A DNA stretch of 64,000 nt from an uncultured Gemmatimonadales bacterium. GTDB lineage: Bacteria; Gemmatimonadota; Gemmatimonadetes; Gemmatimonadales; Gemmatimonadaceae. Both the position numbers and the translations under genes were made by a program. This document shows, piece after piece, positions 1 to 64,000 of this stretch (positions are counted from its first letter, which is position 1; the number at the start of each line of letters is the position of its first letter). The notes beneath the pieces are model-generated. The model worked only from the letters and a program-made list of their open reading frames with translations. It did not search any database and was not told where the DNA came from. The stretch is taken from positions 2,240,001 through 2,304,000 of the forward strand of contig OY969695.1 of NCBI GenBank assembly GCA_963701965.1, in the 5' to 3' direction.

Positions 1-1
1 G

Positions 2-490
2 CGCGCCACGCGCGATGGCCACCTGGCGCCGCTCGCCGGCCCCCCGCGCGCGATGCCCGACTCGCTCCGCCTGACGTCCGAGTTCTTCGCCAAAGTCGCC
101 ATCTTCACCGTCGGCCTCACCGATCTCGTCGCCGACTGCACCGCGATCCACGAGCCGCACGAACGCGGTTGGAACCTCGCGTTCCGCCATGAACCGCACT
201 GGCACCTCCCCCTGGCCATGGCGCATTTCATGAGAGGCGCGATGCGCGAGCCGTTCGAAGGCACCGGCGCCGGCCTTCGCTACACGCTCAAAGACTCCGC
301 CGGCGCCCAGACGCTCCTCTTTCGCGATGGCCACATCGCCATCAAAGAGAGCACCGTCATGAAATGGCTAGGAGGCCTCGGCAACTCCGCCGTCGGCGAG
401 TTCGCGCAACTCAGCGAAGCCGAGGAAAACCGGTTCGACGCCGAGGCGTTCGGCGCCCTGCGCGCCGATATCGACGCTTTGCTGAGATAA
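2..490 (+). CDS. hypothetical protein, probably 5'-truncated by the window edge
   Basis: ORF 53..490; the frame stays open back to position 2; no recognisable motif. Confidence 0.5.
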   Translation, partial: RATRDGHLAPLAGPPRAMPDSLRLTSEFFAKVAIFTVGLTDLVADCTAIHEPHERGWNLAFRHEPHWHLPLAMAHFMRGAMREPFEGTGAGLRYTLKDSAGAQTLLFRDGHIAIKESTVMKWLGGLGNSAVGEFAQLSEAEENRFDAEAFGALRADIDALLR

Positions 491-649
491 AAGCACGAGC
501 GCCGCGAGCACGAAGCCCGCGGCGCGATCCGGTGTATGCTCTACTCTATCGTTCGAACCCGCTGGGGCATGCCACGCGCGCCGTCATTGGAACTCTCCGT
601 CCTACCGAACAGCGGCGGGCAATATTTCCCCAAGCGAGCTACATACCAA

Positions 650-722
650 TGGAGCTGAGGGGAGTCGAACCCCTGACCTCTGCAGTGCGATTGCAGCGCT
701 CTCCCAACTGAGCTACAGCCCC
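650..722 (-). tRNA. tRNA-Ala(CGC), CCA not encoded
   Basis: Reverse complement GGGGCTG-TA-GCTC AGTTGGGA GAGC-G-CTGCA ATCGCAC TGCAG-AGGTC-AGGGG TTCGACT CCCCT-CAGCTCC-A folds as a cloverleaf with the G3-U70 Ala determinant; followed by TTGG rather than CCA. Confidence 0.97.
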
Positions 723-893
723 GCACTTCCAGCCGCGCGAGTGTGTGCCGCAATCCAAGGTAGAGACTTGCGACCCAAAGTCAAGGTAACACGGGTTACA
801 CGATGACGCGAGATCAACGCGCCAACTACCCGTTGCCGCAGGAGTTACGGGATCGAGACCTGACCGTCCCGACCCGCTGCCCTCGAAACCGCC

Positions 894-1298
894 CTACGCT
901 GCCCCGTTGCTGCCGGCCGCGTCCCCGTGCGCCGCACGGGATACCCGGCTCCGATCCTCGACCGTCAGCTCATCTCCACCATCGCGACGCCGCGTCCGCG
1001 CACCAGCGCTCCGCGCTCCGCCGCCCTCACGACCTATGGCGGCCATGTGCTCGCGATCGCGACTCACGGTCTCGCCACCTTTCCGTCCCGCAACCCGCGC
1101 CTCATCGGCCGTCCATTCGTGCGCGGTTCCTTTCGCATGCGCGGCGCGCCCGCCCTTGCTGGCGATCTCGCGCTGCCGCTCCCGGTCCATCGAAGCGAAC
1201 CCACGATTGCTCGTTCCAGTGCGCTTCGCCGTCCCGGTGGAGGCCCGGCCGCCGCCGTCATGCACCTCCAACTCGCGATTGCTCTGTTCCGGCATCAT
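894..1298 (-). CDS. KGG-repeat general stress protein (YciG/GsiB-like)
   Basis: RGFASMDRERQREIASKGG, AGRKGGE and IGREGG repeats. Confidence 0.9.
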   Translation of the reverse strand: MMPEQSNRELEVHDGGGRASTGTAKRTGTSNRGFASMDRERQREIASKGGRAAHAKGTAHEWTADEARVAGRKGGETVSRDREHMAAIGREGGGARSAGARTRRRDGGDELTVEDRSRVSRAAHGDAAGSNGAA

Positions 1299-1562
1299 AC
1301 CTCCATCGCCATGTAGTCGCGGCCATGTAATCGGCCAACCAACTGTGCGGACCGCAAGACAGAGACCACGTCAGTCTCGACCACCGAAGCACCGTGTCGC
1401 TGATATAGCTCGACTTCGCACCTGACGCGAGGAGGGCTCAAGAATATTCCCCCAACGCCCGGTGCCCATCAAGCCCGGTCCGGCCCAGTACACAAGCAAC
1501 AAGCAGGCCCAGACGGCGCAGGCGCGTATTAGACCAAAGGTCGATACCGGTATATTGCACCG

Positions 1563-2513
1563 ATGTCACTGTCTCTCCGGTTCCTTGGCACCGCCGCCAG
1601 CCGGCCCACGATCGAACGCAACGTATCGGCGCTCGCCGTCGTGCGCGAAGGGGAGACGTTCTTGTTCGACTGCGGAGAAGGCACCCAACGCCAGATGATG
1701 CGCTATGGGATCTCCTTCGCCCTCGGGGACATCTTCTTTACGCACTACCATGCGGACCATGTCCTCGGCGTCGTGGGGCTCCTCCGCACCCTCCAATTGC
1801 AAGCGCGCACGGACCCCATGCGCCTCTGGGGGCCGCCGGGACTGGGACGCCTCCTCCGCCTCGTCGAATCGTTCGGCGGTGAGCGATGGGGATTCCCGGT
1901 CGAACCGACGGAAATCGAGCCTGGCGTCGCGATCAAGCGCCCGGGCTATGAAATCGTTCCCTTTCCGGTCGACCACCGCGGGGCCCGCGCCCTGGGCTAC
2001 GCCCTCATCGAGGAAACCCGCCTCGGACGGTTCAACCCGGATCTGGCGCGCGCGATCGGCATCCCCGAAGGACCGCTCTGGGGCCGCCTGCACAAAGGCG
2101 ACACGGTCACGCTCCCCGACGGCCGCACAGTCGACGGGGCATCGCTGGTCGGCCCCACCCGGCCCGGACGCCGCATCGTGATCACCGGCGACACGCGTCC
2201 GGCCGAATCAACCGTGGTCGCGGCGACCGGCGCCGATCTCCTGGTCCACGAGGCCACGTTCGCCGACGAGGAGGCCGCCCGCGCCGCCGAAACCGGCCAC
2301 TCGACGGCCCGCGAAGCGGCCACGGTCGCCGAGGGGGCCAAAGTCCGCCGGCTGGTCCTCACGCACTTCTCCGCGCGCTACGCCCGCGATCACGCGGACC
2401 TGGAACGCGAAGCGCGCGAGGTGTTTCCGGCCACGTCCTGCGCGCGCGACGGCACCGAGATCGTCGTCGCCTACGCCGACGAAATCGAGCCCGCGCCCGT
2501 CAGTCCTGCGTGA
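1563..2513 (+). CDS. rnz: ribonuclease Z
   Basis: FLGT, LFDCGEGTQ, THYHADH metallo-beta-lactamase motif, GP-rich exosite, TGDT, HEATF, HST, LTHFSARY. Confidence 0.95.
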   Translation: MSLSLRFLGTAASRPTIERNVSALAVVREGETFLFDCGEGTQRQMMRYGISFALGDIFFTHYHADHVLGVVGLLRTLQLQARTDPMRLWGPPGLGRLLRLVESFGGERWGFPVEPTEIEPGVAIKRPGYEIVPFPVDHRGARALGYALIEETRLGRFNPDLARAIGIPEGPLWGRLHKGDTVTLPDGRTVDGASLVGPTRPGRRIVITGDTRPAESTVVAATGADLLVHEATFADEEAARAAETGHSTAREAATVAEGAKVRRLVLTHFSARYARDHADLEREAREVFPATSCARDGTEIVVAYADEIEPAPVSPA

Positions 2514-2796
2514 GCGGCCGCGATCCGCGCGGACCAGTCCCTGCGGGCCGGATCGGCATCGAGCGGCGAAAGAGCCGCGCCAACGCTGGTTCGTCCAAGG
2601 CGTTCAAGACCGTCCGCACCTGCAAATGGCCGGTGACGTTGCGGGCGTCGGGCCCATTCGCCAGAAACCAATTGTAGCGGTTGCGATGGGGATCGCCCGG
2701 ATACCCGAACACGACCAGCGCGTTGCTGGACCCGGGAACTTGAACGGCGACGTTCCACGTCACCCCGTCCGGAGCCCGATAGGTGGTGCCTTTCAC
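2500..2796 (-). CDS. hypothetical protein
   Basis: 98-aa ORF; its GTG start overlaps the stop of the upstream DUF2203 gene. Confidence 0.7.
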   Translation of the reverse strand: MKGTTYRAPDGVTWNVAVQVPGSSNALVVFGYPGDPHRNRYNWFLANGPDARNVTGHLQVRTVLNALDEPALARLFRRSMPIRPAGTGPRGSRPLTQD

Positions 2797-3248
2797 GCCA
2801 CCACCTGCTCTTCCACCGGACGCCGCCCGACATACCCGGCGTCCACTTCGTGCCAGAATTGCACGCTTGGCTCACCCAACCGCCAGCACAGATACACGGT
2901 TCGTCCGTCCCGTTCCGCAGGAAAATCCACCAACCCGGTCTCGTAGTCCTTCAGCATCACCCCGAGCGCGTTCAACTCCCGCACGAACCGATCGACATCC
3001 GCCGCGATCGCGCTCGTCTCGCGCTCCAGCATCACCGCCCGGGGATCGGGCGTCGCCGCCGTCGCCGCCGCGGTCACCAGCTCGAACTCCCGCACGCGCT
3101 CACGCCAATGCGCGACCGACTCCACCACGTCCTCGACAATGCGACGCACCAGCGGCAGCATCTGCGTCGCCTGCTCCGCGGTAAAGCGCCGCATCTCCGG
3201 AGCAATCGTCATGATCGAATCGTGCGACATCCGACCAGGGATGGTCAA
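2793..3248 (-). CDS. DUF2203 family protein
   Basis: FT..QA..MLPLV...LKD..TGLVDFP...VYLCWRLGE..V.FWH..DAGY.GRRP signature. Confidence 0.9.
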   Translation of the reverse strand: MTIPGRMSHDSIMTIAPEMRRFTAEQATQMLPLVRRIVEDVVESVAHWRERVREFELVTAAATAATPDPRAVMLERETSAIAADVDRFVRELNALGVMLKDYETGLVDFPAERDGRTVYLCWRLGEPSVQFWHEVDAGYVGRRPVEEQVVA

Positions 3249-3757
3249 GGGCGCAAGCCGTTACTCTCGGCGGTCCGCTCCTCGAGCCTCCGCCGCCGGC
3301 GCTCCCGCGCCGCGGCAAACCGCCGCTGCTCGTCGGCGGTCTCGGGAACGAGCGATGGCACCGGCACGGGCCGGCCGTTGCGATCGACCGCCACAAACGT
3401 GAGATAACACGAATTCGTGTGGCGCCGCCGGCCGGACAACAGATCCTCGGCCTCCACGCGCACGCCCACTTCCATAGAGGAACGGCCGACGTAATTCACG
3501 CTGGCCTTCATGATCACGAGATCGCCCACGTGAATGGGCTCGCGAAAGTCGACGCGGTCCACCGACGCGGTCACGCACGCCATCCGCGCATGCCGGAACG
3601 CGCAAATGCCCGCCGCCTTGTCCATCATCGACAGGATCACGCCGCCGAACACGTGACCGAGCACGTTGGCATCCTGGGGCATCATCAGCTCGGACGTCTC
3701 GTGCTGGGAGGCGCGGACGGGCTTGGGCTCGAGCAACTCTTCGATGTCAGGCTTCAT
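3245..3757 (-). CDS. acyl-CoA thioesterase (YciA-like hotdog fold)
   Basis: MPQDANVLGHVFGG..LSMMD, VTASVDRVDF, VGRSSMEV; ATG at 3757 overlaps the upstream TGA. Confidence 0.92.
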   Translation of the reverse strand: MKPDIEELLEPKPVRASQHETSELMMPQDANVLGHVFGGVILSMMDKAAGICAFRHARMACVTASVDRVDFREPIHVGDLVIMKASVNYVGRSSMEVGVRVEAEDLLSGRRRHTNSCYLTFVAVDRNGRPVPVPSLVPETADEQRRFAAARERRRRRLEERTAESNGLRP

Positions 3758-5010
3758 TTCCAAGGCGCGTGCCGGCGGGGTCGATGAACAGGCCGATGGC
3801 GATGCTGTGGCGGCCTCGCCGAGGCGGCCCACAACCGGGGGATGGGCCGGTGCCGCGGGTGCGCGTACCGCACACTGCGCGCATCGTCGGAATAGAGCGC
3901 GGACTCGTCGAACGCTCTGACCAACGCCCGGAGGGTCACGGTGTCGCGCGGAACGCCGTCGAGCCAGAACACGCGATGGGCCGGCGCCGGCAACCGCGCC
4001 ACCGGCCAATCGCCATGCGCGCTGTCCCGGAGCGCCAACCGGATGCTGTTGTTGGCGGTATCATACCGGGCAACCAGGGTCACCCGACCATGCGCCCACG
4101 ACTGCCCCGAGGGCAAAGTGCTCCGGACCTCGCGCCACCAGGGCGGCAACCCCGGGGTATCCGGCACGCCCACCGGGCCGAGCGCCAGCCACCGGCCGCG
4201 ACCGCCGGTCCCGTGCCCCGGCACCACAAACGCGACGGCGAGGGCCCCGCTGGGCGCCTCCAGCGTATAGCTCAAGGGATCAAACGTGAACGCCCCGCCC
4301 GCCAACGCCCGCGCCGCCCGGCGTACCGACTCGTCGTCGGCGTCGCTGTCCCCGATGGCACGAATCGAGTCGCGCACGGCGCGGAACCGCTGCCGCCCGG
4401 CGGCCAGTACCCGGTCGGCCGACGGACCGACGACGGTCCGCAGGGGCGCGATGGCCCGCGCCCGCAGGTCGACCACGCCGTGCCGGCTGGTCTGACCGGT
4501 GCCGGCCTCGCCGTTGGCCGAACCGTGATAAGCGAACGACACGAAAGGACCGTGCAGATCGAGAATGTCGACCTCGCCCGTCACCGTGCTGGCAGGATCC
4601 TCGGCGGCATCCTCATCCGGATCGAGAGGCGCGTCATCGGGATGCCGCGCGGCGTACCCGGCGGCGGCTCTCCCAACGGTGCTGTCCTCGAACACGGCCA
4701 CGGAATCGCCATTCAAGAGATCCCGGGCGTAGATGCGCTGGCCGACGAAGACGGCATTGTAGAACGACCGGTCGTCGTCGGCGACGTAGACCTCGTAGAA
4801 ACGGTCCCCGTACTTCGTGAGCACGAGCGGCGCGCCGCGCACGTGCACGCCGTCGTGCCCCGTCGTCACCCAGAACGTCGAGTCACCCGCCGCGATCAGA
4901 AATTCGGCCGGCGGCGGCGCCGTCGCATGCCCGCGTGACGCACGCGCGGCAGGCCGCGCGCCGCACGCGGCGGTCGCCATCACCGTGAACAACAGCGGAA
5001 CGTGACGCAT
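3754..5010 (-). CDS. hypothetical lipoprotein
   Basis: N-terminal hydrophobic stretch with lipobox TAAC; coupled to the downstream gene. Confidence 0.7.
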   Translation of the reverse strand: MRHVPLLFTVMATAACGARPAARASRGHATAPPPAEFLIAAGDSTFWVTTGHDGVHVRGAPLVLTKYGDRFYEVYVADDDRSFYNAVFVGQRIYARDLLNGDSVAVFEDSTVGRAAAGYAARHPDDAPLDPDEDAAEDPASTVTGEVDILDLHGPFVSFAYHGSANGEAGTGQTSRHGVVDLRARAIAPLRTVVGPSADRVLAAGRQRFRAVRDSIRAIGDSDADDESVRRAARALAGGAFTFDPLSYTLEAPSGALAVAFVVPGHGTGGRGRWLALGPVGVPDTPGLPPWWREVRSTLPSGQSWAHGRVTLVARYDTANNSIRLALRDSAHGDWPVARLPAPAHRVFWLDGVPRDTVTLRALVRAFDESALYSDDARSVRYAHPRHRPIPRLWAASARPPQHRHRPVHRPRRHAPWK

Positions 5011-5099
5011 CGTCGATGAATATAGTCTTGGTTCTCAGTAGGTCTTGCACAACGCATTACATTGTTCGACCGCAAATCGGCCGCACCCACCCATAATCG

Positions 5100-6230
5100 A
5101 TGACGCGCGCGACCCCTCTCCTGTTCGCGTGCACGCTCTCGGCGTGCACGACCCTGGCCGCTGCCCAAGCGCCGGCTCCCCTGCCGCCCCTCCGCGGGAT
5201 CTACGTCAACCGGTTCGCCGGCCAGAGTCCGAAAAAGATGCGATCGCTGATCGCGCTCGCGGACTCGACGGAGATCAACGCGTTCGTCATCGACATCAAG
5301 GACGAGTTCGGGATCAACTACGTCTCCACGGATACCCTCGTCCAGCGCAACGCCGGTCGCGCCGGGTCGATTCCCGATCTGGCCCAACTGATCGATACGC
5401 TCAAAGCGCACCACATCACCCCGATCGCGCGCATCGTCACGTTCAAGGACTCGGTCACCGCCCGCCTCAACCCGCGGTGGCGCATCCTGCAACCGGATGG
5501 CTCGCCCTGGCGGGACAAGAAAGGCATCACCTGGGTCAATCCGTACAGTCGCGACGTCTGGGAATACGACCTCCGCGTCGCCGAGGAGGCCGCGCGGTTG
5601 GGCTTCGAAGAGGTCCAGTTCGACTACGTGCGCTTCCCCGAGCCGTATAAGAGCCTGCCCCCCCAGATCTTCCCGGGCGCCCAAGGAGTAGCCAAGCCCG
5701 AAGTGCTGGCCGAGTTCCTGGCCACCGCCCGGGCCCGGGTCGCCAAGCACGGGGCGCGCACGACGGCCGACGTGTTCGGCCTGGTCACCGCCGGGGGCAC
5801 CCTGGAGGTCGGCCAGCGCTGGGAAAACATCGCCGGCGCGGCCGACGTCGTCCTCCCCATGGTCTACCCGTCGCACTATCCGCATGGATCGTACGGGATC
5901 GCGCGGCCGAACGCCGATCCGTACAAGACGATCTTCGCGGCCGTGTCCGATGCCCACAAACGCGATATGAAGCTGGGCATCGCGGGCGAGCACGTCCGCC
6001 CGTGGCTGCAGGCGTTCACGCTGGGCGCCCCGGCCTATGGCCCGGCACAGCTCCGCGACCAGAAGCGCGCCGTCTACGACGCGGGATACCAAGGGTGGGT
6101 GCTGTGGAACCCGGGCTCCCGCTACGACGCGATCGCCGCCGGCCTCGACCCGAAACCCCGCCCGGCAGGCGGATCGTCCGCGCTGGCCGCTAAGCGATCT
6201 CCACTCCCGCCCAGCGTTCGACAACCTTGA
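5100..6230 (+). CDS. secreted putative glycoside hydrolase (DUF4015-like TIM barrel)
   Basis: Signal peptide, RGIYV, NAFVIDIKD, IARIVTFKD, GFEEVQFDYVRFP, PMVYPSHY, RPWLQAF. Confidence 0.85.
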   Translation: MTRATPLLFACTLSACTTLAAAQAPAPLPPLRGIYVNRFAGQSPKKMRSLIALADSTEINAFVIDIKDEFGINYVSTDTLVQRNAGRAGSIPDLAQLIDTLKAHHITPIARIVTFKDSVTARLNPRWRILQPDGSPWRDKKGITWVNPYSRDVWEYDLRVAEEAARLGFEEVQFDYVRFPEPYKSLPPQIFPGAQGVAKPEVLAEFLATARARVAKHGARTTADVFGLVTAGGTLEVGQRWENIAGAADVVLPMVYPSHYPHGSYGIARPNADPYKTIFAAVSDAHKRDMKLGIAGEHVRPWLQAFTLGAPAYGPAQLRDQKRAVYDAGYQGWVLWNPGSRYDAIAAGLDPKPRPAGGSSALAAKRSPLPPSVRQP

Positions 6231-7080
6231 CCACCTCGGCGTGATCGGCGTCCTCGCCGAGCACGCCGTGCGCCATCCGCATCAGCTCCGCGGTCAGTTG
6301 GAGGAGCGGACTGGGCACGCGCGCCGCGCGCGCGACCTCGGCCGCGATCCCGACGTCCTTGTCGAGCAGCGCCAGACGGAACGTGCGCGGAAATGCCCGC
6401 GTGACGACGCGCTGGGGGATCAAGTTCATTGACGCGTTCGATCGACCGCTCGACGCGTTGATCACGTCGAGCGCGACCGCGGGCGACACCCCCATACGTG
6501 CCAGAGCGGCCAATCCTTCGGCCGCCGACCAGAGATGCACGGCGAGCATGGCGTTGTTGATCGCCTTTACGGCATCGCCGCTCCCGACTGGTCCACAATG
6601 CACAATCTTCTGGCCCACGACCTGAAGCACGGGCTGCACCCGCTCCAGCACGGCGGCATCCCCGCCGCACATGATGGTCAACGTGCCGGCCTCGGCGCCG
6701 GACGTGCCGCCGCTCACCGGCGCGTCGAGATACGACACGCCCGCCCCGGCCAACCGCTCGGCGATCCGCCGGCTGCCGGCAGGGTCGCCGGATGTGAAGT
6801 CGACCCAGACCGCGCCCCGAGGGAGCGCTGGGAGCGCGCCGTCGAGGACGGATTCGACATCGGCCGACGTCGAGAAGCACGTGGCGACCACTTCGGCGCC
6901 CGACACGGCGTCAGCGATGGTCGGGGCGACTCGCGCCACATGCTGGGCGGCGAACCGGTCGGCTTTGGCGGGGGTGCGGTTCCAGACCGTGAGGTCGAAC
7001 GCGCGAGCGATGTGCGCGGCCATCGGCGACCCAATGTCGCCCAGCCCGAGAAACGCAATGCGTAGTGCTGTGCGTGGCAT
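6190..7080 (-). CDS. NAD(P)-dependent oxidoreductase, 3-hydroxyisobutyrate dehydrogenase family
   Basis: [34 protein letters not shown]. Confidence 0.92.
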
Positions 7081-7106
7081 GGCCGGAAATTAAGCGCCCG
7101 TCGGCG

Positions 7107-9017
7107 TTAATCTCCCGCCAGCGCCGCCTCCCGCACGGGCTTGGGGAGCGCGGGATCGGCCGCCAGGGGGATGAGACCGACGATCCCCTGCTCCAACCAC
7201 CGATGCTCGCCGCGCAGCACCTGCTGGGCGAGTCGATAGAGCGCCGGATCGTCTGGCCCGTACAGCGCCCGGAAAAGCTCCCGTACGCGTCCGCGCGCGG
7301 TGCGGCAGAAGACGTCGGCGAGGGCGACCGCCTCGCGCTGACCCTGCCCGGCCAACATCTGGGCCCGCGCGCACGCGGCCGACATGGCGAACAACTCGGC
7401 TCCAATGTCGACGGCCCGGAAGAGCACCATCTGGCGCTTCTCCAGCTTTGGGCCGAACCGGACCATCGCGTGGAAGATGGCCCGACCCAGACGCCGTGTG
7501 TTCCGCTCCGCGAACCGGAGATGGCGGGCCAAGGGTCCGAACTCGCCGTAGGCGCCGACCTGGCCTTTGCCAAACCACCGGGCGGCATACCACCGCGGAT
7601 AGAATTTGGCGATGCGGCCCACGGCGGCCCAGCGGGCCTTGGCGGACGCTTTCGGATCAACGAGCGCGAACGCGGTCTTGAAGTGGTGATCGACGGCCTC
7701 GCGCGCGATGAACAAGCGCATGATCTCCGACGATCCCTCGAAGATCAGGTTGATGCGAAAATCCCGCATCGCCCGCTCAACCGCAATGGGCGGCTCGCCG
7801 CGCCGGGCCAGGGACTCGGCGGTCTCGTATCCGCGGCCGCCGCGCGTCTGCAGGGTGTCGTCGACGATGCGCCAGCCGGCTTCCGTGTTGTACATCTTGG
7901 CGATCGCCGCTTCCAACCGGATGTCGTACCCGCCGCGCTCGTACAGCGCGGTCGACAGCTCGGCGATCGCTTCCATGGCGAACGTGTTGGCGGCCATGAG
8001 CGCGATCTTGTGCGCGACCGCCTCGTGCTTGCCAATGGGTTGACCCCACTGCACACGCTCGTTCGACCACCGGCGCGTGATCTCCAACATGGCCTTGGCG
8101 GCGCCGACGGCGCTCGCGGGCAAGGTGAGGCGGCCGGTGTTGAGGGTCGTCAGCGCGAGCTTGAGGCCTTTCCCCTCGCCCCACAAAATGTTCTCGCGCG
8201 GCACCCGGACGTTGGTAAATCGAATGACGCCGTTCTCTATGGCTTTGAGCCCCATGAAGCGCAGGCGGTGCGCGATCTCGAGACCGGGCGACGAGGCTTC
8301 GACAATAAAGGCCGTGATCTGCTTGCGGGGCTTGCCGTTGACGACGGCGTCGGGCGTGCGCGCCATCACGACATAGAGCTCGGCGCGCGTGCCGTTCGTG
8401 CACCAGAGTTTCTCGCCATTGAGCAAAAAGGCGTTGCCGCCTTCGACCGGCGTCGCGCTCGTCGTCATGTTCGCGGGGTCGGACCCGGCGTTCACTTCGG
8501 TGAGCGCGAAGGCGGAGATGGCGCCTTTGGCCAGGCGCGGAAAGAACCGGCGCTTCTGGTCGTCGGTGCCAAACAGCTTGAGGGGCTGAGGGACGCCGAT
8601 CGACTGTGAGGCCGAGAGCAGCGCGGTGAGGCTGCCGTCTTTCAATGTCACCATCTCCATGGCGCGGACATAGGTCATCTGCGAGAGGCCGAGGCCGCCG
8701 TACTCCTTCGGGATCTTGATGCCGAACGCGCCCATCACCCGCAGCTCCTGCACGATCCACTCGGGGATCTCCCCGGTCCGGTCGATCTCGTCGGAGTCGA
8801 TCCGGGTCAGCAGCTCTTTGAGCTTGGCCAGGAAAGGCGCGGCGCGCTGGGCCTCGGCGGGGTCTTCCTGGGGGTGGGGGTGGATCAGGTCGAGGCGGAA
8901 ACGACCGAGAAAAAGCTCGCGGACGAAGCTGGGGTGCGTCCACTCGGTCTCGCGGGCCGCTTCGGCGACGTCGCGGGCTTCCTGCTCGGAGACGGGACCA
9001 TGCTCGGTCGTGGCCAT
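7107..9017 (-). CDS. acyl-CoA dehydrogenase (long-chain, VLCAD/FadE10-like)
   Basis: [45 protein letters not shown]. Confidence 0.93.
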
Positions 9018-9036
9018 GCACTCCTCCTGATACGCT

Positions 9037-9735
9037 CTAATCTACCCGCCGAAATACCACGAACCCGGAGCCTGCGAGCGCGATGAGCGCGAAGGAGAAC
9101 CACTGGATCGCGTAGCTCAGGTGTGGCCCATCATCGAGGGCCGGCGCGCCGCGGCGCACCGGGCGGCCGGGGACAAATGCGGTGTCCCCGCCGAGTATGA
9201 CGCCGTAAGACGCCACGGGATACCCGGCCCAGTGGCCGATCGAGTCGGGACTCAGCCAGCGGACCTTGTTCGGGTACCCAGGGATCGACGCGGGACCGGG
9301 ACGCGCGGCCAGCTCCTCGACCTGGCCGTCCGCCGACAGGCTGTCGGCCTCCCGCCACCGCGCGTGGTCGATCGTCGCGGCGTCCGGCGAGTACACCCAG
9401 CCGCGGTCGACGAGGACCGCCGTGTCGGTCCCCGCGACGCGCAAGGGCGTCACCACGTCCACTCCGGGCGCGCCGTCGCGAATGCGGTTGGCCAGCGCGA
9501 CTTCGTGGGCATAGTCGTATACGCCCCGTAACCGCACCCGCCGAAACTGGGCCAGAGCCGTGTCGCGCGGCAGGTCCTTGAGACCTACCGGCGCGTCTAC
9601 CAGACGCCCCAAAATCTCCGCGTTGCGCTGGCGGCGTTCGCCGAGCCGGTGCAGCTGCCATACGCCGAGACGAATGAAGAGCGTGGCCGCCGCCGCGGCA
9701 CACAGGAGAAAGAGGGCGCGTTTGCCTCGGCTCAT
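9037..9735 (-). CDS. SURF1 family protein
   Basis: [33 protein letters not shown] at 9735 (the longer ORF call runs through the repeat array). Confidence 0.9.
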
Positions 9736-9764
9736 GCGGTAAGCTAAGAGATCGCACGGGAGCG

Positions 9765-10233
9765 GCGGCTTGGCCGCCGCGACAGGCAACCGACAGTCGT
9801 TGTCTCGCTGTGGCGAAGGCCACAGGAGCGCGGCTTGGCCGCCGCGACAGGCAACCGACAGTCGTTGTTCTAGCTGTGGCGAAGGCCACAGGAGCGCGGC
9901 TTGGCCGCCGCGACAGGCAACCGACAGTCGTTGTCTAGCTGTGGCGAAGGCCACAGGAGCGCGGCTTGGCCGCCGCGACAGGCAACCGACAGTCGTTGTT
10001 CTAGCTGTGGCGAAGGCCACAGGAGCGCGGCTTGGCCGCCGCGACAGGCAACCGACAGTCGTTGTTCTAGCTGTGGCGAAGGCCACAGGAGCGCGGCTTG
10101 GCCGCCGCGACAGGCAACCGACAGTCGTTGTTCTAGCTGTGGCGAAGGCCACAGGAGCGCGGCTTGGCCGCCGCGACAGGCAACCGACAGTCGTTGTTCT
10201 AGCTGCGGCGAAGGCCACAGCTAGAACAACGAC
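9765..10233. repeat. tandem array of 7 x 65-66 bp hairpin-rich units
   Basis: Unit GCGGCTTGGCCGCCGCGACAGGCAACCGACAGTCGTTGTTCTAGCTGTGGCGAAGGCCACAGGAGC starts at 9765, 9830, 9896, 9961, 10027, 10093 and 10159. Confidence 0.97.
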
Positions 10234-11030
10234 ATTTGCTCACCCAGTTGTTCCGGGTCGACCGGGTGTTGGCCGAGCGCCTGTTGCAGCGCCCGCGCCG
10301 AGGACGGGGAATGGCCAGCGAAATGATTATTGAAGTAGCCATACACCGTGCGCACACGGGTCGCCTCGGCGAGCCCGGCGAGCGCCCGGGCCCAGGCCTC
10401 GATCTCCCGCGACCGGTCGACTTGGATGCGCGAGTAGTCGACGATCTCGCGGTCGGGTCCCATCCATCGGAGATACAAGAAGTCCGCGGTCGGCCGCGCC
10501 GCAAGCGCCAGCACCGTCTTCCGCGGAATCCATCGCGCATCGACGAGCGCCAGCGCGACGTTGTGCTCGGCGAGCAGCGCCAACACGCCGTCGTAGATCC
10601 ACGCGCAATGGCGAAACTCGACGGCCACGCGGATGTCGCCCGGCAGAAGCGTCAAGAACGTCGCCAACGCCGGCAGCTCGACGGGCTCGAAGTCGGGCCC
10701 GAGCTGCACGAGCACGGGCCCCAGCTTGGGCCCCAGCTCCCGGGCCCGGTCGAAAAACTCCGCGACGAGATCACCCACATCCCGGAGCCGGCGCTCGTGC
10801 GTGACCTCCTGCGGCATCTTGAGCGCAAACACAAACCCCGCCGGACTCCGCTCCGCCCACGCCCGCACCGTCTTGACCGGTGGAATCGCGTAGAACGTCG
10901 AGTCAATCTCGACGGTGTCGAACCCCCGCCCGTACACGGTCAGATAGTCGCTGGCGCGCGTCCCCGGCGGATAGAACGGCCCAACCCACGCATCGTAGTT
11001 CCAGCCTTGGGTCCCGATCCGGACACGCAT
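10221..11030 (-). CDS. DUF72 (YecE-like) protein
   Basis: IGTQGWNY..W...FYP, TVEIDSTFY, FALKMP..VTH, LVQL, AVEFRH, YLRW.G, YFNNHF.G. Confidence 0.93.
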   Translation of the reverse strand: MRVRIGTQGWNYDAWVGPFYPPGTRASDYLTVYGRGFDTVEIDSTFYAIPPVKTVRAWAERSPAGFVFALKMPQEVTHERRLRDVGDLVAEFFDRARELGPKLGPVLVQLGPDFEPVELPALATFLTLLPGDIRVAVEFRHCAWIYDGVLALLAEHNVALALVDARWIPRKTVLALAARPTADFLYLRWMGPDREIVDYSRIQVDRSREIEAWARALAGLAEATRVRTVYGYFNNHFAGHSPSSARALQQALGQHPVDPEQLGEQMSLF

Positions 11031-11050
11031 GTCCGGAATCTAGCGAGCCC

Positions 11051-12493
11051 CTACCGGTACGTCTCGAAGAACCCCGTGCCGTCGCCGGCCAGCGCGGCGC
11101 CACCGGCGCGGCCACTCAAATGCGCGCGCCCCTTCATCTGGACGAAATAGGGATGAGCCGGACCAGCGGTCGGCGTCCGCGTCGCGACCGCGTCCTCGAT
11201 CTCGAGGTCGAGCCGCAGGGTATCGGCGCCGCGCACATCGGTCAGTGTGGCGTGCGCGGGTACGCGCAGCGAACGGCCGTCGACCGCGATGACTTTGCTG
11301 TCGTCGTACACGATCTGTCGCGGCCGGAACACCGTCCGGAAGCCAAGCGAATCGACGAGATACAGGAACATGGGCGCGGACGCGTCCAGCGAGTCGGGCG
11401 CGTGGACGCGGCCGTACAGGAGCCCGAACGCGCCGGCCCGCGTGGCACCCCACTCCCAGCTGACGCCGCGCCACACGCCCCAGTTGTGATCGTGATACGA
11501 CTGCGTGTGCTCGTAGTGCTGGCACCGGTCGTCGATGCAGAGGGATCCGGACGCGTCGGCGATCAACCCCGGCACGGTATAGCCGGACCGAAAATTCCCA
11601 CTCGTAAGATCGACACCAGGGAAATAGGCGCCCGGCGCGGGCGTGACGACCAGATCGACGCTGAGATGTCCGCGCCCACCCTCTTCGCGCGCCGTGGCGT
11701 GCACAGCGTAGCGTCCGTCGGGACGGACGCGCACCGATGACGACCCGAGGCTGACATCGGCCCGCGTCGCCGAGAAATGGACGTCCGCCGGCGGGACCAG
11801 AGCCACGAACCGCCGCGCCGGCCGGCCGGTCTCGTGGGTCGTGACCAGCACGCGGCCGCCGGCGCCGGCGACGATGAACGTGATGAACGCCCACCGGTTG
11901 CGGTCCGGCGACACGACGTTGAAGTAGTGCCACTCGGCCCACGTCTCGCGCCCGGCCCCCGAGACCGGCATCGCGTGAAAGTGGTCGATGTCATTCGCCA
12001 ACTCGAGCGCCGTGGGCGCCACCCACCGCCGGTCGGCGCTGTCGTCGTTCCACGCCCCGGCCAGGACGACCGGCGCGGCGCGCACCGCCCGTTGGGCCGA
12101 GGGGATGTCCCCCGACGCGCGCACCGTGCGCTCGACCCCGTCCCGCGTCGTGAGATAGAGGAGCGCGTCGTCATCCTGCGGCGCGACCGCGCGGACGTCG
12201 CGCGCCAGCCGCGGCGCGCCGAGCAGTTGGCGATACAGGAACCGCGCGTTGGTGATAGAGAAAAAGAGACCGCCCAGTCCCCCGGTCTTCATGACTTCGA
12301 TGTCGATCCCTTCCGGCAGCACCGTCACATCGCCGCCGCCGACCAACCGCTCGTCTTGCGCTTGATCGACCATCGCCTCGCCGATGGACAACAGCACGAT
12401 CATGACGGATACGCCCAGCCCGAACCCGAGGAAGAGGAGCAGGGACCGCCACGGTTTGTAGAGAAAGTTGCGCAATGCCAACAACGGCATCAT
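11051..12493 (-). CDS. MacB-type ABC permease N-terminus fused to an AttH/CrtC-like (lipocalin-like) domain
   Basis: LALRNFLYKPWRSLL plus one TM helix, then HFH...WAEWHYFN and YHDHNWG.W...WEWG motifs. Confidence 0.7.
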   Translation of the reverse strand: MMPLLALRNFLYKPWRSLLLFLGFGLGVSVMIVLLSIGEAMVDQAQDERLVGGGDVTVLPEGIDIEVMKTGGLGGLFFSITNARFLYRQLLGAPRLARDVRAVAPQDDDALLYLTTRDGVERTVRASGDIPSAQRAVRAAPVVLAGAWNDDSADRRWVAPTALELANDIDHFHAMPVSGAGRETWAEWHYFNVVSPDRNRWAFITFIVAGAGGRVLVTTHETGRPARRFVALVPPADVHFSATRADVSLGSSSVRVRPDGRYAVHATAREEGGRGHLSVDLVVTPAPGAYFPGVDLTSGNFRSGYTVPGLIADASGSLCIDDRCQHYEHTQSYHDHNWGVWRGVSWEWGATRAGAFGLLYGRVHAPDSLDASAPMFLYLVDSLGFRTVFRPRQIVYDDSKVIAVDGRSLRVPAHATLTDVRGADTLRLDLEIEDAVATRTPTAGPAHPYFVQMKGRAHLSGRAGGAALAGDGTGFFETYR

Positions 12494-13224
12494 GCGCGGC
12501 GTCTCGACTCGTCGGCGACGATGCGGCCGTCGCGCATATGGACGACGCGCGCCGCGGCCGCCGCCAGATCCTCGTCGTGCGTCACGACGACAATCGTCGT
12601 GCCATCGGCGTTGAGCCGGCCGAAGAGCCCGATGATCTCGGCGCCCGTCTGGGCATCGAGCTCGCCGGTGGGCTCGTCGGCGAGCAACAGCGCCGGACGA
12701 TTGGCCAGCGCGCGCGCAATGGCCACGCGTTGTTGCTCGCCGCCCGACAGTTGCGACGGCCGGTGCCGCTCCCGGTCGGCCAGGCCGACGTACTCCAGCA
12801 ACGCGTGCGCCCGGGCCGCGCGTTCGTCGGGCCGCATGCGCGCTTCGGCCATCGGCAGCTCGACATTCTCGCGCGCCGTGAGCGTGGGCATGAGGTAGAA
12901 CCGCTGGAACACGAATCCAATGTGCCGGAGCCGGAACAATGTCGTCTGCGCGTCGGTCATGGCGCCGACGTCGAGCGCGCGAATCGTGACCCGGCCGCTC
13001 GTCGGCCGATCGATGGCGCCAAGGAGATTGAGCAGCGTCGACTTGCCGCAGCCGGACGGGCCGACGATGGCCACGTACTCGCCGAGACCGACGTCGAGAT
13101 CCACGCCCCGCACGGCCCGCACGATCTCGCCGCCGACCGGATACTCGCGCACGAGAGAGCGCGCGCTCAAGAGCACCGGGTGCGCGCGGGGACGCGGGCG
13201 GGGGGTGGCGATAGCGATGGTCAC
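12490..13224 (-). CDS. ABC transporter ATP-binding protein (LolD/MacB-like)
   Basis: GPSGCGKST, IGFVFQ, LSGGEQQRVAIARAL, LLADEPTG, VVTHD; GTG start overlaps the upstream TGA. Confidence 0.95.
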   Translation of the reverse strand: MTIAIATPRPRPRAHPVLLSARSLVREYPVGGEIVRAVRGVDLDVGLGEYVAIVGPSGCGKSTLLNLLGAIDRPTSGRVTIRALDVGAMTDAQTTLFRLRHIGFVFQRFYLMPTLTARENVELPMAEARMRPDERAARAHALLEYVGLADRERHRPSQLSGGEQQRVAIARALANRPALLLADEPTGELDAQTGAEIIGLFGRLNADGTTIVVVTHDEDLAAAAARVVHMRDGRIVADESRRRA

Positions 13225-14411
13225 GCGATCGCCTCGCGGTGAAGGGTGTCGGCGATGGGCAGTGACGCCGCGCGCCAGGCGGGATAGATGCCGGCCAGGA
13301 GCCCCGACGTCAGCAGCAGCCCCAGCGCCGTCAGCGCCGCCGGGGCACGAAAGACAAAGAACTTGAAGGCCGCCGGGAGACCGGGAAACGCCGACAGGAT
13401 GTCGTTGAGCAGGCCCGCGGTCACGAGACCCAGCGCGAGCCCCAGGATGCTGCCGGCGATCGACATCGCCAGACCCTCGAGCACGATCTGCTTGACGACG
13501 TTCCACCGGCTGACGCCGATCGCCCGCAACACCGCGATCTCGCCAATCCGCTCGTTCACGGACACCGTAACCAGTGTCGTCACCAGCAGAAATCCGACAC
13601 CGAGGCTGATCGAACCGAGGATGAACGCCAGCTGGCGGAAGTAGCCCATGCGCTCGTCAACTTGTCGGAGCGCCGAATTCGTGGAGATCGCCGTGACGCG
13701 CGGGACCGCCGCTTCGATAGCGCGGCGCGCGGGTTCCGGGTCGGCGCCATTGCGCACACGAGCCATGACGAGAGAGACCCGGTCGGCGGTCGCCGGGCCA
13801 CCCATGGCTTGCAACACGGGCAACGGTACGGCCGCGACCGGTTGGTTCGCCGACGTGTAGTGAAATCGTCCGATTCCGGCGATGACCAGGCGTCGCCGTC
13901 CGCTGTAGGTGCGCAGTTGCGTGTCGAAGCCGGCGGCCACGTCCAGCGTGTCACCGATCTTGGCGCCCGTCGCGTCGAGGAATGGCGCGTTGACCACGAT
14001 CCGATCCGGCGCTGCCGAGCGGGCGCCGGAGACGCGCGTGTAGTCGCCTTGCACGGACTCATCGAGCCCGATGGCGAAACTCGTCGCTTCGCGGCGCCCG
14101 CCCCCGATGACGTGGATCTGGAGGCCGAGCACCGGGCTGACCGCGACCACGTCGGGGATCGATCGCAGCGTCTGGAGCAAGCGCGCCGCGTCGCCGATCG
14201 TGGCCTCGCTGTCGAATGGCAGCGTGCCTTTGGGCGCGATCCGGAGCTGGAAGCCCTGCACCAGCAGCAGCCGGCGGAAAGAGTCGTGCATGCCGCCGGA
14301 CAGCATCACCATGTCGAGCAGGAGCGCGCCGGAGACGGCGACGCCCGCCACCGCCAGCAGGGACCGCGCGCGGCGGCGGACCAGCGACTTGACGGCGAGG
14401 CGGACGCGCAT
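13221..14411 (-). CDS. ABC transporter permease, FtsX/MacB family
   Basis: N-terminal TM, periplasmic domain, SVNERIGEIAVLRAIG, YPAWRAASL. Confidence 0.92.
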   Translation of the reverse strand: MRVRLAVKSLVRRRARSLLAVAGVAVSGALLLDMVMLSGGMHDSFRRLLLVQGFQLRIAPKGTLPFDSEATIGDAARLLQTLRSIPDVVAVSPVLGLQIHVIGGGRREATSFAIGLDESVQGDYTRVSGARSAAPDRIVVNAPFLDATGAKIGDTLDVAAGFDTQLRTYSGRRRLVIAGIGRFHYTSANQPVAAVPLPVLQAMGGPATADRVSLVMARVRNGADPEPARRAIEAAVPRVTAISTNSALRQVDERMGYFRQLAFILGSISLGVGFLLVTTLVTVSVNERIGEIAVLRAIGVSRWNVVKQIVLEGLAMSIAGSILGLALGLVTAGLLNDILSAFPGLPAAFKFFVFRAPAALTALGLLLTSGLLAGIYPAWRAASLPIADTLHREAIA

Positions 14412-14414
14412 CGG

Positions 14415-15257
14415 CTAGCGCCCGAGGAGGGCCAAGGGGGGCCGACTGACGAGGCGCGCGGCGGCGGCCAGGCCTACACCGATACCCAGCAGGATCGACA
14501 CGACGACCGCAAAGCTCACGATCGCCGGCGTGACGAGGGAGAACATCAATGGCGTCTGATAAACGCCCTGGTAGTGCCAGTTGATCAGCAGGGATCCCAG
14601 CCAGCCCACAACGGCGCCCAGCGCGCTGCCGACGAGCGAGATCAGCGCGGCCTCGATCACGATCGTCAACACGACCGATCCGCGGGAGATACCCATGAGA
14701 CGCAGCGCCGCAATGTCCCGGCGTCGTTCGTCGACCTTGAGCAGCAGGATGCAGAGCAGGAATATGGCGCTGGCCACGATCGTGATGATGCCGATCGCCG
14801 CCTGAAAGCGGCTGAGCACGCGGAAGGTCTGCGACGTGCGCACGGCGATTGTCGCCGATGGATAGGCGCGGAATCCGAACGCGACGGCGTTGATCGAGGC
14901 CAGCGCGCGGGCTTGGGCCGCCGAACCGTTGGTGGCGATGGCGAATCGGTCGACGCGGTCCCCGGTGCCCAGCAGCCGTTGGAGGTCGCCCAGGTGCAGG
15001 CGGACGCGCGACACGTTGCGCGCGACTTCGGACGGATCGGCACTCCGCCGCGTGATCGCGGCGACGACGAACGTGTCGCCGCCCACGCCGCCCGCCTGGG
15101 GCGCGAGCACCACGCGGTCGCCGACGGCCAGATGCGCCTCGGCGGCCAACCGCTCGTCGATCGCGATCGTCGGCGCCGCTTGAGCAGGGGCGCCTTGCGC
15201 GCCGGCGCTGGTGGCCAGCGCGGCGACGGCAACGCAGATCTTCCAGACGTGCGTCAC
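14415..15257 (-). CDS. ABC transporter permease, FtsX family (short)
   Basis: Signal-like N-terminus, VDERRRDIAALRLMG, three C-terminal TM helices. Confidence 0.88.
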   Translation of the reverse strand: MTHVWKICVAVAALATSAGAQGAPAQAAPTIAIDERLAAEAHLAVGDRVVLAPQAGGVGGDTFVVAAITRRSADPSEVARNVSRVRLHLGDLQRLLGTGDRVDRFAIATNGSAAQARALASINAVAFGFRAYPSATIAVRTSQTFRVLSRFQAAIGIITIVASAIFLLCILLLKVDERRRDIAALRLMGISRGSVVLTIVIEAALISLVGSALGAVVGWLGSLLINWHYQGVYQTPLMFSLVTPAIVSFAVVVSILLGIGVGLAAAARLVSRPPLALLGR

Positions 15258-15267
15258 GAGATGGGCG

Positions 15268-15753
15268 CTACCGGAGCGAGCGCTCGCCGCGCGCCATCGC
15301 GTCGGCGGCGGCCGGCGCCACGGGATCGCGCCAACCGGCGCGCACCAGCAGCACGGGCACCATGGACCAATGCCTGACTTCGTTGGCCACGCTGCCGCGA
15401 AAGAGATCGGACAGGAATTTGTGGCCGTGCGTCGACATCGCGATCAACGAGCACTGCTCCCGTTCCGCCGCATCGGCGATCTCCTCGGCCGGATCCCCGG
15501 TCGCGAGGATGGCGTCGGCCTCGAATCCTTCTGTCTCCAGCTCCGCAGCCACGTGTTCAATGTACGCCCGGTCGCTCTTCATCTCCTCGGACTCGCGGAG
15601 ATGCAAATGCCGGATGTTCCTTGCCGCCCATCCATCGGCCACATGGATCAGCACGAGGGACGCCCCGCACATGCGCGCCAGGAGCCGCACGTGGGCGAGA
15701 ATGCTGGCATCGGCCGTGGAGTGCTCCAACGGCACGAGGATACGATCGTACAC
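15268..15753 (-). CDS. universal stress protein
   Basis: YDRILVPL, GDPAEEI, LIAMSTHG, GSVANEV...PVLLV. Confidence 0.93.
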   Translation of the reverse strand: MYDRILVPLEHSTADASILAHVRLLARMCGASLVLIHVADGWAARNIRHLHLRESEEMKSDRAYIEHVAAELETEGFEADAILATGDPAEEIADAAEREQCSLIAMSTHGHKFLSDLFRGSVANEVRHWSMVPVLLVRAGWRDPVAPAAADAMARGERSLR

Positions 15754-15772
15754 GTCGACCTCCCCGGTTCAG

Positions 15773-16378
15773 CTAGCGGGCTCGCCCACCAGCGTCGCCA
15801 ACTGTCGCAAGAATGCGCTCCGTCATGCCCCAAACAACGTATTCACCGTGCCGAAAACTGGGCACGCGCCGTTCGACCCCCCGGGCCATGACGGTCGATT
15901 CGACCCCGGCATCGGGCGCGGTAAACGTCGCGAGGGGCACCCAAAAGGCGGCCGACACCTCGTCACTGAGAACTAAAGGCGACGAGAGCGGCCCCTGTAA
16001 CGCGACGACGTAGGGACGGACGCGCATGGCGTATCCCGACCGCGCCTGCAGGTCGTCGAGCGCGCCCAGCACGTGACCATCGCGCCGGAGGTCGATCCCG
16101 GTCTCCTCGAAGGTCTCACGCAACGCGGTATCCTCGAGCGACGCGTCGCCGGGCTCGACCCGTCCTCCCGGGAGGGCAACGTGTCCACTCCACGGATCAC
16201 GATCGTGCTCGGCGCGCTTGATCATCAGGATTTCGATCCGGTCGTCGACCTCCCGGAGCACCAACGCCACCGCGGCCTGCGCACCGTCCGTCCCATGGCG
16301 CGCCGCGCGGGGCGCCAGTCGGTCGACCAGTCGCTCGGAGATCGCGGTGAGCATGTCCCGGTGGGTCCTCACCGTCAC
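15773..16378 (-). CDS. Nudix hydrolase (CoA pyrophosphatase-like)
   Basis: AAV.LVL, WSGHVALPGG, ALRETFEETG Nudix box, VWGMT. Confidence 0.92.
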   Translation of the reverse strand: MTVRTHRDMLTAISERLVDRLAPRAARHGTDGAQAAVALVLREVDDRIEILMIKRAEHDRDPWSGHVALPGGRVEPGDASLEDTALRETFEETGIDLRRDGHVLGALDDLQARSGYAMRVRPYVVALQGPLSSPLVLSDEVSAAFWVPLATFTAPDAGVESTVMARGVERRVPSFRHGEYVVWGMTERILATVGDAGGRAR

Positions 16379-16737
16379 CCCTCGACCTCGCCGCCGGCGT
16401 CGACCCAGGCGCGGAATCCACCACGCATGGACGAAACCTTACTGTAGCCCATTTCGCGCATGGTGTCCGCGGCCAGCGCCGACCGGTTGCCGCTCGCGCA
16501 ATACACCACGACGGTGGCCTCGCGCGGCACGCGTTGCTCGATCGTGGTCTCTAATGTTCCGCGCGGAATGAAAACGGCGCCCGGCAGACGCCCGAGGTTC
16601 CACTCATTAGGCTCCCGCACATCCAGAAACACGACGCCGTCGCTGCCTTTAGTGCTCGCGACGGCCTCGGCTACTGAGACTTCAGGGATGCGGGTCTTGG
16701 CCGCGTTGATGAGATCGCTTCCGGTCCGAGGCGTCAT
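16375..16737 (-). CDS. rhodanese-like domain protein
   Basis: LDVREPNEW, LPGAVFIP, YCASGNRS, GGFRAW. Confidence 0.92.
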   Translation of the reverse strand: MTPRTGSDLINAAKTRIPEVSVAEAVASTKGSDGVVFLDVREPNEWNLGRLPGAVFIPRGTLETTIEQRVPREATVVVYCASGNRSALAADTMREMGYSKVSSMRGGFRAWVDAGGEVEG

Positions 16738-16750
16738 GCCCCGAAATCTA

Positions 16751-16790
16751 AACGGGGTGCGGGGACACAGTCCCCACACCCCGCTTTTTT
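16751..16790. terminator. GC hairpin with T tract (terminator or REP-like)
   Basis: CGGGGTGCGGGGA-CACAG-TCCCCACACCCCG followed by CTTTTTT; preceded by AAA. Confidence 0.65.
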
Positions 16791-16809
16791 GAGACCCTGG
16801 GACGGCGCG

Positions 16810-17859
16810 TTACGTCGTCGTAAGCGACGGCGACGCGGGGCAGCCGCTCCATACGGCCGTGACCGTCGTGCCATCGCTGAACTTGATCACCAGCGTACCG
16901 CTCACGACGCTGCCGATATTCGTCGTGCACGTATTGTCGATCACGAGCGGGGTGGGCGTCGACACCGTGAACGCAATGTTCCCGCTTTCAAGTTGGTTAT
17001 TCGCCTGCGGCACACTGATGAAATAGTTCCAACTGCCGTTCAGGCTGAGCGATCCGTTGGGTACGGAGAACGCCTCGGTGATGACGTCGCCGGTATACGT
17101 GTAGGTCGCCGCGAACTTTTCGGTGATGCCGATCGTGTCCGCCGTGCTACCCTCGTGTATCCCGAAGCCCCACGACGCGGTATCGGACTCCGCGATGATG
17201 CCGGGTGTGTTGCTCACGCCGATCGAGCCGTTGATACCCAGCGCGATGCTCGTGTCGGCCGACTCCTTGATCGAGATGCCGAAGTTCTTGAATACTTCCT
17301 CGAAATTGAGGCCGGGGCTGTTCGGCACCGGATCCCACACGCTGATGCTGCCGGTTTCGGTGAGCGATCCCGAGACGCAGTCCGACCCGAAGGCGATCAC
17401 GATGGTGTCCGTCGGGATGCCGAGCGAGTTGTACGTCGGATTGGCGGGGGTGGTGCTGGGACAATCGGTCGGAGTCGACTGCTTGGCGTGCAGTTGCAGT
17501 GACACCTTGGACGGGATCGAGCGGCCCAGAATGTGAGCGAGCGTCGCCGTGCGACGCGGCAGCGTGCGCTGGAAGCCGAAACCGACGAACGGATCGGTGA
17601 AGCCGCTGCTGAAGTCCGCGTTGACAATGTTCTGGACGGAGGACTCGACCTCAATGACGACCGAGCTGTCGAGGGCGGCCTGCTCGGCAGGGCTCAGCGA
17701 TTTGAACGAGTCGAGATTTTTCGGCGACGTGGCGCTGTCACTGCCACCGCAGGCGGCGAGGGTGAATACCGCGGTAATACCGGCGAACAGCGTGGCCATC
17801 GTGTACGGACGACGCATGCGGACAGGCTCCAGGGTTGGGAAGGTTGGCATAGGGCGCAT
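16810..17859 (-). CDS. hypothetical Ser/Thr-rich lipoprotein (start uncertain)
   Basis: Lipobox LAAC-GGSDS; beta-rich C-terminal half; four further Cys residues. Confidence 0.75.
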   Translation of the reverse strand: MRPMPTFPTLEPVRMRRPYTMATLFAGITAVFTLAACGGSDSATSPKNLDSFKSLSPAEQAALDSSVVIEVESSVQNIVNADFSSGFTDPFVGFGFQRTLPRRTATLAHILGRSIPSKVSLQLHAKQSTPTDCPSTTPANPTYNSLGIPTDTIVIAFGSDCVSGSLTETGSISVWDPVPNSPGLNFEEVFKNFGISIKESADTSIALGINGSIGVSNTPGIIAESDTASWGFGIHEGSTADTIGITEKFAATYTYTGDVITEAFSVPNGSLSLNGSWNYFISVPQANNQLESGNIAFTVSTPTPLVIDNTCTTNIGSVVSGTLVIKFSDGTTVTAVWSGCPASPSLTTT

Positions 17860-18047
17860 CGCGACGTAGGCAGGACGACTGGCATCCCGCCGGCGCCACG
17901 CAAGGGAAACCGTGCCTTGCTGACGGGAGGAGCATACACCGGCGCCCTCACCAGATTTGTTATCGATTCCATTGACAACGAGATGATGACAAACGTCGGA
18001 TCGGATGCCCCTATCCTGCCGCGGTGCACTCTTTGCGCTCCGCGACG

Positions 18048-21000
18048 ATGCTCCTCTCGTCCGCTCACGATTCCGTTACACTCGCTCCGATTCTCGCGGC
18101 GCTCCGATTCGCCGCTGCCAGACAGATAGACGCGGACGACCGCGCCCGCTTAGGTCTCGGCGCCCTGGCGAGTGAGGCCTGGGTCGCCCGCGGCGACGGT
18201 GCCCTCCGCGCCCTGATCATCACGCCCCGCGCCGGGATGCCGGCGCGGCATCTGGTTGGCCTCGTCGCCGAGCGCCTGGCGCGCCGCGCGCCACATCTGC
18301 TATGGCTTCTGATCGCGGTGGATAGCGGCGAGGCCGGGGGATCGCTGGCTTTGGCCGCGTGGTCGGCGGACCGCGTGCCGCCGCGCGTCGCCGCCCTCAT
18401 CGTCGACCGCGCCCACGTCGTCGAAAGTGACGCGGATACGATCGTCGCGCTGGAAGCCGCGGCCGCGATCGGTCCAACCGATCCAGACGGCGCGCTGACG
18501 CACACGCGCTGGATCGACATTCTGGGCCGCGAAGGCCTCGGGCGCCGGTTCCACCGCGCGGTCGCGCGGGCGGTCAATGCGCTGGCGGCCGGCAGCGAGG
18601 GACGCGCCGCGGCCAGCGAGCGGCACGAGATCGCCCTCCTGTACACGTGCCGGCTCCTGTTTCTCGCGTTTCTCGAGGCCAAGGGTTGGCTCGACGGAGA
18701 CCGCGCGTTTTTGGGACGCGCATTCGATCGCTGCGTCGCTGGCGCCGGCGGGGTGCACGCGCGCGTGTTGCTGCCGCTTTTCTTCGGCACACTGAACACA
18801 CCGCCGCATCGGCGCGCCGCGCGCGCCCGCGCGTTCGGACGCATCCCTTTTCTCAACGGCGGGTTGTTCGCGCCGGCGCCGGTCGAACGCCGGCGCGGTA
18901 TCCGCTTCACCGATGCCGCGCTCGGCGTGCTCTTTGGCGACGTCCTGCCCCATTTTCGCTTCCGGCCGCACGAGGACCACACCGAGTCGGCGATCGATCC
19001 CGCGATGCTGGGCCGAACGTTCGAGTCGCTCATGGAGACGGTCGCGCGACGGACGAGCGGCACGTATTACACGCCGCGGGCGTTGGTCGACACCGCCGTC
19101 GTCGCCGCCATCGCCCAGTTGTTGACGGGAGACGGGCTCACTGCCGCCGAGGCCGAGGCGTTCGTGCGAGGCGGACCAGTCGCCCACGAGCTCAGCGACG
19201 CAATGCGCGCGCGCCTCGGCTCCGTACGCGTTCTCGATCCCGCGTGCGGCTCAGGTGCGTTTCTGGTGCACGTGCTCGAGACCCTCGCCGCGCTCGCGGC
19301 GCGACTCGGCGACACCCGTCCCCTCGGCGAGTTGCGCGCCGCGATCCTGACGCAGTCGATCTTCGGCGTCGACACGAATCCGACGGCGGTCTGGCTCTGC
19401 GAGCTCCGCTTGTGGCTTTCCGTCGTGATCGAGAGCGAAGTCACAGATCCGCTCGCCGTTTCGCCTCTGCCGAATCTCGACCGCAACGTGCGCGTCGGCA
19501 ATTCCCTCGCGGGCGGCGGCGCGTCATGCACGAACGCCCCGGGCATAGCGCTCCTGCGCCGCCGCTACGTGACGGCGACGGGCACGCGCAAGCGCGCGGT
19601 CGCAATGGCGCTCGATCGCGCCGAGCGGGCAGTGGCCATCGCCCACGTCACCCGCACCTTGCAGCGCGTGCGCGGACAGCGCGCGGATCTCCTGGCGGCC
19701 GGGCGCGGACGTGACTTGTTCGGGCATCACGTGGCGCCACACACCGAGCGGCTCACGGCGTTGCGCACCGAGTCCCGGGCCCTGCGCCGGCAGTTGACGG
19801 CACTGCGGGACGGCGCGGCACTGCCATTCGCCTACGCCGTGCAGTTCGCCGAGGCGGCGCTGGGGTTCGACGCCATCGTCGGCAACCCCCCGTGGGTGCG
19901 GCTGCACAACATCCCGGCGTCGGAACGCGAGCGATTGCGCGCCGGGTTCCGCACGTTCCGCGAGGCGGCCTGGATGCACGGCGCGCGACTGGCGCGCGCC
20001 GGACAGGGCTTCGGCTCGCAGGTCGACCTCGCGGCGCTCTTCGCCGAGCGCGCCGTGTCGCTGTGCCGCCCCGGCGGCGTCATCGCGCTTCTGGTCCCGG
20101 CCAAGCTCTTTCGCGCCCTGGCCGGCGGCGGCTTCCGCGCCCTGCTCCGGCGCGACACGCGGATCACCGCGATCGAGGACTGGTCCGACGCCGAGCCGGC
20201 GTTCGACGCGGCGGTGTACCCCGCGCTCGTCGTCGCGCGTCGCGCCGATCCGGCCGGGACGCGCAATGCGATGACCCGCGTCGCCGTGCATCAGCGCGGC
20301 GGCCGCGCGCGCCGCTGGGTCGCGCCGGTCGATCGGCTGGCACTCGACGCCACGGACGGGTGTCCGTGGGCACTCATTCCGCCCGCGGTGCGCGGGGCAT
20401 TCGACGCGGTCGTCGCCGCCGGCGTGCCAATGCACGAGACGCGGTTCGGCGCGCCATGGCTCGGCGTCAAGTCGGGGCTCAACGCGGCATTCGTGGTCAC
20501 CACGGCCGATGACGGCGAAAACGCCGGTGACCCGGCTAGCGCCAGTGGGATCACCCGGATAGTCGGGCGCGGCGAGCGCGGTGCACCACGGTGTGGCCTG
20601 ATGGAAACGGCGCTCCTCCGCCCGCTCATCCGCGGCGAGACGATCACGCCGTGGGTGGCGCGCGGCCGCGAACGGCTCGTGTGGGCGCACGACGCCGAGG
20701 TCCTGCCCGAACACGCCGCGCGCTGGCTCGCGCCTTGGCGCCATCGTTTGCGGGCCCGGAGCGATACGCGCGGCGGCCGCTGGTGGCGGCTCTTTCGCGC
20801 GGAGAGCGCCGATGCCCGCCACCCGCGCGTCGTCTGGGCCGACATCGGGCGATCGCCGCGCGCCGCGGTGCTCCCGGCCGGCTGCCCGTCGGTCGCTCTC
20901 AATAGCTGCTACCTGGCGCGCTGCCCCGACCTCGGCGATGCGCTGGCATTCGCGGCGCTCCTCAACGGACCGCTGGCCGCGGCCTGGCTCAACGCCATCG

Positions 21001-21233
21001 CCGAGCCCGCGCGCGGCGGCTGGCGCCGCTACCTGGGCTGGACCGTCGGCCTCTTGCCCATTCCCCGCGACTGGCCCCGCGCCCGTCGTCGCTTGTCCGC
21101 GCTGGGCGAGCGCGCGATCGGCGGCGAGATCGTCGGACTCGACGAGCTGTGGGACGCGGCGGTCGACGCCTATCGTCTCCCGCCGGCCGCCGTCGCGCCT
21201 CTGGCCGCGTGGGTCCTGGGCCCGAGTCGCTGA
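18048..21233 (+). CDS. N6-adenine DNA methyltransferase, Eco57I/TaqI (Type IIG-like) architecture
   Basis: IPFLNGGLF, SGTYYTP, VLDPACGSGAFL (motif I), LPNLDRN, FDAIVGNPPW (motif IV), C-terminal TRD-like region. Confidence 0.9.
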   Translation: MLLSSAHDSVTLAPILAALRFAAARQIDADDRARLGLGALASEAWVARGDGALRALIITPRAGMPARHLVGLVAERLARRAPHLLWLLIAVDSGEAGGSLALAAWSADRVPPRVAALIVDRAHVVESDADTIVALEAAAAIGPTDPDGALTHTRWIDILGREGLGRRFHRAVARAVNALAAGSEGRAAASERHEIALLYTCRLLFLAFLEAKGWLDGDRAFLGRAFDRCVAGAGGVHARVLLPLFFGTLNTPPHRRAARARAFGRIPFLNGGLFAPAPVERRRGIRFTDAALGVLFGDVLPHFRFRPHEDHTESAIDPAMLGRTFESLMETVARRTSGTYYTPRALVDTAVVAAIAQLLTGDGLTAAEAEAFVRGGPVAHELSDAMRARLGSVRVLDPACGSGAFLVHVLETLAALAARLGDTRPLGELRAAILTQSIFGVDTNPTAVWLCELRLWLSVVIESEVTDPLAVSPLPNLDRNVRVGNSLAGGGASCTNAPGIALLRRRYVTATGTRKRAVAMALDRAERAVAIAHVTRTLQRVRGQRADLLAAGRGRDLFGHHVAPHTERLTALRTESRALRRQLTALRDGAALPFAYAVQFAEAALGFDAIVGNPPWVRLHNIPASERERLRAGFRTFREAAWMHGARLARAGQGFGSQVDLAALFAERAVSLCRPGGVIALLVPAKLFRALAGGGFRALLRRDTRITAIEDWSDAEPAFDAAVYPALVVARRADPAGTRNAMTRVAVHQRGGRARRWVAPVDRLALDATDGCPWALIPPAVRGAFDAVVAAGVPMHETRFGAPWLGVKSGLNAAFVVTTADDGENAGDPASASGITRIVGRGERGAPRCGLMETALLRPLIRGETITPWVARGRERLVWAHDAEVLPEHAARWLAPWRHRLRARSDTRGGRWWRLFRAESADARHPRVVWADIGRSPRAAVLPAGCPSVALNSCYLARCPDLGDALAFAALLNGPLAAAWLNAIAEPARGGWRRYLGWTVGLLPIPRDWPRARRRLSALGERAIGGEIVGLDELWDAAVDAYRLPPAAVAPLAAWVLGPSR

Positions 21234-23452
21234 TCACCACGCGCGCCGCGTTAGCGCGCGTGTGGCTCGGGGACGCGGTTGCTGTCCCTATCCAGCTCGG
21301 CGCGATCACGCTCCATCCCCACCAAGCCTCCGCCGTCGCGCGCCTGGAGCGGGCCCTGGCCGAATTCGGCGGCGCGCTGCTCGCCGACGAGACAGGACTG
21401 GGCAAGACGTACGTGGCCGCCGCCCTCATCGCCAGGGCCCGGCGCCCGCTGGTCATCGCGCCCGCCGGGCTCCGCGCGATGTGGCACCAGGCTTTGACGG
21501 CCAGCGGCACGCACGCCACCGTCCACTCGGTCGAGGCCTTGAGTCGCGGCCGGCTGCCGGAAGCTGGGTGCCAGGATCCCGGCGCAGCCGGGATCAGTCC
21601 AACCGACCCCGGATCTCGCGACGCGGAGCGTGGGCGAGATCTCGTCGTGGTCGACGAGGCCCATCACTTCCGGAACCCGCACACCCGCCGCTACGCAGCC
21701 CTCTCGGCGCTCGCCATCGGCGCCCGCGTCCTCCTGCTGTCAGCGACGCCCGTCCACAACCGGCGACGCGATCTCATCGCGCTCCTGGCGCTCTTTCTGG
21801 GCGCCCAGGCGGCCGACGAGACGACGCGGGGACGGGTCATCGTGCGCCGCCTGCACACCGCGGAGACGCGGCCGCGCGTGGATCCCACGCGGTGGTTGAC
21901 CGTTCCCCACGACGACGCAACGCTGGACGCGATATTGGCCCTGCCACCGCCGGTGCCGCCGAGCGACGGCGGCAGCGCCGGCGCGCTCGTGGCTCTCGGT
22001 CTCATCCGCCAGTGGGCATCGAGCAGCGCCGCCCTGCGCGCCGCATTGCGCCGGCGCCTGGAGCGCGCCGGCGCACTAGCCTCCGCGCTCGAATGCGGGC
22101 GGCATCCCACCGATCGCGATATCCGCGGTTGGTGTCTGGGCGACGGCGCCGTCCAGCTCGCCTTTCCCGAGCTGCTCATTCCCCAGCCGACCATGGAGGC
22201 GGGCGCGTTGCTCTCCGCCGTGCGCGCGCACGAAGCGGCCGTCGCCCAGTTGCTGCGCGACGTGCGCGACCGCCCTGATCCCGACATCGCGCGCGGCGCG
22301 CGGTTGCGCGCGATCATTGCGCGACACCCCGGCCAGAAGATCGTGGCGTTCTCCGTCTTCGAGGACACGGTGCGGGCCCTGGCGCGTCGTCTGGCGCGCG
22401 ACGCCCGCGTGTGCGCCCTGGGCAGCCGCGGCGGTGTCGTCGCCAATGGAACGCTGACGCGCGCCGCCGCGATCGCGCGTTTCGCACCACTCGGCACCGG
22501 CGCCGCCGACGCGATTGATGTATTGCTCGCGACCGACCTGCTGAGCGAGGGCGTCAACCTGCAGGATGCCTCCGTCATCGTGCACCTCGATCTCCCGTGG
22601 ACACCCGCGCGCATCGAACAGCGCATCGGTCGCGCGGCACGGCTCGGGTCGCCGCATGCGTGCGTCACCGTGTATGCGATGGCGCCGCCCGTCGCGGTCG
22701 AACGATGTCTCGGCGTGCAGCGCCGCCTCGAGGAAAAGCTTCGCCACGCCGCGCGCGGCCTCGGAACGAGCGGCCTGATCGTGCCGCGCGCACTGGACGT
22801 GACGTTCGACATGCGCGCAACGTGCGAACGGTGGCTTGCCGCCGGCGGTCAGCGAGAGTGCCAGGCAGGCTATCCGTGGGCCGCCATTCGCGCGCCGCGC
22901 ACCGGATATCTCGCCGCCGTCCGCGCCGGCGGTGTCCCGTCGCTCGTGGTCGATCTCGGCGACGGCCCAACAGACGATACGGATGCGGTGGCCCGCGCCG
23001 TATCGCTGGCCGATGGGCCGGTCCTAACGGCGCCGGCGCGCCCCGAGGGCACCGAGCGGGCGGCACGAGCCTGGGGCGCGCGGCGGTGCGCCGCCCGCGA
23101 CGCCGGCACGCTCGCCTCCGACGACCCGCGGCGCGCCGCAAGGCGGATCGCGCGGCGGATCGCGCGGGCTATTCGGCGCGCCCCCGCGCACCGGCGTCCG
23201 ATCGTCGCCGCGTTGGCCGCCCGCGCGCGCCGCGCGCTTGCGCCGGCCGGTGCCGGCACCGAGCGCGCCCTCGCCGCGCTCGTGGACGCCGCGCTCGCCG
23301 ACGAAGCCTGGCTCACCGCCGTCGCGGCACTCGCCCGCGCGCCACATCCCACCACCGCCACCGGTGGTGCGCAAGACGATGTGACCGTGCTCGCGCTGCT
23401 GCTGTTTCGCGCCGCGCCGTCGGAGTCGCGGGAGTGTCGGCCAGGGCCTTGA
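21230..23452 (+). CDS. SNF2-like superfamily 2 helicase (start uncertain)
   Basis: LHPHQ, LLADETGLGKT, VVVDEAHH, LLSATP, ATDLLSEGVNLQ, QRIGRAAR. Confidence 0.9.
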   Translation: MITTRAALARVWLGDAVAVPIQLGAITLHPHQASAVARLERALAEFGGALLADETGLGKTYVAAALIARARRPLVIAPAGLRAMWHQALTASGTHATVHSVEALSRGRLPEAGCQDPGAAGISPTDPGSRDAERGRDLVVVDEAHHFRNPHTRRYAALSALAIGARVLLLSATPVHNRRRDLIALLALFLGAQAADETTRGRVIVRRLHTAETRPRVDPTRWLTVPHDDATLDAILALPPPVPPSDGGSAGALVALGLIRQWASSSAALRAALRRRLERAGALASALECGRHPTDRDIRGWCLGDGAVQLAFPELLIPQPTMEAGALLSAVRAHEAAVAQLLRDVRDRPDPDIARGARLRAIIARHPGQKIVAFSVFEDTVRALARRLARDARVCALGSRGGVVANGTLTRAAAIARFAPLGTGAADAIDVLLATDLLSEGVNLQDASVIVHLDLPWTPARIEQRIGRAARLGSPHACVTVYAMAPPVAVERCLGVQRRLEEKLRHAARGLGTSGLIVPRALDVTFDMRATCERWLAAGGQRECQAGYPWAAIRAPRTGYLAAVRAGGVPSLVVDLGDGPTDDTDAVARAVSLADGPVLTAPARPEGTERAARAWGARRCAARDAGTLASDDPRRAARRIARRIARAIRRAPAHRRPIVAALAARARRALAPAGAGTERALAALVDAALADEAWLTAVAALARAPHPTTATGGAQDDVTVLALLLFRAAPSESRECRPGP

Positions 23453-23479
23453 CCTTGACGCTGCGTCAGCCGGCATCGT
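23449..23479 (+). promoter_or_regulatory. MerR-type promoter/operator
   Basis: TTGACC-19 bp-CATCGT; the spacer contains the dyad TGACGC-T-GCGTCA; ATG lies 6 nt downstream. Confidence 0.75.
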
Positions 23480-23485
23480 GTGCCC

Positions 23486-24130
23486 ATGCCGGCAGTCCTC
23501 ATGCAAACCGCGGTCGCGCTCCTCACCTACGCCTACGGCGCGAATTGGACGGCGGGACGCGCCCAGCGCGATATGTTGATGTTCGAGTATTACAGCGGCT
23601 GGGCCCACGGCGACGAGTACGTCTATCTCGAGACCCAGAACGTCGCGACGCACACCAATGGGTCGACCGTCGGCACCGGCGAAACCACACCCTACGCCGA
23701 AGTGCATGCCCGACTTGGCGGCGCCGTCGACGGGGGACCCATCCGCGGGCTGTACGTCGCCAACCAAATCGACGCGGGCCAAGGATACATTGTCCTCTTG
23801 TCCGGCGCCGGCATCCGGTGGGGCGGAGGGTTCCAGACGGACCTGTACCTCCGCTATGACCCCGGTCTGGCGAAGCCGACGTGGCAGGCGACCACGTACG
23901 GCGAATGGGCGTTCCGTATCGGACCTGTTCATGTGCGATACGGTGGGTATATCAAGGCCGTGGGATCCGAAGGGTCGTCGGTGACCTTCGTAGTAAGCGA
24001 TACGCGACTCGTGTGGGAGCCGGTTCGGCATCTGGGGGCCGGGGTCGCGCTGCGGCTGTGGCGCAACGATTCTGGTGTCCGGGGGATTGATCAGATGGTG
24101 CCCGAGGCCATCCTCCAATGGAGGTTCTAG
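23486..24130 (+). CDS. outer-membrane beta-barrel, Tsx/OmpK-like channel
   Basis: Alternating aromatic beta strands, FEYYSGW..GD.YVY, C-terminal QWRF (BAM-type terminal Phe). Confidence 0.6.
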   Translation: MPAVLMQTAVALLTYAYGANWTAGRAQRDMLMFEYYSGWAHGDEYVYLETQNVATHTNGSTVGTGETTPYAEVHARLGGAVDGGPIRGLYVANQIDAGQGYIVLLSGAGIRWGGGFQTDLYLRYDPGLAKPTWQATTYGEWAFRIGPVHVRYGGYIKAVGSEGSSVTFVVSDTRLVWEPVRHLGAGVALRLWRNDSGVRGIDQMVPEAILQWRF

Positions 24131-24132
24131 CG

Positions 24133-24882
24133 GTGTTACCGATCGGCGAGTTCGCGGAGATGGCTGGCGTCACGCATCGCTTGTTGCGGCACTACGAGGC
24201 CGTTGGCGTGCTGGCGCCCGCGGAAACGGACCGGCGTACCGGCTATCGCTATTACGCGCGAGCGCAGGTCGCGACGCTGCAGCGCGTGCTCGCCTATCGG
24301 GACGCCGGCGTGCCCTTGGCGGTCATCGCCGACTTGCTGCGAGACGATGCGCCGCGCGGGTTGCTCGAGCGGCAGCGCGACGCGCTGGTCGCGGCGCGGG
24401 TCGCGCTCGATCGGAAGCTCGAGCTGCTCGACGCCGAGATCCACCGGCTCGCCACGCGCCCGTTTCGAGTCAAGTGGACGGCGCCCGTGTGGACGGCGTC
24501 GGTTCGACGCTCGATTCCGACGTACGCCGAAGCGGATGCTTTGCTGCGGGAGCTCAAGGCCATGTGCGCCGCCCGAGAGGCGACGCCGTCAGCGGCGATC
24601 TGGCATTCGTGCCGTCCCGACCTGGGGCGCATCGATTGCGAGATGCAGGTCGTCTTTCGCCACGAGCGGCGGGGGTTGAGACCGATGCCCCGTCAGCTTG
24701 TCGTGAGCTTCGCGCACACGGGGTCCGACAGCGAGCTGCCGCTCATCTACGGAGAGATGAAGCGGTGGGCGGTCGCGGCGCGGTATCGCCCGTGTGGGCC
24801 CCTCCGCGAAGTGTACTGGAGTGGCGTTGACGGGCCGCCGATCACCGAGGTGCAGTTTCCGGTCAATCCTGGAGGCACATGA
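24133..24882 (+). CDS. MerR family regulator with GyrI-like effector domain (BmrR-like)
   Basis: IGEFAEMAGVT.RLLRHYE, TGYRYY, C-terminal LREVY...ITEVQFPV; GGAGG RBS. Confidence 0.9.
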   Translation: MLPIGEFAEMAGVTHRLLRHYEAVGVLAPAETDRRTGYRYYARAQVATLQRVLAYRDAGVPLAVIADLLRDDAPRGLLERQRDALVAARVALDRKLELLDAEIHRLATRPFRVKWTAPVWTASVRRSIPTYAEADALLRELKAMCAAREATPSAAIWHSCRPDLGRIDCEMQVVFRHERRGLRPMPRQLVVSFAHTGSDSELPLIYGEMKRWAVAARYRPCGPLREVYWSGVDGPPITEVQFPVNPGGT

Positions 24883-25274
24883 ACAAATTCACGAATCCGC
24901 CAACGATGCCGGCGCTGCCCGGCTACTCGCAGGTCGTCGAGACGACGGGCCATCGCACGATCTACATCGCGGGACAGGTCGCCCTCGATCGCGCCGGCGT
25001 ACTCGTGGGCGCGAACGATGCCGAAGCGCAAGCGGCGCAAGTGCTGGAGAATGTGCGCTTAGCCGTGGAGGCCGCGGGCGGCGGTCTCCAGCATATCGTG
25101 AAGCTCACGCACTACGTGACGGACATGGCGACCGCGCTCCCGGCCTACCGAAAAGTGCGACAGACACTGGTGCGCTTCGATCCGCCGCCGGCGAGCACGT
25201 TCGTCGAGGTGCGCCGGCTATTTCGGGACGAATTTCTCATCGAGATCGACGCAGTCGCCGTGCTGCCGGACTAG
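24879..25274 (+). CDS. RidA/YjgF family protein
   Basis: GYSQVV, IYIAGQV, VKLTHYVTD, PPASTFVEV, LIEIDAVA. Confidence 0.92.
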   Translation: MNKFTNPPTMPALPGYSQVVETTGHRTIYIAGQVALDRAGVLVGANDAEAQAAQVLENVRLAVEAAGGGLQHIVKLTHYVTDMATALPAYRKVRQTLVRFDPPPASTFVEVRRLFRDEFLIEIDAVAVLPD

Positions 25275-25297
25275 CGCTGCGTTAGCTTCTGCCGGGG

Positions 25298-25957
25298 ATG
25301 CCCATACCACCCGCGCGGCGTGCGGTGCTGTTCGATCTGGATGGCACGTTGCTCGACACGATCGAGCTCCTCCTCAGCAGCGTGCGCTTCGCCTTTCGCG
25401 ACCGCCGCGGCTCTGTCCCGACCACGGAGGAATGGGTGGCGGGCATCGGCACGCCCCTCATCACCCAGCTCCGCGCCTACGCCACCGACGAAGCCGATCT
25501 GGCAAGCCTGATCGAGGGGTATCGCGAGTATCAGCGCGCCCATCACGATCAGCTGACGCGCGCCTACGCCGACGCCATCGAGACCGTGGCCGAGCTGCAC
25601 CGGCGCGGCCACCGCATGGCCGTCGTCACATCCAAGGCCACGGACATCGCCAACCGGAGTTTGACCTTCGTCGGACTGGACCATTACATCGAGTTCGTCG
25701 TCGGCTTCGACACGACCGATCGGCACAAGCCCGATCCGACACCCGTGCGCTATGCGGTCGAGGCGCTGGGTGTCGACGCGTCCGAGACCCTCTTCGTCGG
25801 CGACTCGCCACACGACATGCTCGCCGGAAACGCGGCCGGTGTTATCACCGTAGGGGCCCTGTGGGGGCCGTTTCCGCGCGCGGCACTGTTGGCCGCGGCG
25901 CCGCGCTACTCTCTGGACCGCATCGGCGATCTCCCGGCACTGCTGGATCGGCTCTAA
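25298..25957 (+). CDS. HAD family hydrolase (PpaX-like)
   Basis: LFDLDGTLLD, VVTSK, KPDP, VGDSPHD. Confidence 0.92.
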   Translation: MPIPPARRAVLFDLDGTLLDTIELLLSSVRFAFRDRRGSVPTTEEWVAGIGTPLITQLRAYATDEADLASLIEGYREYQRAHHDQLTRAYADAIETVAELHRRGHRMAVVTSKATDIANRSLTFVGLDHYIEFVVGFDTTDRHKPDPTPVRYAVEALGVDASETLFVGDSPHDMLAGNAAGVITVGALWGPFPRAALLAAAPRYSLDRIGDLPALLDRL

Positions 25958-25994
25958 GAGACCGGAGGAGGGCAGGTGCGCCTCAACAGCATTC

Positions 25995-26022
25995 AAACCT
26001 TCAGGGCCGTCCGGCGATCTCA
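25995..26022 (+). promoter_or_regulatory. possible ECF sigma autoregulatory promoter
   Basis: AAACCT-N17-TCTCA resembles the sigmaE-type GAACTT-N16-TCTRA, directly upstream of the ECF sigma gene. Confidence 0.35.
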
Positions 26023-26051
26023 ATTCGTGAGACGCATGAATAGCCCGCACG

Positions 26052-26645
26052 ATGCTCGTGGCGCCGCCTGAGGCGGCTAACGACGCCCAAGCCGCCCGCG
26101 CGGCAGAGGCGACCGATCTCTCGGCAGCCAATGGCGGAGATCGGGAGGCGTTCGAGCGGCTGTACCGGGCGCACGTCGATCGGGTGTTTTCGCTGTGCGT
26201 CCGGATGTCGGGCGATCGGGTGCTGGCGGAGGAGTTGACGCAGGATGTGTTCGTGCGGGCGTGGGAACGGTTGGCGTCATTCCGGGGCGACAGCGCGTTT
26301 GGCACATGGCTCTACCGGTTGGCGGTAAACGTCGTGCTCAACGCGCGGAAGACCGCGGGAAGACATTGGAAGCGGTTTCTGGACGAAAGCGGCAGCGAGT
26401 CCGACAGTTATGACAACCTGCCGCGCGAGACGGGAGCCTCCACTTCGTCTGATCCGGGAGGCAAGCTGGACTTGGAAACGGCGGTGGCGACGCTGCCGCC
26501 TGGCGCACGACGGGTGTTCGTGCTCCATGACGTGCAAGGATACCGACACGAGGAGATCGCCGAGATGCTGGGGATAACGTCGGGGGGCAGCAAAGCGCAG
26601 TTGCACCGGGCCCGGCTCCTCATGCGCGGCGCGTTGGCCCGATGA
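26052..26645 (+). CDS. ECF RNA polymerase sigma factor
   Basis: GDREAFERLY, AEELTQDVF, FGTWLYRLAVN, EEIAEMLG...SKAQLHRAR. Confidence 0.95.
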   Translation: MLVAPPEAANDAQAARAAEATDLSAANGGDREAFERLYRAHVDRVFSLCVRMSGDRVLAEELTQDVFVRAWERLASFRGDSAFGTWLYRLAVNVVLNARKTAGRHWKRFLDESGSESDSYDNLPRETGASTSSDPGGKLDLETAVATLPPGARRVFVLHDVQGYRHEEIAEMLGITSGGSKAQLHRARLLMRGALAR

Positions 26646-27331
26646 TGACACCAGAGTTGACCTGCGACGCGTTCGACGCGTCGCTGCCGGACTACCTCGA
26701 GCGATCGCTCGACGCCGCGACGGCCGCCGGCGCCCAACTGCACCTGGCGCGGTGCGAGCGGTGCGCGGCGCTGGTGCGCGATCTCGACGACATTGGCTCG
26801 CGGGCCGCGGAACTGCCGCTGCTCACGCCGTCGCGCGATCTGTGGCCCGGCATCGCGGCCCGCATTGAAGCGCCGGTCACGTCGATCGACGCCGGGCGCA
26901 TCGCCCGGACACGCGGCGCGCGCCGGTGGCTCTACGACGGCGCGATCGCCGCGGCGCTCATTGTCGCCACGGCGGGTGGCACGTACCTGGCCATGCGTCG
27001 CCCGCAAGCGGCGCGCGTCGCCCAGGGCTTCCCTCCCGCCGCCAGCGGCACCGTGACGACCGTCAGCGAAAAGCCCTCGGCCACGGTGACCTACGAACGG
27101 GAGATCGACGGCTTGCGCTCCATCGTCCGCGACCGGCGCAGTCAGCTCGATCCCAAGACCCTGGCCGTGATCCAGCGCAACCTCAGTGTGATCGACTCGG
27201 CCATCGCCGAGAGCCGGGCGGCGCTGCAACACGATCCCAAGAACGCGTTCCTGGCGACCCAGCTCGACCGCGCGTTGGATACGAAGCTCGACCTGCTCCG
27301 CACCGTCGCCTTGCTGCCGGCGCGCACTTGA
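26642..27331 (+). CDS. zf-HC2 anti-sigma factor
   Basis: HLARCERC (HxxxCxxC), single TM helix, directly downstream of the ECF sigma. Confidence 0.88.
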   Translation: MMTPELTCDAFDASLPDYLERSLDAATAAGAQLHLARCERCAALVRDLDDIGSRAAELPLLTPSRDLWPGIAARIEAPVTSIDAGRIARTRGARRWLYDGAIAAALIVATAGGTYLAMRRPQAARVAQGFPPAASGTVTTVSEKPSATVTYEREIDGLRSIVRDRRSQLDPKTLAVIQRNLSVIDSAIAESRAALQHDPKNAFLATQLDRALDTKLDLLRTVALLPART

Positions 27332-27350
27332 CCATCGAACCTGACTCCCT

Positions 27351-28370
27351 ATGCCCACTCTAATGTCGATCCCTTCGACCTGGCGCACGCTCGGCGTGGC
27401 GCTGGTGCTGGCCGCGGCGTCGGTCGCCGGCGCGCAGGAAACGCCGCCGACCCCGCCCACGCCCCCCACACCGCCGACACCGCCGTCACCCCCGGCCGTC
27501 TATTACGCCGGCAAAGCCTGGAAGCACTCGCACCACGACGATGACAACGACGGCGAGACGATCGACACGACCATTGCGTTCGCCGGGCCCGGCGGTACCA
27601 TCGATCTCGGGCTGGTCTCGGGTCGGATCACCGTGCGGGGATGGTCGCGCGCCGAGGCCAAGGTCCACGCCACGAGCGACGAAGGGCGGATCGAGTTCGA
27701 GCACAGCGCGAACCGCATTCTGCTGGACGTCCGGGAGCGGCACGACGGCGATAGCGAATTCGACGTGACGGTGCCGTTCGGCAGCCGGGTGCTCATGCGC
27801 AGCACGTCCGGGGACATCCATTCCGAAGGCGTGAAAGGCCCGCTCGAGGCCCGCACCGTGAGCGGCGAAGTCCAGGTCAGCGGCATCGTGGGCGACGCCG
27901 TGATCGAAGGCGTGTCCGGCGACGTGGGCGCCCGCGACATTGAGGGCAACCTGCGCGTGAACTGCGTCAGCGGCCTGATCACACTCGCCACGGTACACGG
28001 CGACGTCAATGCCTCCAGTGTGAGCGGCGACATCAGCTTGCCCAACGGCCGCTCCCGGAACGTCCGCATGGAGTCGGTGAGCGGCGAGTTGACCTACGGC
28101 GGCACCGTCGCACCCGACGGACGCTACGACTTCCACTCCCACTCGGGCGACGTGACGTTGCGGCTGCCGACCGACATCGGCGCCTCTCTCGGCCTCCAGA
28201 CCTTCAGCGGATCCATCGAGAGCGCGTTCAAGATCATCATCGCGGGCGATACGGACCATTGGGGCTCGGGGCAGCGGATCAACACGACGATCGGACGCGG
28301 CGGCGCGCGCATCACGGTCGAGACGTTCAGCGGCGATATCCGGCTGGAACATTTTTCACACGCGGAGTAG
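27351..28370 (+). CDS. DUF4097 beta-strand repeat protein
   Basis: Signal peptide, (TPP)n linker, repeated SVSGD/TFSG units. Confidence 0.88.
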   Translation: MPTLMSIPSTWRTLGVALVLAAASVAGAQETPPTPPTPPTPPTPPSPPAVYYAGKAWKHSHHDDDNDGETIDTTIAFAGPGGTIDLGLVSGRITVRGWSRAEAKVHATSDEGRIEFEHSANRILLDVRERHDGDSEFDVTVPFGSRVLMRSTSGDIHSEGVKGPLEARTVSGEVQVSGIVGDAVIEGVSGDVGARDIEGNLRVNCVSGLITLATVHGDVNASSVSGDISLPNGRSRNVRMESVSGELTYGGTVAPDGRYDFHSHSGDVTLRLPTDIGASLGLQTFSGSIESAFKIIIAGDTDHWGSGQRINTTIGRGGARITVETFSGDIRLEHFSHAE

Positions 28371-28372
28371 CG

Positions 28373-29203
28373 ATGATTCGGACGACGTGGGCCGTAGCAG
28401 CGCCTTGCGCGGCGCTGGCCGTGATGGTGTGTAGCGCCAGTCCTGCCATGGCGCAGGCGGCCGGCGGGGATGCGGCGCCGGACTTTCACTGGACGGGCGA
28501 CGTCAGCGCCGGCCACTGGGTGCGCGTGCACAATATCTCCGGATCCATCCACGTCGAGTCGGCGGACGGCAATACCGTCGTCGTGGACGCCCATAAGAAA
28601 TGGCGGCACGGCGATCCCGCCGACGTGCGGATCGTCGTCGAGCGCGGCAGCGGGGATGGCGATGTGGTGATCTGCGCCTTGTGGGACCACCAGTCGACCT
28701 GCAACGACGAGAACTACAGCGGACGGCGGCATCACCATCACGACGACGACGATGACAATGACGTGTCCGTCGAGTTCACCGTGCGACTGCCCAAAGGCGT
28801 GAACGTCGGCACATCGACGGTCAACGGCAGCGTCTCGGTCAACGGCGCCACGGCGCGCGTGGAAGCCAAAACCGTCAACGGTCGCGTCGAAGCGAGCACC
28901 CTCGGCGGCCCGGTCCAGGCGCAAACCGTGAACGGCGACGTCGAAGTCCACATGTCCACCATCGCCAACGCGAACGATCTCGAGTATTCGACGGTAAACG
29001 GGTCGGTGACGGTGTATCTCCCGACGCAACTCAACGCCGAGATCGAGATGTCGACGGTGAACGGGAGCTTTCATTCCGACTATCCGCTGGCGCTGAGCGG
29101 CCGGATCGACCCACACCACCTGCGGGCCACGATCGGCAGCGGGGGCACCCGGGTGCGGTTCTCGACGGTCAACGGCAGCATCGAGCTGCGAAAGACGACG
29201 TAG
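28373..29203 (+). CDS. DUF4097 beta-strand repeat protein
   Basis: Signal peptide, repeated (S/K/Q)TVNG units; GGAG RBS. Confidence 0.88.
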   Translation: MIRTTWAVAAPCAALAVMVCSASPAMAQAAGGDAAPDFHWTGDVSAGHWVRVHNISGSIHVESADGNTVVVDAHKKWRHGDPADVRIVVERGSGDGDVVICALWDHQSTCNDENYSGRRHHHHDDDDDNDVSVEFTVRLPKGVNVGTSTVNGSVSVNGATARVEAKTVNGRVEASTLGGPVQAQTVNGDVEVHMSTIANANDLEYSTVNGSVTVYLPTQLNAEIEMSTVNGSFHSDYPLALSGRIDPHHLRATIGSGGTRVRFSTVNGSIELRKTT

Positions 29204-29248
29204 GGCTTGAACCCGCTATATTACAGAGACCTGTAATTGGAGTCCGTC

Positions 29249-29935
29249 ATGGGTTTCTCGTACGCGGGTGCACTTGCCCAGCCGGTCGTCCGCACCGGCG
29301 AAGAGCGGGCGACGCTCGTCCGTCGCACGTACGCGCTGGTGTTCACGGGTGTGTTGGCCACGATCGGCGGCGCACTGTTCTCGTCGACCCAGCCGGCGGT
29401 GCTGGAGGCTGTCGTGCAGCATCCCTTCATTGGGATCCTGCTCATGTTCGCCCCCTTGATCGCTGCCCAACGGGCGTACAACAAGTTCCCGGCCAACATC
29501 GGCCTGGTGTACCTGTTCACGTTCATCATGGGCGTCTATCTGGCGCCGACGCTGCTGTACTACGCCAAGGTGCAGCCCGGCGTCTTGGGTCAGGCCGGAT
29601 TGCTGACCGCCACGACGTTCGGGGCGCTGACGGGCTACGCCTTTGTGAGCCGCCGCGATTTCAGCGCGTGGGGCTCGTTCTTTTTCGTCGGCCTCATCGT
29701 CCTCGTGGTCACGTCGCTCATCAACGTGTTCCTGCAGAGCGCGGTGGCGCAGCTCTGGATCGCCGCGGCGACGGTGCTGGTGTTCTCGGGCTTGTTGATC
29801 TTCGACACGTGGCGGATCCGGAACACCTTCGGGCCTGACCAATACGTGTTGGCCGCGATCTCGATCTATCTCGATCTCCTGAACCTGTTCATGGCGATCT
29901 TGACGCTCCTGTCGGGCGGGCGCCGGCGCGGCTAG
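29249..29935 (+). CDS. Bax inhibitor-1/YccA family membrane protein
   Basis: RRTY, RRDFS, LIFDT, AISIYLDLLNLF. Confidence 0.93.
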   Translation: MGFSYAGALAQPVVRTGEERATLVRRTYALVFTGVLATIGGALFSSTQPAVLEAVVQHPFIGILLMFAPLIAAQRAYNKFPANIGLVYLFTFIMGVYLAPTLLYYAKVQPGVLGQAGLLTATTFGALTGYAFVSRRDFSAWGSFFFVGLIVLVVTSLINVFLQSAVAQLWIAAATVLVFSGLLIFDTWRIRNTFGPDQYVLAAISIYLDLLNLFMAILTLLSGGRRRG

Positions 29936-31368
29936 CCGAGTCCACTGGCGACTCCCACACCGCCCCGTCGTGGAACCGCGCCACCAAGCTGAGCCGCAGT
30001 CGCTCGGCAATGGAATCAGGCCGGGCGACGTCGGGGTTTGGTGTGTCAAAGGCCACCATGACCCCATGCATCTGCCGCAGCCGGTCCCCGAACCGGTGCA
30101 GCATGAGTCCGTCCAGGGACTCCGGCAGGTCATGCGAGCCGCGGCCCACCAGGAAATACAACGGCGCCGACCAGTTGGTGTAGAGCGTCCGCCCGACCCC
30201 CGCGGTCCGGACCCACGCCACGGTCGGTGACGCACGCCAATCGACGTTGGCGAAGTCGTTCCCTTCGGTGAGCCCGAACTGCACGTCGCTCACAGTCTCC
30301 ACCAACGACACCACCGCCCAGGCCGTGCCCGCGGTCGCCGCGACCCAGCGCGCGGGCCACCGTTCCGCCCACCACACCGCGCCGGCGACGACGATTGCCA
30401 CTTCGCCGAGCAGAATGACCGGCGACAGAATACGGCTGTCGAACGGAATGCTCGGATCGGCCACGATCCGCGACACCAGCGTCATGGCGGCGAGCCCCAG
30501 GCCGATCAGCATCGCGCCTTGTACGACCCGACTGCTGCGCAGGACGCGGAGTATCATCGCGGCGAGAATGCCGGCCACGCCGGTCGCGGCGAGCCAGCGC
30601 AGCGATGTCTCGCTCAACCCAGGCGCGAGCCAGTCGGCGAACGTGCTGGCGCCCTGGTGCAGCGTCCGGCTCAAGCCCCCATAGTGCGCGAACTTGCGGA
30701 CGCTTGTCGATCGCACGCGGGACACCCACACACCAAGGGCAAACGCGGCGGGCAGCGCCACGGTCGCGGCATCGCGCCATCGTTGGCGCCACGGCACGCG
30801 TTGCAGCAACATCCAGAGCGCTAGGGCGCCCACCATCCCGGCACCGACATAGCGCACCAACACCGCGGCCGCCGCGCAGACCCCGACCAGCGCCCGCCAT
30901 CGCCACGCGGGCCGCTCGTCGGCCAGGATGAGCGCGCCCAGCGTCGCCAGCACCAGCGCGAGAAACAACGGCTCGCTCAAGACCGACAGAATGCACGTCG
31001 GCAATGGCGGGCGTGAGGGCGACGACGGCTACGGCGAGGACGCCCGCCCACGAGCCGACCACCGTGCCCACCAACAGATAGAGCACAGCGGCCGACAGAA
31101 ACGCCGAAAGCGCGAGGACGAGCCGCGCCGACTGCACGGGTGCGAAGCCCACGGCAATGGGCACGGCGATGGCCGTCGAAAATCCCGGCGGGAAATGCGC
31201 CAGCGCTTCCGTCGTGTCGGCGACCGTCCATTCGCTCGCCGGCACACGGTACGTCCCGGACCGCACGAGCGAGACCGCGGCACCGACGTACGAGACCGCA
31301 TCCGGGTCGAGTCCGGGCGCCGGCGGTCGGGTCGCCAACACGACGAGCGTAAAGGCGAGCGCTCCCAT
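29889..31368 (-). CDS. multi-TM glycosyltransferase-like protein (GT-C/ArnT-like), +1 frameshift at about 30990
   Basis: DPDAVSY, HFPPGFS in one frame; SEPLF and further TM helices in the next; removing one A rejoins them as DVHLSVLSEPLF. Confidence 0.65.
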
Positions 31369-31418
31369 CGCGAGCGCCCCCGCGACCGCGCCCCGGACCG
31401 CCGCGGGATGCCGCGCCG

Positions 31419-32349
31419 CTACGGCTTCCTCACCGAGTCGCGGGACGCCGGCGGGTTCTGCAATGTGTCAGCAGGGATCGCCGCTTTGTCTTTGAGCCCG
31501 GCGCCCTCGATGATGATCTCGACCCGGCGGTTGGCGGCGCGACCGTCCGCGGTCGCGTTGCTGGCAACCGGATTGGCTTTGCCGAACCCGTGCGACGAGA
31601 ATGATCGTGGAGTCGATGCCGCCGCCGATGAGCGCGGTCCGCACCGCCGCCGCGCGGTTCTGCGACAGGTTGATGTTGTACGGATCGCCGCCGGTGGCGT
31701 CGGTGTACCCTTCGACCGCAATGTGGTGACTCGGATATTGCTTGAGCACCGACGCGATCTGCCCGATGTTCTTCTGCGCCGCGGGCTTGATCGTCGCCTG
31801 CCCGACATCGAAGAGAATGTCGCTGAGCGAGAGCACGAGACCGCGCGCGGTCTCCTTGATGTTGGTCATCTCGCTCACCAGCGACTGCAGCTGTTGCATG
31901 GCCTGGCCCAGCTGGGCGTTGGCCGCTTCCGCCGCTTTGCGCAGCGAGTCGGCGCGCGCCTGGGCCGAATCCGCCCGCGCCCGCGCCGCCGCGCCCTCGG
32001 CCTGGGCCTGGGCCAGCTGCTTGGTCATGCGCGCATCCCGCAGGCTGTCGGCGGAGTGTTGCGCCACCGCGCGTGCGTTGCTCGCCTCGGCGGTCTGCGC
32101 GGCGCGCAACGCCACTGTGCTGATGCCGTCCACGTACTGCTGGTTCTGCGCCTGCGTGAACGCCGTCTGCGCGGTGTCGATCGCGCCCTTGGCGCGAATC
32201 ATGTCGCCCTCGGCGCGCCGGTCGGCGCCCTGGGTCTGCAGGGTTTGATAAAGCGCCTGCGCCTGCGTCAGCGCCGCCGGCTTCTGCACGGATGCGCCGC
32301 ACGCGGCGACGCTGGCGACGGCCGCCAGTATCACGAGACGCCGGATCAT
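31419..32349 (-). CDS. OmpA family lipoprotein, +1 frameshift at about 31600
   Basis: Lipobox VAAC, RGLVLSLSDILFD, VEGYTD, NINLSQNRAAAV; then GFGKANPVASN..GRAANRRVEII in the next frame. Confidence 0.88.
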
Positions 32350-32717
32350 GGCTTGCTCCCCGAGCTGGCCGTGAGCTTCGCGAGCTGCGCCTGCTCGGCG
32401 TCCCGCGCGTGCTCGGTGGCGACGCGCTGCGCATCGGCCTGCGCGAACGCCGCATCGGCCGCGGCCAGTCGCGCGGCGAGCGCCGCGCGATCGAGCTTCT
32501 TGGCCTTGGTCAGCGAGTCGGCCTCGACCAGGCGGGCGCGCGCCGAACGGATGGCGTCGGACGACAAACTGTCCGCGCCAGCCTGAGCCGCGGCGCTGAT
32601 CAAATCCTTGGCGCGGCTGATGTTGGAAGTGGCATCGCCGACGGTCGGCGGGAACGACCCGCCGCCAGAGGCGCAGGCCGAAAGAACCAGGAGTCCAGTC
32701 AGTCGAAAGAGGCGCAT
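32346..32717 (-). CDS. DUF4398-like lipoprotein
   Basis: Lipobox LSAC, Ala-rich helical protein, typical partner upstream of OmpA. Confidence 0.75.
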   Translation of the reverse strand: MRLFRLTGLLVLSACASGGGSFPPTVGDATSNISRAKDLISAAAQAGADSLSSDAIRSARARLVEADSLTKAKKLDRAALAARLAAADAAFAQADAQRVATEHARDAEQAQLAKLTASSGSKP

Positions 32718-32745
32718 TGCATATACGGGGTTTGTTCGGTATATA
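32717..32745 (+). promoter_or_regulatory. putative promoter with candidate SOS/LexA-type direct repeat
   Basis: TTGCAT-N17-TATATA, with TACGG-N6-TTCGG inside the spacer; GTG start 6 nt downstream. Confidence 0.5.
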
Positions 32746-32751
32746 CCAAGA

Positions 32752-33795
32752 GTGACGCAGCAAACCGTGCTCTTCGATGATACCGCCGAAGAGGCCACTC
32801 GAACACCCTCGAACTTGGGGTCGCAGGCGGACATTGCCTACTACGGCGCCCGGGCGCAATCGGTGTTGAACACGCCCGAAGCGACCGGCATGGGCTACTG
32901 GTCCGTCAACCCGTATGTCGGCTGCGCCTTTGGGTGCGCGTACTGCTACGCGCGGTTCACGCACCGGTATGCCATGGAGCGGGCGCCGGTGGCGGGGGTG
33001 GAGGCGTTGCCGCCGTGGCTCGCGTTCGAGCGGCGGATCATCGTCAAGCCAAACGCGGCCGAGCGGTTGCGCGAGACCCTGCGACATGGGAGTGCGCGGC
33101 ACACGGGGCTGATCGCGGGCGAGGCGCTCGTCATTGGGACGGCGACCGACCCATATCAGCCCGCTGAGCGGCGGTTTCGGGTGACGCGGGGCATCCTCGA
33201 GGTCCTCGCCGATCATGCCGGGATGCGCATCGTCATTTACACCAAGAGTCCATTGGTGACGCGCGACGCGGATGTCCTGATGCGCGTCGCCCGGCGGTCG
33301 CGTGTCACCGTGTTCATCTCGCTCATCACGGGCGATGGCGATCTGGCGCGGCGGTTGGAGCCCCGCGCGCCGACGCCGCATGCGCGGTTGCGCGCCGCCG
33401 AGCGGTTGGTGCGCGCGGGGATCGATGTCGGAATCAACATTGCGCCCGTGTTGCCGGGCATCACTGATGATCCGGCGGCGTTGGATGCGCTGGTGGCGCG
33501 ACTGGCCGCCGCGGGTGTCACACGAGTCTTTGCCGATACGTTGCGCCTGCGGTCGGATGCGCGCCAGCGATATCTCCCCGTCATCGAGGCCGAGTTTCCG
33601 CAGTTGGCGGCGCGATATCGGGCGGCGTACGCGGACGGGTATCGCGTCGGCGAGCGGTATCGCGCCGGCATGCGCCGGGCGCTGGGTCGCATCTGCGCCG
33701 CGCACGGCGTGCAGTTCCGGTCTGGCGATGGCGGCGCCGCCGGGCGCGAAGCGTTGCCAAAATCCGGTCCGGGACAGCTCGAACTCGCGGTCTGA
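32752..33795 (+). CDS. radical SAM protein, SplB/Rv2578c-like DNA-repair family
   Basis: SVNPYVGCAFGCAYCYAR (CxxxCxxC), IGTATDPYQPAE, TKS.LV.RD, LEPRAP, APVLPGITD. Confidence 0.92.
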   Translation: MTQQTVLFDDTAEEATRTPSNLGSQADIAYYGARAQSVLNTPEATGMGYWSVNPYVGCAFGCAYCYARFTHRYAMERAPVAGVEALPPWLAFERRIIVKPNAAERLRETLRHGSARHTGLIAGEALVIGTATDPYQPAERRFRVTRGILEVLADHAGMRIVIYTKSPLVTRDADVLMRVARRSRVTVFISLITGDGDLARRLEPRAPTPHARLRAAERLVRAGIDVGINIAPVLPGITDDPAALDALVARLAAAGVTRVFADTLRLRSDARQRYLPVIEAEFPQLAARYRAAYADGYRVGERYRAGMRRALGRICAAHGVQFRSGDGGAAGREALPKSGPGQLELAV

Positions 33796-33825
33796 CCCCG
33801 GTGTCATGATACGGGGTCATGACAC

Positions 33826-34536
33826 GTGTCGGGATCGTCGTCGCTACTCGCGCTCAAACAACGGCTTGCCGAAGTCATTCGCGCGCCGGTTCCCGGGTCG
33901 GCCGGCTTGGCGACCGGACTCGACGCGCTCGATCGGGCATTGGCCGGCGGCGGCCTGCCGCGCGGACGGCTGACCGAAATCACGGGACCGCGGGGCAGTG
34001 GCAAGACGACGCTGGTCCGGCGCATCGTCGCCGTGAACGCGGCGCGGGCCACGGGCGACATCGCGGTCGCCTACATCGATGCCGCCCGCACGCTCGTGCC
34101 GCGCGAATGGGCGCATCTGGCCTTGTGGGTGATCCGTCCCGCCGATCCCGGCCGCGGCGCCTGGAGCGCGGACGTGTTGCTGCGGAGCGGCGCCTTTGGG
34201 CTCGTCGTGCTCGACGGCGCGCCGCCGCTCAGCCGGGCGGTGACGGCGCGCCTGACGCAGTTGGCCCGCGACAGCGATGCGGTCCTGCTGGCGCTGGGCG
34301 ACGACGACAGCGGACGGCGGACCAGTGTGCTGGGCGCGACGGTCCGGCTCCGCGTCAGCGGATGGCGGGTCGTGATCGAAAAGGGCGGAAGTCACCACGC
34401 AATGGAGGTGCCGCGTGACATCGGATTGGCGCGTCGCTTGTCTACGCATCCCGAGGTTCCCGATCGGCGCGGTGTGGCGCGCGCCAGGGGCCGCGGACGA
34501 TCTCCGCGATGCGGCGAGCCCCCAGCATTGGGATGA
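33826..34536 (+). CDS. imuA: ImuA-like RecA-fold protein
   Basis: TGLDALDRALAGGGLPRGRLTEITGPRGSGKTT, AYID, LLRSGAFGLVVLD; lies upstream of imuB. Confidence 0.8.
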   Translation: MSGSSSLLALKQRLAEVIRAPVPGSAGLATGLDALDRALAGGGLPRGRLTEITGPRGSGKTTLVRRIVAVNAARATGDIAVAYIDAARTLVPREWAHLALWVIRPADPGRGAWSADVLLRSGAFGLVVLDGAPPLSRAVTARLTQLARDSDAVLLALGDDDSGRRTSVLGATVRLRVSGWRVVIEKGGSHHAMEVPRDIGLARRLSTHPEVPDRRGVARARGRGRSPRCGEPPALG

Positions 34537-36188
34537 CCGTCTGCTGGCCCTCGCGCACGACAAGACCCTCAAGACCATTTCGTATGCCGCCGGCCGGCGG
34601 CGGGTGCGCGCCGGCATGACGGTGACCGAGGCCAAGGCCCATTGCGCCGATATCACCATCCTTCCGTGGGATGATGCCATCATCGATCGGGCGGTCACCG
34701 ATGTGACCGCGGCGCTGCTGGCGGCCAGCCCCCAGGTGACGCCGGCCGCCGGCGCGCCCGGCATGTGGTGGGCCGGCGCGAGTGGGCTCGATCGCGTCGG
34801 CGGCGAACCGGAGCTCGTGCGCACGTTGGTCCGCATCGCCAGTCAATGGCATCCCCACGCCCGCGTCGCGGTCGCCGACTCGTGCGTGGCGGCGCGGGCT
34901 GCGACGTGGGCTCTCGGCGACGCTTCGCGTCACGAGAGCCCAGATCGGTTGGACCGATCCCCGCTCCGCCGGGATCCCGGCGACGCTTCGCGTCGCGAGA
35001 GCCCAGATCGGTTGGACCGATCCCCGCTCCGCCGGGATCCCGGCGACGCTTCGCGTCGCGAGAGCCCAGATCGGTTGGGCCGATCCCCGCTCCGCCGGGA
35101 TCCCGGCGACGCTTCGCGTCGCGAGAGCCCAGATCGGTTGGGCCGATCCCCGCTCCGCCGGGATCCCGAGTGCGACCCGATCATCCCCTCCGGGTCGTGA
35201 CGCCGCGTATCTGGCATCGGCTCCCCTCACCCTCGCACCCATGGACGCCGAAGTGCGCGACGCGCTCTTCGCGCTGGGGATCCGGACACTCGGCGCGTTG
35301 GCGGCGTTTACCCCGGCCGACGTCGAGCGGCGCTGGGGCGACGCCGGACTCGCGGCCTGGCGGCTGGCGCGCGGCGACGACCGGCGGCGGCCGGTGCTGG
35401 CGCGCGTCGAGGCGGCGCGGGCCGTCTCGGCCGAGCTGTCCGGAGCAGTGTCGACCCTCGAGCCGGTCCTCTTTCTCGTGCGCGCGGCCCTCGACCGGCT
35501 CGTGGCGCAGCTCCAGGCCGACGGCCGCGCGGCGGCCACGATCGCCATCACCCTCCTGTTGGACGACCGGCGCACCGTCACGCGGGAGATCAGCATGGCG
35601 CGGCCGTTGGCCCGCGCGGCCCCGCTGCTCGAGCGATGCCGGACGCTGTTGGAGCGGTTCACGCTCTCGTCGCCCGTAGCCGGCGTGACCGTCGCGATCA
35701 CCGCGACCGCGCCGGCGTCCGGCGAGCAAGGCAATCTCTTCGACACCGCGTGGCGCGACGGCGGAGCGCTGGACGCCGCGCTCGACCGGTTGCGCACCGA
35801 GCTGGGCGCCGACGCCGTCGTGCGGCCGGTCGCCCGCGACCGGCACTGTCCGGAGCGGAGCGGCGCGTGGGTCGCGGACACGGACGCGGCCGCCGCCCTC
35901 GCGCCGGCGGCATCGACTGCCCCCGTCGCCACGGCGCCGCGCCGGTTTCTCGCCGCGCCCGAGTCCATCGATGTCGAATGCGCCGGCGACCGGCCGATCG
36001 CGTTTCGCTGGCGCGCCCGGCGCATTCCGATCGAGCACGCCATCGGCCCCGAGCGCCTCGCCGGCGACTGGTGGGATGACAGCTATTGCCGCGACTACTG
36101 GCGGTGCGAAAGCCCGGATACCGCGTTCGTCATTTATCGCGACTATCTGCGCGGCGCCCAGTGGTACGTGCAGGGCTGGCACGACTGA
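34415..36188 (+). CDS. imuB: ImuB, inactive Y-family polymerase-like protein; in-frame 4x21-aa repeat insert and +1 frameshift at about 35185
   Basis: VRAGMTVTEAKAHC; LGIRTLGALA; QGNLF clamp motif; GPERLAGDWW...RDYW...WYVQGWHD C-terminus. Confidence 0.85.
34915..35168. repeat. tandem array of 4 x 63 bp hairpin-rich units within imuB
   Basis: Unit CGGCGACGCTTCGCGTCGCGAGAGCCCAGATCGGTTGG(A/G)CCGATCCCCGCTCCGCCGGGATCC starts at 34915, 34978, 35041 and 35104. Confidence 0.97.
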
Positions 36189-36198
36189 CCGGCGACGG

Positions 36199-38637
36199 CT
36201 ACTCCGGACGCATCGCGATCACCGGATCGATGGCCGCCGCGCTCCGCGCCGGCAGCCATGACGCGAGCGCCGCGACGCCCAGGAGCGCGATGCAGACCAA
36301 CTCGTATGTGGGCGGGTCGTCCGGGCGAATGCCGTAGAGCAGGGCGGCGAGTACCCGTCCCCCGAGGTAGGCGACGAGCAAGCCGAGCCCGAGGCCGATG
36401 GCGGCGAGTCGGAGCCCTTGCCCGACGACGAGACCCACAACCTGTCCCTCGCGCGCCCCCAACGCCATGCGGATCCCCAGCTCCCGCCGTCGCTCGCGGA
36501 CCGAGTAGGCGAGCACGCCATAGATGCCGATCACGGCGAGCAAGAGCGCCACCGTCGCGAACGCCCCCACCACTGCCGCGTAGAGGCGCGGCCGGGCGAC
36601 CGTCTCCCGCAATGCCTGCGTCATCGTCTGGGCGGAGAAGATCGGCACTTTCGGATCCACGGCCAACACGGCCCGGCGGGCCGCGGGGATCAGCGTGCCC
36701 GGATCCGCGGACGACCGCACGACGAACGTGAGATAGCCGATCGACTGTTGATCGAACGCCGCGTAGAGTCGTGGCCCCGATGGCGCCTTGAGGTCGGCAT
36801 CCTTGGTGTCGCCCACGACGCCGACGATTTCCCCGCCCATGGTGACTGTGTCCCGGTGCCCGGTCGAGTCGCCGGTCCAACCCACGCGGAGGCTCTTCCC
36901 GATCGGCGACTCGCCGGGGAACACTTCCTTCGCGAACGTCTCGTTGACTACCATGACCTGGTGGCCGCCCGGCCGATCGTCATCCGTGAACGTACGCCCC
37001 GCGCGGAGCGGAATGCCCAGGGCCGAGAAGTACCGGGGTGTCACGATCTGGATGTACGCCAGCTGCTTGTGGTCGACAGGATCGGGCGGGCGGCCGTCGA
37101 CGTCGACGGTGCTCATCGCATCGGCGAGTCCGAACGGGACGCCAAATCCCGCGCCGGCCGCGATGGTACCGGGAAGCGCGCCGAGACCCTGGTTGACCGC
37201 GTGCACGAAGCCCCGTTGACTGGCCCACGTGGTGTATTGGGCACGGGGGAGCGTGACGTCGAACCGCACGACGTTCTCCGGTCGGAACCCCGGGTCGACC
37301 GCGATCACTCGCAAGAAGCTGCGCGTGAGGAGTCCCGCGCTGATCAGGAGGAGGACGGCCAGCGCTGTCTCACCGGCGACGAGCGCACTCCGCAGGCGGC
37401 CGGCGCGCCGGTGTGCGCTCGCGCCGCGCGAATCGGACTTGAGCGACGCGAGGACGTCGGAGCTCGCGGCCTGCAGCGCGGGCGCCAGGCCGAAGAGCAG
37501 GCCCGTGAGCACGGCGATCGTCGCGGTGAACATCAGCACCCGCCCGCTCAGGGTCACCTCATCCAGCCGCGGCAGGTTGCCCGGGTGCGTGGCGATAAGC
37601 ACCTGGATACCGGCATACGCCAGCGCCACGCCAGCCGCCGCGCCGGCGCACGACAGGAGCAGGCTCTCGGTGAGCAGTTGCCGCGCGATCCGTCCTCGGC
37701 CGGCGCCGAGCGCGACGCGCACCCCGAGCTCCGCGGCCCGGCCCGAGGCCCGCACCAAGAGCAGGTTGGCGATATTCGCGCAGGCGATGAGCAGCACGCA
37801 TCCCACTGCGCCGAGGAGCACGTAGAGCGCGCCACGGGCGTCACCCACGATGCGATCCCGCAACGGCTGGAGCGTGTAGCGAAAGTCGGCGTCCTCCTCC
37901 AGGTGCTGCTGGCGCAGGCGTTCCGTCACCGTCACGAACTCTTTGCGGCCGCCCTCCAGCGTGACGTTCGGCGCCAGCCGGCCGATGACCTGCACGTAGT
38001 GAGAGGCGCGCATAGCGGGCGCGAGGACCGCGGGATTGAACACCTCGGGGACCCAGATATCCGGGTCCCGCGGAAATGTGAAGCTCCGCGGCGCGACGCC
38101 GATGATCGTGTAGGGTGCGCCATCGAGGTCGATCGTGCGACCGACAGCATGCGCGTCCGCGCCGAACCGCGAGCGCCACAGCGCGTCGCTCAGCACCGCG
38201 ACCTTGGGCGCGCCGACCGCGTCCTCTCCCGGCGCGAACACGCGGCCGTGGGCGGCGGACACGCCGAGGATCGTGAACCAGTTCGCGGTGACGGTGGCCG
38301 CGCTCAAGCGCACGGGATCCGTCTCGCCTGTCATGTTGTTGGTGCCCATCTCGTACACCGCCATCGCGTCCAGCCGGTGCACTTGATCGCGCCAGTCCGC
38401 GAAGTCCGGCGGTGACACGAAGGTCGAATGGGTGGGGCCATCCGCCGACGTGACCGCGACCAGGCGGTCAGGGGCGCCAAAGGCCAGCGGGTTGAGCAGC
38501 ACGCTGTCGACGACGCTGAAGATCAGTGTGTTGGCGCCGATCGCGACGGCGAGCGTCACGACGATGGCGAGAGCAAACCACGGGGCCATCCGGAGACTCC
38601 GGAAGGCGGTGCGCAGGTCGGCGAGCAGGGTGTCCAT
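36199..38637 (-). CDS. duplicated ABC permease (ADOP/MacB-FtsX x2 family)
   Basis: DLRTAFRSL, IGANTLIFSVV, LLIACANIANLLL, ELGVRVALGAGR, GIYGVLAYSV..RRRELGIRMALGA, PARSAA.IDP. Confidence 0.93.
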   Translation of the reverse strand: MDTLLADLRTAFRSLRMAPWFALAIVVTLAVAIGANTLIFSVVDSVLLNPLAFGAPDRLVAVTSADGPTHSTFVSPPDFADWRDQVHRLDAMAVYEMGTNNMTGETDPVRLSAATVTANWFTILGVSAAHGRVFAPGEDAVGAPKVAVLSDALWRSRFGADAHAVGRTIDLDGAPYTIIGVAPRSFTFPRDPDIWVPEVFNPAVLAPAMRASHYVQVIGRLAPNVTLEGGRKEFVTVTERLRQQHLEEDADFRYTLQPLRDRIVGDARGALYVLLGAVGCVLLIACANIANLLLVRASGRAAELGVRVALGAGRGRIARQLLTESLLLSCAGAAAGVALAYAGIQVLIATHPGNLPRLDEVTLSGRVLMFTATIAVLTGLLFGLAPALQAASSDVLASLKSDSRGASAHRRAGRLRSALVAGETALAVLLLISAGLLTRSFLRVIAVDPGFRPENVVRFDVTLPRAQYTTWASQRGFVHAVNQGLGALPGTIAAGAGFGVPFGLADAMSTVDVDGRPPDPVDHKQLAYIQIVTPRYFSALGIPLRAGRTFTDDDRPGGHQVMVVNETFAKEVFPGESPIGKSLRVGWTGDSTGHRDTVTMGGEIVGVVGDTKDADLKAPSGPRLYAAFDQQSIGYLTFVVRSSADPGTLIPAARRAVLAVDPKVPIFSAQTMTQALRETVARPRLYAAVVGAFATVALLLAVIGIYGVLAYSVRERRRELGIRMALGAREGQVVGLVVGQGLRLAAIGLGLGLLVAYLGGRVLAALLYGIRPDDPPTYELVCIALLGVAALASWLPARSAAAIDPVIAMRPE

Positions 38638-38763
38638 GCGCCAAGTCTATGAAAGTGCCGTGCCCGCCACATCACAATCCTAACTATCTACAAAATAAGA
38701 GCTTATGTGCCGAAGGCACCAAGCGATTTGATCGAAGTCGGGATGAACAGTTCCAGATCTGGT

Positions 38764-38779
38764 TTCGGCTTATATTCGG
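38764..38779 (+). promoter_or_regulatory. candidate SOS/LexA-type direct repeat overlapping the -10 of dnaE2
   Basis: TTCGG-CTTATA-TTCGG overlapping TATATT; ATG 6 nt after the -10. Confidence 0.55.
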
Positions 38780-38782
38780 GAT

Positions 38783-41700
38783 ATGTCGTACGTCGAGTTG
38801 CACTGCCACTCGGCCTTTTCGCTGCTCGATGGCGCATCGATTCCCGAAGCGTTGGTCGATCGCGCGGCCGCTCTCGGGATGCCGGCGCTGGCGCTCACCG
38901 ACCACGACGAGCTCGGAGGATTCGTCCGCTTTGCCCAGGCGGCGCGGACCGCCGGGATCGACGCCATCATCGGCAGCGAGATCACGGTCGCCGGATCGCA
39001 TCTGGTGCTGTTGGCCGAGTCCCGCCAGGGCTACGGCAACCTGTCGACGCTCATCACCCTCGGCCGGATGGGCGCTCAGCGCGGCGAGCCGTCGGTCGCG
39101 CTCGACCAAGTCGCGGCCCACGCCGCGGGACTCCTGGCGCTGACGGGTTGTCCCCGCGGGTGGGTGCCGTCGCGACTGGCGGCAGGCGACCCGCGCGGGG
39201 CCCGCGCGGCCGCGGGGACCTTGGTCGACATCTTCGGCCGCGACCACATCGCGATCGAGTGCTGGGATCACGGCCTGCCCGAGGAGCGCGAGCTCGTGCG
39301 CGGGCTCCTCGGTATCGCCAAGGCCGCCGGCGTGCCGTGGGTCGTCACCAACGACGTGCACTACGCCGAGCCCGGCGGCCGCATCGTGCAGGAATGTGTT
39401 GTCCTGCCTCCGACACCAGTCCACGCTCGACGCGATGGGGACGCGGCTCCGGCCGAACAGTGAGTGGTACCTCAAGAGCGACGCCGAGATGCGAAGCCGG
39501 TGGGAGGACCCCGCCGGGGTGCGGGCCACCGAGGCCATCGCCGAGCGTTGCCGGTTCCGGCTGGACGATCTCCACGCCACGCTCCCGCGGTTCGCGGTGC
39601 CGGACGACAAGACACCGGATGCCTACCTTGCCGAACTGGTCGAGCAAGGCGCGGTCGCGCGGTGGGGGGGGCGACGAACGGATAAGCAGCGGCGGCAGCT
39701 CGATCACGAGCTGGCCATGATCCGGCAGCTCGGCTACGCCGGGTTCTTTCTCATCGTCTGGGACATCATGCGGTTTGCCCGCGAAGAGGGCATCCTCGCC
39801 CAGGGCCGTGGCTCGGCGGCCAACTCGGCCGTCTGCTACTGCCTCGGCATCACGGCCGTCGATCCTATTCGCATGGGATTGCTCTTCGAGCGGTTTTTGA
39901 GCGAAGGACGGCGCGAGCCGCCGGACATCGATCTCGATTTCGCGCACCGCGAGCGCGAGCGGGTGATCCAGTACGTCTATGCCACGTACACGCGGGAGCA
40001 CGCGGCAATGGTCTGTGAGCAGATTACCTATCGCGGCCGCTCCGCGGTCCGCGATGCGGCGCGCGTGTTCGGGTTCTCGGTGGAGCAAGCCGGCGTCCTC
40101 GCCGATCTCAGCGATCGGTTTTCGGCGCGCGAGACCGCGGCGACGCTGCGCGGCGCTGACGCGCCGGCAGCGCGCCCCCGGCCGCTCAAGCGATCACCGC
40201 ACGAGATGCGGGCGGTCGCATCCAAGCCCAATGACGATCACGATCGCCATCACGATCATGAATACCACCACGAACCCGAGCACCGTCACGACCACGAAGA
40301 GCGGCGCAATCCGACGACGGCGATTCGGCCGCACGACCATGTGCTGACGCGCGCCGGGCTCGATCCGGCGGACCGGCGCGTCGCGCTCCTGGCCGACGTC
40401 GTCGACGGGCTGCATCAGCTGCCCCGGCATCGCTCGATCCACGTCGGCGGTTTCGTCCTGACCGACGAACCCTTGTCGACCGTCGTGCCGATCGAGCCGG
40501 CATCGATGCCGGACCGCACGGTGATCCAATGGGAACGCGACGATCTCGAAGGCGCGGGCCTGATCAAGATCGACCTGCTCGGCCTCGGGATGCTGACACT
40601 GCTGCAGGATTGCATCCTGTATATCGCCAGGATGCGGGGCACGACGATCGACCTGGCGCATCTCGACATGTTCGACGCGGACGTCTACGCCAGCATGAGC
40701 CGCGCCGACACCATTGGCGTCTTTCAGATCGAGAGCCGGGCGCAGATGAGCACCCTGCCGCGGCTCCAGCCGCGTTGCTTCTACGATCTCGTGGTCGAGG
40801 TGGCGATCATTCGCCCGGGTCCGATCCAGGGCGACATGGTGCACCCGTACTTGCGCCGGCGCGCGGGCCGTGAAACGATCGAGTACCCCCATCCCAAGCT
40901 CCGCCCGATCCTCGAGCGCACGCTCGGCGTGCCGCTCTTTCAGGAGCAGGGGATGCAGGTGGCCATCGCCTGCGCCGGGTTCACGCCCGGCGAGGCGGAC
41001 AACCTGCGCCGGGCGATGGGACACAAGCGTTCGCGCGAGAAGATGGCGGCGATCCAGGACGCGCTCGTGGGCGGCATGATCCGGAACGGCATCGCGCCGG
41101 ACCTGGCCGCGCGCATTTACAAACAGATCAACGGGTTCGCGGATTACGGATTCCCCGAGTCGCACGCCGCGAGCTTCGCGTTGCTCGTGTATGCGTCGGC
41201 GTATCTGCGCTTCTATTACGCGCCGGAGTTTCTGGCGGCCATTCTCAACGCGCAGCCCATGGGGTTTTACGCCCCGGGGACACTGGTCGAAGACGCCCGC
41301 CGTCACGGCGTCGAGGTGCGACCCGTCGATCTCACCTGCTCCGATTGGGACTGCACGCTCGAGTCTACGGCCTCCGCGCCCGCGACCCGTCTCGGCTTAC
41401 GCTGTGTCCGTGGCCTCGGCACCGCGGCGAAGAACGCGTTGGCCCGGGCGCGAAGCGCCGGGCCATTTCGATCGGTGGAGGATTTTGTCGATCGCGTGCG
41501 GCTTGATCGACGAGCGGTGCGACAGTTGGCGGAGGCTGGCGCGTTCGACACAATGGTCGGCGGGACGCGCCGCGACGCGCTGTGGCGCGTGCTGGAAGCA
41601 CAGCGCGGGACCGGCGGGCCGCTCGTCGTGCACCCGCCCACCCCCACCCCGGCGCACGTGCCGGCAATGGCGCCGTACGAACTGACCGCGGCCGACTATC

Positions 41701-42092
41701 GCACGACCGGTCTCTCCCTCAACGGCCACCCCATGATCCACCTGCGCGCGACGATCCGGCCCAATGGGATTCGCACGGCCCTGGACATCGTGACGCACGG
41801 GCGGGACGGCGAACGGATCGCGGCGGCGGGGCTCGTCATCTGCCGCCAGCGGCCGGGCACGGCGAAGGGATTCGTCTTTCTGACGCTCGAAGACGAAACG
41901 GGCACCCTCAACGTGGTCGTCACGCCGAAACGCTTCGAGCGCCACGCGCTCGTGATCTCGCGGACGCCACTGCTTTTGGTGCGGGGCACACTGCAGGTGG
42001 AAGAGGGGGTCGTGAACCTGCGGGCCGACACGTTCAAGGTCCTCGACGCCCCGGTGGGCGCCGAGCACGCCCAGCGCCACGACTTTCACTAG
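38783..42092 (+). CDS. dnaE2: error-prone DNA polymerase III alpha (DnaE2/ImuC), +1 frameshift at about 39393
   Basis: YVELHCHSAFSLLDGAS PHP domain, GRGSAANS, PPDIDLDF, KIDLLGLGML, FQIESRAQM, YGFPESHAASF, C-terminal RHDFH. Confidence 0.93.
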
Positions 42093-42330
42093 CCGCCGCC
42101 GACTCCCGATCCACGATCGTCCCGAACTGGGTCCACGACACGTTCATCGCGGACAGCAACTGATCGATTTTCACCGCGGTCGGATTGAACACGCCCCGTT
42201 CGATTCGGCTGATATACGCGCGCGCGACACCCGCGGTCGCCGCCAGGCGTTCTTGAGACACGCCGGCCTCCTCGCGAACGACGCGAATCGCTTTCGCCAG
42301 AATCGCCGAGGTCACGGCACGCGGGCGCAC
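42034..42330 (-). CDS. XRE family HTH transcriptional regulator
   Basis: IRVVREEAGVSQERLA..AGVARAYISRIERGVFNPT. Confidence 0.85.
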   Translation of the reverse strand: MRPRAVTSAILAKAIRVVREEAGVSQERLAATAGVARAYISRIERGVFNPTAVKIDQLLSAMNVSWTQFGTIVDRESAAASESRGAGRARRPPGRRGP

Positions 42331-42624
42331 GCTGCGTATTAATTCGGCCGCCGATCACGCGTCAGCGTCGTATGCGGCCACGCCTTATAGAGCCCTTGCC
42401 TTATAAGGCCACGGGTGAAAACTCACCGTTGTGCCAAGCGGCGTACGCTGGCAAGATGCAGAAAGGCAGACGCCGCGCCGCATGGATTCCCCTCACCAGT
42501 CGAAAAACCAAGACAATGCTCCGACCCTGGCGCACATTGCTCGCCGCCCGTCAGCTCACTGTCACCTTCACATTCGTAGTCGGCGTCCGCTTCCGGCGCA
42601 TCGGCCGTCGGAAGCGAAGAAACC

Positions 42625-43614
42625 CTACCGCGGCGACACGGCCTGCGCGCGCGGGGGTGAGGTGCGCCAGGTGAGCGACCAGCGGCGCTCCGCGCCCGGC
42701 GCGAGCCACCCGGCGCTGTCCCACGGCTGCAGCAACGCGTTCGTGAGCGAGTCCGGCGCGCCAATGCAGGGCGCGAGGGAGAGCGTCGTCGACGGTTTGG
42801 TCCGCCGGGTCGCGCTCCAGCCGCGCCGATTGAGCCAGAGCGCCACATAGGGCGCCTCGGCCGCATCGAAGACGGCCTCCAGGCGCGCGCCGCCCTGCTC
42901 CACCCCCACGACGACCGGCCCCGCGGGCATCGTCAGAAAGAGCTTGCAGGCGTAACTCTTGGCCACGGCATCCGGCCAGGAGAGGTCGGCGATCTTTTTC
43001 TCCAGGCGCGCCCGCGGCCAGCGAAATTCGTCGGACATGCCGCTGGCGTCGCCGTAGCGGCCATCCGCGCGCACGAGTGCACCGGCCGGCAGATCGAGCC
43101 ACGTGTCCTGCGTGAGCGACAGGATGGGCTGCGCGGACCAGAGGAACGGCATCGGGTCCTCGCTCAGGTTTTGCACCGCGTAGCGCATCAGCACGGTGCC
43201 CGCGGTCGTCACCTGCACGCTGCGCGTGAAGCGGTACGGCATCCGAAACCGGTACGCCATCTTCTTGCCGTCCCACACGCACGTCGCCGCCTGCCCATCG
43301 GCCGGCGTCTCCACGGTCACGTCGGGCCGCGCCGACCACAGCTCGCCGTGATCCGGCAGCTTCACCCCTCCGTATCGCTTGATGCTGCCCGGGATGTCAC
43401 ACGGCGCGACCGTCGGGAAGCACTCGTCGTAGCCTCCCAACTCGCCGGTGTCGCTGTACACCATGGTGTCCGCCGGCGCCGCGGGCGTGACGCCCGGGTT
43501 GGACCACAGCCACTGGCGTCCGCCGATCTCCAGGATGTCGATCTTGCCGCCGAGCGCCGGGACAATGCGCACGCGCGACCCGCCCCCTTGCAGCTCGACG
43601 AACCCGAGATTCAC
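42625..43614 (-). CDS. galactose mutarotase-like (aldose 1-epimerase fold) protein
   Basis: IVPALGGKI, QWLW, GGYDECFPTV, PDHGELWS; GTG start overlaps the ispH stop. Confidence 0.75.
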   Translation of the reverse strand: MNLGFVELQGGGSRVRIVPALGGKIDILEIGGRQWLWSNPGVTPAAPADTMVYSDTGELGGYDECFPTVAPCDIPGSIKRYGGVKLPDHGELWSARPDVTVETPADGQAATCVWDGKKMAYRFRMPYRFTRSVQVTTAGTVLMRYAVQNLSEDPMPFLWSAQPILSLTQDTWLDLPAGALVRADGRYGDASGMSDEFRWPRARLEKKIADLSWPDAVAKSYACKLFLTMPAGPVVVGVEQGGARLEAVFDAAEAPYVALWLNRRGWSATRRTKPSTTLSLAPCIGAPDSLTNALLQPWDSAGWLAPGAERRWSLTWRTSPPRAQAVSPR

Positions 43615-44828
43615 CGGGCCTCTTCGACCGTGATCCCTCGTGTGGCGAACACGCGCGCCACGGCCTCGCCGATCTTGTTGTTCGGCGTGCTCGCTCCCGC
43701 GGTAATGCCCACGCGGACCGGCCGGTTCTCCGGCAACCATCCGGTGGTCTCGATCTCGTCGTGGGCGCCCGCCGGCCGGTGGCGGATCGTGCCGGCCGCG
43801 ACGTCGAGACAGCACGCGTCCTCGACGTGATACGTCGCCACCTTGGCCGCGCAGATCGCCGCCAGGGACAGCGTGTTGCTCGAGTTGTACCCGCCCACCA
43901 CCAGCATCACGTCCAGCGGCTCGGCCAGCAACGCCTCGACGGCGTCCTGCCGGTCCTGCGTCGCGCTGCAGATCGTGTCGAACGTCCGAAAGTTCTCCGT
44001 CCGGTACGCCGCGCCGCGCGCCCGCGCCATCGCCGCGCCAATCTCCTCGCCGATCGCCAGGGACTCGCGCGCCAACATGGTCGTCTGGTTCGCCACGCCA
44101 ATGCGGGCCAGGTCGCGGTCCGGATCGAACGCCGGCAATGCCGCGCGCGCGAACTGCGTCAGGAACGCCGCCCGGTCGCCGCGGCCCTCAATGTAGTCGC
44201 AGACGATCCGGGCCTCGTCCATGTCGCGGACCACGAGGTAGTGCCGTCCGCTGTACTTCTCCACCTGCGACGCGGTGGCCCGCGTCTCCTCGTGGTAGTA
44301 CTTGCCGTGGATGAGCGCCGTGAACCCGTCCCGGGCGTAAGAATCGACGCGCTTCCAGACGTTCAGCACCGACCCGCACGTGGTGTCGACCATCACGACG
44401 CCTTTTTGTCGCAGCGTCTCGAAGTCCTGCATGGTGACGCCGAACGCCGGCAGGATCACCACGTCATGCGCGTCGACCGCCCGGAAATCGAATCCCTCGA
44501 GTCCCGGTGACAGGAACTCGATCCCCATCTCCCGCATCTTCGCGTTCACGTGCGGGTTGTGGATGATCTCGCCCGCCAGGAAAATCCGCCGGTCGGGAAA
44601 TTTCGTGCGCGTCTGATAGGCGTATTCGACGGCCCGCTCGACGCCATAGCAGAACCCGAACTCGCGCGCCAGCCGGACGGTGACATCGCCGGCCGTCAGC
44701 GTATAGTCGTTCGCCCGCAGGAGGTCGACCAACCGCCCCGAGTAGTCCGCCGTCAGCGAATCCTGCACCTCGGACTTGAGGCCGAAGCCCTTGCGGTAGT
44801 ACGTCGGGGAGACGTCGGAGGCGGGCAT
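43611..44828 (-). CDS. ispH: 4-hydroxy-3-methylbut-2-enyl diphosphate reductase
   Basis: FGFCYGVERAV, EIIHNP, DTTC, HEET, NQTTM, TICSATQDRQ, GGYNSSNT, GITAGASTP. Confidence 0.96.
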   Translation of the reverse strand: MPASDVSPTYYRKGFGLKSEVQDSLTADYSGRLVDLLRANDYTLTAGDVTVRLAREFGFCYGVERAVEYAYQTRTKFPDRRIFLAGEIIHNPHVNAKMREMGIEFLSPGLEGFDFRAVDAHDVVILPAFGVTMQDFETLRQKGVVMVDTTCGSVLNVWKRVDSYARDGFTALIHGKYYHEETRATASQVEKYSGRHYLVVRDMDEARIVCDYIEGRGDRAAFLTQFARAALPAFDPDRDLARIGVANQTTMLARESLAIGEEIGAAMARARGAAYRTENFRTFDTICSATQDRQDAVEALLAEPLDVMLVVGGYNSSNTLSLAAICAAKVATYHVEDACCLDVAAGTIRHRPAGAHDEIETTGWLPENRPVRVGITAGASTPNNKIGEAVARVFATRGITVEEAR

Positions 44829-44847
44829 GCCCAAATCTAGCGGACGA

Positions 44848-45489
44848 TCACTGCGTCGGCGTCAGTTGCACGCCGTTGACATTGCCAATGCCCATGGAGA
44901 TGTAGGGCGGGAAGTTGGCGCTCCACTGGACGTTGACCTTGGTGCAACCCCCGGTCGGCACGGTCAGGTGCGAGAGGGGGGTTTTGACGCACAGGCCGCG
45001 GGCGACAACGTCCTTCACTACCACCGTCGCGGTGCTGTCGACAAGAGCGCTCGCCACCGTATCCGGGTAGAAGACCACCGACGTCCGTAGGGTATCACCC
45101 GACGCCTTCTTCTCGAACGTCATCGTCGCCTCGATGAAGCTCGTGGGGTTGAGCGCCCCCGACCACGCCGCCAGGACATACGACGAGTCGATCGTCACGC
45201 CGCCAGGACCCGCGACCGGGATGACGCTGGCAATGGTTACGGCCTCGTAGACGGTCTGGGTCCCTTCGACGTTGATCTGGATGATCCCCGGCACGACGCC
45301 GAGCGCGACGGCATCGTCGATCGTCTGGAGCCACGCGATGCGGTGATTCCCCGCCGACATCGATCCGGCCAGCGAGTCGAAATGGAGCGCCAGCTGGGCG
45401 CTCGTCTGGGCCGGGGTCGACGACGGGGCCACCGTCTGGTCGCTGCAAGCCGCCAGCAGTAGCACAGCGGGGAACAAGCGTCGCTTCAT
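44848..45489 (-). CDS. hypothetical lipoprotein (paralog 1)
   Basis: MKRRLFPAVLLLAAC lipobox; LALHFDSLA. Confidence 0.8.
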   Translation of the reverse strand: MKRRLFPAVLLLAACSDQTVAPSSTPAQTSAQLALHFDSLAGSMSAGNHRIAWLQTIDDAVALGVVPGIIQINVEGTQTVYEAVTIASVIPVAGPGGVTIDSSYVLAAWSGALNPTSFIEATMTFEKKASGDTLRTSVVFYPDTVASALVDSTATVVVKDVVARGLCVKTPLSHLTVPTGGCTKVNVQWSANFPPYISMGIGNVNGVQLTPTQ

Positions 45490-45490
45490 G

Positions 45491-46195
45491 TCATCGCTCC
45501 GCAATGCGCAGAGTGCCTTGCCCCGTGGCTCCGGCCGCGCCGAGGTCGAGCCGGACGCCGGGGATCGGTTGAGTCGGCATGTCGAGGCGCGCCGCCGGGT
45601 CGGTTGATGTCCTCTGGCGCAGGCGGACGCTGAACGACCACGTCGTGGCCTGCCGCGCGCAACGCACGCCCGAACCAAACGGGTCCGCGTGGAGCGGCGT
45701 AAAGGGGCATCCGGTGCGGAGGTCCGCGCGGGCGACGCTGATGGTGCCCGAATCGGACACGAGCAGGCCGCTGCCGTCGGGCGTGTAGGTCACCGTGCCC
45801 GCCGCGGCTCCGCCGGCGGTCGGACGGGCGCTCACCGTCGCCAGGATGAACGCGGACGGCTCCCACCCATCCCATGCCACGGCGACGAACTGCGAGTCGC
45901 GAGGTCCCACGACGCCCTCGTAGGCCAGCGCGTCGAACTGTCGCGTCACCCCATCGGCCACGATGGCCACTGGCACGGGGCGGACGCCACGGGCGAGACC
46001 AACCGTGATCTCGCGGAGGTAGTCCGCCCGCATGCCTTGGCCGGCGGCCGAGGCCCGGATAGCGAGGCTGTCGTAGTGCATGGCGAGCGCACTCGCTCTC
46101 GGTCCCGTCGGTGCCGTTCCGGCGCAGGCACCGAGCAGGGAGGCAACGGCCGCCGGCGCGACCACCAGGCGGCGAAACCGACGAGCGCCATGCAT
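45491..46195 (-). CDS. hypothetical lipoprotein (paralog 2)
   Basis: LLGAC lipobox; LAMHYDSLA. Confidence 0.75.
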   Translation of the reverse strand: MHGARRFRRLVVAPAAVASLLGACAGTAPTGPRASALAMHYDSLAIRASAAGQGMRADYLREITVGLARGVRPVPVAIVADGVTRQFDALAYEGVVGPRDSQFVAVAWDGWEPSAFILATVSARPTAGGAAAGTVTYTPDGSGLLVSDSGTISVARADLRTGCPFTPLHADPFGSGVRCARQATTWSFSVRLRQRTSTDPAARLDMPTQPIPGVRLDLGAAGATGQGTLRIAER

Positions 46196-46205
46196 CCGAC
46201 CGAAT

Positions 46206-46898
46206 CTAGCGTATCACCAGTGGCCCGGGCGACCCGCCGTTCGGCAGGCTCAAGGTTTCGAGACCAGGAAACCGGAAACCAAACTGCCATTCGAGCAACG
46301 CGCCCGCGCACTGCGACGCGTTCGAATCGTTGCCCTCCGAGGGGATCGTCGTGAACACGCACGGGGACCCGACCGCACCGAATTGCGCCGTCACCGCCCC
46401 GGAGTCGGCGCGCACGACCTTCGTGCCGATAATCGACACCGCCTGCACGCCGCCGGTATCGGCGTCGAGGCCGAGGACGTTGAGCTGCGGCGCGATCGGC
46501 GGGGCGATGCCCTGCACGTCGCCGACCACGGCCACGATCATGGTGTCGGCGGGGATGTCTTTCCACGCGGTGAAGACCAGGACCGAATCCACGATGCTGT
46601 CGGCACCCGACGGCTCGGTGACCACCTTCGCCATACTCCACGAGAGGGCGTGGTAGGTGTCACCCAACGGCGACTTCGAGCTGAAGACCAGGGTGATCGG
46701 GTCCACGCCGTCGACGACGGCCCGGAGCGCCAACTTGACCCCGGCCGCGCGGGCGAGTTGTCCGGCCGCCGTGGCCGCCGTGGCCACCGAATCGAGGAAG
46801 CTGGCCAGCTTGGTATCGGCATGAGCCGGGGGGATGGTCGTGTCCTGGCAGGCAGCCAGCGCGACCGCGGTGATGAGTCCTAAACAATGAAGGCGCAT
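46206..46898 (-). CDS. hypothetical lipoprotein (paralog 3)
   Basis: LAAC lipobox; LASFLDSVA. Confidence 0.8.
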   Translation of the reverse strand: MRLHCLGLITAVALAACQDTTIPPAHADTKLASFLDSVATAATAAGQLARAAGVKLALRAVVDGVDPITLVFSSKSPLGDTYHALSWSMAKVVTEPSGADSIVDSVLVFTAWKDIPADTMIVAVVGDVQGIAPPIAPQLNVLGLDADTGGVQAVSIIGTKVVRADSGAVTAQFGAVGSPCVFTTIPSEGNDSNASQCAGALLEWQFGFRFPGLETLSLPNGGSPGPLVIR

Positions 46899-46976
46899 AT
46901 AGTTCTGTAAAACATATGGATAGGCTCGTTCCTCCGCCACTATGGACACCCCGCGCCTGAGCGTACGTTTCGGCCA

Positions 46977-47969
46977 ATGCGTGAGGACGAAGGCGAAGGC
47001 CGGCCGGAGCTGCTCCGCCCGCCCGCGTTGTGCAAGGGCGATGCGATCGGGGTCGTGGCTCCCTCGTACGCTCCCCGGCCGGGATGGCTCTCGCGCGGCG
47101 TCAAAGCGTTGGAACGCGCCGGCTATCCCGTGGTCTTGGACTCGGAGTTGGCCACCCTACGCCGGTTCCAGCGCGCCGAAGACGAGCGGCGGGCCGAGAA
47201 CTTCATGGGCATGTGGCTCGACCCCAGGGTCAAGGCCGTTATCGGCGGGACCGGCGGCTACGGCGCCGTCCGCATGCTCCCGCACCTGGAGCCCGAGATC
47301 TTTCGCCTCAACCCCAAGAGTTTCGTCGGCTATTCGGACGTGACGGCGTTGCACCTGTGGCTCATGCGTCGCGCGAATCTGCGCGTGTTCCATGGGCCGA
47401 CCGTCGACGACTTGATCCCCAGCGTGCGCGATCCGACCATGTCGTCCTTGCTGGCGGCGCTCACGGTGCCGAGGCCGGCCACGCGCATCGGGCGCGACGT
47501 CGCCCGGGTCGTCCGTCCGGGGCGGGCCGTCGGGCGCCTCACGGGAGGCAACCTGTCACTGGTCCAGCAGTCGATTGGCACACCGTACGAGATCGACACC
47601 CGCGGGGCGATCCTCTTTTTGGAAGAGACCCGGGAGCCGATGTCGGTCGCCGACGAGCGTCTCGTGCACCTGCGGGCGGCGGGCCTCATGCGGAATGTGC
47701 GGGGCGTCGTGTTCGGCCAACTCTCGCTCGACCGATCCGAGGAAGACGAATTCGAGGACTTTCTCACGGATCTGGTGTCGGATCTCGACGTGCCGATCAT
47801 CACCGATTTTCCCTCCGGGCATGAGATTCCGAATCTCACGCTGCCGCTGGGCACGGAAGTGGAGTTGGTGGCCGAGGAGCACACCGGTTGGTTGGTGTAC
47901 CGCGAGGACGCCTTGATCGCGCCCGCGACGCCCGCTATCGTCGGGGCGGCGGCATCGGCTGCCGACTGA
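46977..47969 (+). CDS. LD-carboxypeptidase (peptidase S66)
   Basis: IGVVAPS, GGYGAVR, FVGYSDVTAL, GGNLSL, LFLEE, FPSGH. Confidence 0.93.
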   Translation: MREDEGEGRPELLRPPALCKGDAIGVVAPSYAPRPGWLSRGVKALERAGYPVVLDSELATLRRFQRAEDERRAENFMGMWLDPRVKAVIGGTGGYGAVRMLPHLEPEIFRLNPKSFVGYSDVTALHLWLMRRANLRVFHGPTVDDLIPSVRDPTMSSLLAALTVPRPATRIGRDVARVVRPGRAVGRLTGGNLSLVQQSIGTPYEIDTRGAILFLEETREPMSVADERLVHLRAAGLMRNVRGVVFGQLSLDRSEEDEFEDFLTDLVSDLDVPIITDFPSGHEIPNLTLPLGTEVELVAEEHTGWLVYREDALIAPATPAIVGAAASAAD

Positions 47970-47971
47970 GC

Positions 47972-48577
47972 ATGCACACACGGCTGTGGCTCGACTTCGT
48001 CAATACGGACAATGCACGGCGGGGTACCGGCGCCGACGTGCTGGGTGACTTCGCGACCTTCTTGGCCTGGCTGGCCGCGGCGGGAGCGCTCGACTCGGAT
48101 CGCGTGTCCGGTATCCTGCGGCGCGCCGAGCAGCAGCCCGCGGGCGCGGGCGCGGTGTTGGCGGACGCGCGGCGGGTACGGGTGGCGTTGCGCGTGCTCG
48201 CCGAGTGCGGCGCGCAGGTGGAGCGGGCGCGCCTCGACGCGCTCGCCGAGATCAACCGCGTGCTCGGGCGGAGCGCCGGCACCCGGCGCATCGATCTCCG
48301 CGGGGACGGGCGCTTCGTGCGGACGTTTGCGCCGGTCGGCGACGCATTTGCCGGCCTCATGATCCCGGTGGTCGATTCCGCCGGCGACGCGCTCGTCACT
48401 GGCGAGCTGGTTCGCGTGCGCCGGTGCGTCGGCGCCCGGTGCACGCGCGTATTCCTCGATGTCACCAAGAACGGGCGCCGCCGGTGGTGCGACATGGCCA
48501 CGTGCGGGAACCGCGCCAAGGCGGCGCGGCACCGCGAGCGCGTGCGCGAGCGCGTCGTCGACTCGGAGTTGGCGTAA
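47972..48577 (+). CDS. ABATE/CGNR zinc-finger protein
   Basis: LDFVNT; C....C...FLD.TKNGRRRWCDMATCGNRAK. Confidence 0.93.
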   Translation: MHTRLWLDFVNTDNARRGTGADVLGDFATFLAWLAAAGALDSDRVSGILRRAEQQPAGAGAVLADARRVRVALRVLAECGAQVERARLDALAEINRVLGRSAGTRRIDLRGDGRFVRTFAPVGDAFAGLMIPVVDSAGDALVTGELVRVRRCVGARCTRVFLDVTKNGRRRWCDMATCGNRAKAARHRERVRERVVDSELA

Positions 48578-48578
48578 C

Positions 48579-48965
48579 GTGACGCTCGACGCCAGCGATC
48601 TGGCTGCGTCCCTCACCGTTGGTGATATCCGAAAGAGCCTCGCGTGGTACCGCGACGTCCTGGGTTTCACGGTCCATCAGGAGCACGCGCGCAACGGGAC
48701 GCTGCGCGCGGTCTCGCTCCGCGCCGGGGCCGCCCGGATCCTGCTATCGCAGGATGACGGCGCCAAAGGCCCTGACCGGATCAAGGGTCAGGGGATTTCG
48801 TTGCAGCTCACCACGGCGCAGAACATCGACGAGATCGCGCAACGCGTGACGGCACATGGAGCCGTGCTCGACACCGAGCCCACCGACGCCTTCGGGGCGC
48901 GGATGTTTCGCGTGCGCGACCCGGACGGATTCCGCCTGACGATCTCGTCCGGCCGTCCCGGCTAG
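48579..48965 (+). CDS. VOC/glyoxalase family protein
   Basis: LTVGDIRKSLAWYRDVLGF, FGARMFRVRDPDGF. Confidence 0.9.
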   Translation: MTLDASDLAASLTVGDIRKSLAWYRDVLGFTVHQEHARNGTLRAVSLRAGAARILLSQDDGAKGPDRIKGQGISLQLTTAQNIDEIAQRVTAHGAVLDTEPTDAFGARMFRVRDPDGFRLTISSGRPG

Positions 48966-50110
48966 CTCTCCGTTTCCCGAAGATCTATATCGCGTGCGCG
49001 CAGCGCGTCGATGTAGCGGCGCGCCGGCATGCATTCGTCCGGCGTCCACACGCCGGGCTCGCCGACTTGGCCGCACGCCTGGAACTGTCCGGTGATCGCC
49101 AGCGAGTATCCCGTCGTGCGCATCATCGCGCTGATGCCGCGGGCGGCATCGAAGTAGTCCAACAACTCGAACGCGACGCGCTTGGGCGCCCCGTTGGACT
49201 CGCCCTCGACGACGACGCGCAGGGCCACGAGATCTTTGCCCGAGGGTTTCTTGAGGCGCGGTCCCATGGTCGCCACGACCACGTCGCGGGGCACAACTTT
49301 CGTACCCTTCACGTCCACCGGTTGGAGGTCAAGCAGACCCAGATCGCGGATCGCGGCCATGATGTGGGCGTGGCCGGGATAGCGCAGCGTCTTGTACTCC
49401 ATCGTCGGGATCTTGCCTTCGTAGCGGAACGCCATCGTCGAGAGACCGCCGGCGGTGTGAAAGGCCTCCAGCTCGCCGACCGGAGCCGGAAACGCCACGG
49501 GCTCGATCTCGGAGAGGGCCTTCACCTGCTGCCGTTTCCCGCCGCGGACGACCCAGGACAGCGTCGTGTAGTAGTCGAGTACGCCCTCGAGGGAATAGAC
49601 GATCTGATAGTTGAGCGGCGGCTCCGGGTTCTGCGGCAATCCGCCGACGAAGATCTTCACGGAGCGTGGGCGGTCGATCTTCGAGATGCCGTATTGGGCC
49701 AGGATGTTGACCATCCCGGGGGCCACGCCGCAGTCCGGCACCACGGTCACGCCGGCATCTCGCGCCCGGGCGTGCAGTTCCTTTTGCTGAAAGACGATCT
49801 CGGTGTTGCCGCCCAGATCCGCGAAGTGGACCTTGGCCTCGACGGCCAGGCGCGCGAGATCGAGGTTGAAGTAGTACGGGATGGCGCTCATCACGGCGTC
49901 CCCCGTTTGCATGAACGCCCGGACGCCGTTGGTGTCGCGCACGTCGAGGCGCGTCGGGATCAGGCGCTGGCCGACGTAGGGCGCCAGGAACGCGGGAAGA
50001 TGGTCGACATCGACGTCGGCGAGGCGGACTTCGCCGACATCGGGATTTTGGAGCAGATCATAGGCGCACGCGGAACCCTGGAGCCCGGCGCCAAGCACGA
50101 GCATTCGCAT
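48962..50110 (-). CDS. saccharopine dehydrogenase / lysine 6-dehydrogenase family protein
   Basis: VLGAGLQG, FADLGGN, DCGVAPG, VGGLP, EYKTLRYPGH, SAMMRTTG. Confidence 0.9.
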   Translation of the reverse strand: MRMLVLGAGLQGSACAYDLLQNPDVGEVRLADVDVDHLPAFLAPYVGQRLIPTRLDVRDTNGVRAFMQTGDAVMSAIPYYFNLDLARLAVEAKVHFADLGGNTEIVFQQKELHARARDAGVTVVPDCGVAPGMVNILAQYGISKIDRPRSVKIFVGGLPQNPEPPLNYQIVYSLEGVLDYYTTLSWVVRGGKRQQVKALSEIEPVAFPAPVGELEAFHTAGGLSTMAFRYEGKIPTMEYKTLRYPGHAHIMAAIRDLGLLDLQPVDVKGTKVVPRDVVVATMGPRLKKPSGKDLVALRVVVEGESNGAPKRVAFELLDYFDAARGISAMMRTTGYSLAITGQFQACGQVGEPGVWTPDECMPARRYIDALRARDIDLRETES

Positions 50111-50133
50111 GGCGCGAAATGTAACCCGGGCGT

Positions 50134-51271
50134 TCAGCCGCCGGTGCCGTCCACTCGATAGATGATGCCGCCGCTGTCGTCGGAGATGAACACCGCGCCG
50201 TCGCGCGCGACGGCGATATCGACGGGGCGCCCCCACCGGGTGCCATCCGGCCGCTGCCACCCCGTGATGAAATCGTCATAGCCGGTGGGCCGGCCGCCGC
50301 TCAGATGCACGCGCACGACCTTCGCGCCCGTTGGCTGATGCCGGTTCCACGACCCATGAAACGCCACGAGGGCATCGCCGCGATACTCGGGCGGCAATTT
50401 CACCGCGTCGCGCAGGAACGCGATGCCGAGCGGCGCCGAGTGCGCCTGAAATCCGAGGACGGGAGGGATCTCCCCCGCGCACCGGGCCGGATCGTGGAAC
50501 TCCGGATTCGCCATGTGATCGCCATAGCAGTACGGCCAACCATAATCCCCGCCATCGCGGAGGATGTCGAGGCGATCCGGCGGCAGATCCTCGTGATCCG
50601 GCTCGAGGTTGTCCCGTTCGTTGACCGTGGCCCAGATCTGCCCGGTGCCGGTGTCGAGCGCCAATCCGACCGCGTTGCGCAGCCCGCGGGCATAGACGTG
50701 TCCGTGGCCGCCGTGCTCGTCGAACCGCATCACCGCCGCGCGCTCCGAATCTTCCTCGACGCACAGGTTGCACGACGAGCCAATGGACACGTACATCGCG
50801 CTGTCGGCGCCGAACACGATCGTGCGCGTCCAGTGGCCGCCACCGCCCGCGTAGTGATTCACGGGCGTGGGCGCGCCGGCGGCGTGCCCGTCGGGTCCCA
50901 CGGTCAATCGCACCACGCCGTCGTTCTCCGCGACGTAGAGCGCGCCGCCGTGAAACGCCAGCCCGTGCGGCTCTTTGAGTCCTGTGGCGACGATAGTGGT
51001 CGGCCCCGCGAGTCCGTGACCCGCGTCGGGAATCCGCACGACCTGTCCCAGCAGCGGCTGCGAGATGTAGAGCGCGCCGTCCGGTCCGACCACCATGAAC
51101 CGCGCGTCGGTCACATGTGCGAACGTCGTGACGTGAATCCCGTCGGGCGCGTGCAGCGCGTCGCCGGGCAAGCGCAGAATGCCGCGACGCCATCCATCCC
51201 CCGACGAACACCGCGCAGGCACTGACGACCGCGCCCACGCGCTGCAGCGCGCCCACGGGGAGCGCGCTCAC
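50134..51271 (-). CDS. PQQ-dependent glucose/sorbosone dehydrogenase family protein, +1 frameshift near the 5' end (about 51170-51179)
   Basis: GHWTR, YVSIGSSCN, GLRNAVG, YGWPYC, AHSAPLG, FHGSWNR, GRPVD; the GTG at 51271 overlaps the upstream TGA and starts a signal-like peptide in another frame. Confidence 0.85.
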
Positions 51272-52794
51272 TTCAAGTCACCCGTCCGGGTCTTCGTCCA
51301 GATCACGACCGTCTCGCACGATGTCCCCGGCTTGCTGTATTCCGCCGGCGTGTCGACGTCGCTGTACACCTCGACCGCTTCGACCTCGGTCGGGCGCATG
51401 AAGTCGTTGAGGTCGCCCGGCGTCTGCTCCGCATACGGCACACCGTCGAGGACGTAGTTGACGCACGATCCGCCGACGCCGCGCGACCCTTGGAGGACGG
51501 GCTGGCCGGTCGAGTAGTCGACGTGAATGCCCGGCATCGTCGTGAAAATGTCGGTCATGTACGTCGGCAATTTTCCCTCGATCTGGTCACGGGTCAGAAA
51601 ATGCCCCAGACCCATCTTCTTGCGTTGCTCGAACCCGACTTTCTGCAAGCCGGTCTGAGCCGCGGCCGTAACCTTGATCGGGTCCAGGGTTGGTGGCGCG
51701 ATCTGCAGGGTGAGCGCGACCGTGCGCGGCTCGCGCAATGTGAGGTCGACGGGCTGCGTCACTGGCGAAAACCCGACTTTGCGCACGACCAGCGTCTGTG
51801 TGCCCGACGGGAGATTGCGCAGGTTGAAGTTCCCGGAGCTGTCGGTCACGGTGGTCGAGACCGCTCCGACCACCGTGATATTGGCCCCAGCGATCGGACG
51901 GTCCGCCGCATTGACGATGCGCCCGTTGGCCACGGCGTGGCCGCTGCGGAGGCCGGTCGCTTTCGATACTGGCGCCGGGGCCGGGGCTCCGGGCGCGGGT
52001 TTGGGCGTCGAATCCACGACGGCGACGACGGTCGTCGTGTCGGGCTTGGCCGTGTGCAGCGTCACGACCTGAATCGTGGTCTCGGTGAAATCGACCGGGA
52101 CGTCAGCCGTGGCGTAGCCGCTGAACGTCGCGCGCACCGCGGCCTTTGTACCCGCCGGGACTCCGCAGATGTGGTACGACCCACTGTTGTCGACGATCGA
52201 CTCGCGATACCGCTGGATGTGCTTGACGCCGATGTCGCGCCCCACCTCCAGCTGCGACCAGACCATCGAGACCTTGGCGCCCGTCGATGGATTGTCGGTG
52301 TCGGCGTCCAACACACGCCCGACCACGACCCCGGGGCCCGTGATACGCTTTTCCGGAGGACAGAACGTCCCCGCAACCGTCGCCTGCGACGGAGTCGCCA
52401 GCGCGATGAGGGCGTACCGGCCCGCGGGGAACGTCACCGGGTTGGTCTGGATCCCCACCCCAATCGAGTCGAGCAGCGGGTGCACCAGCGCGATCTTGTA
52501 GTCGCCCGGCGCGATGCTGTCGATCCGGAAGTGCCCGGTCGAGTCCGTCACCCCTTGCCGGTCGGTCCCCATGATGGTCACGGTGGCGCCGATCAGCGGG
52601 CCGCCGTGAATGCTGTCGGCCACGACGCCGACAGCGCCGGAGATCGGCGGACCGGCCGCCTGAGCCGGCTGAGCCGGCTGGGTGGGTGACGGGGCCGCCG
52701 GCGGAGTGGCCGGTGGCTTGGTGGGCTTCGTTTGTTGCGCCTGGCTGTGCGAGAATGCGCACGCCAGGAGAAAGGCGGTCGTTGGCCAACGCAT
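51268..52794 (-). CDS. secreted protein with carboxypeptidase-regulatory-like repeats and a C-terminal TonB plug-like domain
   Basis: Three G.V.D...P..GA.V / TDS.G.F repeats; GHFLTRDQI, YVLDG, VEAVEVY, VVIWTK. Confidence 0.8.
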   Translation of the reverse strand: MRWPTTAFLLACAFSHSQAQQTKPTKPPATPPAAPSPTQPAQPAQAAGPPISGAVGVVADSIHGGPLIGATVTIMGTDRQGVTDSTGHFRIDSIAPGDYKIALVHPLLDSIGVGIQTNPVTFPAGRYALIALATPSQATVAGTFCPPEKRITGPGVVVGRVLDADTDNPSTGAKVSMVWSQLEVGRDIGVKHIQRYRESIVDNSGSYHICGVPAGTKAAVRATFSGYATADVPVDFTETTIQVVTLHTAKPDTTTVVAVVDSTPKPAPGAPAPAPVSKATGLRSGHAVANGRIVNAADRPIAGANITVVGAVSTTVTDSSGNFNLRNLPSGTQTLVVRKVGFSPVTQPVDLTLREPRTVALTLQIAPPTLDPIKVTAAAQTGLQKVGFEQRKKMGLGHFLTRDQIEGKLPTYMTDIFTTMPGIHVDYSTGQPVLQGSRGVGGSCVNYVLDGVPYAEQTPGDLNDFMRPTEVEAVEVYSDVDTPAEYSKPGTSCETVVIWTKTRTGDLK

Positions 52795-52826
52795 GTCTAA
52801 TTGTACGCCAGTACCGCCCCGCCTGT

Positions 52827-53858
52827 TCAGGTCCCGCCGAACAATCGCATGATCCGGGACGCCCGGTTGTTGGGCGTCTGCGCCGCCGCCTCGAACGCGT
52901 CGGCCATCTCGGGCGCCGTGCGGTACCGGTGCTCGGGATCCCGTTCCATCCCCTTGAGCAGCACCTTCTCGACGGCCGACGACGCGTTGATGTCGGGGCG
53001 CGCCCGCCGGATCGGCGTGGGCGCGTCCCGGAGCCGGGCGATCATGAGCTCCTGCTGGGACTTCCCCTCGAACGGGAGCTTGCCGGTCAGCATCTCGAAT
53101 GTCATGAGCGCCAGCGCATAGACGTCGGTCCGCCCATCGAGGGGCTTCCCGCGCAGCTGTTCGGGGCTCATGAACTCCGGCGTGCCCAGCACGATGCCGG
53201 TCGCGGTCAGTTTCTCGAGCTCGGCGCCCGCCCGCCGCTCCTTGGCCAGTCCAAAATCCATGACCACGGCCCGATCATCGATCGAGATGATGACGTTCTC
53301 GGGCTTGAGATCCCGGTGGACGATCTTGAGATCATGCGCCACTTGCAGCGCGGACGCGATGTCGCGCACGTAGCGGACGACCTCGGCCAGAGGCAGTTTG
53401 CCCAGCCGGTACGTCCGGTCGGCCAACACCTCGCCCTCGATGTAGGGCATGACAATGTAGACCATGCCCTCGGCCGTCTGCCCGAGGCGCTTGATGTGGC
53501 AAATATTGGCGTGCTCGAGCCGCTGGCCGACGTCGGCCTCGCGCCGCAACCGCGCCATCGATGTCGCATCGGTCGAGAGAGCGGGCGACAGCACCTTGAT
53601 CGCCACGCGCTCGCCCGTCTCCCGATCCGTGGCGAGGTACACGTACGACATGCCGCCTTCGCCCAGCTTCGACTCGATCTTGTAGCGCCCGTCGATCGTC
53701 CGGCCGGACAACGTCGCATACTCCGGGGGCGGCGTCTTACGGGCCGGGGGATCGGCCGCTCCGACCGCGCGCGCCACGGGCAAACGCGTCCCATCGCGCG
53801 TGCAGAACTTCGCGGTGTCCGCGTACGTCGCACCGCAGCTCGGACAACGCAGAGACAT
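52827..53858 (-). CDS. Hanks-type Ser/Thr protein kinase with N-terminal zinc ribbon
   Basis: CPSC...FCTRDG; LGEGGMS.VY, VAIK, HRDLKPEN, DFG, GTPEFMSPEQ. Confidence 0.95.
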   Translation of the reverse strand: MSLRCPSCGATYADTAKFCTRDGTRLPVARAVGAADPPARKTPPPEYATLSGRTIDGRYKIESKLGEGGMSYVYLATDRETGERVAIKVLSPALSTDATSMARLRREADVGQRLEHANICHIKRLGQTAEGMVYIVMPYIEGEVLADRTYRLGKLPLAEVVRYVRDIASALQVAHDLKIVHRDLKPENVIISIDDRAVVMDFGLAKERRAGAELEKLTATGIVLGTPEFMSPEQLRGKPLDGRTDVYALALMTFEMLTGKLPFEGKSQQELMIARLRDAPTPIRRARPDINASSAVEKVLLKGMERDPEHRYRTAPEMADAFEAAAQTPNNRASRIMRLFGGT

Positions 53859-53862
53859 TCGT

Positions 53863-55353
53863 TTAAGTCCTCACGCAGTTACGCCCGTCGGCCTTCGCCC
53901 GGTACAGCGCGGCATCCGCTTGCGCAAACAGGTCTTCGGCCGTATCGACACGCACGGACGGAAAGGTCGCGACGCCGATGCTCCCCGTCAAACGCAATCC
54001 GCCGCTCGACCCTTCGGCACCAATGACCGCGAATGGCTGGGCTTCGATCCGTTCCCGAATACGCTCGGCGAACGCGACCGCACCGGCCTCGGCAGTTTCG
54101 GGAAGGACGATCACGAATTCCTCGCCGCCGTAACGCGCCACGACGTCGACGCTGCGCACGGCGTGCTGCAGCAGAACCGCCACTTCGCGGAGCGCGTCGT
54201 CACCCGTCAGATGGCCGTACGTGTCGTTGATGCGCTTGAAGTGATCCAGGTCGATCATGAGCAGCGTGACGACGGAGTTGTACCGGCGGGCGCGATCGAG
54301 CTCCGACGTCAAACGCAGGGTCAGCGCGCGCCGATTCAAGACCTGGGTCAGCGGATCGGTGTGGGCCAGGGCCTCGAGGCGCGCGTTGTCAGCCTTGGTC
54401 ATCTCGATGACCTGGGCGCGCTGAATGGTCGCGACCGCGGCCTTGATGACGGTGTCCGCGAACTCGACGTCCTCGGCCGACAGGGGCGGCTCTTCACCGG
54501 TGCGGCGGAGAAAGAACACGCCGGCCTGCGTCCGATCGAGGCTGAACGGCAGCGCGATCACCGACCGGATGGCGACGCCCAGGCCTTCCCGATCCCACTC
54601 CAGACGGGTGTCGGCGTAGAGGGGACTGGTCGACAGATCCTCGATCAACACTGCCCGGCCGGAATCGAGCGCCGCGCGGATCTCGGGATATTTCTCCAGC
54701 TGGATCTCGAGGTTGCGGAGCGCGGGATTCTCGTACGCGGTCGCCACGATGCCGATCGCGTCTCCGGGCCGGGCCAGAATCACCGAGCAATGCGAGAGAC
54801 TGAGCGCGCGCGCCACGCGGCGCGCCAGGATGTGATAGATCTCGTCCGACGAGAGATCGCCGGTGACTTCGTGGAGGATGTCCACGAGCTTGCGGCGACT
54901 CTCGGCTTCCTCGCGGGCACGACGCAACTCCTGCTCGGTCGTGCGCAAGGCTTCGTGCGCCGAGCGGAGCGCGGCGCGAATGCGGAGCTGGGCCTGGATG
55001 CGGGCCAGCAGCTCGCGGACGCGAAACGGCTTGCGCACGAAATCGGCGGCCCCGAGGCCGAGTGTGCGAACGGCGGCCTCCTCGGGCGGGAGCGCCGATA
55101 CCATGAGCACCGGCAAGTCGCGCCACCGCTCATCCGCCTTGATGCGCTCCAGCGTCTGATAGTTGTCCGCGCCCGGCAGCGAGACGTCGAGCAACAGGAG
55201 GTCGGGCGGCGATTCGTGCTCCAGACGTTCGAACAAGGCCTGGCCGCCGTGGGCGGCGCTCACGTCGTACCCCTGCTCCTTGAGCACCCACGCCATGGTC
55301 TGCAGCACGGCCGGATCATCGTCGGCGACGAGGATCCGCGTGTGGGCGATCAT
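53863..55353 (-). CDS. diguanylate cyclase (REC-GAF-GGDEF)
   Basis: ILVADDD, LLLD, KPF; TDPLT, DLDHFKRIND, RSVD I-site, YGGEEF. Confidence 0.93.
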   Translation of the reverse strand: MIAHTRILVADDDPAVLQTMAWVLKEQGYDVSAAHGGQALFERLEHESPPDLLLLDVSLPGADNYQTLERIKADERWRDLPVLMVSALPPEEAAVRTLGLGAADFVRKPFRVRELLARIQAQLRIRAALRSAHEALRTTEQELRRAREEAESRRKLVDILHEVTGDLSSDEIYHILARRVARALSLSHCSVILARPGDAIGIVATAYENPALRNLEIQLEKYPEIRAALDSGRAVLIEDLSTSPLYADTRLEWDREGLGVAIRSVIALPFSLDRTQAGVFFLRRTGEEPPLSAEDVEFADTVIKAAVATIQRAQVIEMTKADNARLEALAHTDPLTQVLNRRALTLRLTSELDRARRYNSVVTLLMIDLDHFKRINDTYGHLTGDDALREVAVLLQHAVRSVDVVARYGGEEFVIVLPETAEAGAVAFAERIRERIEAQPFAVIGAEGSSGGLRLTGSIGVATFPSVRVDTAEDLFAQADAALYRAKADGRNCVRT

Positions 55354-55556
55354 TCTAGGGAAGGAGGAGATGAGGGCAGGATGGGCTCGACGTCCGGACG
55401 GACGCTCCAGAGTATGCTACTAAGCGACCTCGAGTAATACCCCAGTATTGAGCGGAGTGCCGCCGCGAAGGCGGCACAGCGCAGTAAAACGAACGTCTAC
55501 AACGATTTAGACCACTGACTGCCGCTCGACGAGCCAGGTCACATCTCCGGCGCGCG

Positions 55557-58067
55557 CTACTCCTCGACTTCGCCGTCGACCGGCGCCGTGTCCGCGCCGC
55601 CCACCTCGGCCTCACCGGCCTCCTCAGGCACGACACGCGCCACCGCCGTCACCAGATCGCCATCGTCGAGTTGAACGAGCTTCACGCCCTGCGCGATGCG
55701 GCCGGTCACCCGGACCTGCGCCACCGACGACCGGATGATCACACCGTGCTTCGTGATCAGCATGATCTCGTCCTCGGGCAGCACCTCCATCACGGTCACG
55801 ACGTCCCCGGTCCGCTCGGTGCGATTGACCGTGATGATGCCTTTGCCCCCGCGCTGCTGCACGCGGTACTCCTCGAGGCGGGAGCATTTGCCCATGCCCT
55901 TTTCGGTCACGACCAGGATGGTCGCGTCGCGCTTGATCACGACCATGCCGACGACGGCGTCGGTCGCGGCCAGCTCGATGCCTTTGACGCCCGTCGTGTC
56001 CCGCCCCATCGCCCGCACGTCCGACTCGTGGAACCGGATCGAAAGCCCGTGCCGCGTCGCGAGAATGATGTCGTTCGAGCCGTTCGTGATCTGCACGTCG
56101 ATCAGCTCGTCGTCCTTCTCGACCTTGATGGCCTTGATGCCGTTCACGCGCGGATTCGCGTACTCCGACAGCACGGTCTTCTTCACCGTCCCGCGCCGGG
56201 TGCAGAACAGGAGATACTGGGTGTCGGAGAACTCGCTGACCGGCAGCAGCGCCTTGATGTTCGTCTCGGGGCTGACGTTGATCAGATTGACGATCGGCTT
56301 GCCTTTCGTCGCCCGGCCGGCCTGCGGGATCTCGTGCACCTTGAGCCGGAAGCACCGGCCGTCATCGGTGAAGACCAGGATGTGATCGTGGGTCGACCCG
56401 ACGAACAGGTGCTCGATGAAGTCCTGGTCTTTGAGATCTTGCCCGGACAGGCCGCGGCCGCCCCGGCGCTGGCGCCGATACGTGGAGACCGACGTCCGCT
56501 TGATGTAGCCCGAGTGCGAGACCGTGATCACCATGTCCTCCTCGGCGATCAGGTCTTCGATGGTGAACTCGCCTTCGTCACTCGTGATCTCGGACCGGCG
56601 CTCATCGCCGAACTTGTCGGCGATCTTCCCCAACTCGTCTTTCAAGAGCTTCATGCGCTTGGGCCGCGATTCCAGCAAGGCGCGCAGCTCCTTGATGGTC
56701 CCCCGCACCTCGGCCAACTCGGCCTCGAGCTTCTCGATCTCGAGACCCGTGAGCCGGGCCAACCGCATGTTGAGGATCGCCTCGGCCTGCCGCTCGCTGA
56801 GCTTGAACCGCCGCTGGAGCTGCGTGCTGGCGGTTGGCGCGTCCGGGGCCTTCCGAATGAGCGCCACGACCTCGTCAATGTTGTCGACGGCGATCTTGAG
56901 CCCTTCGAGGATGTGCTCGCGCTCCAGCGCCTTGTCGAGCTCGAACTGGGCGCGCCGCACGATCACCGTGTGCCGGTGCGCGATGTAGTGCTCCAGGAGC
57001 TCCTTCAGACCCATGACCTTCGGCACCAGCTGCTGCGTCGCGGCGTCGGGCACCAGCGCCAGCATGATCACGCCGAACGTGGCCTGCATCGTGGTGTGCT
57101 TGTAGAGCTGGTTGAGCACGACCCGGGGAATGACGTCGCGCCGCAGCTCCATCACGATCCGCCGGCCTTCCCGACTGGTCTCGTCGCGGAGGGCGGTGAT
57201 GCCATCGAGCTTCTTGTCGTTGACCTGCTCCTTGATCTGCTCGACGAGCTTGGCCCCGCTCACCTGATAGGGGAGCTCGGTGACGACGATCTGCGACTTG
57301 CCGTTCTCGCGCTCTTCGATGACGGCGCGCGCGCGCATGACGATCCGGCCGCGACCGGTGTCCTGATAGTCCTTGATGCCCTGCCGGCCGTAGATGTACG
57401 CGCCCGTGGGGAAATCGGGACCCTTCACGAGTCGCCGCAGCTCGCCGATGGTGGTCTCCGGATTGTCGATCAGCGCCACGCAGGCGTTGATCACTTCGCG
57501 CAGGTTGTGCGGCGGAATGTTCGTCGCCATGCCGACCGCGATGCCCGACGACCCGTTGACGAGGAGATTGGGGAAACCGGACGGCAGCACCCGCGGCTCC
57601 TCCAACCGGTCGTCGAAGTTGGGCGCGAAATCGACGGTGTTCTTGTCGATGTCGGCCAACATCTCGATCGCCATCGCCGTGAGACGGGCCTCGGTGTAGC
57701 GATAGGCCGCCGCGCGATCGCCGTCGGCACTGCCGTAGTTGCCCTGTCCATCGACGAGCGGATAGCGGAGCGAAAAATCCTGCACCATGCGGACGAGCGC
57801 TTCGTAGACCGAGCTGTCGCCATGGGGGTGGTACTTGCCGAGCACGTCGCCAACGACGGTCGCCGCCTTCTTGTAGGGCCGCCCGGGCACCAGGCCCAGC
57901 TCGTTCATCGCGAACAGCACCCGGCGATGCACGGGCTTGAGCCCGTCGCGCACATCGGGAAGGGCGCGCGACACGATGACGCTCATCGAGTAGTTGATGA
58001 ACGACTCTTTGATCTCGTCGTCGATCAGGCGCGGGAGAATGCGCTCGCGATTGTTCGGTGCGGTCAT
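55557..58067 (-). CDS. gyrA: DNA gyrase subunit A
   Basis: [33 protein letters not shown], GyrA-box QRRGGRG, beta-pinwheel repeats. Confidence 0.97.
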
Positions 58068-58121
58068 ATCAAAAACTTACCCGACAGCCCGCGGTGGCGC
58101 AACGCGAACCCTAGCGTGCAA

Positions 58122-58907
58122 CTACTTTAATGACATGGGCTTATCGTCAGCGACGCCGGTGCTGTTCGCGGCGTCCTCCCGCTCGTGGGCCGCGGCGTCC
58201 CGCTCGATCGCCTCGCGCTCCGCCCGGTACGCCTCGTACCAGTGGCGCGTGATCTCGCCAGCCAGCTCCCGGTTGCCGAGCCCGAACGCCAGCGCCAGCG
58301 CCAGCGCCACGGCGCCGAACAGGATGGCGAATGCCGTCGTCACGATCTGAGTGGCGACGCCGAGCTCCTGGAGGGCCATGAACACGGCGAGGAGGATCAC
58401 GCCACCGCGGCCGACGCGGGCCAACGTCGGACCGCCGCGCAACGCGCCGGCCGAGGCCATGATCAGGCCGCCCACGAAGGCCCCGAGGACGTTGCCGATC
58501 ATGATGATCACGATCGCGGCGATGACGCTCGGGATGTATCCCACCAGCTCGGTGAACACGCCCGACAGGGATTCGCCGAGGGCGTCGGCCGCCACCAATA
58601 GCGCGGCGAACATCACGAACCAGAACGCGAGGTTGGCCGCGACCCGCGTCGGGTCCATATGCGACCCGGAACGCTCCACGGCGTCCATGACACCGCCGCG
58701 TTCCAGCATCAGGTTGAACCGCACGCGCCGCAACAACCGGCGGGTGACGCGCTCGACGAGCGCCGCCAGCAAGTAGCCGACGAACACGATCACCAGCGCG
58801 CCCAAGAGCGGCAGCACGTGGTGCGCCATCTCCGTAAAGCTCGTTTGGATGCGATCGATCGCCGACGCCTGCGGCGTGGTCGCGGTCGTATCGACCTGTA
58901 CTAACAT
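58122..58907 (-). CDS. CmpX/TM-helix-repeat (mechanosensitive channel-like) membrane protein
   Basis: YIPSVIAAIVI, ALQELGVA, AFAILFGA.ALALALAFGLG.RELA. Confidence 0.8.
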   Translation of the reverse strand: MLVQVDTTATTPQASAIDRIQTSFTEMAHHVLPLLGALVIVFVGYLLAALVERVTRRLLRRVRFNLMLERGGVMDAVERSGSHMDPTRVAANLAFWFVMFAALLVAADALGESLSGVFTELVGYIPSVIAAIVIIMIGNVLGAFVGGLIMASAGALRGGPTLARVGRGGVILLAVFMALQELGVATQIVTTAFAILFGAVALALALAFGLGNRELAGEITRHWYEAYRAEREAIERDAAAHEREDAANSTGVADDKPMSLK

Positions 58908-58917
58908 GGGCAGCGCG

Positions 58918-59145
58918 TCATGTCCTGGTCCCCCGCTTCACATCAAAAATGGCGCTGCGCCGGCACGAGGGGCAGATGAGCCAGTCGCGGTTGCGCGCGT
59001 ACCCGAGGCCAAACGATCCGCCGCCCAGGCGTTTGCGGCGCATGGGCGTCCGGCACCGCGGACATTCGGGGTCCTGCCCGGCGGCCAGTACGGCGCGCAT
59101 GGTCCTGAGCTCGGCATCGTCGTACTGCGCTTTGGGCTCAGTCAC
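58918..59145 (-). CDS. small CxxC-CxxC zinc-ribbon protein
   Basis: CPRC...CPSC; coupled to the upstream thioesterase. Confidence 0.7.
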   Translation of the reverse strand: MTEPKAQYDDAELRTMRAVLAAGQDPECPRCRTPMRRKRLGGGSFGLGYARNRDWLICPSCRRSAIFDVKRGTRT

Positions 59146-59518
59146 CGGTCAGGGCCGGGCGCAAGGCGTCCGGGATGGGAATGGTCCGCTGCGACTGATA
59201 GTCGAACATGACCTGCACGGTCGATCCTTCGGCGACCAACCGGTCGTCGCGCGTGTCGACGATGCGGTAGGTCCAGACCCAGGCTTTCGTGCGCATCTCG
59301 GCCGTGGTGATGTCGATGGCCAGCGGGTCGCCGTACTTGGCCTGGCTCACGTAGCGGATGCGCGCTTCGGCGATGATGAAGTTGAAGTCGGCGGTGACGC
59401 CCGCGAGCCCGGTCCACACGTGCCGCCGCGCCATCTCGAAGTACGAGAGAAAGATCGCGTTGTTCACGTGCCCGCGGATGTCGTAGTCGCTGTACCGGGT
59501 CTGGAGGGCGATGCGCAC
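59138..59518 (-). CDS. acyl-CoA thioesterase (YbgC/4HBT-like)
   Basis: RYSDYDIRGHVNNAIFLSYFEMAR. Confidence 0.9.
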   Translation of the reverse strand: MRIALQTRYSDYDIRGHVNNAIFLSYFEMARRHVWTGLAGVTADFNFIIAEARIRYVSQAKYGDPLAIDITTAEMRTKAWVWTYRIVDTRDDRLVAEGSTVQVMFDYQSQRTIPIPDALRPALTGD

Positions 59519-59519
59519 G

Positions 59520-60566
59520 TCAGGCGTCTCCGGCGACGGTGAGCACGATCTTTCCGAACTGCTCCCGATGGGCCAGCCGTTGATACGCTTCGCGCCCGCG
59601 CGCCAGCGGATACACGCCATCGATGACCGGCGCGAGCCGTCCGGCGCTCAACTCGGCCGTGATGGCGTCGAACTCGCGATCGTTTCCCATGGTCGATCCC
59701 ATGAGCGACCACTGGTTCCAGAATAACCGCCGCACGTCGGTCTCGACCATCGGTCCGGACGACCCGCCGCAGGTGACCAGTCGCCCGCCCCGGCCCAGCG
59801 CGCCCAGCGACGAGGCCCAGCTCGACGTGCCGACGCTGTCGATGACGACGTCCACCCCGCGTTTGCCGGTACGGGCCCGCACGTCCTTCGCGACATCGGT
59901 CGTCGCGTAGTTGATGCCGACTTCCGCGCCCAGCGCGACGGCGCGGGCCAGCTTGGCATCGGAGCTCGAGGTCACCCAGACGCGGGCGCCGAGCGCGCGC
60001 CCGATGGCCATCGCGGCGAGCGCGACCCCGCCGCCGATGCCCTGGATCAACACGATGTCGCCCGCGCGCACGCGGGCCCGCGTCACCATCATCCGCCACG
60101 CGGTCAACGTCGCCAGCGGAAACGCGGCCGCCACGTCCATCGGCGTCTCCCGGGGAATGCGGCGGACGTTGAGGGCGTTCACGACGAGGAGCTCGGCGAA
60201 CGTGCCCGGCAAATGCTCGCCGATCACGCCGAACTTGACGCACTCCGACTGTTCACCCGCGCGGCAGTATTCGCAGGTCCGGTCGCTGACGCCGGGATTC
60301 AGGATGACATGGTCGCCGGGCGCGACCGTGTCGACGGCCGGGCCGACGGCATCAATGACGCCCGCGGCGTCGCAACCGACGATCCACGGCGGGACGATCG
60401 TGAGACCGGGCAGTCCCGCGACGACGAGCAGATCGAGACGATTCAGCGCGGCGGCGTGGACCCGGATGCGGACATCCGTTGGTGCGGCGAGGTCGGGAAC
60501 CGGGAGGTCGGTGCGATACGCGAGCTGGTCCAGCCCCCCGTGCGCTGCAATGGTGAGTCCTCGCAC
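59520..60566 (-). CDS. zinc-binding alcohol dehydrogenase / quinone oxidoreductase family
   Basis: ALNRLD, GCDAAG, CEYCRAG..SEC, GIGGGVA, GKIVL. Confidence 0.92.
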
Positions 60567-60626
60567 CCGTTCTCTCGCCGGTTATATTCCCAAACGAAAA
60601 TCTCTGGAAAGCTACGGGGAAACTCG

Positions 60627-61877
60627 ATGATTGCCATTAAGGTGCCGCCGCTCGGTGAGTCCATCGTCGAGGCTACCGTGTCCCGCTGGACCAAACAGCC
60701 AGGAGACGCGGTTGCGGCCGGGGAGACGTTGGTCGAGCTGGAGACGGACAAGGTGACCGTCGAGGTCCCCGCGCTCCGCGCCGGTGTTCTCGTCTCCCAC
60801 GCGCACGCCGAGGGGGACATCGTCAAAGTCGACGAGCCACTCGGCGAGCTGGACGACGAGGCCGTCCCGGCGACGCTGGGCGCCGCCACGCTCGGCGCCG
60901 CCAGCACTGTGAGCGCGGCGCCAGCCGCCGCCACGCCCGCGGCCGCACCAGCACCAGCACCAGCACCAGAAAGCGTGCGGGCCGCTCCGTCGGCGCAACG
61001 CGTGGCGGCCGAACGCGGGGTGGACCTGGCGACCGTCAAGGGCACTGGCCGGGGAGGCGTGGTCAGTAAGCCGGATGTCCTCGACAAGCTGGCGCGCCCC
61101 GAGAAGGCGCCGGCCGGCGCGCCTAGCGCAGCGCCTAGCGCAGCGCCTCGCGCGCCGGCGCCCGTCGCGCCGACAAATGGCGCGCGCGAGACCCGCGAAA
61201 AGATGTCGACGCGCCGGCGCCGGATCGCCGAGAACTTGCTGCAGTCGCAGCAGTCCACGGCCCATCTGACGACATTCAACGAAGTCGACATGTCGGCCAT
61301 CGCGGCGCTCCGCGACCGCCTGCGGGAGCGCGTGGAGAAGGAGCAGGGCGTGCGGCTCACGTACATGCCCTTCTTCGTCAAGGCCGCGTGCCACGCGCTG
61401 GCCCAGTACCCGGTCGTGAACGCCCAGATCAATGGCGACGCGATCGTGTACCGGCATTATGTGCACATGGGGATCGCGGTGGCCTCCGACCAGGGCTTGG
61501 TCGTGCCCGTGGTCCGCGACGCCGACAGCAAGGGCATCCTGGCTACGAGCCGGGAGATCTCGGCCCTCGCGGGGCGCGCCCGCGAAGGCAAGCTGTCGCT
61601 CGACGACCTCGCCGGCGGGACCTTCACGATCACCAACGGCGGCGTCTTTGGCTCGCTGGTCTCGACGCCGATCCTCAACTATCCGCAGGTCGGCATCCTG
61701 GGCCTGCACAAGATCCAGGACCGCCCGGTGGCGATCAACGGGCAGGTCGTGATCCGCCCAATGATGTACATCGCCTTGTCCTACGACCACCGTCTGGTGG
61801 ACGGCCAGCAAGCCGTGTTGTTTCTGGTCCGGATCAAGGAGTTGATGGAAGACCCGGCCAGCATGTTGGTCGATTAG
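60627..61877 (+). CDS. sucB: 2-oxoglutarate dehydrogenase E2, dihydrolipoamide succinyltransferase
   Basis: [18 protein letters not shown] lipoyl site, [34 protein letters not shown]. Confidence 0.93.
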
Positions 61878-63274
61878 TGGACGCCGACGTCGTCATCATC
61901 GGCGGCGGCCCGGGTGGATACGTGGCCGCCCTTCGCGCCGCGCAACTCGGCCTGTCAACGGTCTGCGTCGAGCAGGACGCCACGCTCGGCGGGACGTGCG
62001 TCAACGTGGGCTGCATTCCGTCCAAAGCGTTGCTCACGAGCTCCGAGCACTTCGAGTTCACGAAACTGCACACGGCCGAGCACGGATTCCATGCGGCGGT
62101 GGTGACCCTGGACTTGCCGCGGATGTTGGCCCGGAAAGATGAAGTCGTGGGCCAGAACACGCGCGGCATCGAGTTCTTGTTCCGGAAGAACAAGATCACG
62201 TGGGCCAAGGGGCGCGGCACCCTCAAGCCGGGCAACATCGTCGACGTCACCGCCGCGGACGGCACGGTCACGTCCTATCGGGCAAAGGACGTCATTCTCG
62301 CGACGGGCTCGTCGTCGATCGAGCTGCCGTTCTTGAAGTTCGACGAAGAGCGCGTGCTCTCGAACATCGGCGCGCTCAAGATCCCCGCGGTCCCTGAACA
62401 TCTCGTCGTCGTCGGTGGCGGCGTCATCGGCCTCGAGCTCGGCTCGGTGTGGCGCCGCCTCGGCGCGCGGGTCACGGTGCTCGAGCTCGAGCCGTCGATC
62501 CTGCCGGGGTTCGACTCGGACATCGTGCGCGAGGCCGAAAAGGTTTTCAAGAAGCAGGGCCTGGAGCTCCGGACCGGGGTGTGCGTCACGGGCGCCCGCC
62601 GCAAGGATTCGCGCGTCGTGCTCGACGTCGACCGGAACGGCACCGTCGAACAGGTCGAGGGCGACTACGCGCTGGTCTCGGTGGGACGGCGGCCGAGCCT
62701 CGGCGGCATCGACGCCGCGGCACTGGGCCTCGACCTCGGGCGGCGCGGCGAGATCATGGTCGATCTCCAGATGCGCACAAACTTGCCGCACGTGTACGCG
62801 ATCGGCGACGCGGTCGGCGGCAAGCTGCTGGCGCACAAGGCGGAGGAGGAGGGTGTCGTCGCCGCCGAGACGATCGCCGGTCGGCCGGCGCGCATGCGCT
62901 ATCACGCCATCCCCAACATCGTCTACACGTGGCCCGAGATCGCCTCGATCGGGTGGGCCGAGCATGAGATCGCGGCATCCGGACGGAAGTACAAGACCGG
63001 ACGGTACCCATTCTCCGCCAACCCGCGGGCCCGGACGATGGGTGAGGCGGGCAGCGGCTTCGTGAAATTCCTGGCCGACGCCGAGACCGACGAGCTGCTG
63101 GGGGCCCATTCCATTGGCCCCAACGTGTCGGAGCTCGCCGCCGAGATCGTGCTGGCGTTCGAGTACCGGGCGACCGCCGAGGATATCGGTGGGCTCATTC
63201 ACGCGCACCCGACGCTGTCCGAAGCGACGAAAGAGGCGGCGCTCGCGGTGCACGGCGAGGCGTTGCACATCTGA
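61877..63274 (+). CDS. lpdA: dihydrolipoamide dehydrogenase
   Basis: IGGGPGGYVAA, GGTCVNVGCIPSKALL, GGGVIGLE, LAHKAEEEG, HAHPTLSE. Confidence 0.96.
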   Translation: MDADVVIIGGGPGGYVAALRAAQLGLSTVCVEQDATLGGTCVNVGCIPSKALLTSSEHFEFTKLHTAEHGFHAAVVTLDLPRMLARKDEVVGQNTRGIEFLFRKNKITWAKGRGTLKPGNIVDVTAADGTVTSYRAKDVILATGSSSIELPFLKFDEERVLSNIGALKIPAVPEHLVVVGGGVIGLELGSVWRRLGARVTVLELEPSILPGFDSDIVREAEKVFKKQGLELRTGVCVTGARRKDSRVVLDVDRNGTVEQVEGDYALVSVGRRPSLGGIDAAALGLDLGRRGEIMVDLQMRTNLPHVYAIGDAVGGKLLAHKAEEEGVVAAETIAGRPARMRYHAIPNIVYTWPEIASIGWAEHEIAASGRKYKTGRYPFSANPRARTMGEAGSGFVKFLADAETDELLGAHSIGPNVSELAAEIVLAFEYRATAEDIGGLIHAHPTLSEATKEAALAVHGEALHI

Positions 63275-63747
63275 ACGTCGTCATTCGTCCGCTGGAGCAG
63301 AGTGACGCGCCAGCCGCGCGTGGGCTCTTCATGCAGGCGTTCGGAAACACGCTGTACGCCGAGGCGCCGCGCGACGCCCTGCGGCGGGCCCTCGCCGGCG
63401 AGAATCCCCGCGAGCACGGCGGTCTCATCGCCCAGCGCGAGGCCCAAGTCGTCGGCGTAGCCGTGTACGGATTCGTCGCCGGCGCCGAGGGCGCCGGGCG
63501 GATGCACGCGATGGCCGTCGCGCCCGACTCCCGCCGGCACGGGATTGCCCGCCAGCTCATCGAAGCGTTCGTCGACGACCTCGCCCGCCGCGGGGCGCGA
63601 TTCGTGATCGTCGAGATGCCCGACGCCGCGGAGATGGCCATCGGACGCACCCTCCTCATGAATGCGCGCTTCGCCGAGGAGTCCCGGGTCGCCGATTACT
63701 TCCGGGATGGGGTCGCTCTGGCGTTTCTGCGGCGCGACCTGCGCTAG
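63271..63747 (+). CDS. GNAT family N-acetyltransferase (start at 63271 CTG or 63331 ATG)
   Basis: VIRPL...D; MAVAPDSRRHGIARQLI acetyl-CoA motif; F...SRVADYFRDG. Confidence 0.8.
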   Translation: MNVVIRPLEQSDAPAARGLFMQAFGNTLYAEAPRDALRRALAGENPREHGGLIAQREAQVVGVAVYGFVAGAEGAGRMHAMAVAPDSRRHGIARQLIEAFVDDLARRGARFVIVEMPDAAEMAIGRTLLMNARFAEESRVADYFRDGVALAFLRRDLR

Positions 63748-63752
63748 ATGGC

Positions 63753-63792
63753 GAAAGGGCCGGTTCCGCCGCGAGGCGGACCGGCCCTTTTC
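63753..63792. terminator. bidirectional intrinsic terminator
   Basis: GAAAGGGCCGG-T-TCCGCC-GCGA-GGCGGA-CCGGCCCTTTTC between convergent genes. Confidence 0.85.
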
Positions 63793-63809
63793 GACCAACG
63801 GGTCGTCGA

Positions 63810-64000
63810 CTAGCGCCGCATTGTCGCGCCAATGGCGGCACCGAGGGCGAGGAGGCTCCCCGCCGCGGCGGCCACTGCCAGAGGGCTGACCGCGATCGGC
63901 CGGCTCCACCACGAGGTGCTCACCGGAGCGGTGGTCGGCAGCGCGTCCATGATGCGCTGCGCCACGTGCTCGGGCGTCTGCATATGGCGCCGGGTCTCGA
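63810..64000 (-). CDS. partial membrane protein (C-terminal end)
   Basis: Open frame ...TPEHVAQRIMDALP...WWSRP plus a TM helix, stop at 63810. Confidence 0.55.
   Translation of the reverse strand, partial: ETRRHMQTPEHVAQRIMDALPTTAPVSTSWWSRPIAVSPLAVAAAAGSLLALGAAIGATMRR

Follow-up and report, generated by a model that had tools for sequence, protein, structure and literature searches.

A tandem hairpin array behind a DUF72 gene belongs to a dispersed repeat family of one Gemmatimonadaceae genus and carries an arm matched to its host flank

The 66-bp tandem array located behind the DUF72 gene of this genome (G000) is one of about 60 loci of a dispersed repeat of 60-80 bp, in which a hairpin (A), a short core and an inner hairpin (B) follow one another. 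The genus contains this family together with empty orthologous sites, sequence homology at the junctions, arms (the segment between core and hairpin B) matched to the host DNA beside them, and a site at which a single copy has become a double one. The reading that we favour, with a probability of roughly 0.58, is that the array is a non-autonomous mobile repeat whose arm was rewritten, during insertion or later, by fold-back (template-switch) synthesis with the flank as template, and which was then amplified.

The array lies within the window, the 64-kb stretch of DNA analysed here, on the plus strand at positions 9755-10220, where TRF reported a period of 66, 7.1 copies and 98% matches in the assembled sequence. 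It occupies the space between the stop codon of the DUF72 gene (10221..11030, minus strand; PF01904, E 6e-62; 269 aa ending in EQMSLF-TAG) and the start of a SURF1-family gene (9037..9735, minus strand; PF02104). As the original prediction had stated, there are seven units of 66 bp and no spacers; the units are contiguous and run in the order hairpin A, linker, core CAACCGAC, arm and inner hairpin B. In unit 1, hairpin A (8-bp stem, 3-nt loop) spans 9762..9780 and the core 9787..9794, both on the plus strand, and the core search placed the remaining cores at 9852, 9918, 9983, 10049, 10115 and 10181. Splitting the array on a shared anchor also bore out the minor variants announced for units 1, 3 and 7, which carry a 1-nt deletion plus one substitution in the 20-mer, a 1-nt deletion and one T>C, respectively; a further 1-nt deletion, in hairpin A, is common to units 2-7. 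The arm of unit 7 (10190..10202, plus strand) equals the last 13 nt of DUF72 in the sense direction and is complementary to the host gene end (10221..10233, minus strand; ...M-S-L-F-TAG), which lies beyond inner hairpin B of the same unit (10203..10220, plus strand; 7-bp stem, GAAG loop). Pairing of 10190-10209 with 10214-10233 on the minus strand gives the stem of 20 bp that had been expected between the last unit and the gene end, with one T.G pair. Folded as DNA, this terminal stem has a z of -7.4 on the minus strand, with none of 200 shuffles as good, and of -6.3 on the plus strand. The inverted copy had been described as the gene end plus 7 downstream nt; the 13 nt of host sequence stand, but the 7 nt belong to the repeated unit, part of which may nevertheless duplicate host DNA (the left junction reads CACGG, the interior CACAG). 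Since the host-matched arm is present in all seven units, amplification came after arm matching.

The array is real. That a strong hairpin misled sequencing or assembly, so that the array was enlarged or even produced as an artefact, would be in keeping with a single-contig assembly that has probable homopolymer errors (a C-run in an ImuB-like gene, the 1-nt deletions of units 1 and 3); it is nonetheless very improbable, because the units bear ordered variants, arrays within genes stay in frame, and the family turns up in metagenome contigs and in assemblies made independently, one of which, of 210 contigs, has a tandem pair (L143). A CRISPR array was rejected, as the units are contiguous and identical and there are no unique spacers. 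An attC site was likewise rejected by inspection: a RYYYAAC-like box of the attC type precedes the core, and the partner box after the core is absent. An Rfam search gave no family at or above the gathering threshold (12 sub-threshold matches, the best of 22 bits), and neither a sigma-70 promoter nor an intrinsic terminator consensus was found within 9600-10400. On the SURF1 side, a TAGCTT box lies at 9741-9746 (minus strand), 5 nt before the SURF1 ATG, and a TA[G/C/T][C/T]TT box stands 5-9 nt ahead of the SURF1 start in this genome and four relatives (L009, L011, L012, L020); judging from this box, the SURF1 gene may have a leaderless promoter of its own.

Comparison with relatives indicates which side of the terminal stem came first. 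We collected 24 orthologous DUF72 loci, 23 of which reach the C-terminus, one contig stopping early. In most of these 23 the protein ends in EQMSLF, EQMTLF or a close variant, and the core is absent from the 200 nt past the stop in all of them, so that the locus comparison proposed with the original prediction returned DUF72 ends without the repeat. One relative reads CAA ATG TCA TTG TTC TAG where G000 has CAA ATG TCG TTG TTC TAG. Because the relatives lacking the repeat keep the DUF72 end, the 13-nt arm follows a conserved gene end that already existed, and by this alignment the 13 nt are host-derived. The conserved Q-x-S/T-L-F end resembles a beta-clamp-binding motif. In two relatives, G001 and G003, an imuB-like gene is found within ~1.5 kb upstream of DUF72 (L002, L004, L173, L175). 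Here the two genes (DUF72 at 10221-11030, imuB-like at 33800-36400) are 24 kb apart on opposite strands; as the adjacency seen in G001 and G003 is broken, the mutagenesis cluster has been rearranged.

Beyond this locus, both hairpins were detected at 67 of the 978 core matches in G000, compared with 1-3 of 905-2229 for five control 8-mers. Whole-genome TRF returned ten arrays with a period of 60-68 and about three or more copies, as well as several two-copy arrays. Every array of this period found by TRF contains AACCGA, and on the AACCGA strand the order is always hairpin A, linker, [C/A]AACCGAC, arm and inner hairpin B; usually the arm of the last unit alone pairs fully with the right flank. 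The list used below holds 63 hand-curated loci, a few borderline copies among them; a filter by minimum free energy alone was too noisy and was not used. Three loci of the family fall inside the window: the DUF72 array, a single copy at 21575..21641 (plus strand) in frame in an SNF2-related helicase gene (21149-23452), and a second array of 4 x 63 bp at 34908..35168 (minus strand) inside the ImuB-like gene, with an arm altered to fit the host codons. The helicase copy belongs to the GATC subfamily. In this subfamily and in the CTAG subfamily, inner hairpin B is common to different loci and always accompanied by the core (11 of 12 cases, the twelfth having a one-base core variant); at the DUF72, groEL, sufT-like and gdh loci, inner B is unique.

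The left part of the unit had been taken for a copy of a hairpin in the left flank of the array. That hairpin turned out to be hairpin A of unit 1 itself, and it is element-derived: hairpin A, linker and core of unit 1 recur near-identically at G000:896663 (31 of 37 nt shared, and one C-G/T-A exchange that is compensatory) and at G000:1084147. These matches bear on the origin first proposed, a one-off local fold-back from both flanks, retained in seven copies as an antisense regulator of DUF72. The exact 66-mer is unique to the array, as a one-off event would have it, and on the mRNA strand the predicted stem hides the stop codon, as a regulator might. However, hairpin A and core are common to ~60 loci, orthologs lack the repeat, and a target in cis is available to just one of the seven arms. 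Recurrence of the unit at unrelated loci had been named beforehand as the observation that would count against a local origin; the scaffold does recur, the exact 66-mer does not. Construction from both flanks is largely refuted as the origin and is the least probable of the readings considered here, although its other half, a host-matched arm amplified afterwards, was upheld.

The structure is strand-asymmetric. On the core strand the loop of hairpin A is GNA in 37 and TNC in 1 of 51 copies, the loop of hairpin B is GNA in 32 of 35, and the distance from core to B loop is 17 nt in 26 of 35, counts to which one subfamily contributes many copies. Individual stem positions show several base-pair types each across the family. 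GNA triloops confined to one strand are more in keeping with folding as DNA than as RNA. There is no replichore orientation bias (31 of 63 loci). The family is enriched near the GC-skew minimum, which is likely the replication origin, with 21 of 63 loci within 500 kb (G000:C1:2190000-3190000; p=0.007). Two repeats outside the family were also seen: a hairpin array of four perfect 45-bp units that lacks the core (G000:C1:4085199-4085378), and an 11-bp tandem run beside a degenerate family copy (G000:C1:3301190-3301300).

Among the genomes searched, the family appears to be limited to one Gemmatimonadaceae genus. A strict pattern matched G000 43 times and G003 18 times; each of the remaining four congeneric genomes had no match or one, and 35 genomes from other genera had none. 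With a looser pattern, the matches listed numbered 62 in G000 (0 for the reversed control), then 22 and 2-3 within the genus, and 0-2 per genome in the other 396 genomes of the family Gemmatimonadaceae, about the level of the reversed control; the negative tallies of both patterns and of the phylum sample below count the unpublished G012, whose sequence was left unused, as one genome. All five other genomes of the genus contain the repeat, mostly in a three-hairpin form (A-core-B-C), and elsewhere matches are at background. A sample of the phylum yielded 27 matches in G000 and single matches in 4 of 300 genomes, and a GTDB scan 15 stretches, all labelled Gemmatimonadaceae/Gemmatimonadales. JGI metagenomes provided 21 loci, 18 with the two-hairpin layout and all of these beside genes with close G000 homologs, and IMG/VR gave 0 matches to the family.

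Empty orthologous sites were found in relatives at DUF72, pyk, the ImuB-like gene, pccB and clpP. Relative to the empty orthologs, pyk is longer by exactly 63 nt, an insert bounded on either side by CGAGATC; the ImuB-like gene is longer by 252 nt in frame (4 x 63) and the pccB-accC site by ~63 nt, and the clpP-clpX gap is empty in three relatives. In the opposite direction, copies of the relatives that are missing from G000 orthologs are clean in-frame inserts of 72-81 nt, in a comparison in which both flanks aligned for 47 of 83 candidates, some of them not real elements. Target and element ends have 3-9 nt in common (CTAG, GATC/CGAGATC, TAGAT), and the sequence shared at the junctions, 3-11 nt when all are taken together, is variable and often imperfect; the relatives are 73-88% identical, too distant to reveal a fresh insertion. 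One orthologous site holds a single copy in G001 and a double copy in G003, which shows expansion in place. In the rpsA-pccB gap, G003 has a three-hairpin copy (L166) and G000 a two-hairpin copy in the same orientation (C1:4812780-4812856), and G001 is empty; this could be either one old, remodelled insertion or a hot spot.

Insertions affect genes in several ways. The gene stop lies inside stem B at 23 of the 63 loci, before hairpin A at 12 and at both at 6. Within called genes there are 17 of the 63 loci, 15 in sense and 2 in antisense, to which two antisense arrays are added that were missed by our hexamer-based gene caller; the genes that this caller missed are the ImuB-like and ABC array genes. 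By inspection, one copy follows a 23S rRNA and one follows a tRNA 3' end. A further in-frame series is that of an ABC ATPase (G000:C1:2607085-2607531), where 7 x 63 nt maintain an open frame and encode seven 21-residue repeats at the N-terminal strand, ahead of the Walker A motif. The unit length is divisible by three in 6 of 6 intragenic arrays vs 4 of 11 intergenic ones (p=0.035, the copies not being independent), which suggests that intragenic inserts are translated rather than spliced. The family adds peptides of 21-27 residues to conserved proteins, once to seven times. Just past its array, the ImuB-like gene (window 34601-35200; its ortholog has IMS_C) shows a +1 frameshift in a C-run that is probably a sequencing error.

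We then asked how far the arms follow the host flank. For the CTAG subfamily we scored the four bases of each arm that lie outside the tetramer: Watson-Crick pairs with the copy's own flank occur at 49 of 72 positions, compared with a mean of 22.8 and a maximum of 46 under permutation (p=1e-5); of the 18 rows tested, three look like chance regex matches and two are orthologous, and all were retained. By contrast, GATC arms pair at 17 of 48 positions vs 17.4 when permuted, that is, they do not match; they are common to different loci and complementary to the element's own left end. Rewriting would therefore not be an obligatory step. CTAG bodies are near-identical, yet their arms nearly all differ in sequence and in length (4-12 nt). 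Among genes ending in CTAG, an inverted copy of at least 7/8 of the own end accompanies 10 of 15 with the core vs 9 of 458 without it, 4 of the 8 nt being supplied by the element body. Individual loci agree: L113 combines a CTAG-family body with an arm, GTTAAC, matching a host site whose G000 counterpart is empty, and the third and last hairpin of L049 matches the host sequence CTAGAGCAG. At sufT-like and gdh nearly the whole stem is host-matched, with just a C-TTC-G turn past the stop. The DUF72, sufT-like and gdh arms match host codons over 13-17 nt, leaving almost no element-derived stem, and those of pccB, gdh and sufT-like follow the codons of G000 itself. A strand bias of G.T wobbles, suspected by eye, was not upheld (11 vs 8 in B); this result and the missing replichore bias weigh against the rewriting that we favour.

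An arm that matches its flank could also be the cause of an insertion. In this main rival reading, which we regard as a minority possibility, a donor's pre-existing arm pairs with the target and chooses the site, and later correction perfects some arms and so reprograms their descendants. The imperfection of the CTAG arms, ~70% matched and usually at 3 of 4 bases, is what a tolerant guide would leave, and it counts against our preferred reading, since with such well-kept bodies these arms are poorer than a fresh copy should be. GATC arms, common to different loci, complement the element's left end, which the targets resemble; the arm at G000:415530 fits the flank of G000:4117263 (7 nt) better than its own (6 nt); the core-to-loop distance is fixed at 17 nt; and on the non-core strand the order of target, hairpin and target-complementary bases parallels that of engineered IS608 as outlined in PMC5934647. 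A shared guide is, however, hard to reconcile with CTAG arms of 4-12 nt that are almost all different on near-identical bodies, or with the 13-17 nt of host codons matched at DUF72, sufT-like and gdh, and an HUH/Y1 enzyme was not found in the genus genomes searched. Similarly low odds go to a combined reading, a self-reprogramming DNA-guided mini-element whose 17-nt window from core to GNA loop would pair with the target, be overwritten with the complement of each landing site and be amplified in place. The enzyme behind it would act on single-stranded DNA and would not be among the Y1, RT and IS110 genes that we checked; each array would then store a guide against its own host flank.

Less probable again is a reading in which hairpin A and the core alone are mobile and land beside stop-codon hairpins that the host already had, or in which selection on RNA structure fitted the arms stepwise. 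Its best case is groEL, where core-less relatives (L252-L256) have a stop-codon fold-back before the terminator in four instances, perfect in L256 and partial in three, and where the arm may be older than the element, as far as this alignment goes. The unique inner B at DUF72, groEL, sufT-like and gdh and the gene stops within stem B at 23 of 63 loci point the same way. Yet the relatives have no such hairpin at DUF72, pccB, sufT-like or gdh, arms also match non-coding and start-codon flanks, and the inner B of CTAG and GATC copies travels with the core; the arm lies inside the element, so a single insertion could not have placed it there. The one-strand GNA triloops, in turn, argue against selection on RNA.

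Rewriting of the arm from the target would proceed as follows; the intermediate, the role of an enzyme and the timing of the rewriting are steps that we infer. The core strand would move as folded single-stranded DNA and integrate at targets that look like the element's own end junction; this short sequence would remain on either side of it, and the host flank would thereby become the 3' arm of the terminal hairpin. The nascent strand would then fold back at the hairpin loop, copy a few host bases and resume at the core, overwriting the 5' arm, and the end repeats could seed duplication in place as well as slippage or rolling amplification. Template switching is described as perfecting imperfect inverted repeats in bacteria in PMC5941160, and diversification followed by local amplification is the model outlined for BIMEs in PMC3333891.

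Searches for a mobilising enzyme gave no candidate. The Y1 transposase profile (PF01797) matched in 0 of 6 genus genomes, which are 67-95% complete, and in 6 of 14 controls; RAYT genes can be lost, according to PMC3333891. A Y2_Tnp profile had no match, the controls being equally silent. IS110 gave 5 matches in 3 of the 6 genus genomes, none with the element at its ends, none of the RT genes found is flanked by the element, and GIY-YIG matches were UvrC-like host genes or unlinked to it. Crude motif regexes (DUF559, GxxExxY, four-helix bundle, HUH, TnpB, HNH) produced no candidate, a miss by such patterns not amounting to absence. Element pairs 1-1.6 kb apart flank ordinary host genes, and the 21 metagenome loci share no recurring non-orthologous neighbour, bar one identical pair without the element. 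Both RTs and two of the three G000 IS110 genes lie in a low-GC block near 236-258 kb that contains no elements. The surrounding region (G000:C1:210000-258000; GC 0.61-0.65 vs 0.67-0.70) holds two group II-type RTs, two IS110 genes, an IS3-like gene and a second dnaE2, and by composition it looks foreign, either an island or an assembly chimera.

Antisense regulation of DUF72, as originally suggested, is unsupported. There is one sense target, and in the predicted fold of the mRNA strand it is paired by the nearest arm, which hides the DUF72 stop in the 20-bp stem; the other six arms fold within the array. Because the family sits in coding, rRNA-adjacent and tRNA-adjacent sites and in both orientations, a dedicated antisense role finds no support either. 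The array may have a side effect on DUF72 termination or mRNA decay, and any effect on DUF72 mRNA is likely to be such a side effect.

These repeats bear on how short palindromic repeats without a transposase, such as CGTC REPs, RPEs and MIRUs, spread. The family offers an unusually readable record: its junctions show homology, its core-to-loop distance is fixed, the arms are inherited in one subfamily and host-matched in another, and there are empty orthologous sites and a series from single copy to array, so that 'guide picks target' and 'target rewrites arm' are directly testable against each other. A natural target-templated guide, if true, would be of mechanistic and tool-building interest; if template switching alone is at work, dozens of loci would form a clean natural series of it.

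The family works in the manner of REP/BIME, RPE and MIRU elements. In a literature search covering mostly open-access main texts, we found no description of it or of host-matched arms. Like REP/BIME and REPIN-RAYT sequences as portrayed in PMC3333891, PMC3116915 and PMC3733652, it consists of short, dispersed, lineage-restricted hairpins that are strand-asymmetric, lie both between and within genes and are amplified in tandem after diversification, and it shares with CGTC-type REPs the lack of a known transposase, to the extent that such accounts go. It differs from REPs in that a GTAG/CGTC tag is not conserved at the foot of hairpin A; the four bases on the 5' side of the 9-bp stem A are variable (GCTA in 5 and CCTA in 3 of 51 being commonest), and a few CTAG copies read GTAG by eye. 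Unlike REPIN-RAYT systems it occurs without a Y1 transposase in 6 genus genomes, and unlike the inverted doublets of REPINs and BIMEs its A-core-B units are direct and head-to-tail. Two or three different hairpins surround an unpaired core, and it is host DNA that completes the terminal stem and to which that stem is matched, neither of which is REP-like.

Rickettsia RPEs are palindromic inserts carried in frame within proteins. The present family resembles them, as PMC3733652 portrays them, in being read in frame in unrelated proteins, in several frames and both orientations. From these descriptions it is set apart by its shorter length (60-80 bp), frequent tandem arrangement and locus-specific arms. 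MIRUs sit at start codons, with a coupled internal ORF at a spacing of -4, and form tandem arrays of varying copy number. Both they, in the account of PMC12548453, and the present repeats are short mobile units at gene boundaries. In contrast to MIRUs, the focal unit has by inspection no translationally coupled mini-ORF, boundary copies mostly overlap opposite-strand stop codons (23 of 63 on the B side), and the target is CTAG- or GATC-like junction homology joined to host-matched arms. By inspection, the left and right ends are direct repeats of 3-9 nt and not the terminal inverted repeats of a DDE-type MITE. IS110/IS1111 bridge-RNA mobilisation finds no support either, as none of the 5 IS110 matches in the genus genomes has the element at its ends.

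Closest to the arm itself are two processes. In IS200/IS605 transposons (IS608, also with an engineered 8-13-nt extension), the target flank is paired by bases of the element that adjoin a hairpin, as PMC5934647 presents it; here, however, there is no transposase gene, no left and right ends enclose a cargo, and the junctions carry short duplications, and the arm-flank pairing may be a product of insertion, not its cause. In the quasi-palindrome correction by template switching treated in PMC5941160, one arm is copied and an imperfect inverted repeat is made perfect, as proposed here; the difference is that here a single repeat family would be corrected again and again, each time in the arm and no further than a fixed core. 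For selfish DNA, fitting itself to each landing site by rewriting an arm on the spot would be unusual.

Follow-up and report, generated by a model that had tools for sequence, protein, structure and literature searches.

A pair of adjacent genes in an uncultured Gemmatimonadales bacterium, encoding an N6-adenine DNA methyltransferase (MTase) and a SNF2-like ATPase, is likely the domesticated remnant of a mobile restriction system – a methylase with a PLD-nuclease-SNF2 protein – that has lost its nuclease. It is likely that the pair does not cut phage DNA but now marks the chromosome of its host, perhaps at the replication fork. On balance we lean towards the view that it is a domesticated, probably fork-associated chromosome-marking module.

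The window analysed is a stretch of 64,000 nucleotides, and all features below lie on its forward (+) strand. The MTase ORF (18048–21233, 1061 aa) has an Eco57I/Type IIG-like architecture according to Pfam, PADLOC and Foldseek. The Pfam matches were Eco57I (E 2e-18), N6_Mtase and MmeI_Mtase; the best PADLOC match was REase_MTase_IIG, over aa 384–1016 only; and the closest structures were CamA (on top), M.BseCI, BrxX, MmeI, BpuSI and DrdV. A predicted nuclease-like N-terminal domain is followed by a helical region, a gamma-class MTase domain and a recognition domain. Type IIG/IIL enzymes have a gamma-class m6A MTase with a C-terminal recognition domain, and this ORF has both. As the initial annotation had described for an Eco57I-like MTase of about 1060 aa, motifs I and IV are intact: DPACGSG, for SAM binding, is at 19236–19256 (aa 397–403) and the catalytic NPPW at 19884–19895 (aa 613–616). 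In the MTase alignment (A2, which leaves out L022, L023, L026, L027 and frameshifted or cut copies), GSG is present in 39 of 39 rows and DP[AS] in 37, the exception being DAA in two copies from one genome. NPPW is kept in all 39 rows, and in 7 of 7 sequences of family f5.

The second ORF (21230–23452) encodes a SNF2-like SF2 ATPase with Pfam matches to SNF2-rel_dom, Helicase_C and ResIII. It too is as annotated, a protein of 740 aa with its helicase motifs complete: Walker A GLGKT (21395–21409, aa 56–60), Walker B DEAH (21653–21664, aa 142–145), SAT (aa 171–173), TDLLSEG, and motif VI QRIGRAAR (22619–22642, aa 464–471). In the helicase alignment (A3, without L027, L029, L049, L056 and frameshifted or cut copies), residues G56, G58, K59, D142, E143, H145, Q464, R465, G467 and R468 are invariant in 33 of 33 rows. 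The protein begins only about 25 aa ahead of the Q motif, and therefore lacks the PLD nuclease that its relatives carry at the N-terminus. Its C-terminal 215 aa contain no residue that is invariant across 31 rows, and gave only weak leads (RapA_C, 0.84; hhalign to the C-termini of PLD-SNF2 proteins, 0.8%).

The two ORFs overlap by four bases (CTGA), and the helicase may start at a CTG within the overlap or at a GTG at 21149. The helicase gene is downstream of the MTase gene in 40 of 40 loci. Three apparent MTase-helicase fusions (P0123–P0125) proved on inspection by eye to be frameshift read-throughs. Translations and Pfam matches to the neighbours or their orthologues identify the surrounding genes in the window as Nudix, rhodanese, an unnamed ORF, MerR, a small ORF, HAD, an ECF sigma/anti-sigma pair and DUF4097, bearing out the earlier observation that no defence or mobility genes are nearby. 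Across loci, the recurring flanking families are housekeeping ones (24 flank proteins scanned). The two genes have GC3 values of 0.86 and 0.84; two neighbours have 0.84 and 0.79. The pair is not an island; it sits amid housekeeping genes.

The nearest relatives of both proteins are mobile pairs of homologous, adjacent genes, an Eco57I/Cj0031-like Type II RM gene and a PLD-SNF2 gene. These share with the studied family the MTase N-terminal domain, the helicase core and the linkage, and are its sister group in both trees, with a weak root between the family and the PLD-SNF2 helicases (0.75–0.81). Unlike the studied helicase, those of the mobile pairs carry a PLD with an HxK motif: all five helicases encoded next to the best plasmid MTases have PLDc_2, and 114 of 120 best longer relatives have PF13091. 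The mobile pairs are also spread over many phyla and plasmids (examples are NZ_CP117770, NZ_LR882948, NZ_CP086385 and NZ_CP016750), while the studied pair is a near-core chromosomal locus; among the 25 plasmid matches listed, identity was at most 31%. Table 3 of PMC9881135 includes two invertible loci of an Eco57I/Cj0031-like RM gene and a PLD-SNF2 helicase.

There is evidence of how the nuclease was lost. In L058, L138, L210 and L216 a separate PLD gene lies between the MTase and helicase genes; it is recognisable as a PLD (hhalign 98.4%, E 5e-15) and has no catalytic residues, with WTPD in place of HxK and GAHY in place of GSSN. The dead PLD is a separate gene in family f4, and occurs in family f7 even without the pair (27 of 68). 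Family f5 may have a fused, probably degenerate PLD – as a lead, its N-terminal extension has a weak match to the dead PLD (E 0.004, 8%) and none to the active PLD profile. Since the basal relatives have a separate, catalytically dead PLD, the nuclease seems to have been inactivated first and lost later.

Within the order the pair is close to universal. Of 170 order genomes with a completeness of 90% or more, 158 contain the MTase, nearly always in single copy, and both genes sit together in about nine of ten Gemmatimonadales genomes. In a sample of the class, the MTase was in 25 of 27 genomes of family f1, 46 of 49 of f2, 1 of 1 of f3, 3 of 6 of f4 and 10 of 12 of f5, and the helicase in 25 of 27, 41 of 49, 1 of 1, 3 of 6 and 10 of 12. 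Neither gene was found in 155 sampled genomes of five other families. Twelve of the 170 order genomes had no MTase match, and G113 and G115, which are 99–100% complete, have neither gene; with its absence from these and from five families, the pair is not universally essential. In trees built with FastTree, f1, f2 and f3 each form one side of a branch in the helicase tree (support 100, 92 and 100), and these groupings recur in the MTase tree, where f1 has weak support (0.62); f4 is placed differently in the two. Inheritance thus appears to be mostly vertical, as the trees largely match the host families. One of 79 viral loci, at the end of a contig, belongs to the family. Dam, CcrM and CamA are lineage-wide orphan MTases, and the pair has the traits of this class: it is near-universal, single-copy, vertically inherited and without a cognate nuclease. 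This distribution, together with the conserved synteny, favours one of the two options offered by the initial annotation, a domesticated epigenetic MTase-translocase.

The predicted target-recognition domain (20430–21077) is in a TaqI_C-like position, and in plasmid relatives TaqI_C matches the corresponding region. Within the family its mean identity is 40, 51 and 56% where catalytic identity is 45, 55 and 64%, while among the outgroup MTases it is 30, 32 and 45% at catalytic identities of 43, 55 and 64% (the upper two bins hold only 4 and 5 pairs). The domain thus diverges at a pace matched to that of the catalytic core, whereas the recognition domains of the mobile relatives are variable; this suggests that the MTase has a single fixed target site. 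K-mer bias over 4–8 bases gave no convincing lineage mark in the studied genome. Searches for methylome, expression or knockout data turned up none, and the locus had no listed sequencing run. The string 'Gemmat' is absent from six supplements of a methylome paper (PMC4752239), and the accessible part of PMC8919816 has two marine Gemmatimonadetes bins and gives neither motifs nor MTase genes for them.

Both proteins contain a motif resembling those that bind the sliding clamp. In the helicase, a loop of a helical insert (aa 228–352) between the two ATPase lobes has the sequence QLAFPEL (22154–22174); Q309 is invariant in 33 of 33 rows, the pattern occurs in 33 of 36, and family f5 has QLAFF in 7 of 7. 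As background, the same Q-L pattern occurred in 112 of 2960 windows of 60 aa. QLAFP and QLAFF resemble clamp motifs such as QLSFF, QMSLL and DLPLF, which are among those given in PMC8034640, and are candidate clamp-binding motifs. The domesticated form is not alone in having such a motif: a subgroup with the PLD has a similar one in the corresponding loop (55 of 115). In the MTase, DLFG (19713–19724) caps a long helical hairpin (helices 512–553 and 566–587 in the model) and resembles the core of such a motif; it too is a candidate. The pattern [DTSN]L[FW][GADS] is found at the tip in 34 of 35 rows, and four outgroup MTases have Q-x-x-L tips.

If these predictions hold, the MTase would methylate adenine in a single fixed site, and probably in one strand, in the manner of Type IIG/IIL enzymes. 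The SNF2 ATPase, which would once have served to deliver the PLD nuclease, would now load, move or release the MTase on double-stranded DNA. The helicase Q-L motif, and perhaps also the MTase DLF tip, would hold the pair on the sliding clamp and thereby let it re-mark newly made DNA behind the fork.

A less probable alternative, also raised by the initial annotation, is a minimal defence system that excludes without cutting. Here the MTase would mark self and remain bound wherever incoming DNA lacks the mark, while the SNF2 motor would block the invader's replication or transcription. The restriction-type ancestry of the pair and the fold kinship of the MTase to BrxX and MmeI agree with this. 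So does the continued coupling of the two enzymes, since an MTase acting as an orphan marker could do without its partner; a clamp motif could engage an invader's fork as well. The distribution speaks against it: the pair is in about 93% of the order, with a conserved site, a recognition domain that shows no sign of swapping, no defence neighbours and the single viral locus noted above. A fixed, near-universal site and an unswapped recognition domain are not typical of defence systems under phage pressure. We give this reading perhaps a one-in-four standing; if correct, the pair would be an unusually fixed, nuclease-free defence system.

It is rather unlikely that the pair serves, as mark and motor, a nuclease whose gene lies at another place; MutL of mismatch repair and some restriction nuclease not linked to the pair would be examples. 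The MutL of this genome does have a DQHSAHER motif and a clamp-type motif, QRLLFP, and the occurrence of the dead PLD as its own gene in f4, and apart from the pair in f7, indicates that the parts can work unlinked. However, profile searches of the genome found no PLD of the relatives' kind, active or dead (best E 0.064 with the profile of their PLD domains), and the flanks of the pair show no recurrent nuclease family. MutL with a DQHSAHER-type endonuclease motif usually acts independently of methylation.

Slow neutral decay, with the genes retained by chance or hitch-hiking, is improbable. There are signs of damage: 4 of 40 loci are frameshifted (three in the helicase, one in the MTase, to which assembly error may contribute), the pair has been lost in five families, and a dispersed repeat of 68 bases (21574–21641) is inserted in the helicase gene where it encodes a variable loop, with the frame intact. 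This repeat has 42 more blastn matches in the genome, the eight best of them 87–97% identical. Against decay, the catalytic motifs are invariant at overall identities of 27–50%, and gene order is preserved over five families.

The N-terminal domain of the MTase (18048–18542, aa 1–165) qualifies the earlier statement that the pair has no nuclease motif: no catalytic site was detected, but the domain has a predicted restriction-nuclease-like fold. Its model (pLDDT 94) aligns in VIA-align with DrdV 4–142 (Z 5.2, rmsd 3.9 over 112) and BpuSI 27–179 (Z 4.9, rmsd 4.0 over 119), middling scores level with those of unrelated rows, the top row being an unrelated protein at Z 5.9. Foldseek with this domain gave no match at E 0.001, and PDB sequence searches with profiles of the MTase N-terminus and helicase C-terminus found nothing meaningful. 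The domain is homologous to the N-terminus of the mobile partner MTases (hhalign 93.9%). Its sole invariant residue is L159 (38 rows), and the two predicted catalytic strands have no conserved acidic residue or lysine in 38–39 rows. Neither protein has a Pfam match to PLD, HNH or PD-(D/E)xK families at E up to 1. A standard Type IIG enzyme, with an active N-terminal nuclease too diverged to recognise and the helicase as an accessory, is thus very improbable: the alignments to DrdV and BpuSI, an Atlas lead to MmeI_N (0.87) and the partial PADLOC match favour it, but catalytic residues are not conserved, no E-x-K was visible by eye in the same domain of the mobile partners, and the helicase C-terminus has no invariant residue.

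The link to DISARM drawn in the initial annotation was not supported. Class I DISARM also has a SNF2 helicase (DrmD) adjoining an N6-adenine MTase (DrmMI), but the DrmD models score the helicase at only 118 bits (cut-off 610) and 87 bits (cut-off 950), and the nearest kin are instead the PLD-SNF2 and Eco57I-like pairs. A Class I DISARM locus has drmA, drmB (DUF1998) and drmC (PLD), and these were not seen with the pair: the DUF1998 family PF09369 was not found in the genome (95% complete), searches of the genome and of the pair's surroundings gave no PLD, and the recurring flank families are housekeeping ones. The gene order of Class I DISARM is also the opposite. The MTase has the domain order of Type IIG/IIL enzymes (DrdV, BpuSI, MmeI) and of BREX BrxX/PglX, differing in an N-terminal domain without catalytic residues and in its constant SNF2 neighbour; PglX models score 19–39 bits (cut-offs 400–900). 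No BREX genes were found near the pair, and the only PglZ domain of the genome follows a receiver-like domain in a gene at a distance of 1.66 Mb. No DISARM or BREX genes were found syntenic with the pair in relatives. As far as the accessible part of a preprint describes it (bioRxiv 10.64898/2026.09.23.753747), MANTIS (Gao_RL) also partners an adenine methyltransferase (MtsC) with an SF2 ATPase (MtsD), but MtsD is an effector with a PLD active site, which has no counterpart here, and the AAA+ ATPase MtsA and co-regulator MtsB are required. The studied helicase matches the NCBIfam PLD anti-phage helicase family weakly (87 bits against 1100), and no MANTIS-type ATPase or co-regulator recurs among the neighbours – the pair is a two-gene unit in 40 loci (24 flank proteins). 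The accessible open-access literature yielded no published description of the pair.

A domesticated chromosome-marking module would have parallels and differences. Like Dam, CcrM and CamA, the pair is a conserved, vertically inherited, nuclease-free adenine MTase system, but those are single small enzymes, while this is a protein of about 1060 aa plus an ATP motor. Such orphan methylases are held to derive from restriction systems, and to our knowledge the intermediate stages have seldom been observed. Here the stages can be seen among relatives: the PLD is active in some, dead and encoded separately in others, probably degenerate and fused in a further group, and otherwise fully lost, with the motor kept throughout. 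It is possible, though we hold it only tentatively, that Gemmatimonadales and two neighbouring families have a new kind of lineage-wide epigenetic system in which a former restriction machine, having shed its nuclease by stages that relatives still display, has become a clamp-riding methylase with a SNF2 motor that renews the mark at one fixed site behind the replication fork. If so, it would be an equivalent of Dam or CcrM with a dedicated ATP-driven remodeller. As a chromosome mark, its methylation would be a candidate master epigenetic mark for an abundant, poorly studied soil lineage, and the pair would be a bacterial instance of a SNF2 motor serving a DNA methylase.

The pair consists of a gene for an Eco57I-like m6A methyltransferase (MTase; 18048–21233, + strand, 1061 aa) and one for an SNF2 helicase (21230–23452, +, 740 aa), which share the overlap CTGA. 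Translation and Pfam searches bear out the initial annotation on both ORFs and their intact catalytic motifs: the translated MTase has motif I at aa 397–403 and motif IV (NPPW) at aa 613–616, and the helicase motifs GLGKT, DEAH, SAT and QRIGRAAR are all present. Neither protein matched a nuclease family in Pfam, in agreement with the initial annotation, in which no nuclease was visible. The helicase gene contains a 68-base dispersed repeat (21574–21641) that keeps the frame and has 42 further matches in the genome. About seven 66-base units, 97–98% identical, are repeated in tandem (about 9755–10220) beside a gene ending at 10221. The immediate neighbours of the pair (16810–17859, −; 23480–24130, +) match no Pfam family, and most relatives lack them.

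PADLOC matches to the pair were partial. The suggested kinship with DISARM did not hold up, as the DISARM models scored far below their cut-offs; the pair is not DISARM. BREX was also considered and rejected, its models likewise falling far below cut-offs. In genome G000, one gene distant from the pair joins a receiver-like domain to a PglZ domain (G000:C1:3923241–3925007). Literature searches brought up papers on CglI/NgoAVII and MANTIS; MANTIS resembles the pair but has a nuclease feature that is absent here. At the level of search listings no published description of the pair was found, and the main text of PMC12839542 has no mention of "Gemmatimonad-".

The closest known build is that of mobile pairs of an MTase and a helicase carrying a phospholipase-D-type nuclease domain (PLD-SNF2), although their nuclease feature is missing from this pair. 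Two such loci appear in Table 3 of PMC9881135. The plasmids that match the MTase best are also those that match the helicase best, and all five helicases checked beside the best plasmid MTases have an N-terminal PLD. PF13091 was found in 114 of the best 120 longer relatives of the helicase core. PLD-SNF2 genes are dispersed across many phyla, most with an adjoining MTase, and their partner MTases are the sister group of the family in the MTase tree. One lactococcal plasmid locus (NZ_CP016750, 5131–13624) combines such a pair with an invertase and a spare TaqI_C recognition domain in inverted orientation, a putative specificity switch in mobile relatives. Genome G007, which carries the core pair, gave a second SNF2 helicase match (G007:C2:732968–734746); a PLD-SNF2 protein (P0234) from a contig of equal length suggests that a mobile PLD system exists there alongside the domesticated pair.

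Named homologues of the pair come from Gemmatimonadaceae or Gemmatimonadota, and the host families labelled f1 onwards are therefore taken, by inference, to belong to that phylum. Among 250 genomes of the phylum at least 90% complete (including the unpublished G012), the MTase profile matched 51 of 53 in f1, 104 of 114 in f2 and 3 of 3 in f3, or 158 of the 170 in the order; beyond f1–f5 it gave only generic matches in these genomes (E above 1e-29). A second count covered a class sample; its profiles were broader and its thresholds strict, and it found the MTase in 25/27 (f1), 46/49 (f2), 1/1 (f3), 3/6 (f4) and 10/12 (f5) genomes, and the helicase in 25/27, 41/49, 1/1, 3/6 and 10/12. Both were absent from all 155 genomes of f6, f7, f8, f9 and f13 in this sample.

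Nearly every genome has one MTase copy. G225 has two (C23:24110–27328 and C13:552863–556075), both with DAAC at motif I, in near-identical neighbourhoods that reflect a duplication or a strain mixture. In 40 of 40 loci, picked for long contigs and spread over families, the helicase lies downstream of the MTase on the same strand. Frameshifts affect three of these helicases and one MTase, a contig end truncates one locus, and a 1-kb insert occurs in one. G101 has 12 kb between its MTase and helicase genes. Flanking families that recur among 24 representatives are Nudix, rhodanese, HAD, glycosyltransferase, ECF sigma/anti-sigma, DUF4097 and transporters. The helicase tree sets each of f1, f2 and f3 apart by a single branch; the MTase tree recovers the same groups, f1 being weakly supported and f4 placed elsewhere. 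Of 79 viral-contig loci, only one, lying at a contig end, belongs to the family. This contig (IMGVR_UViG_3300003315_000001) carries a family-type MTase and helicase at 69% GC and is possibly the host flank of a provirus. Such a distribution agrees with a chromosomal locus passed on vertically and not with a defence island. Of the two readings first proposed, the domesticated MTase-translocase gains from this mostly single-copy, vertical-type pattern and the defence module loses by it; exclusion defence without a nuclease is possible, if doubtful.

In f4, four loci (L058, L138, L210, L216) have a further gene, of about 180 aa, that separates MTase from helicase; a fifth, L043, lacks it. This is a dead PLD (L058:8495–9025, −; L138:7487–8029, +), found also in f7 (loci L198–L215; for example L198:8290–8838, +). 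This conserved protein has 427 homologues and no Pfam family; hhalign matches it to the active PLD profile (98.4%, E 5e-15), with WTPD in place of HxK and GAHY in place of GSSN. It is present in 5/6 genomes of f4 and 27/68 of f7, and in none of 77 in f1–f3, 12 in f5 or 64 in f6; the present genome also lacks it. In the 17 f7 loci read, there is no pair within about 8 kb, and thymidine kinase, phosphodiesterase or AAA-TPR genes are often near. At the N-terminus the f5 helicases are longer by about 170 aa; this extension lacks HxK and matches the dead PLD only weakly. Rooted, weakly, on two unrelated SNF2 proteins, the helicase tree has f5 and f4 earliest and an f1+f2+f3 clade (0.99). The simplest history would be inactivation of the nuclease, then fission or decay, then loss. 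That the pair partners an unlinked nuclease, such as MutL, seems unlikely, and that it is a relic very improbable.

The recognition domain was compared in 220 random family pairs and 110 outgroup pairs. At core identities of 45, 55 and 64%, recognition-domain identity in the family was 40, 51 and 56%, whereas in the outgroup, at 43, 55 and 64%, it was 30, 32 and 45%; the minimum in the 60–70 bin was 51% (18 pairs) versus 22% (5 pairs). Since the domain is much better kept in the family at matched catalytic identity, a single inherited target is suggested for the MTase.

The MTase N-terminal domain has a confident predicted fold, is homologous to that of the PLD-SNF2 partners (hhalign 93.9%), and its model aligns, at middling Z, with nuclease domains of DrdV and BpuSI. 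The family alignment has no conserved acidic or lysine residue there, nor, by eye, do the partners, so the PLD was probably the sole nuclease of the parent system; a cryptic Type IIG enzyme is scarcely credible.

A candidate sliding-clamp motif occupies the helicase insert, where Q309 is invariant (33/33) and the pattern Q-[LIMVT]-x-[LFIM]-x(0-2)-[FLW] occurs in 33 of 36. In f5 the motif is QLAFF (7/7), against a background of 112/2960 windows for a clamp-type pattern; clamp motifs given in PMC8034640 include QLSFF, QMSLL, DLPLF and QTLLLP. The tip of the MTase hairpin has [DTSN]LFG-like letters (34/35). Most of the PLD relatives inspected have an acidic loop at the insert position. One PLD subgroup has QLDLW-like motifs (55/115), and the putative motif may for this reason be older than domestication. 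The pair lies about 0.39 Mb from dnaN and from the skew minimum.

The enzymatic motifs are intact, the genes are coupled, inheritance is largely vertical, no catalytic nuclease residues are present and relatives retain a dead PLD. On this basis a domesticated module that marks the host chromosome is modestly favoured: the MTase would place m6A at specific chromosomal sites, and the SNF2 motor would work on the complex of MTase and DNA, with the pair probably tethered to the sliding clamp through the candidate motif.

Follow-up and report, generated by a model that had tools for sequence, protein, structure and literature searches.

The window, by which we mean the whole 64,000-nucleotide stretch analysed here, lies in a single 5.12-Mb contig of an uncultured Gemmatimonadales bacterium (genome G000). 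It carries an imu cassette in the order radical SAM gene–imuA–imuB–(ABC permease gene)–imuC, with a tandem array of short hairpin-forming units inside imuB, a second array at a DUF72 gene and a single related copy in an SNF2-like helicase gene (Table 1).

Table 1. Positions in the window of the arrays, of the parts of the first imuB array unit and of the imu genes
Feature	Position	Strand	Remarks
DUF72 array, seven 65–66-bp units of the same element family as the imuB array	9755–10220	+	
Terminal hairpin A of the DUF72 array	10190–10233	+	10190–10202 is an inverted copy of the gene end at 10221–10233 (Met-Ser-Leu-Phe-stop)
Single in-frame GATC-subfamily copy inside the SNF2-like helicase gene	21575–21641	+	Missing in four relatives
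imuA (RecA-like)	33826–34536	+	
imuB, N-terminal frame (PF00817)	34415–35200	+	Holds the array; ends early as assembled
Host flank, forming on the plus strand the outer 5' arm of hairpin A	34907–34916	+	Conserved Trp codon plus 7 nt; Trp kept in relatives; assigned by pairing
Four-unit tandem array of the 63-bp element	34917–35168	− (folding strand: CAACCGA, GNA loops)	TRF; net 252 bp relative to orthologues
Exact array units	34917–34979, 34980–35042, 35043–35105, 35106–35168		
Inner hairpin A of unit 1	34917–34933	−	GAA mini-loop on the minus strand
Inverted flank copy inside unit 1	34933–34942	+	Reverse complement of 34907–34916 (10 bp); recurs in units 2–4
Family core of unit 1	34944–34951	−	CAACCGAT here; consensus CAACCGAC
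Hairpin B of unit 1	34955–34976	−	Minus-strand GGA loop; one mismatch in the stem
imuB, C-terminal frame (PF11799)	35181–36188	+	
C run in imuB	35185–35188	+	Contains one base more than the Ile-Pro-Pro-Gly reading of the orthologues; the shift does not depend on the array
imuC/dnaE2	38783–42092	+	Split by one extra base near 39393

The array in imuB and its host gene

Tandem Repeats Finder (TRF) gave a 63-bp period with 4.1 copies and 97% matches at 34908–35168, and this resolves into the four exact units that a first-pass annotation of the sequence had described. The units follow the pattern A'ABB (one base differs in unit 1 and one change is common to units 3 and 4). In three same-genus genomes (G001, G003 and G004) the site reads Trp, six residues, Val-Ile-Pro-Pro-Gly, and the distance from Trp to Ile-Ile is 18 nt compared with 270 nt here, so that the net insert of 252 bp (4 × 63) is a whole number of codons. 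The annotation had called the array in-frame in imuB, which holds for the insert itself and fails for the gene as assembled: its first frame closes at 35200, 261 aa in, and the PF11799 half is in another frame, because of the one extra C in a run that lies 17–20 nt past the end of the array. The extra base in imuC is missing from one low-depth contig of a near-identical organism, and coding statistics predict the imuC shift at the same place as this contig difference. A similar frameshift signal was found in at least 62 of the 4046 genes of the assembly, and assembly error is therefore a likelier cause of the imuB and imuC shifts than true mutation; two shifts within one cassette may also reflect decay of the imu operon. 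Two further genes seem to be split by frameshifts (window 29889–31368 and 3754–4992), which fits an unpolished assembly. The ABC permease gene (MacB/FtsX) between imuB and imuC is on the minus strand (window 36199–38637), and in one low-depth contig 36188 is linked to 38783 by five other bases.

It should be noted that the sequencing runs listed comprise one DNA run with a small share and no RNA run, that no read set spans the imuB array and that no contig spans either the imuB or the DUF72 array. This, and the many single-base shifts, might be taken to mean that the array is an artefact of assembling a long-read genome. We regard such an origin as extremely improbable, as the differences between units are ordered, the net length is exactly four units, and both tandem copies and flank-matched arms are seen again in metagenome contigs and in G003 and G004, whose genomes are fragmented.

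All three palindromes previously noted in the unit are present. The second and third overlap in one GATC and compete, and the second is peculiar to the imuB locus. The array region folds far more strongly than shuffled sequences (DNA z −7.9). The mini-hairpin d(GCGAAGC) is found on the minus strand, as had been pointed out, and the GNA mini-hairpins are strand-specific; GCGNAGC is known as an extra-stable DNA mini-hairpin (PMC13037366). The inverted copy of host codons immediately 5' of the array is likewise borne out, at 10 bp in length, and, as detailed below, pairing with the flank holds across the family.

ImuB belongs to the Y family but is catalytically dead (PMC6511836), and the gene described here has the IMS and IMS_C domains and a place in an imuA–imuB–dnaE2 cassette. 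A PDB sequence search returned weak Pol IV matches only; a model of an intact relative (pLDDT 73.8) has the Y-family (Pol IV) fold and matches Pol IV structures. On this model the array site is predicted to fall in a surface turn between helix 178–185 and strand 191–193, and the linker at this place, measurable in 14 of 17 relatives, ranges from 6 to 32 residues. The element in imuB is probably a passenger in a length-tolerant loop, and its position in this gene is likely to be incidental.

A dispersed family of two-hairpin elements

The units of the imuB array are copies of a small two-hairpin DNA element that is dispersed over the genome and the genus; BLAST as well as TRF located the unit at many further sites. 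A scored scan of the genome, with score and threshold fixed after the family had been seen, found 92 cores at 59 loci compared with 2 cores in a reversed-genome control, and superseded earlier loose hairpin finders that gave high backgrounds. Two or more cores are present at 14 of the 59 loci. Three loci (850335, 1390964 and 2480169) were removed as likely false, leaving 56 for the analyses of flanks, replichores and loops. In the CAAC orientation hairpin B (about 9 bp) is followed by four bases and the core, and these by a variable segment and hairpin A. Of the 56 loci, 39 have a C[GNA]G loop on hairpin B and 28 have one on hairpin A, on the same strand in both, whereas enclosed mismatches are evenly divided between G.T and A.C (5 versus 5), so the strand of the element is assigned from the loops only. 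The stems are conserved: in 15 aligned copies seven of the nine hairpin B pairs change on both sides, a result reached in none of 500 shuffles, although relatedness of the sequences inflates this control. The first-pass annotation had considered the imuB and DUF72 arrays unrelated in sequence and alike in build logic, with units generated de novo at each locus. The likeness of build is real, both being hairpin–CAACCGAC core–hairpin; the arrays also have the CAACCGA core and the two-hairpin plan in common, and with 59 scored loci their units belong to a dispersed family rather than to one locus each. Cores of the CAACCGAC type occur in 17 of the 28 long tandem arrays listed for the genome by TRF, the DUF72 array included.

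Elements with the variant cores CAACTGAG, CAACCGGA, CAACAGAA and CAACAGAC were found at G000:C1:2695844, 3308035, 3310407 and 1081992, so that the scored loci do not make up the whole family. A search of the genome for half-elements returned chiefly chance matches among those listed. A perfect 4 × 45-bp hairpin array lacking the family core lies at G000:C1:4085199–4085378.

The family is present in all five same-genus genomes and in none of 55 others, and with a tighter pattern it was found in 0 of 148 genomes of the taxonomic family that lie outside the genus; 38 matches compare with at most 5, a background level, across 400 genomes of the phylum. Element number is high in G000 and G003 and low in G001, G002 and G005. 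Where element-bearing records have a name, it is Gemmatimonadaceae. A GTDB-wide pattern scan proved too loose, and among the matches listed (119 loci) only three look real, two of which (L070 and L158) are Gemmatimonadaceae. The third (L128) is a 1.9-kb contig labelled Trinickia; its three-hairpin element stands in a context nearly identical to that of a G003 locus, and the contig is probably mis-binned. A scan of viral sequences gave no match. The three-hairpin form, with an internal arm of its own, accounts for 37 of 66 rows in relatives (duplicates included) and for one copy (340765) among the scored loci of G000; flank-matched arms are found in forms without the third hairpin.

According to gene calls made in this analysis, the host stop codon lies in hairpin A at 19 of the 56 loci and at hairpin B at 6, while 14 elements are inside genes and 17 elsewhere, the imuB locus being counted among the last because of its frameshift. 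Empty sites were identified in relatives for imuB, DUF72, rpsA–pccB, pccB–accC, GDH, pyruvate kinase and the SNF2-like helicase. At the pyruvate kinase site the insert measures exactly 63 bp and has a CGAGATC repeat, and at the rpsA–pccB junction one relative has an element of a different subtype. The direct repeats at element ends are short and variable (CTAG-, GATC- or TGA-type, CGAGATC; 2 to 8 nt) and may represent microhomology rather than a fixed target duplication. The imuB unit is a member of a GATC subfamily with 21 loci, of which 13 lie within 2.25–2.75 Mb; this interval was chosen after the fact, and the clustering suggests local spread. No replichore bias was detected among the 56 loci (26 versus 30). 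A gene for a VirD4/TraG-like coupling protein (G000:C1:2401503–2403119) carries a two-unit array, with no relaxase recognized beside the gene. A second rpmG (at 119645) and a deviant tetranucleotide profile were observed in G000:C1:1–320000, possibly a chimeric join or a foreign segment; no scored element occurs before 339300, and both RT genes and two of the three IS110-type matches fall in this segment.

The host genes are mutually unrelated (GroEL, GDH, PccB, pyruvate kinase, hydrolases), and the proposed link to clamp-binding motifs is not sustained. The accompanying idea that copy number tunes the mutasome, that is, that the array is a selected variable-number module adjusting ImuB and the mutation rate, seems to us very unlikely. 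It can draw on the preserved frame of the insert and on the repair or helicase function of 4 of the 16 intragenic hosts (ImuB, Lhr, Ada-AlkA and SNF2-like), a proportion noticed post hoc, and Di Nocera et al. speculated likewise about intragenic REPs in repair genes (PMC3733652). Against this, the loop varies in length among relatives and is a surface turn on the model, the assembly shows frameshifts in imuB as well as imuC, and most copies of the family lie at unrelated genes.

Relation to known repeats and to candidate mobilizing enzymes

The family is REP/BIME-like, with an unusual target-copied arm. In common with REP and BIME sequences and their TnpA-REP (RAYT) system (PMC3333891, PMC8266576, PMC3184786, PMC3733652) it has short strand-specific hairpins, an unpaired conserved tag and two hairpins per unit, dispersal followed by local tandem amplification, TAG stop codons supplied by element ends, restriction to a lineage, and in-frame intragenic copies of about 20 residues, some of them in repair genes. 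Placement is also REP-like, with dispersed palindromes, local arrays and a stop codon overlapped or abutted at 25 of the 56 loci. Unlike REPs, the element has no constant GTAG or CGTC foot (CTAG, GTAG or TTAG is found in a minority of the 56 loci), and its tag, CAACCGAC, is internal and stands between two hairpins of which neither is an inverted copy of the other. Nor does the unit combine a REP with a second, inverted one: hairpins A and B differ and have their GNA loops on one strand. Further differences are that stems vary by locus, that one arm mirrors the target, that PF01797 is absent from six genomes and that replichore bias is lacking. The annotation had allowed that the units might match a dispersed, known REP or MITE family regardless of flank; they are dispersed, but the family is not catalogued and its arms depend on the flank. 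A search of Rfam yielded two chance matches only (E about 3).

The classical MITE pattern applies in part: direct target repeats (2 to 8 nt) and filled and empty sites are present, whereas the two ends of the element match as inverted repeats only over TAG/CTA. In integron attC sites the RYYYAAC and GTTRRRY boxes pair at the foot of one long hairpin; here each unit has one GTTRRRY-like core, between two hairpins and without a partner box. PF00589 (integrase) gave 14 matches in G000, and the places where the elements occur are core genes rather than cassette arrays. MIRU-VNTR loci are characterized by a variable tandem copy number, a trait that the element shares. The element resembles mycobacterial MIRUs (PMC12548453) and Rickettsia palindromic elements (PMC3733652, PMC3184786) in being a short unit at gene junctions and in its in-frame insertion into proteins, but MIRUs have a coupled ORF at start codons (PMC12548453); a flank-copied arm is not described for either in the available parts of these articles, the comparison being one of descriptions. 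The oriented, single-stranded hairpin repeats NTS and SRM of the Ssn (GIY-YIG) system are also similar, hairpin B being close to the NTS stem in size and composition (PMC11893778). They differ in that none of the 56 loci fits the published SRM search pattern and no small Ssn-like gene was found in G000; NTS copies are, in addition, described as rarely intragenic (PMC11893778). A literature search covering mainly articles outside subscription journals, in their main text, found no account of the family or of target-copied arms; repeat families are also tabulated in the supplements of PMC3733652, which may be relevant to novelty.

The suggestion to look for a REP-associated tyrosine transposase or a reverse transcriptase led to no gene tied to the element. 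PF01797 (TnpA-REP, HUH Y1) had no match in six genomes of the genus, which are 67–95% complete, with a positive control in 6 of 14; a TnpA-REP gene can be lost (PMC3333891). With regard to a possible derivation from IS200/IS605 or IS91, neither PF01797 nor the strand bias of IS200/IS605 was detected (26:30), and PF04986 matched in none of five genomes with the control profile silent. PF13814 was uninformative, its control also being silent. PF00078 (RT) gave two matches, in G000 only, PF02371 (IS110) matched in three of six genomes, PF04480 (DUF559) gave one weak match in a long frame and PF05635 matched in G003 only. No element adjoins the RT, IS110, integrase, DUF559 or PF13366 matches that were inspected. 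PF01541 (GIY-YIG) detected two long proteins in G000, UvrC and a Cho-like protein, in a search that could miss a divergent small Ssn-like gene. Two near-identical small GIY-YIG genes (L282 and L283, about 120 aa) lie in a repeated segment of G001 with no element beside them. Among the gene neighbours listed for G000 loci, for 13 loci of relatives and for 9 metagenome loci, none was tied to the element, nor was any of the short genes near the GATC-subfamily cluster.

The arm that mirrors its flank

Pairing between the variable segment and the host flank is locus-specific. For the 32 non-GATC loci the longest matches to the own flank sum to 248, compared with a maximum of 175 in permutations (0 of 20,000), and the own flank is best or tied at 20 of these 32 loci and at 6 of 24 GATC loci. 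At 15 loci with one common inner hairpin (one row, L037, being read from the opposite strand) the outer segments are all different. Of their 71 outer positions 47 pair with the flank of the same locus, where permutation gave a mean of 22.9 and a maximum of 39. The DUF72 protein ends EQMSLF in four of four complete relatives, and PccB and GDH end KKHGNIPL and KLRGIYA in every complete relative shown, the element being absent in each case. The mirrored flank at these genes is therefore conserved host coding sequence and the direction is from host to element; to judge from the sequences, the flank is of host origin at DUF72, PccB and GDH and at the imuB Trp codon. At imuB itself the evidence for copying is thinner: seven of the ten paired bases are already subfamily consensus, while the three non-consensus positions all pair with the flank and one of these bases is found in none of 19 other subfamily loci. 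Each of the four imuB units carries the copy, as do all units of the DUF72 array, so that the rewrite preceded amplification, the order that had been proposed. Overall the arm has likely been copied from the landing site.

Three sets of side observations concern other configurations. A family copy without inner hairpin A (G000:C1:4780716) has an inverted copy directly abutting the gene end FLWNLF. In G004 a three-hairpin copy (L036:1440–1600) is enclosed by a 16-nt inverted repeat of the outer flank, the same copying on a larger scale. At L043 and L271 the mirrored flank includes an apparent start codon, not a stop codon.

The variable segment might instead be a guide that chooses a complementary target by pairing, as in IS200/IS605 or bridge-type systems, with no rewriting of the element. 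Copies of the GATC subfamily with the same segment do land at GATC-containing sites, and the imuB flank already resembled the consensus arm, but up to 13–15 nt of the arm match unique conserved gene ends at DUF72, PccB and GDH, and no second scored locus has those segments. We consider a guide improbable for the family; guide pairing may account for where GATC-subfamily copies land, but it does not explain the unique arms.

Another alternative is that insertion takes the ordinary course of a REP/MITE-like unit and that the arm is matched later by quasi-palindrome template-switch mutation, coding selection purging changes in the opposite direction. The process is known (PMC7202029, PMC13100816): the nascent strand folds back, copies itself and perfects an inverted repeat, and in Escherichia coli it is an established process by which palindromes are made more perfect and longer (PMC7202029). 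It is known as a rare source of point mutations and is not known as a routine step in the spread of a mobile element. Flank matches are often imperfect and variable in length, and at one orthologous site in two relatives (L045/L235) the arms follow each species' own Phe codon, both of which agree with later mutation. We nevertheless hold this course of events to be rather doubtful, since all 15 copies with the same inner hairpin differ in the arm, where a slow neutral process should leave many unaltered, and since the rewritten arm in every unit of both arrays places the rewrite before amplification.

On balance we favour the explanation that the array is a fourfold expansion of a dispersed element, likely non-autonomous and mobile in single-stranded form, whose arm was likely rebuilt from the target flank by fold-back synthesis. 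In such a scheme a nicking enzyme would open a site with 3–8 nt of microhomology to the element junction, and the host 3' end would prime copying of the element. Past inner hairpin A the new strand would fold back, copy 4–13 nt of its own flank and rejoin the element at the core, and extra units might then arise by slippage or by rolling-circle-like copying through the end repeats. Points against fold-back rebuilding are that no enzyme was found, that there is no replichore bias, that the even G.T and A.C mismatches lend no strand support, that the own flank is best or tied at only 6 of 24 GATC loci and at 20 of 32 others, and that most of the paired bases at imuB are already subfamily consensus. 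A bolder form of the proposal, which we put forward as possible and tentatively, is an undescribed copy-in transposition in which each insertion rewrites the arm by fold-back, so that the hairpin is rebuilt on any gene end and the element diversifies with each jump.

The family bears on how REP-like repeats arise, diversify and spread, as its members, which also add 21-residue segments to unrelated proteins, record each insertion in their own sequence, in the form of a conserved core, co-changing stems and a target-mirroring arm. The 56 curated loci of a single contiguous genome, together with the empty sites, make the order of insertion, rewriting and amplification testable with close strains or with an enzyme. 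If copy-in rewriting is true, the element would diversify at every jump.
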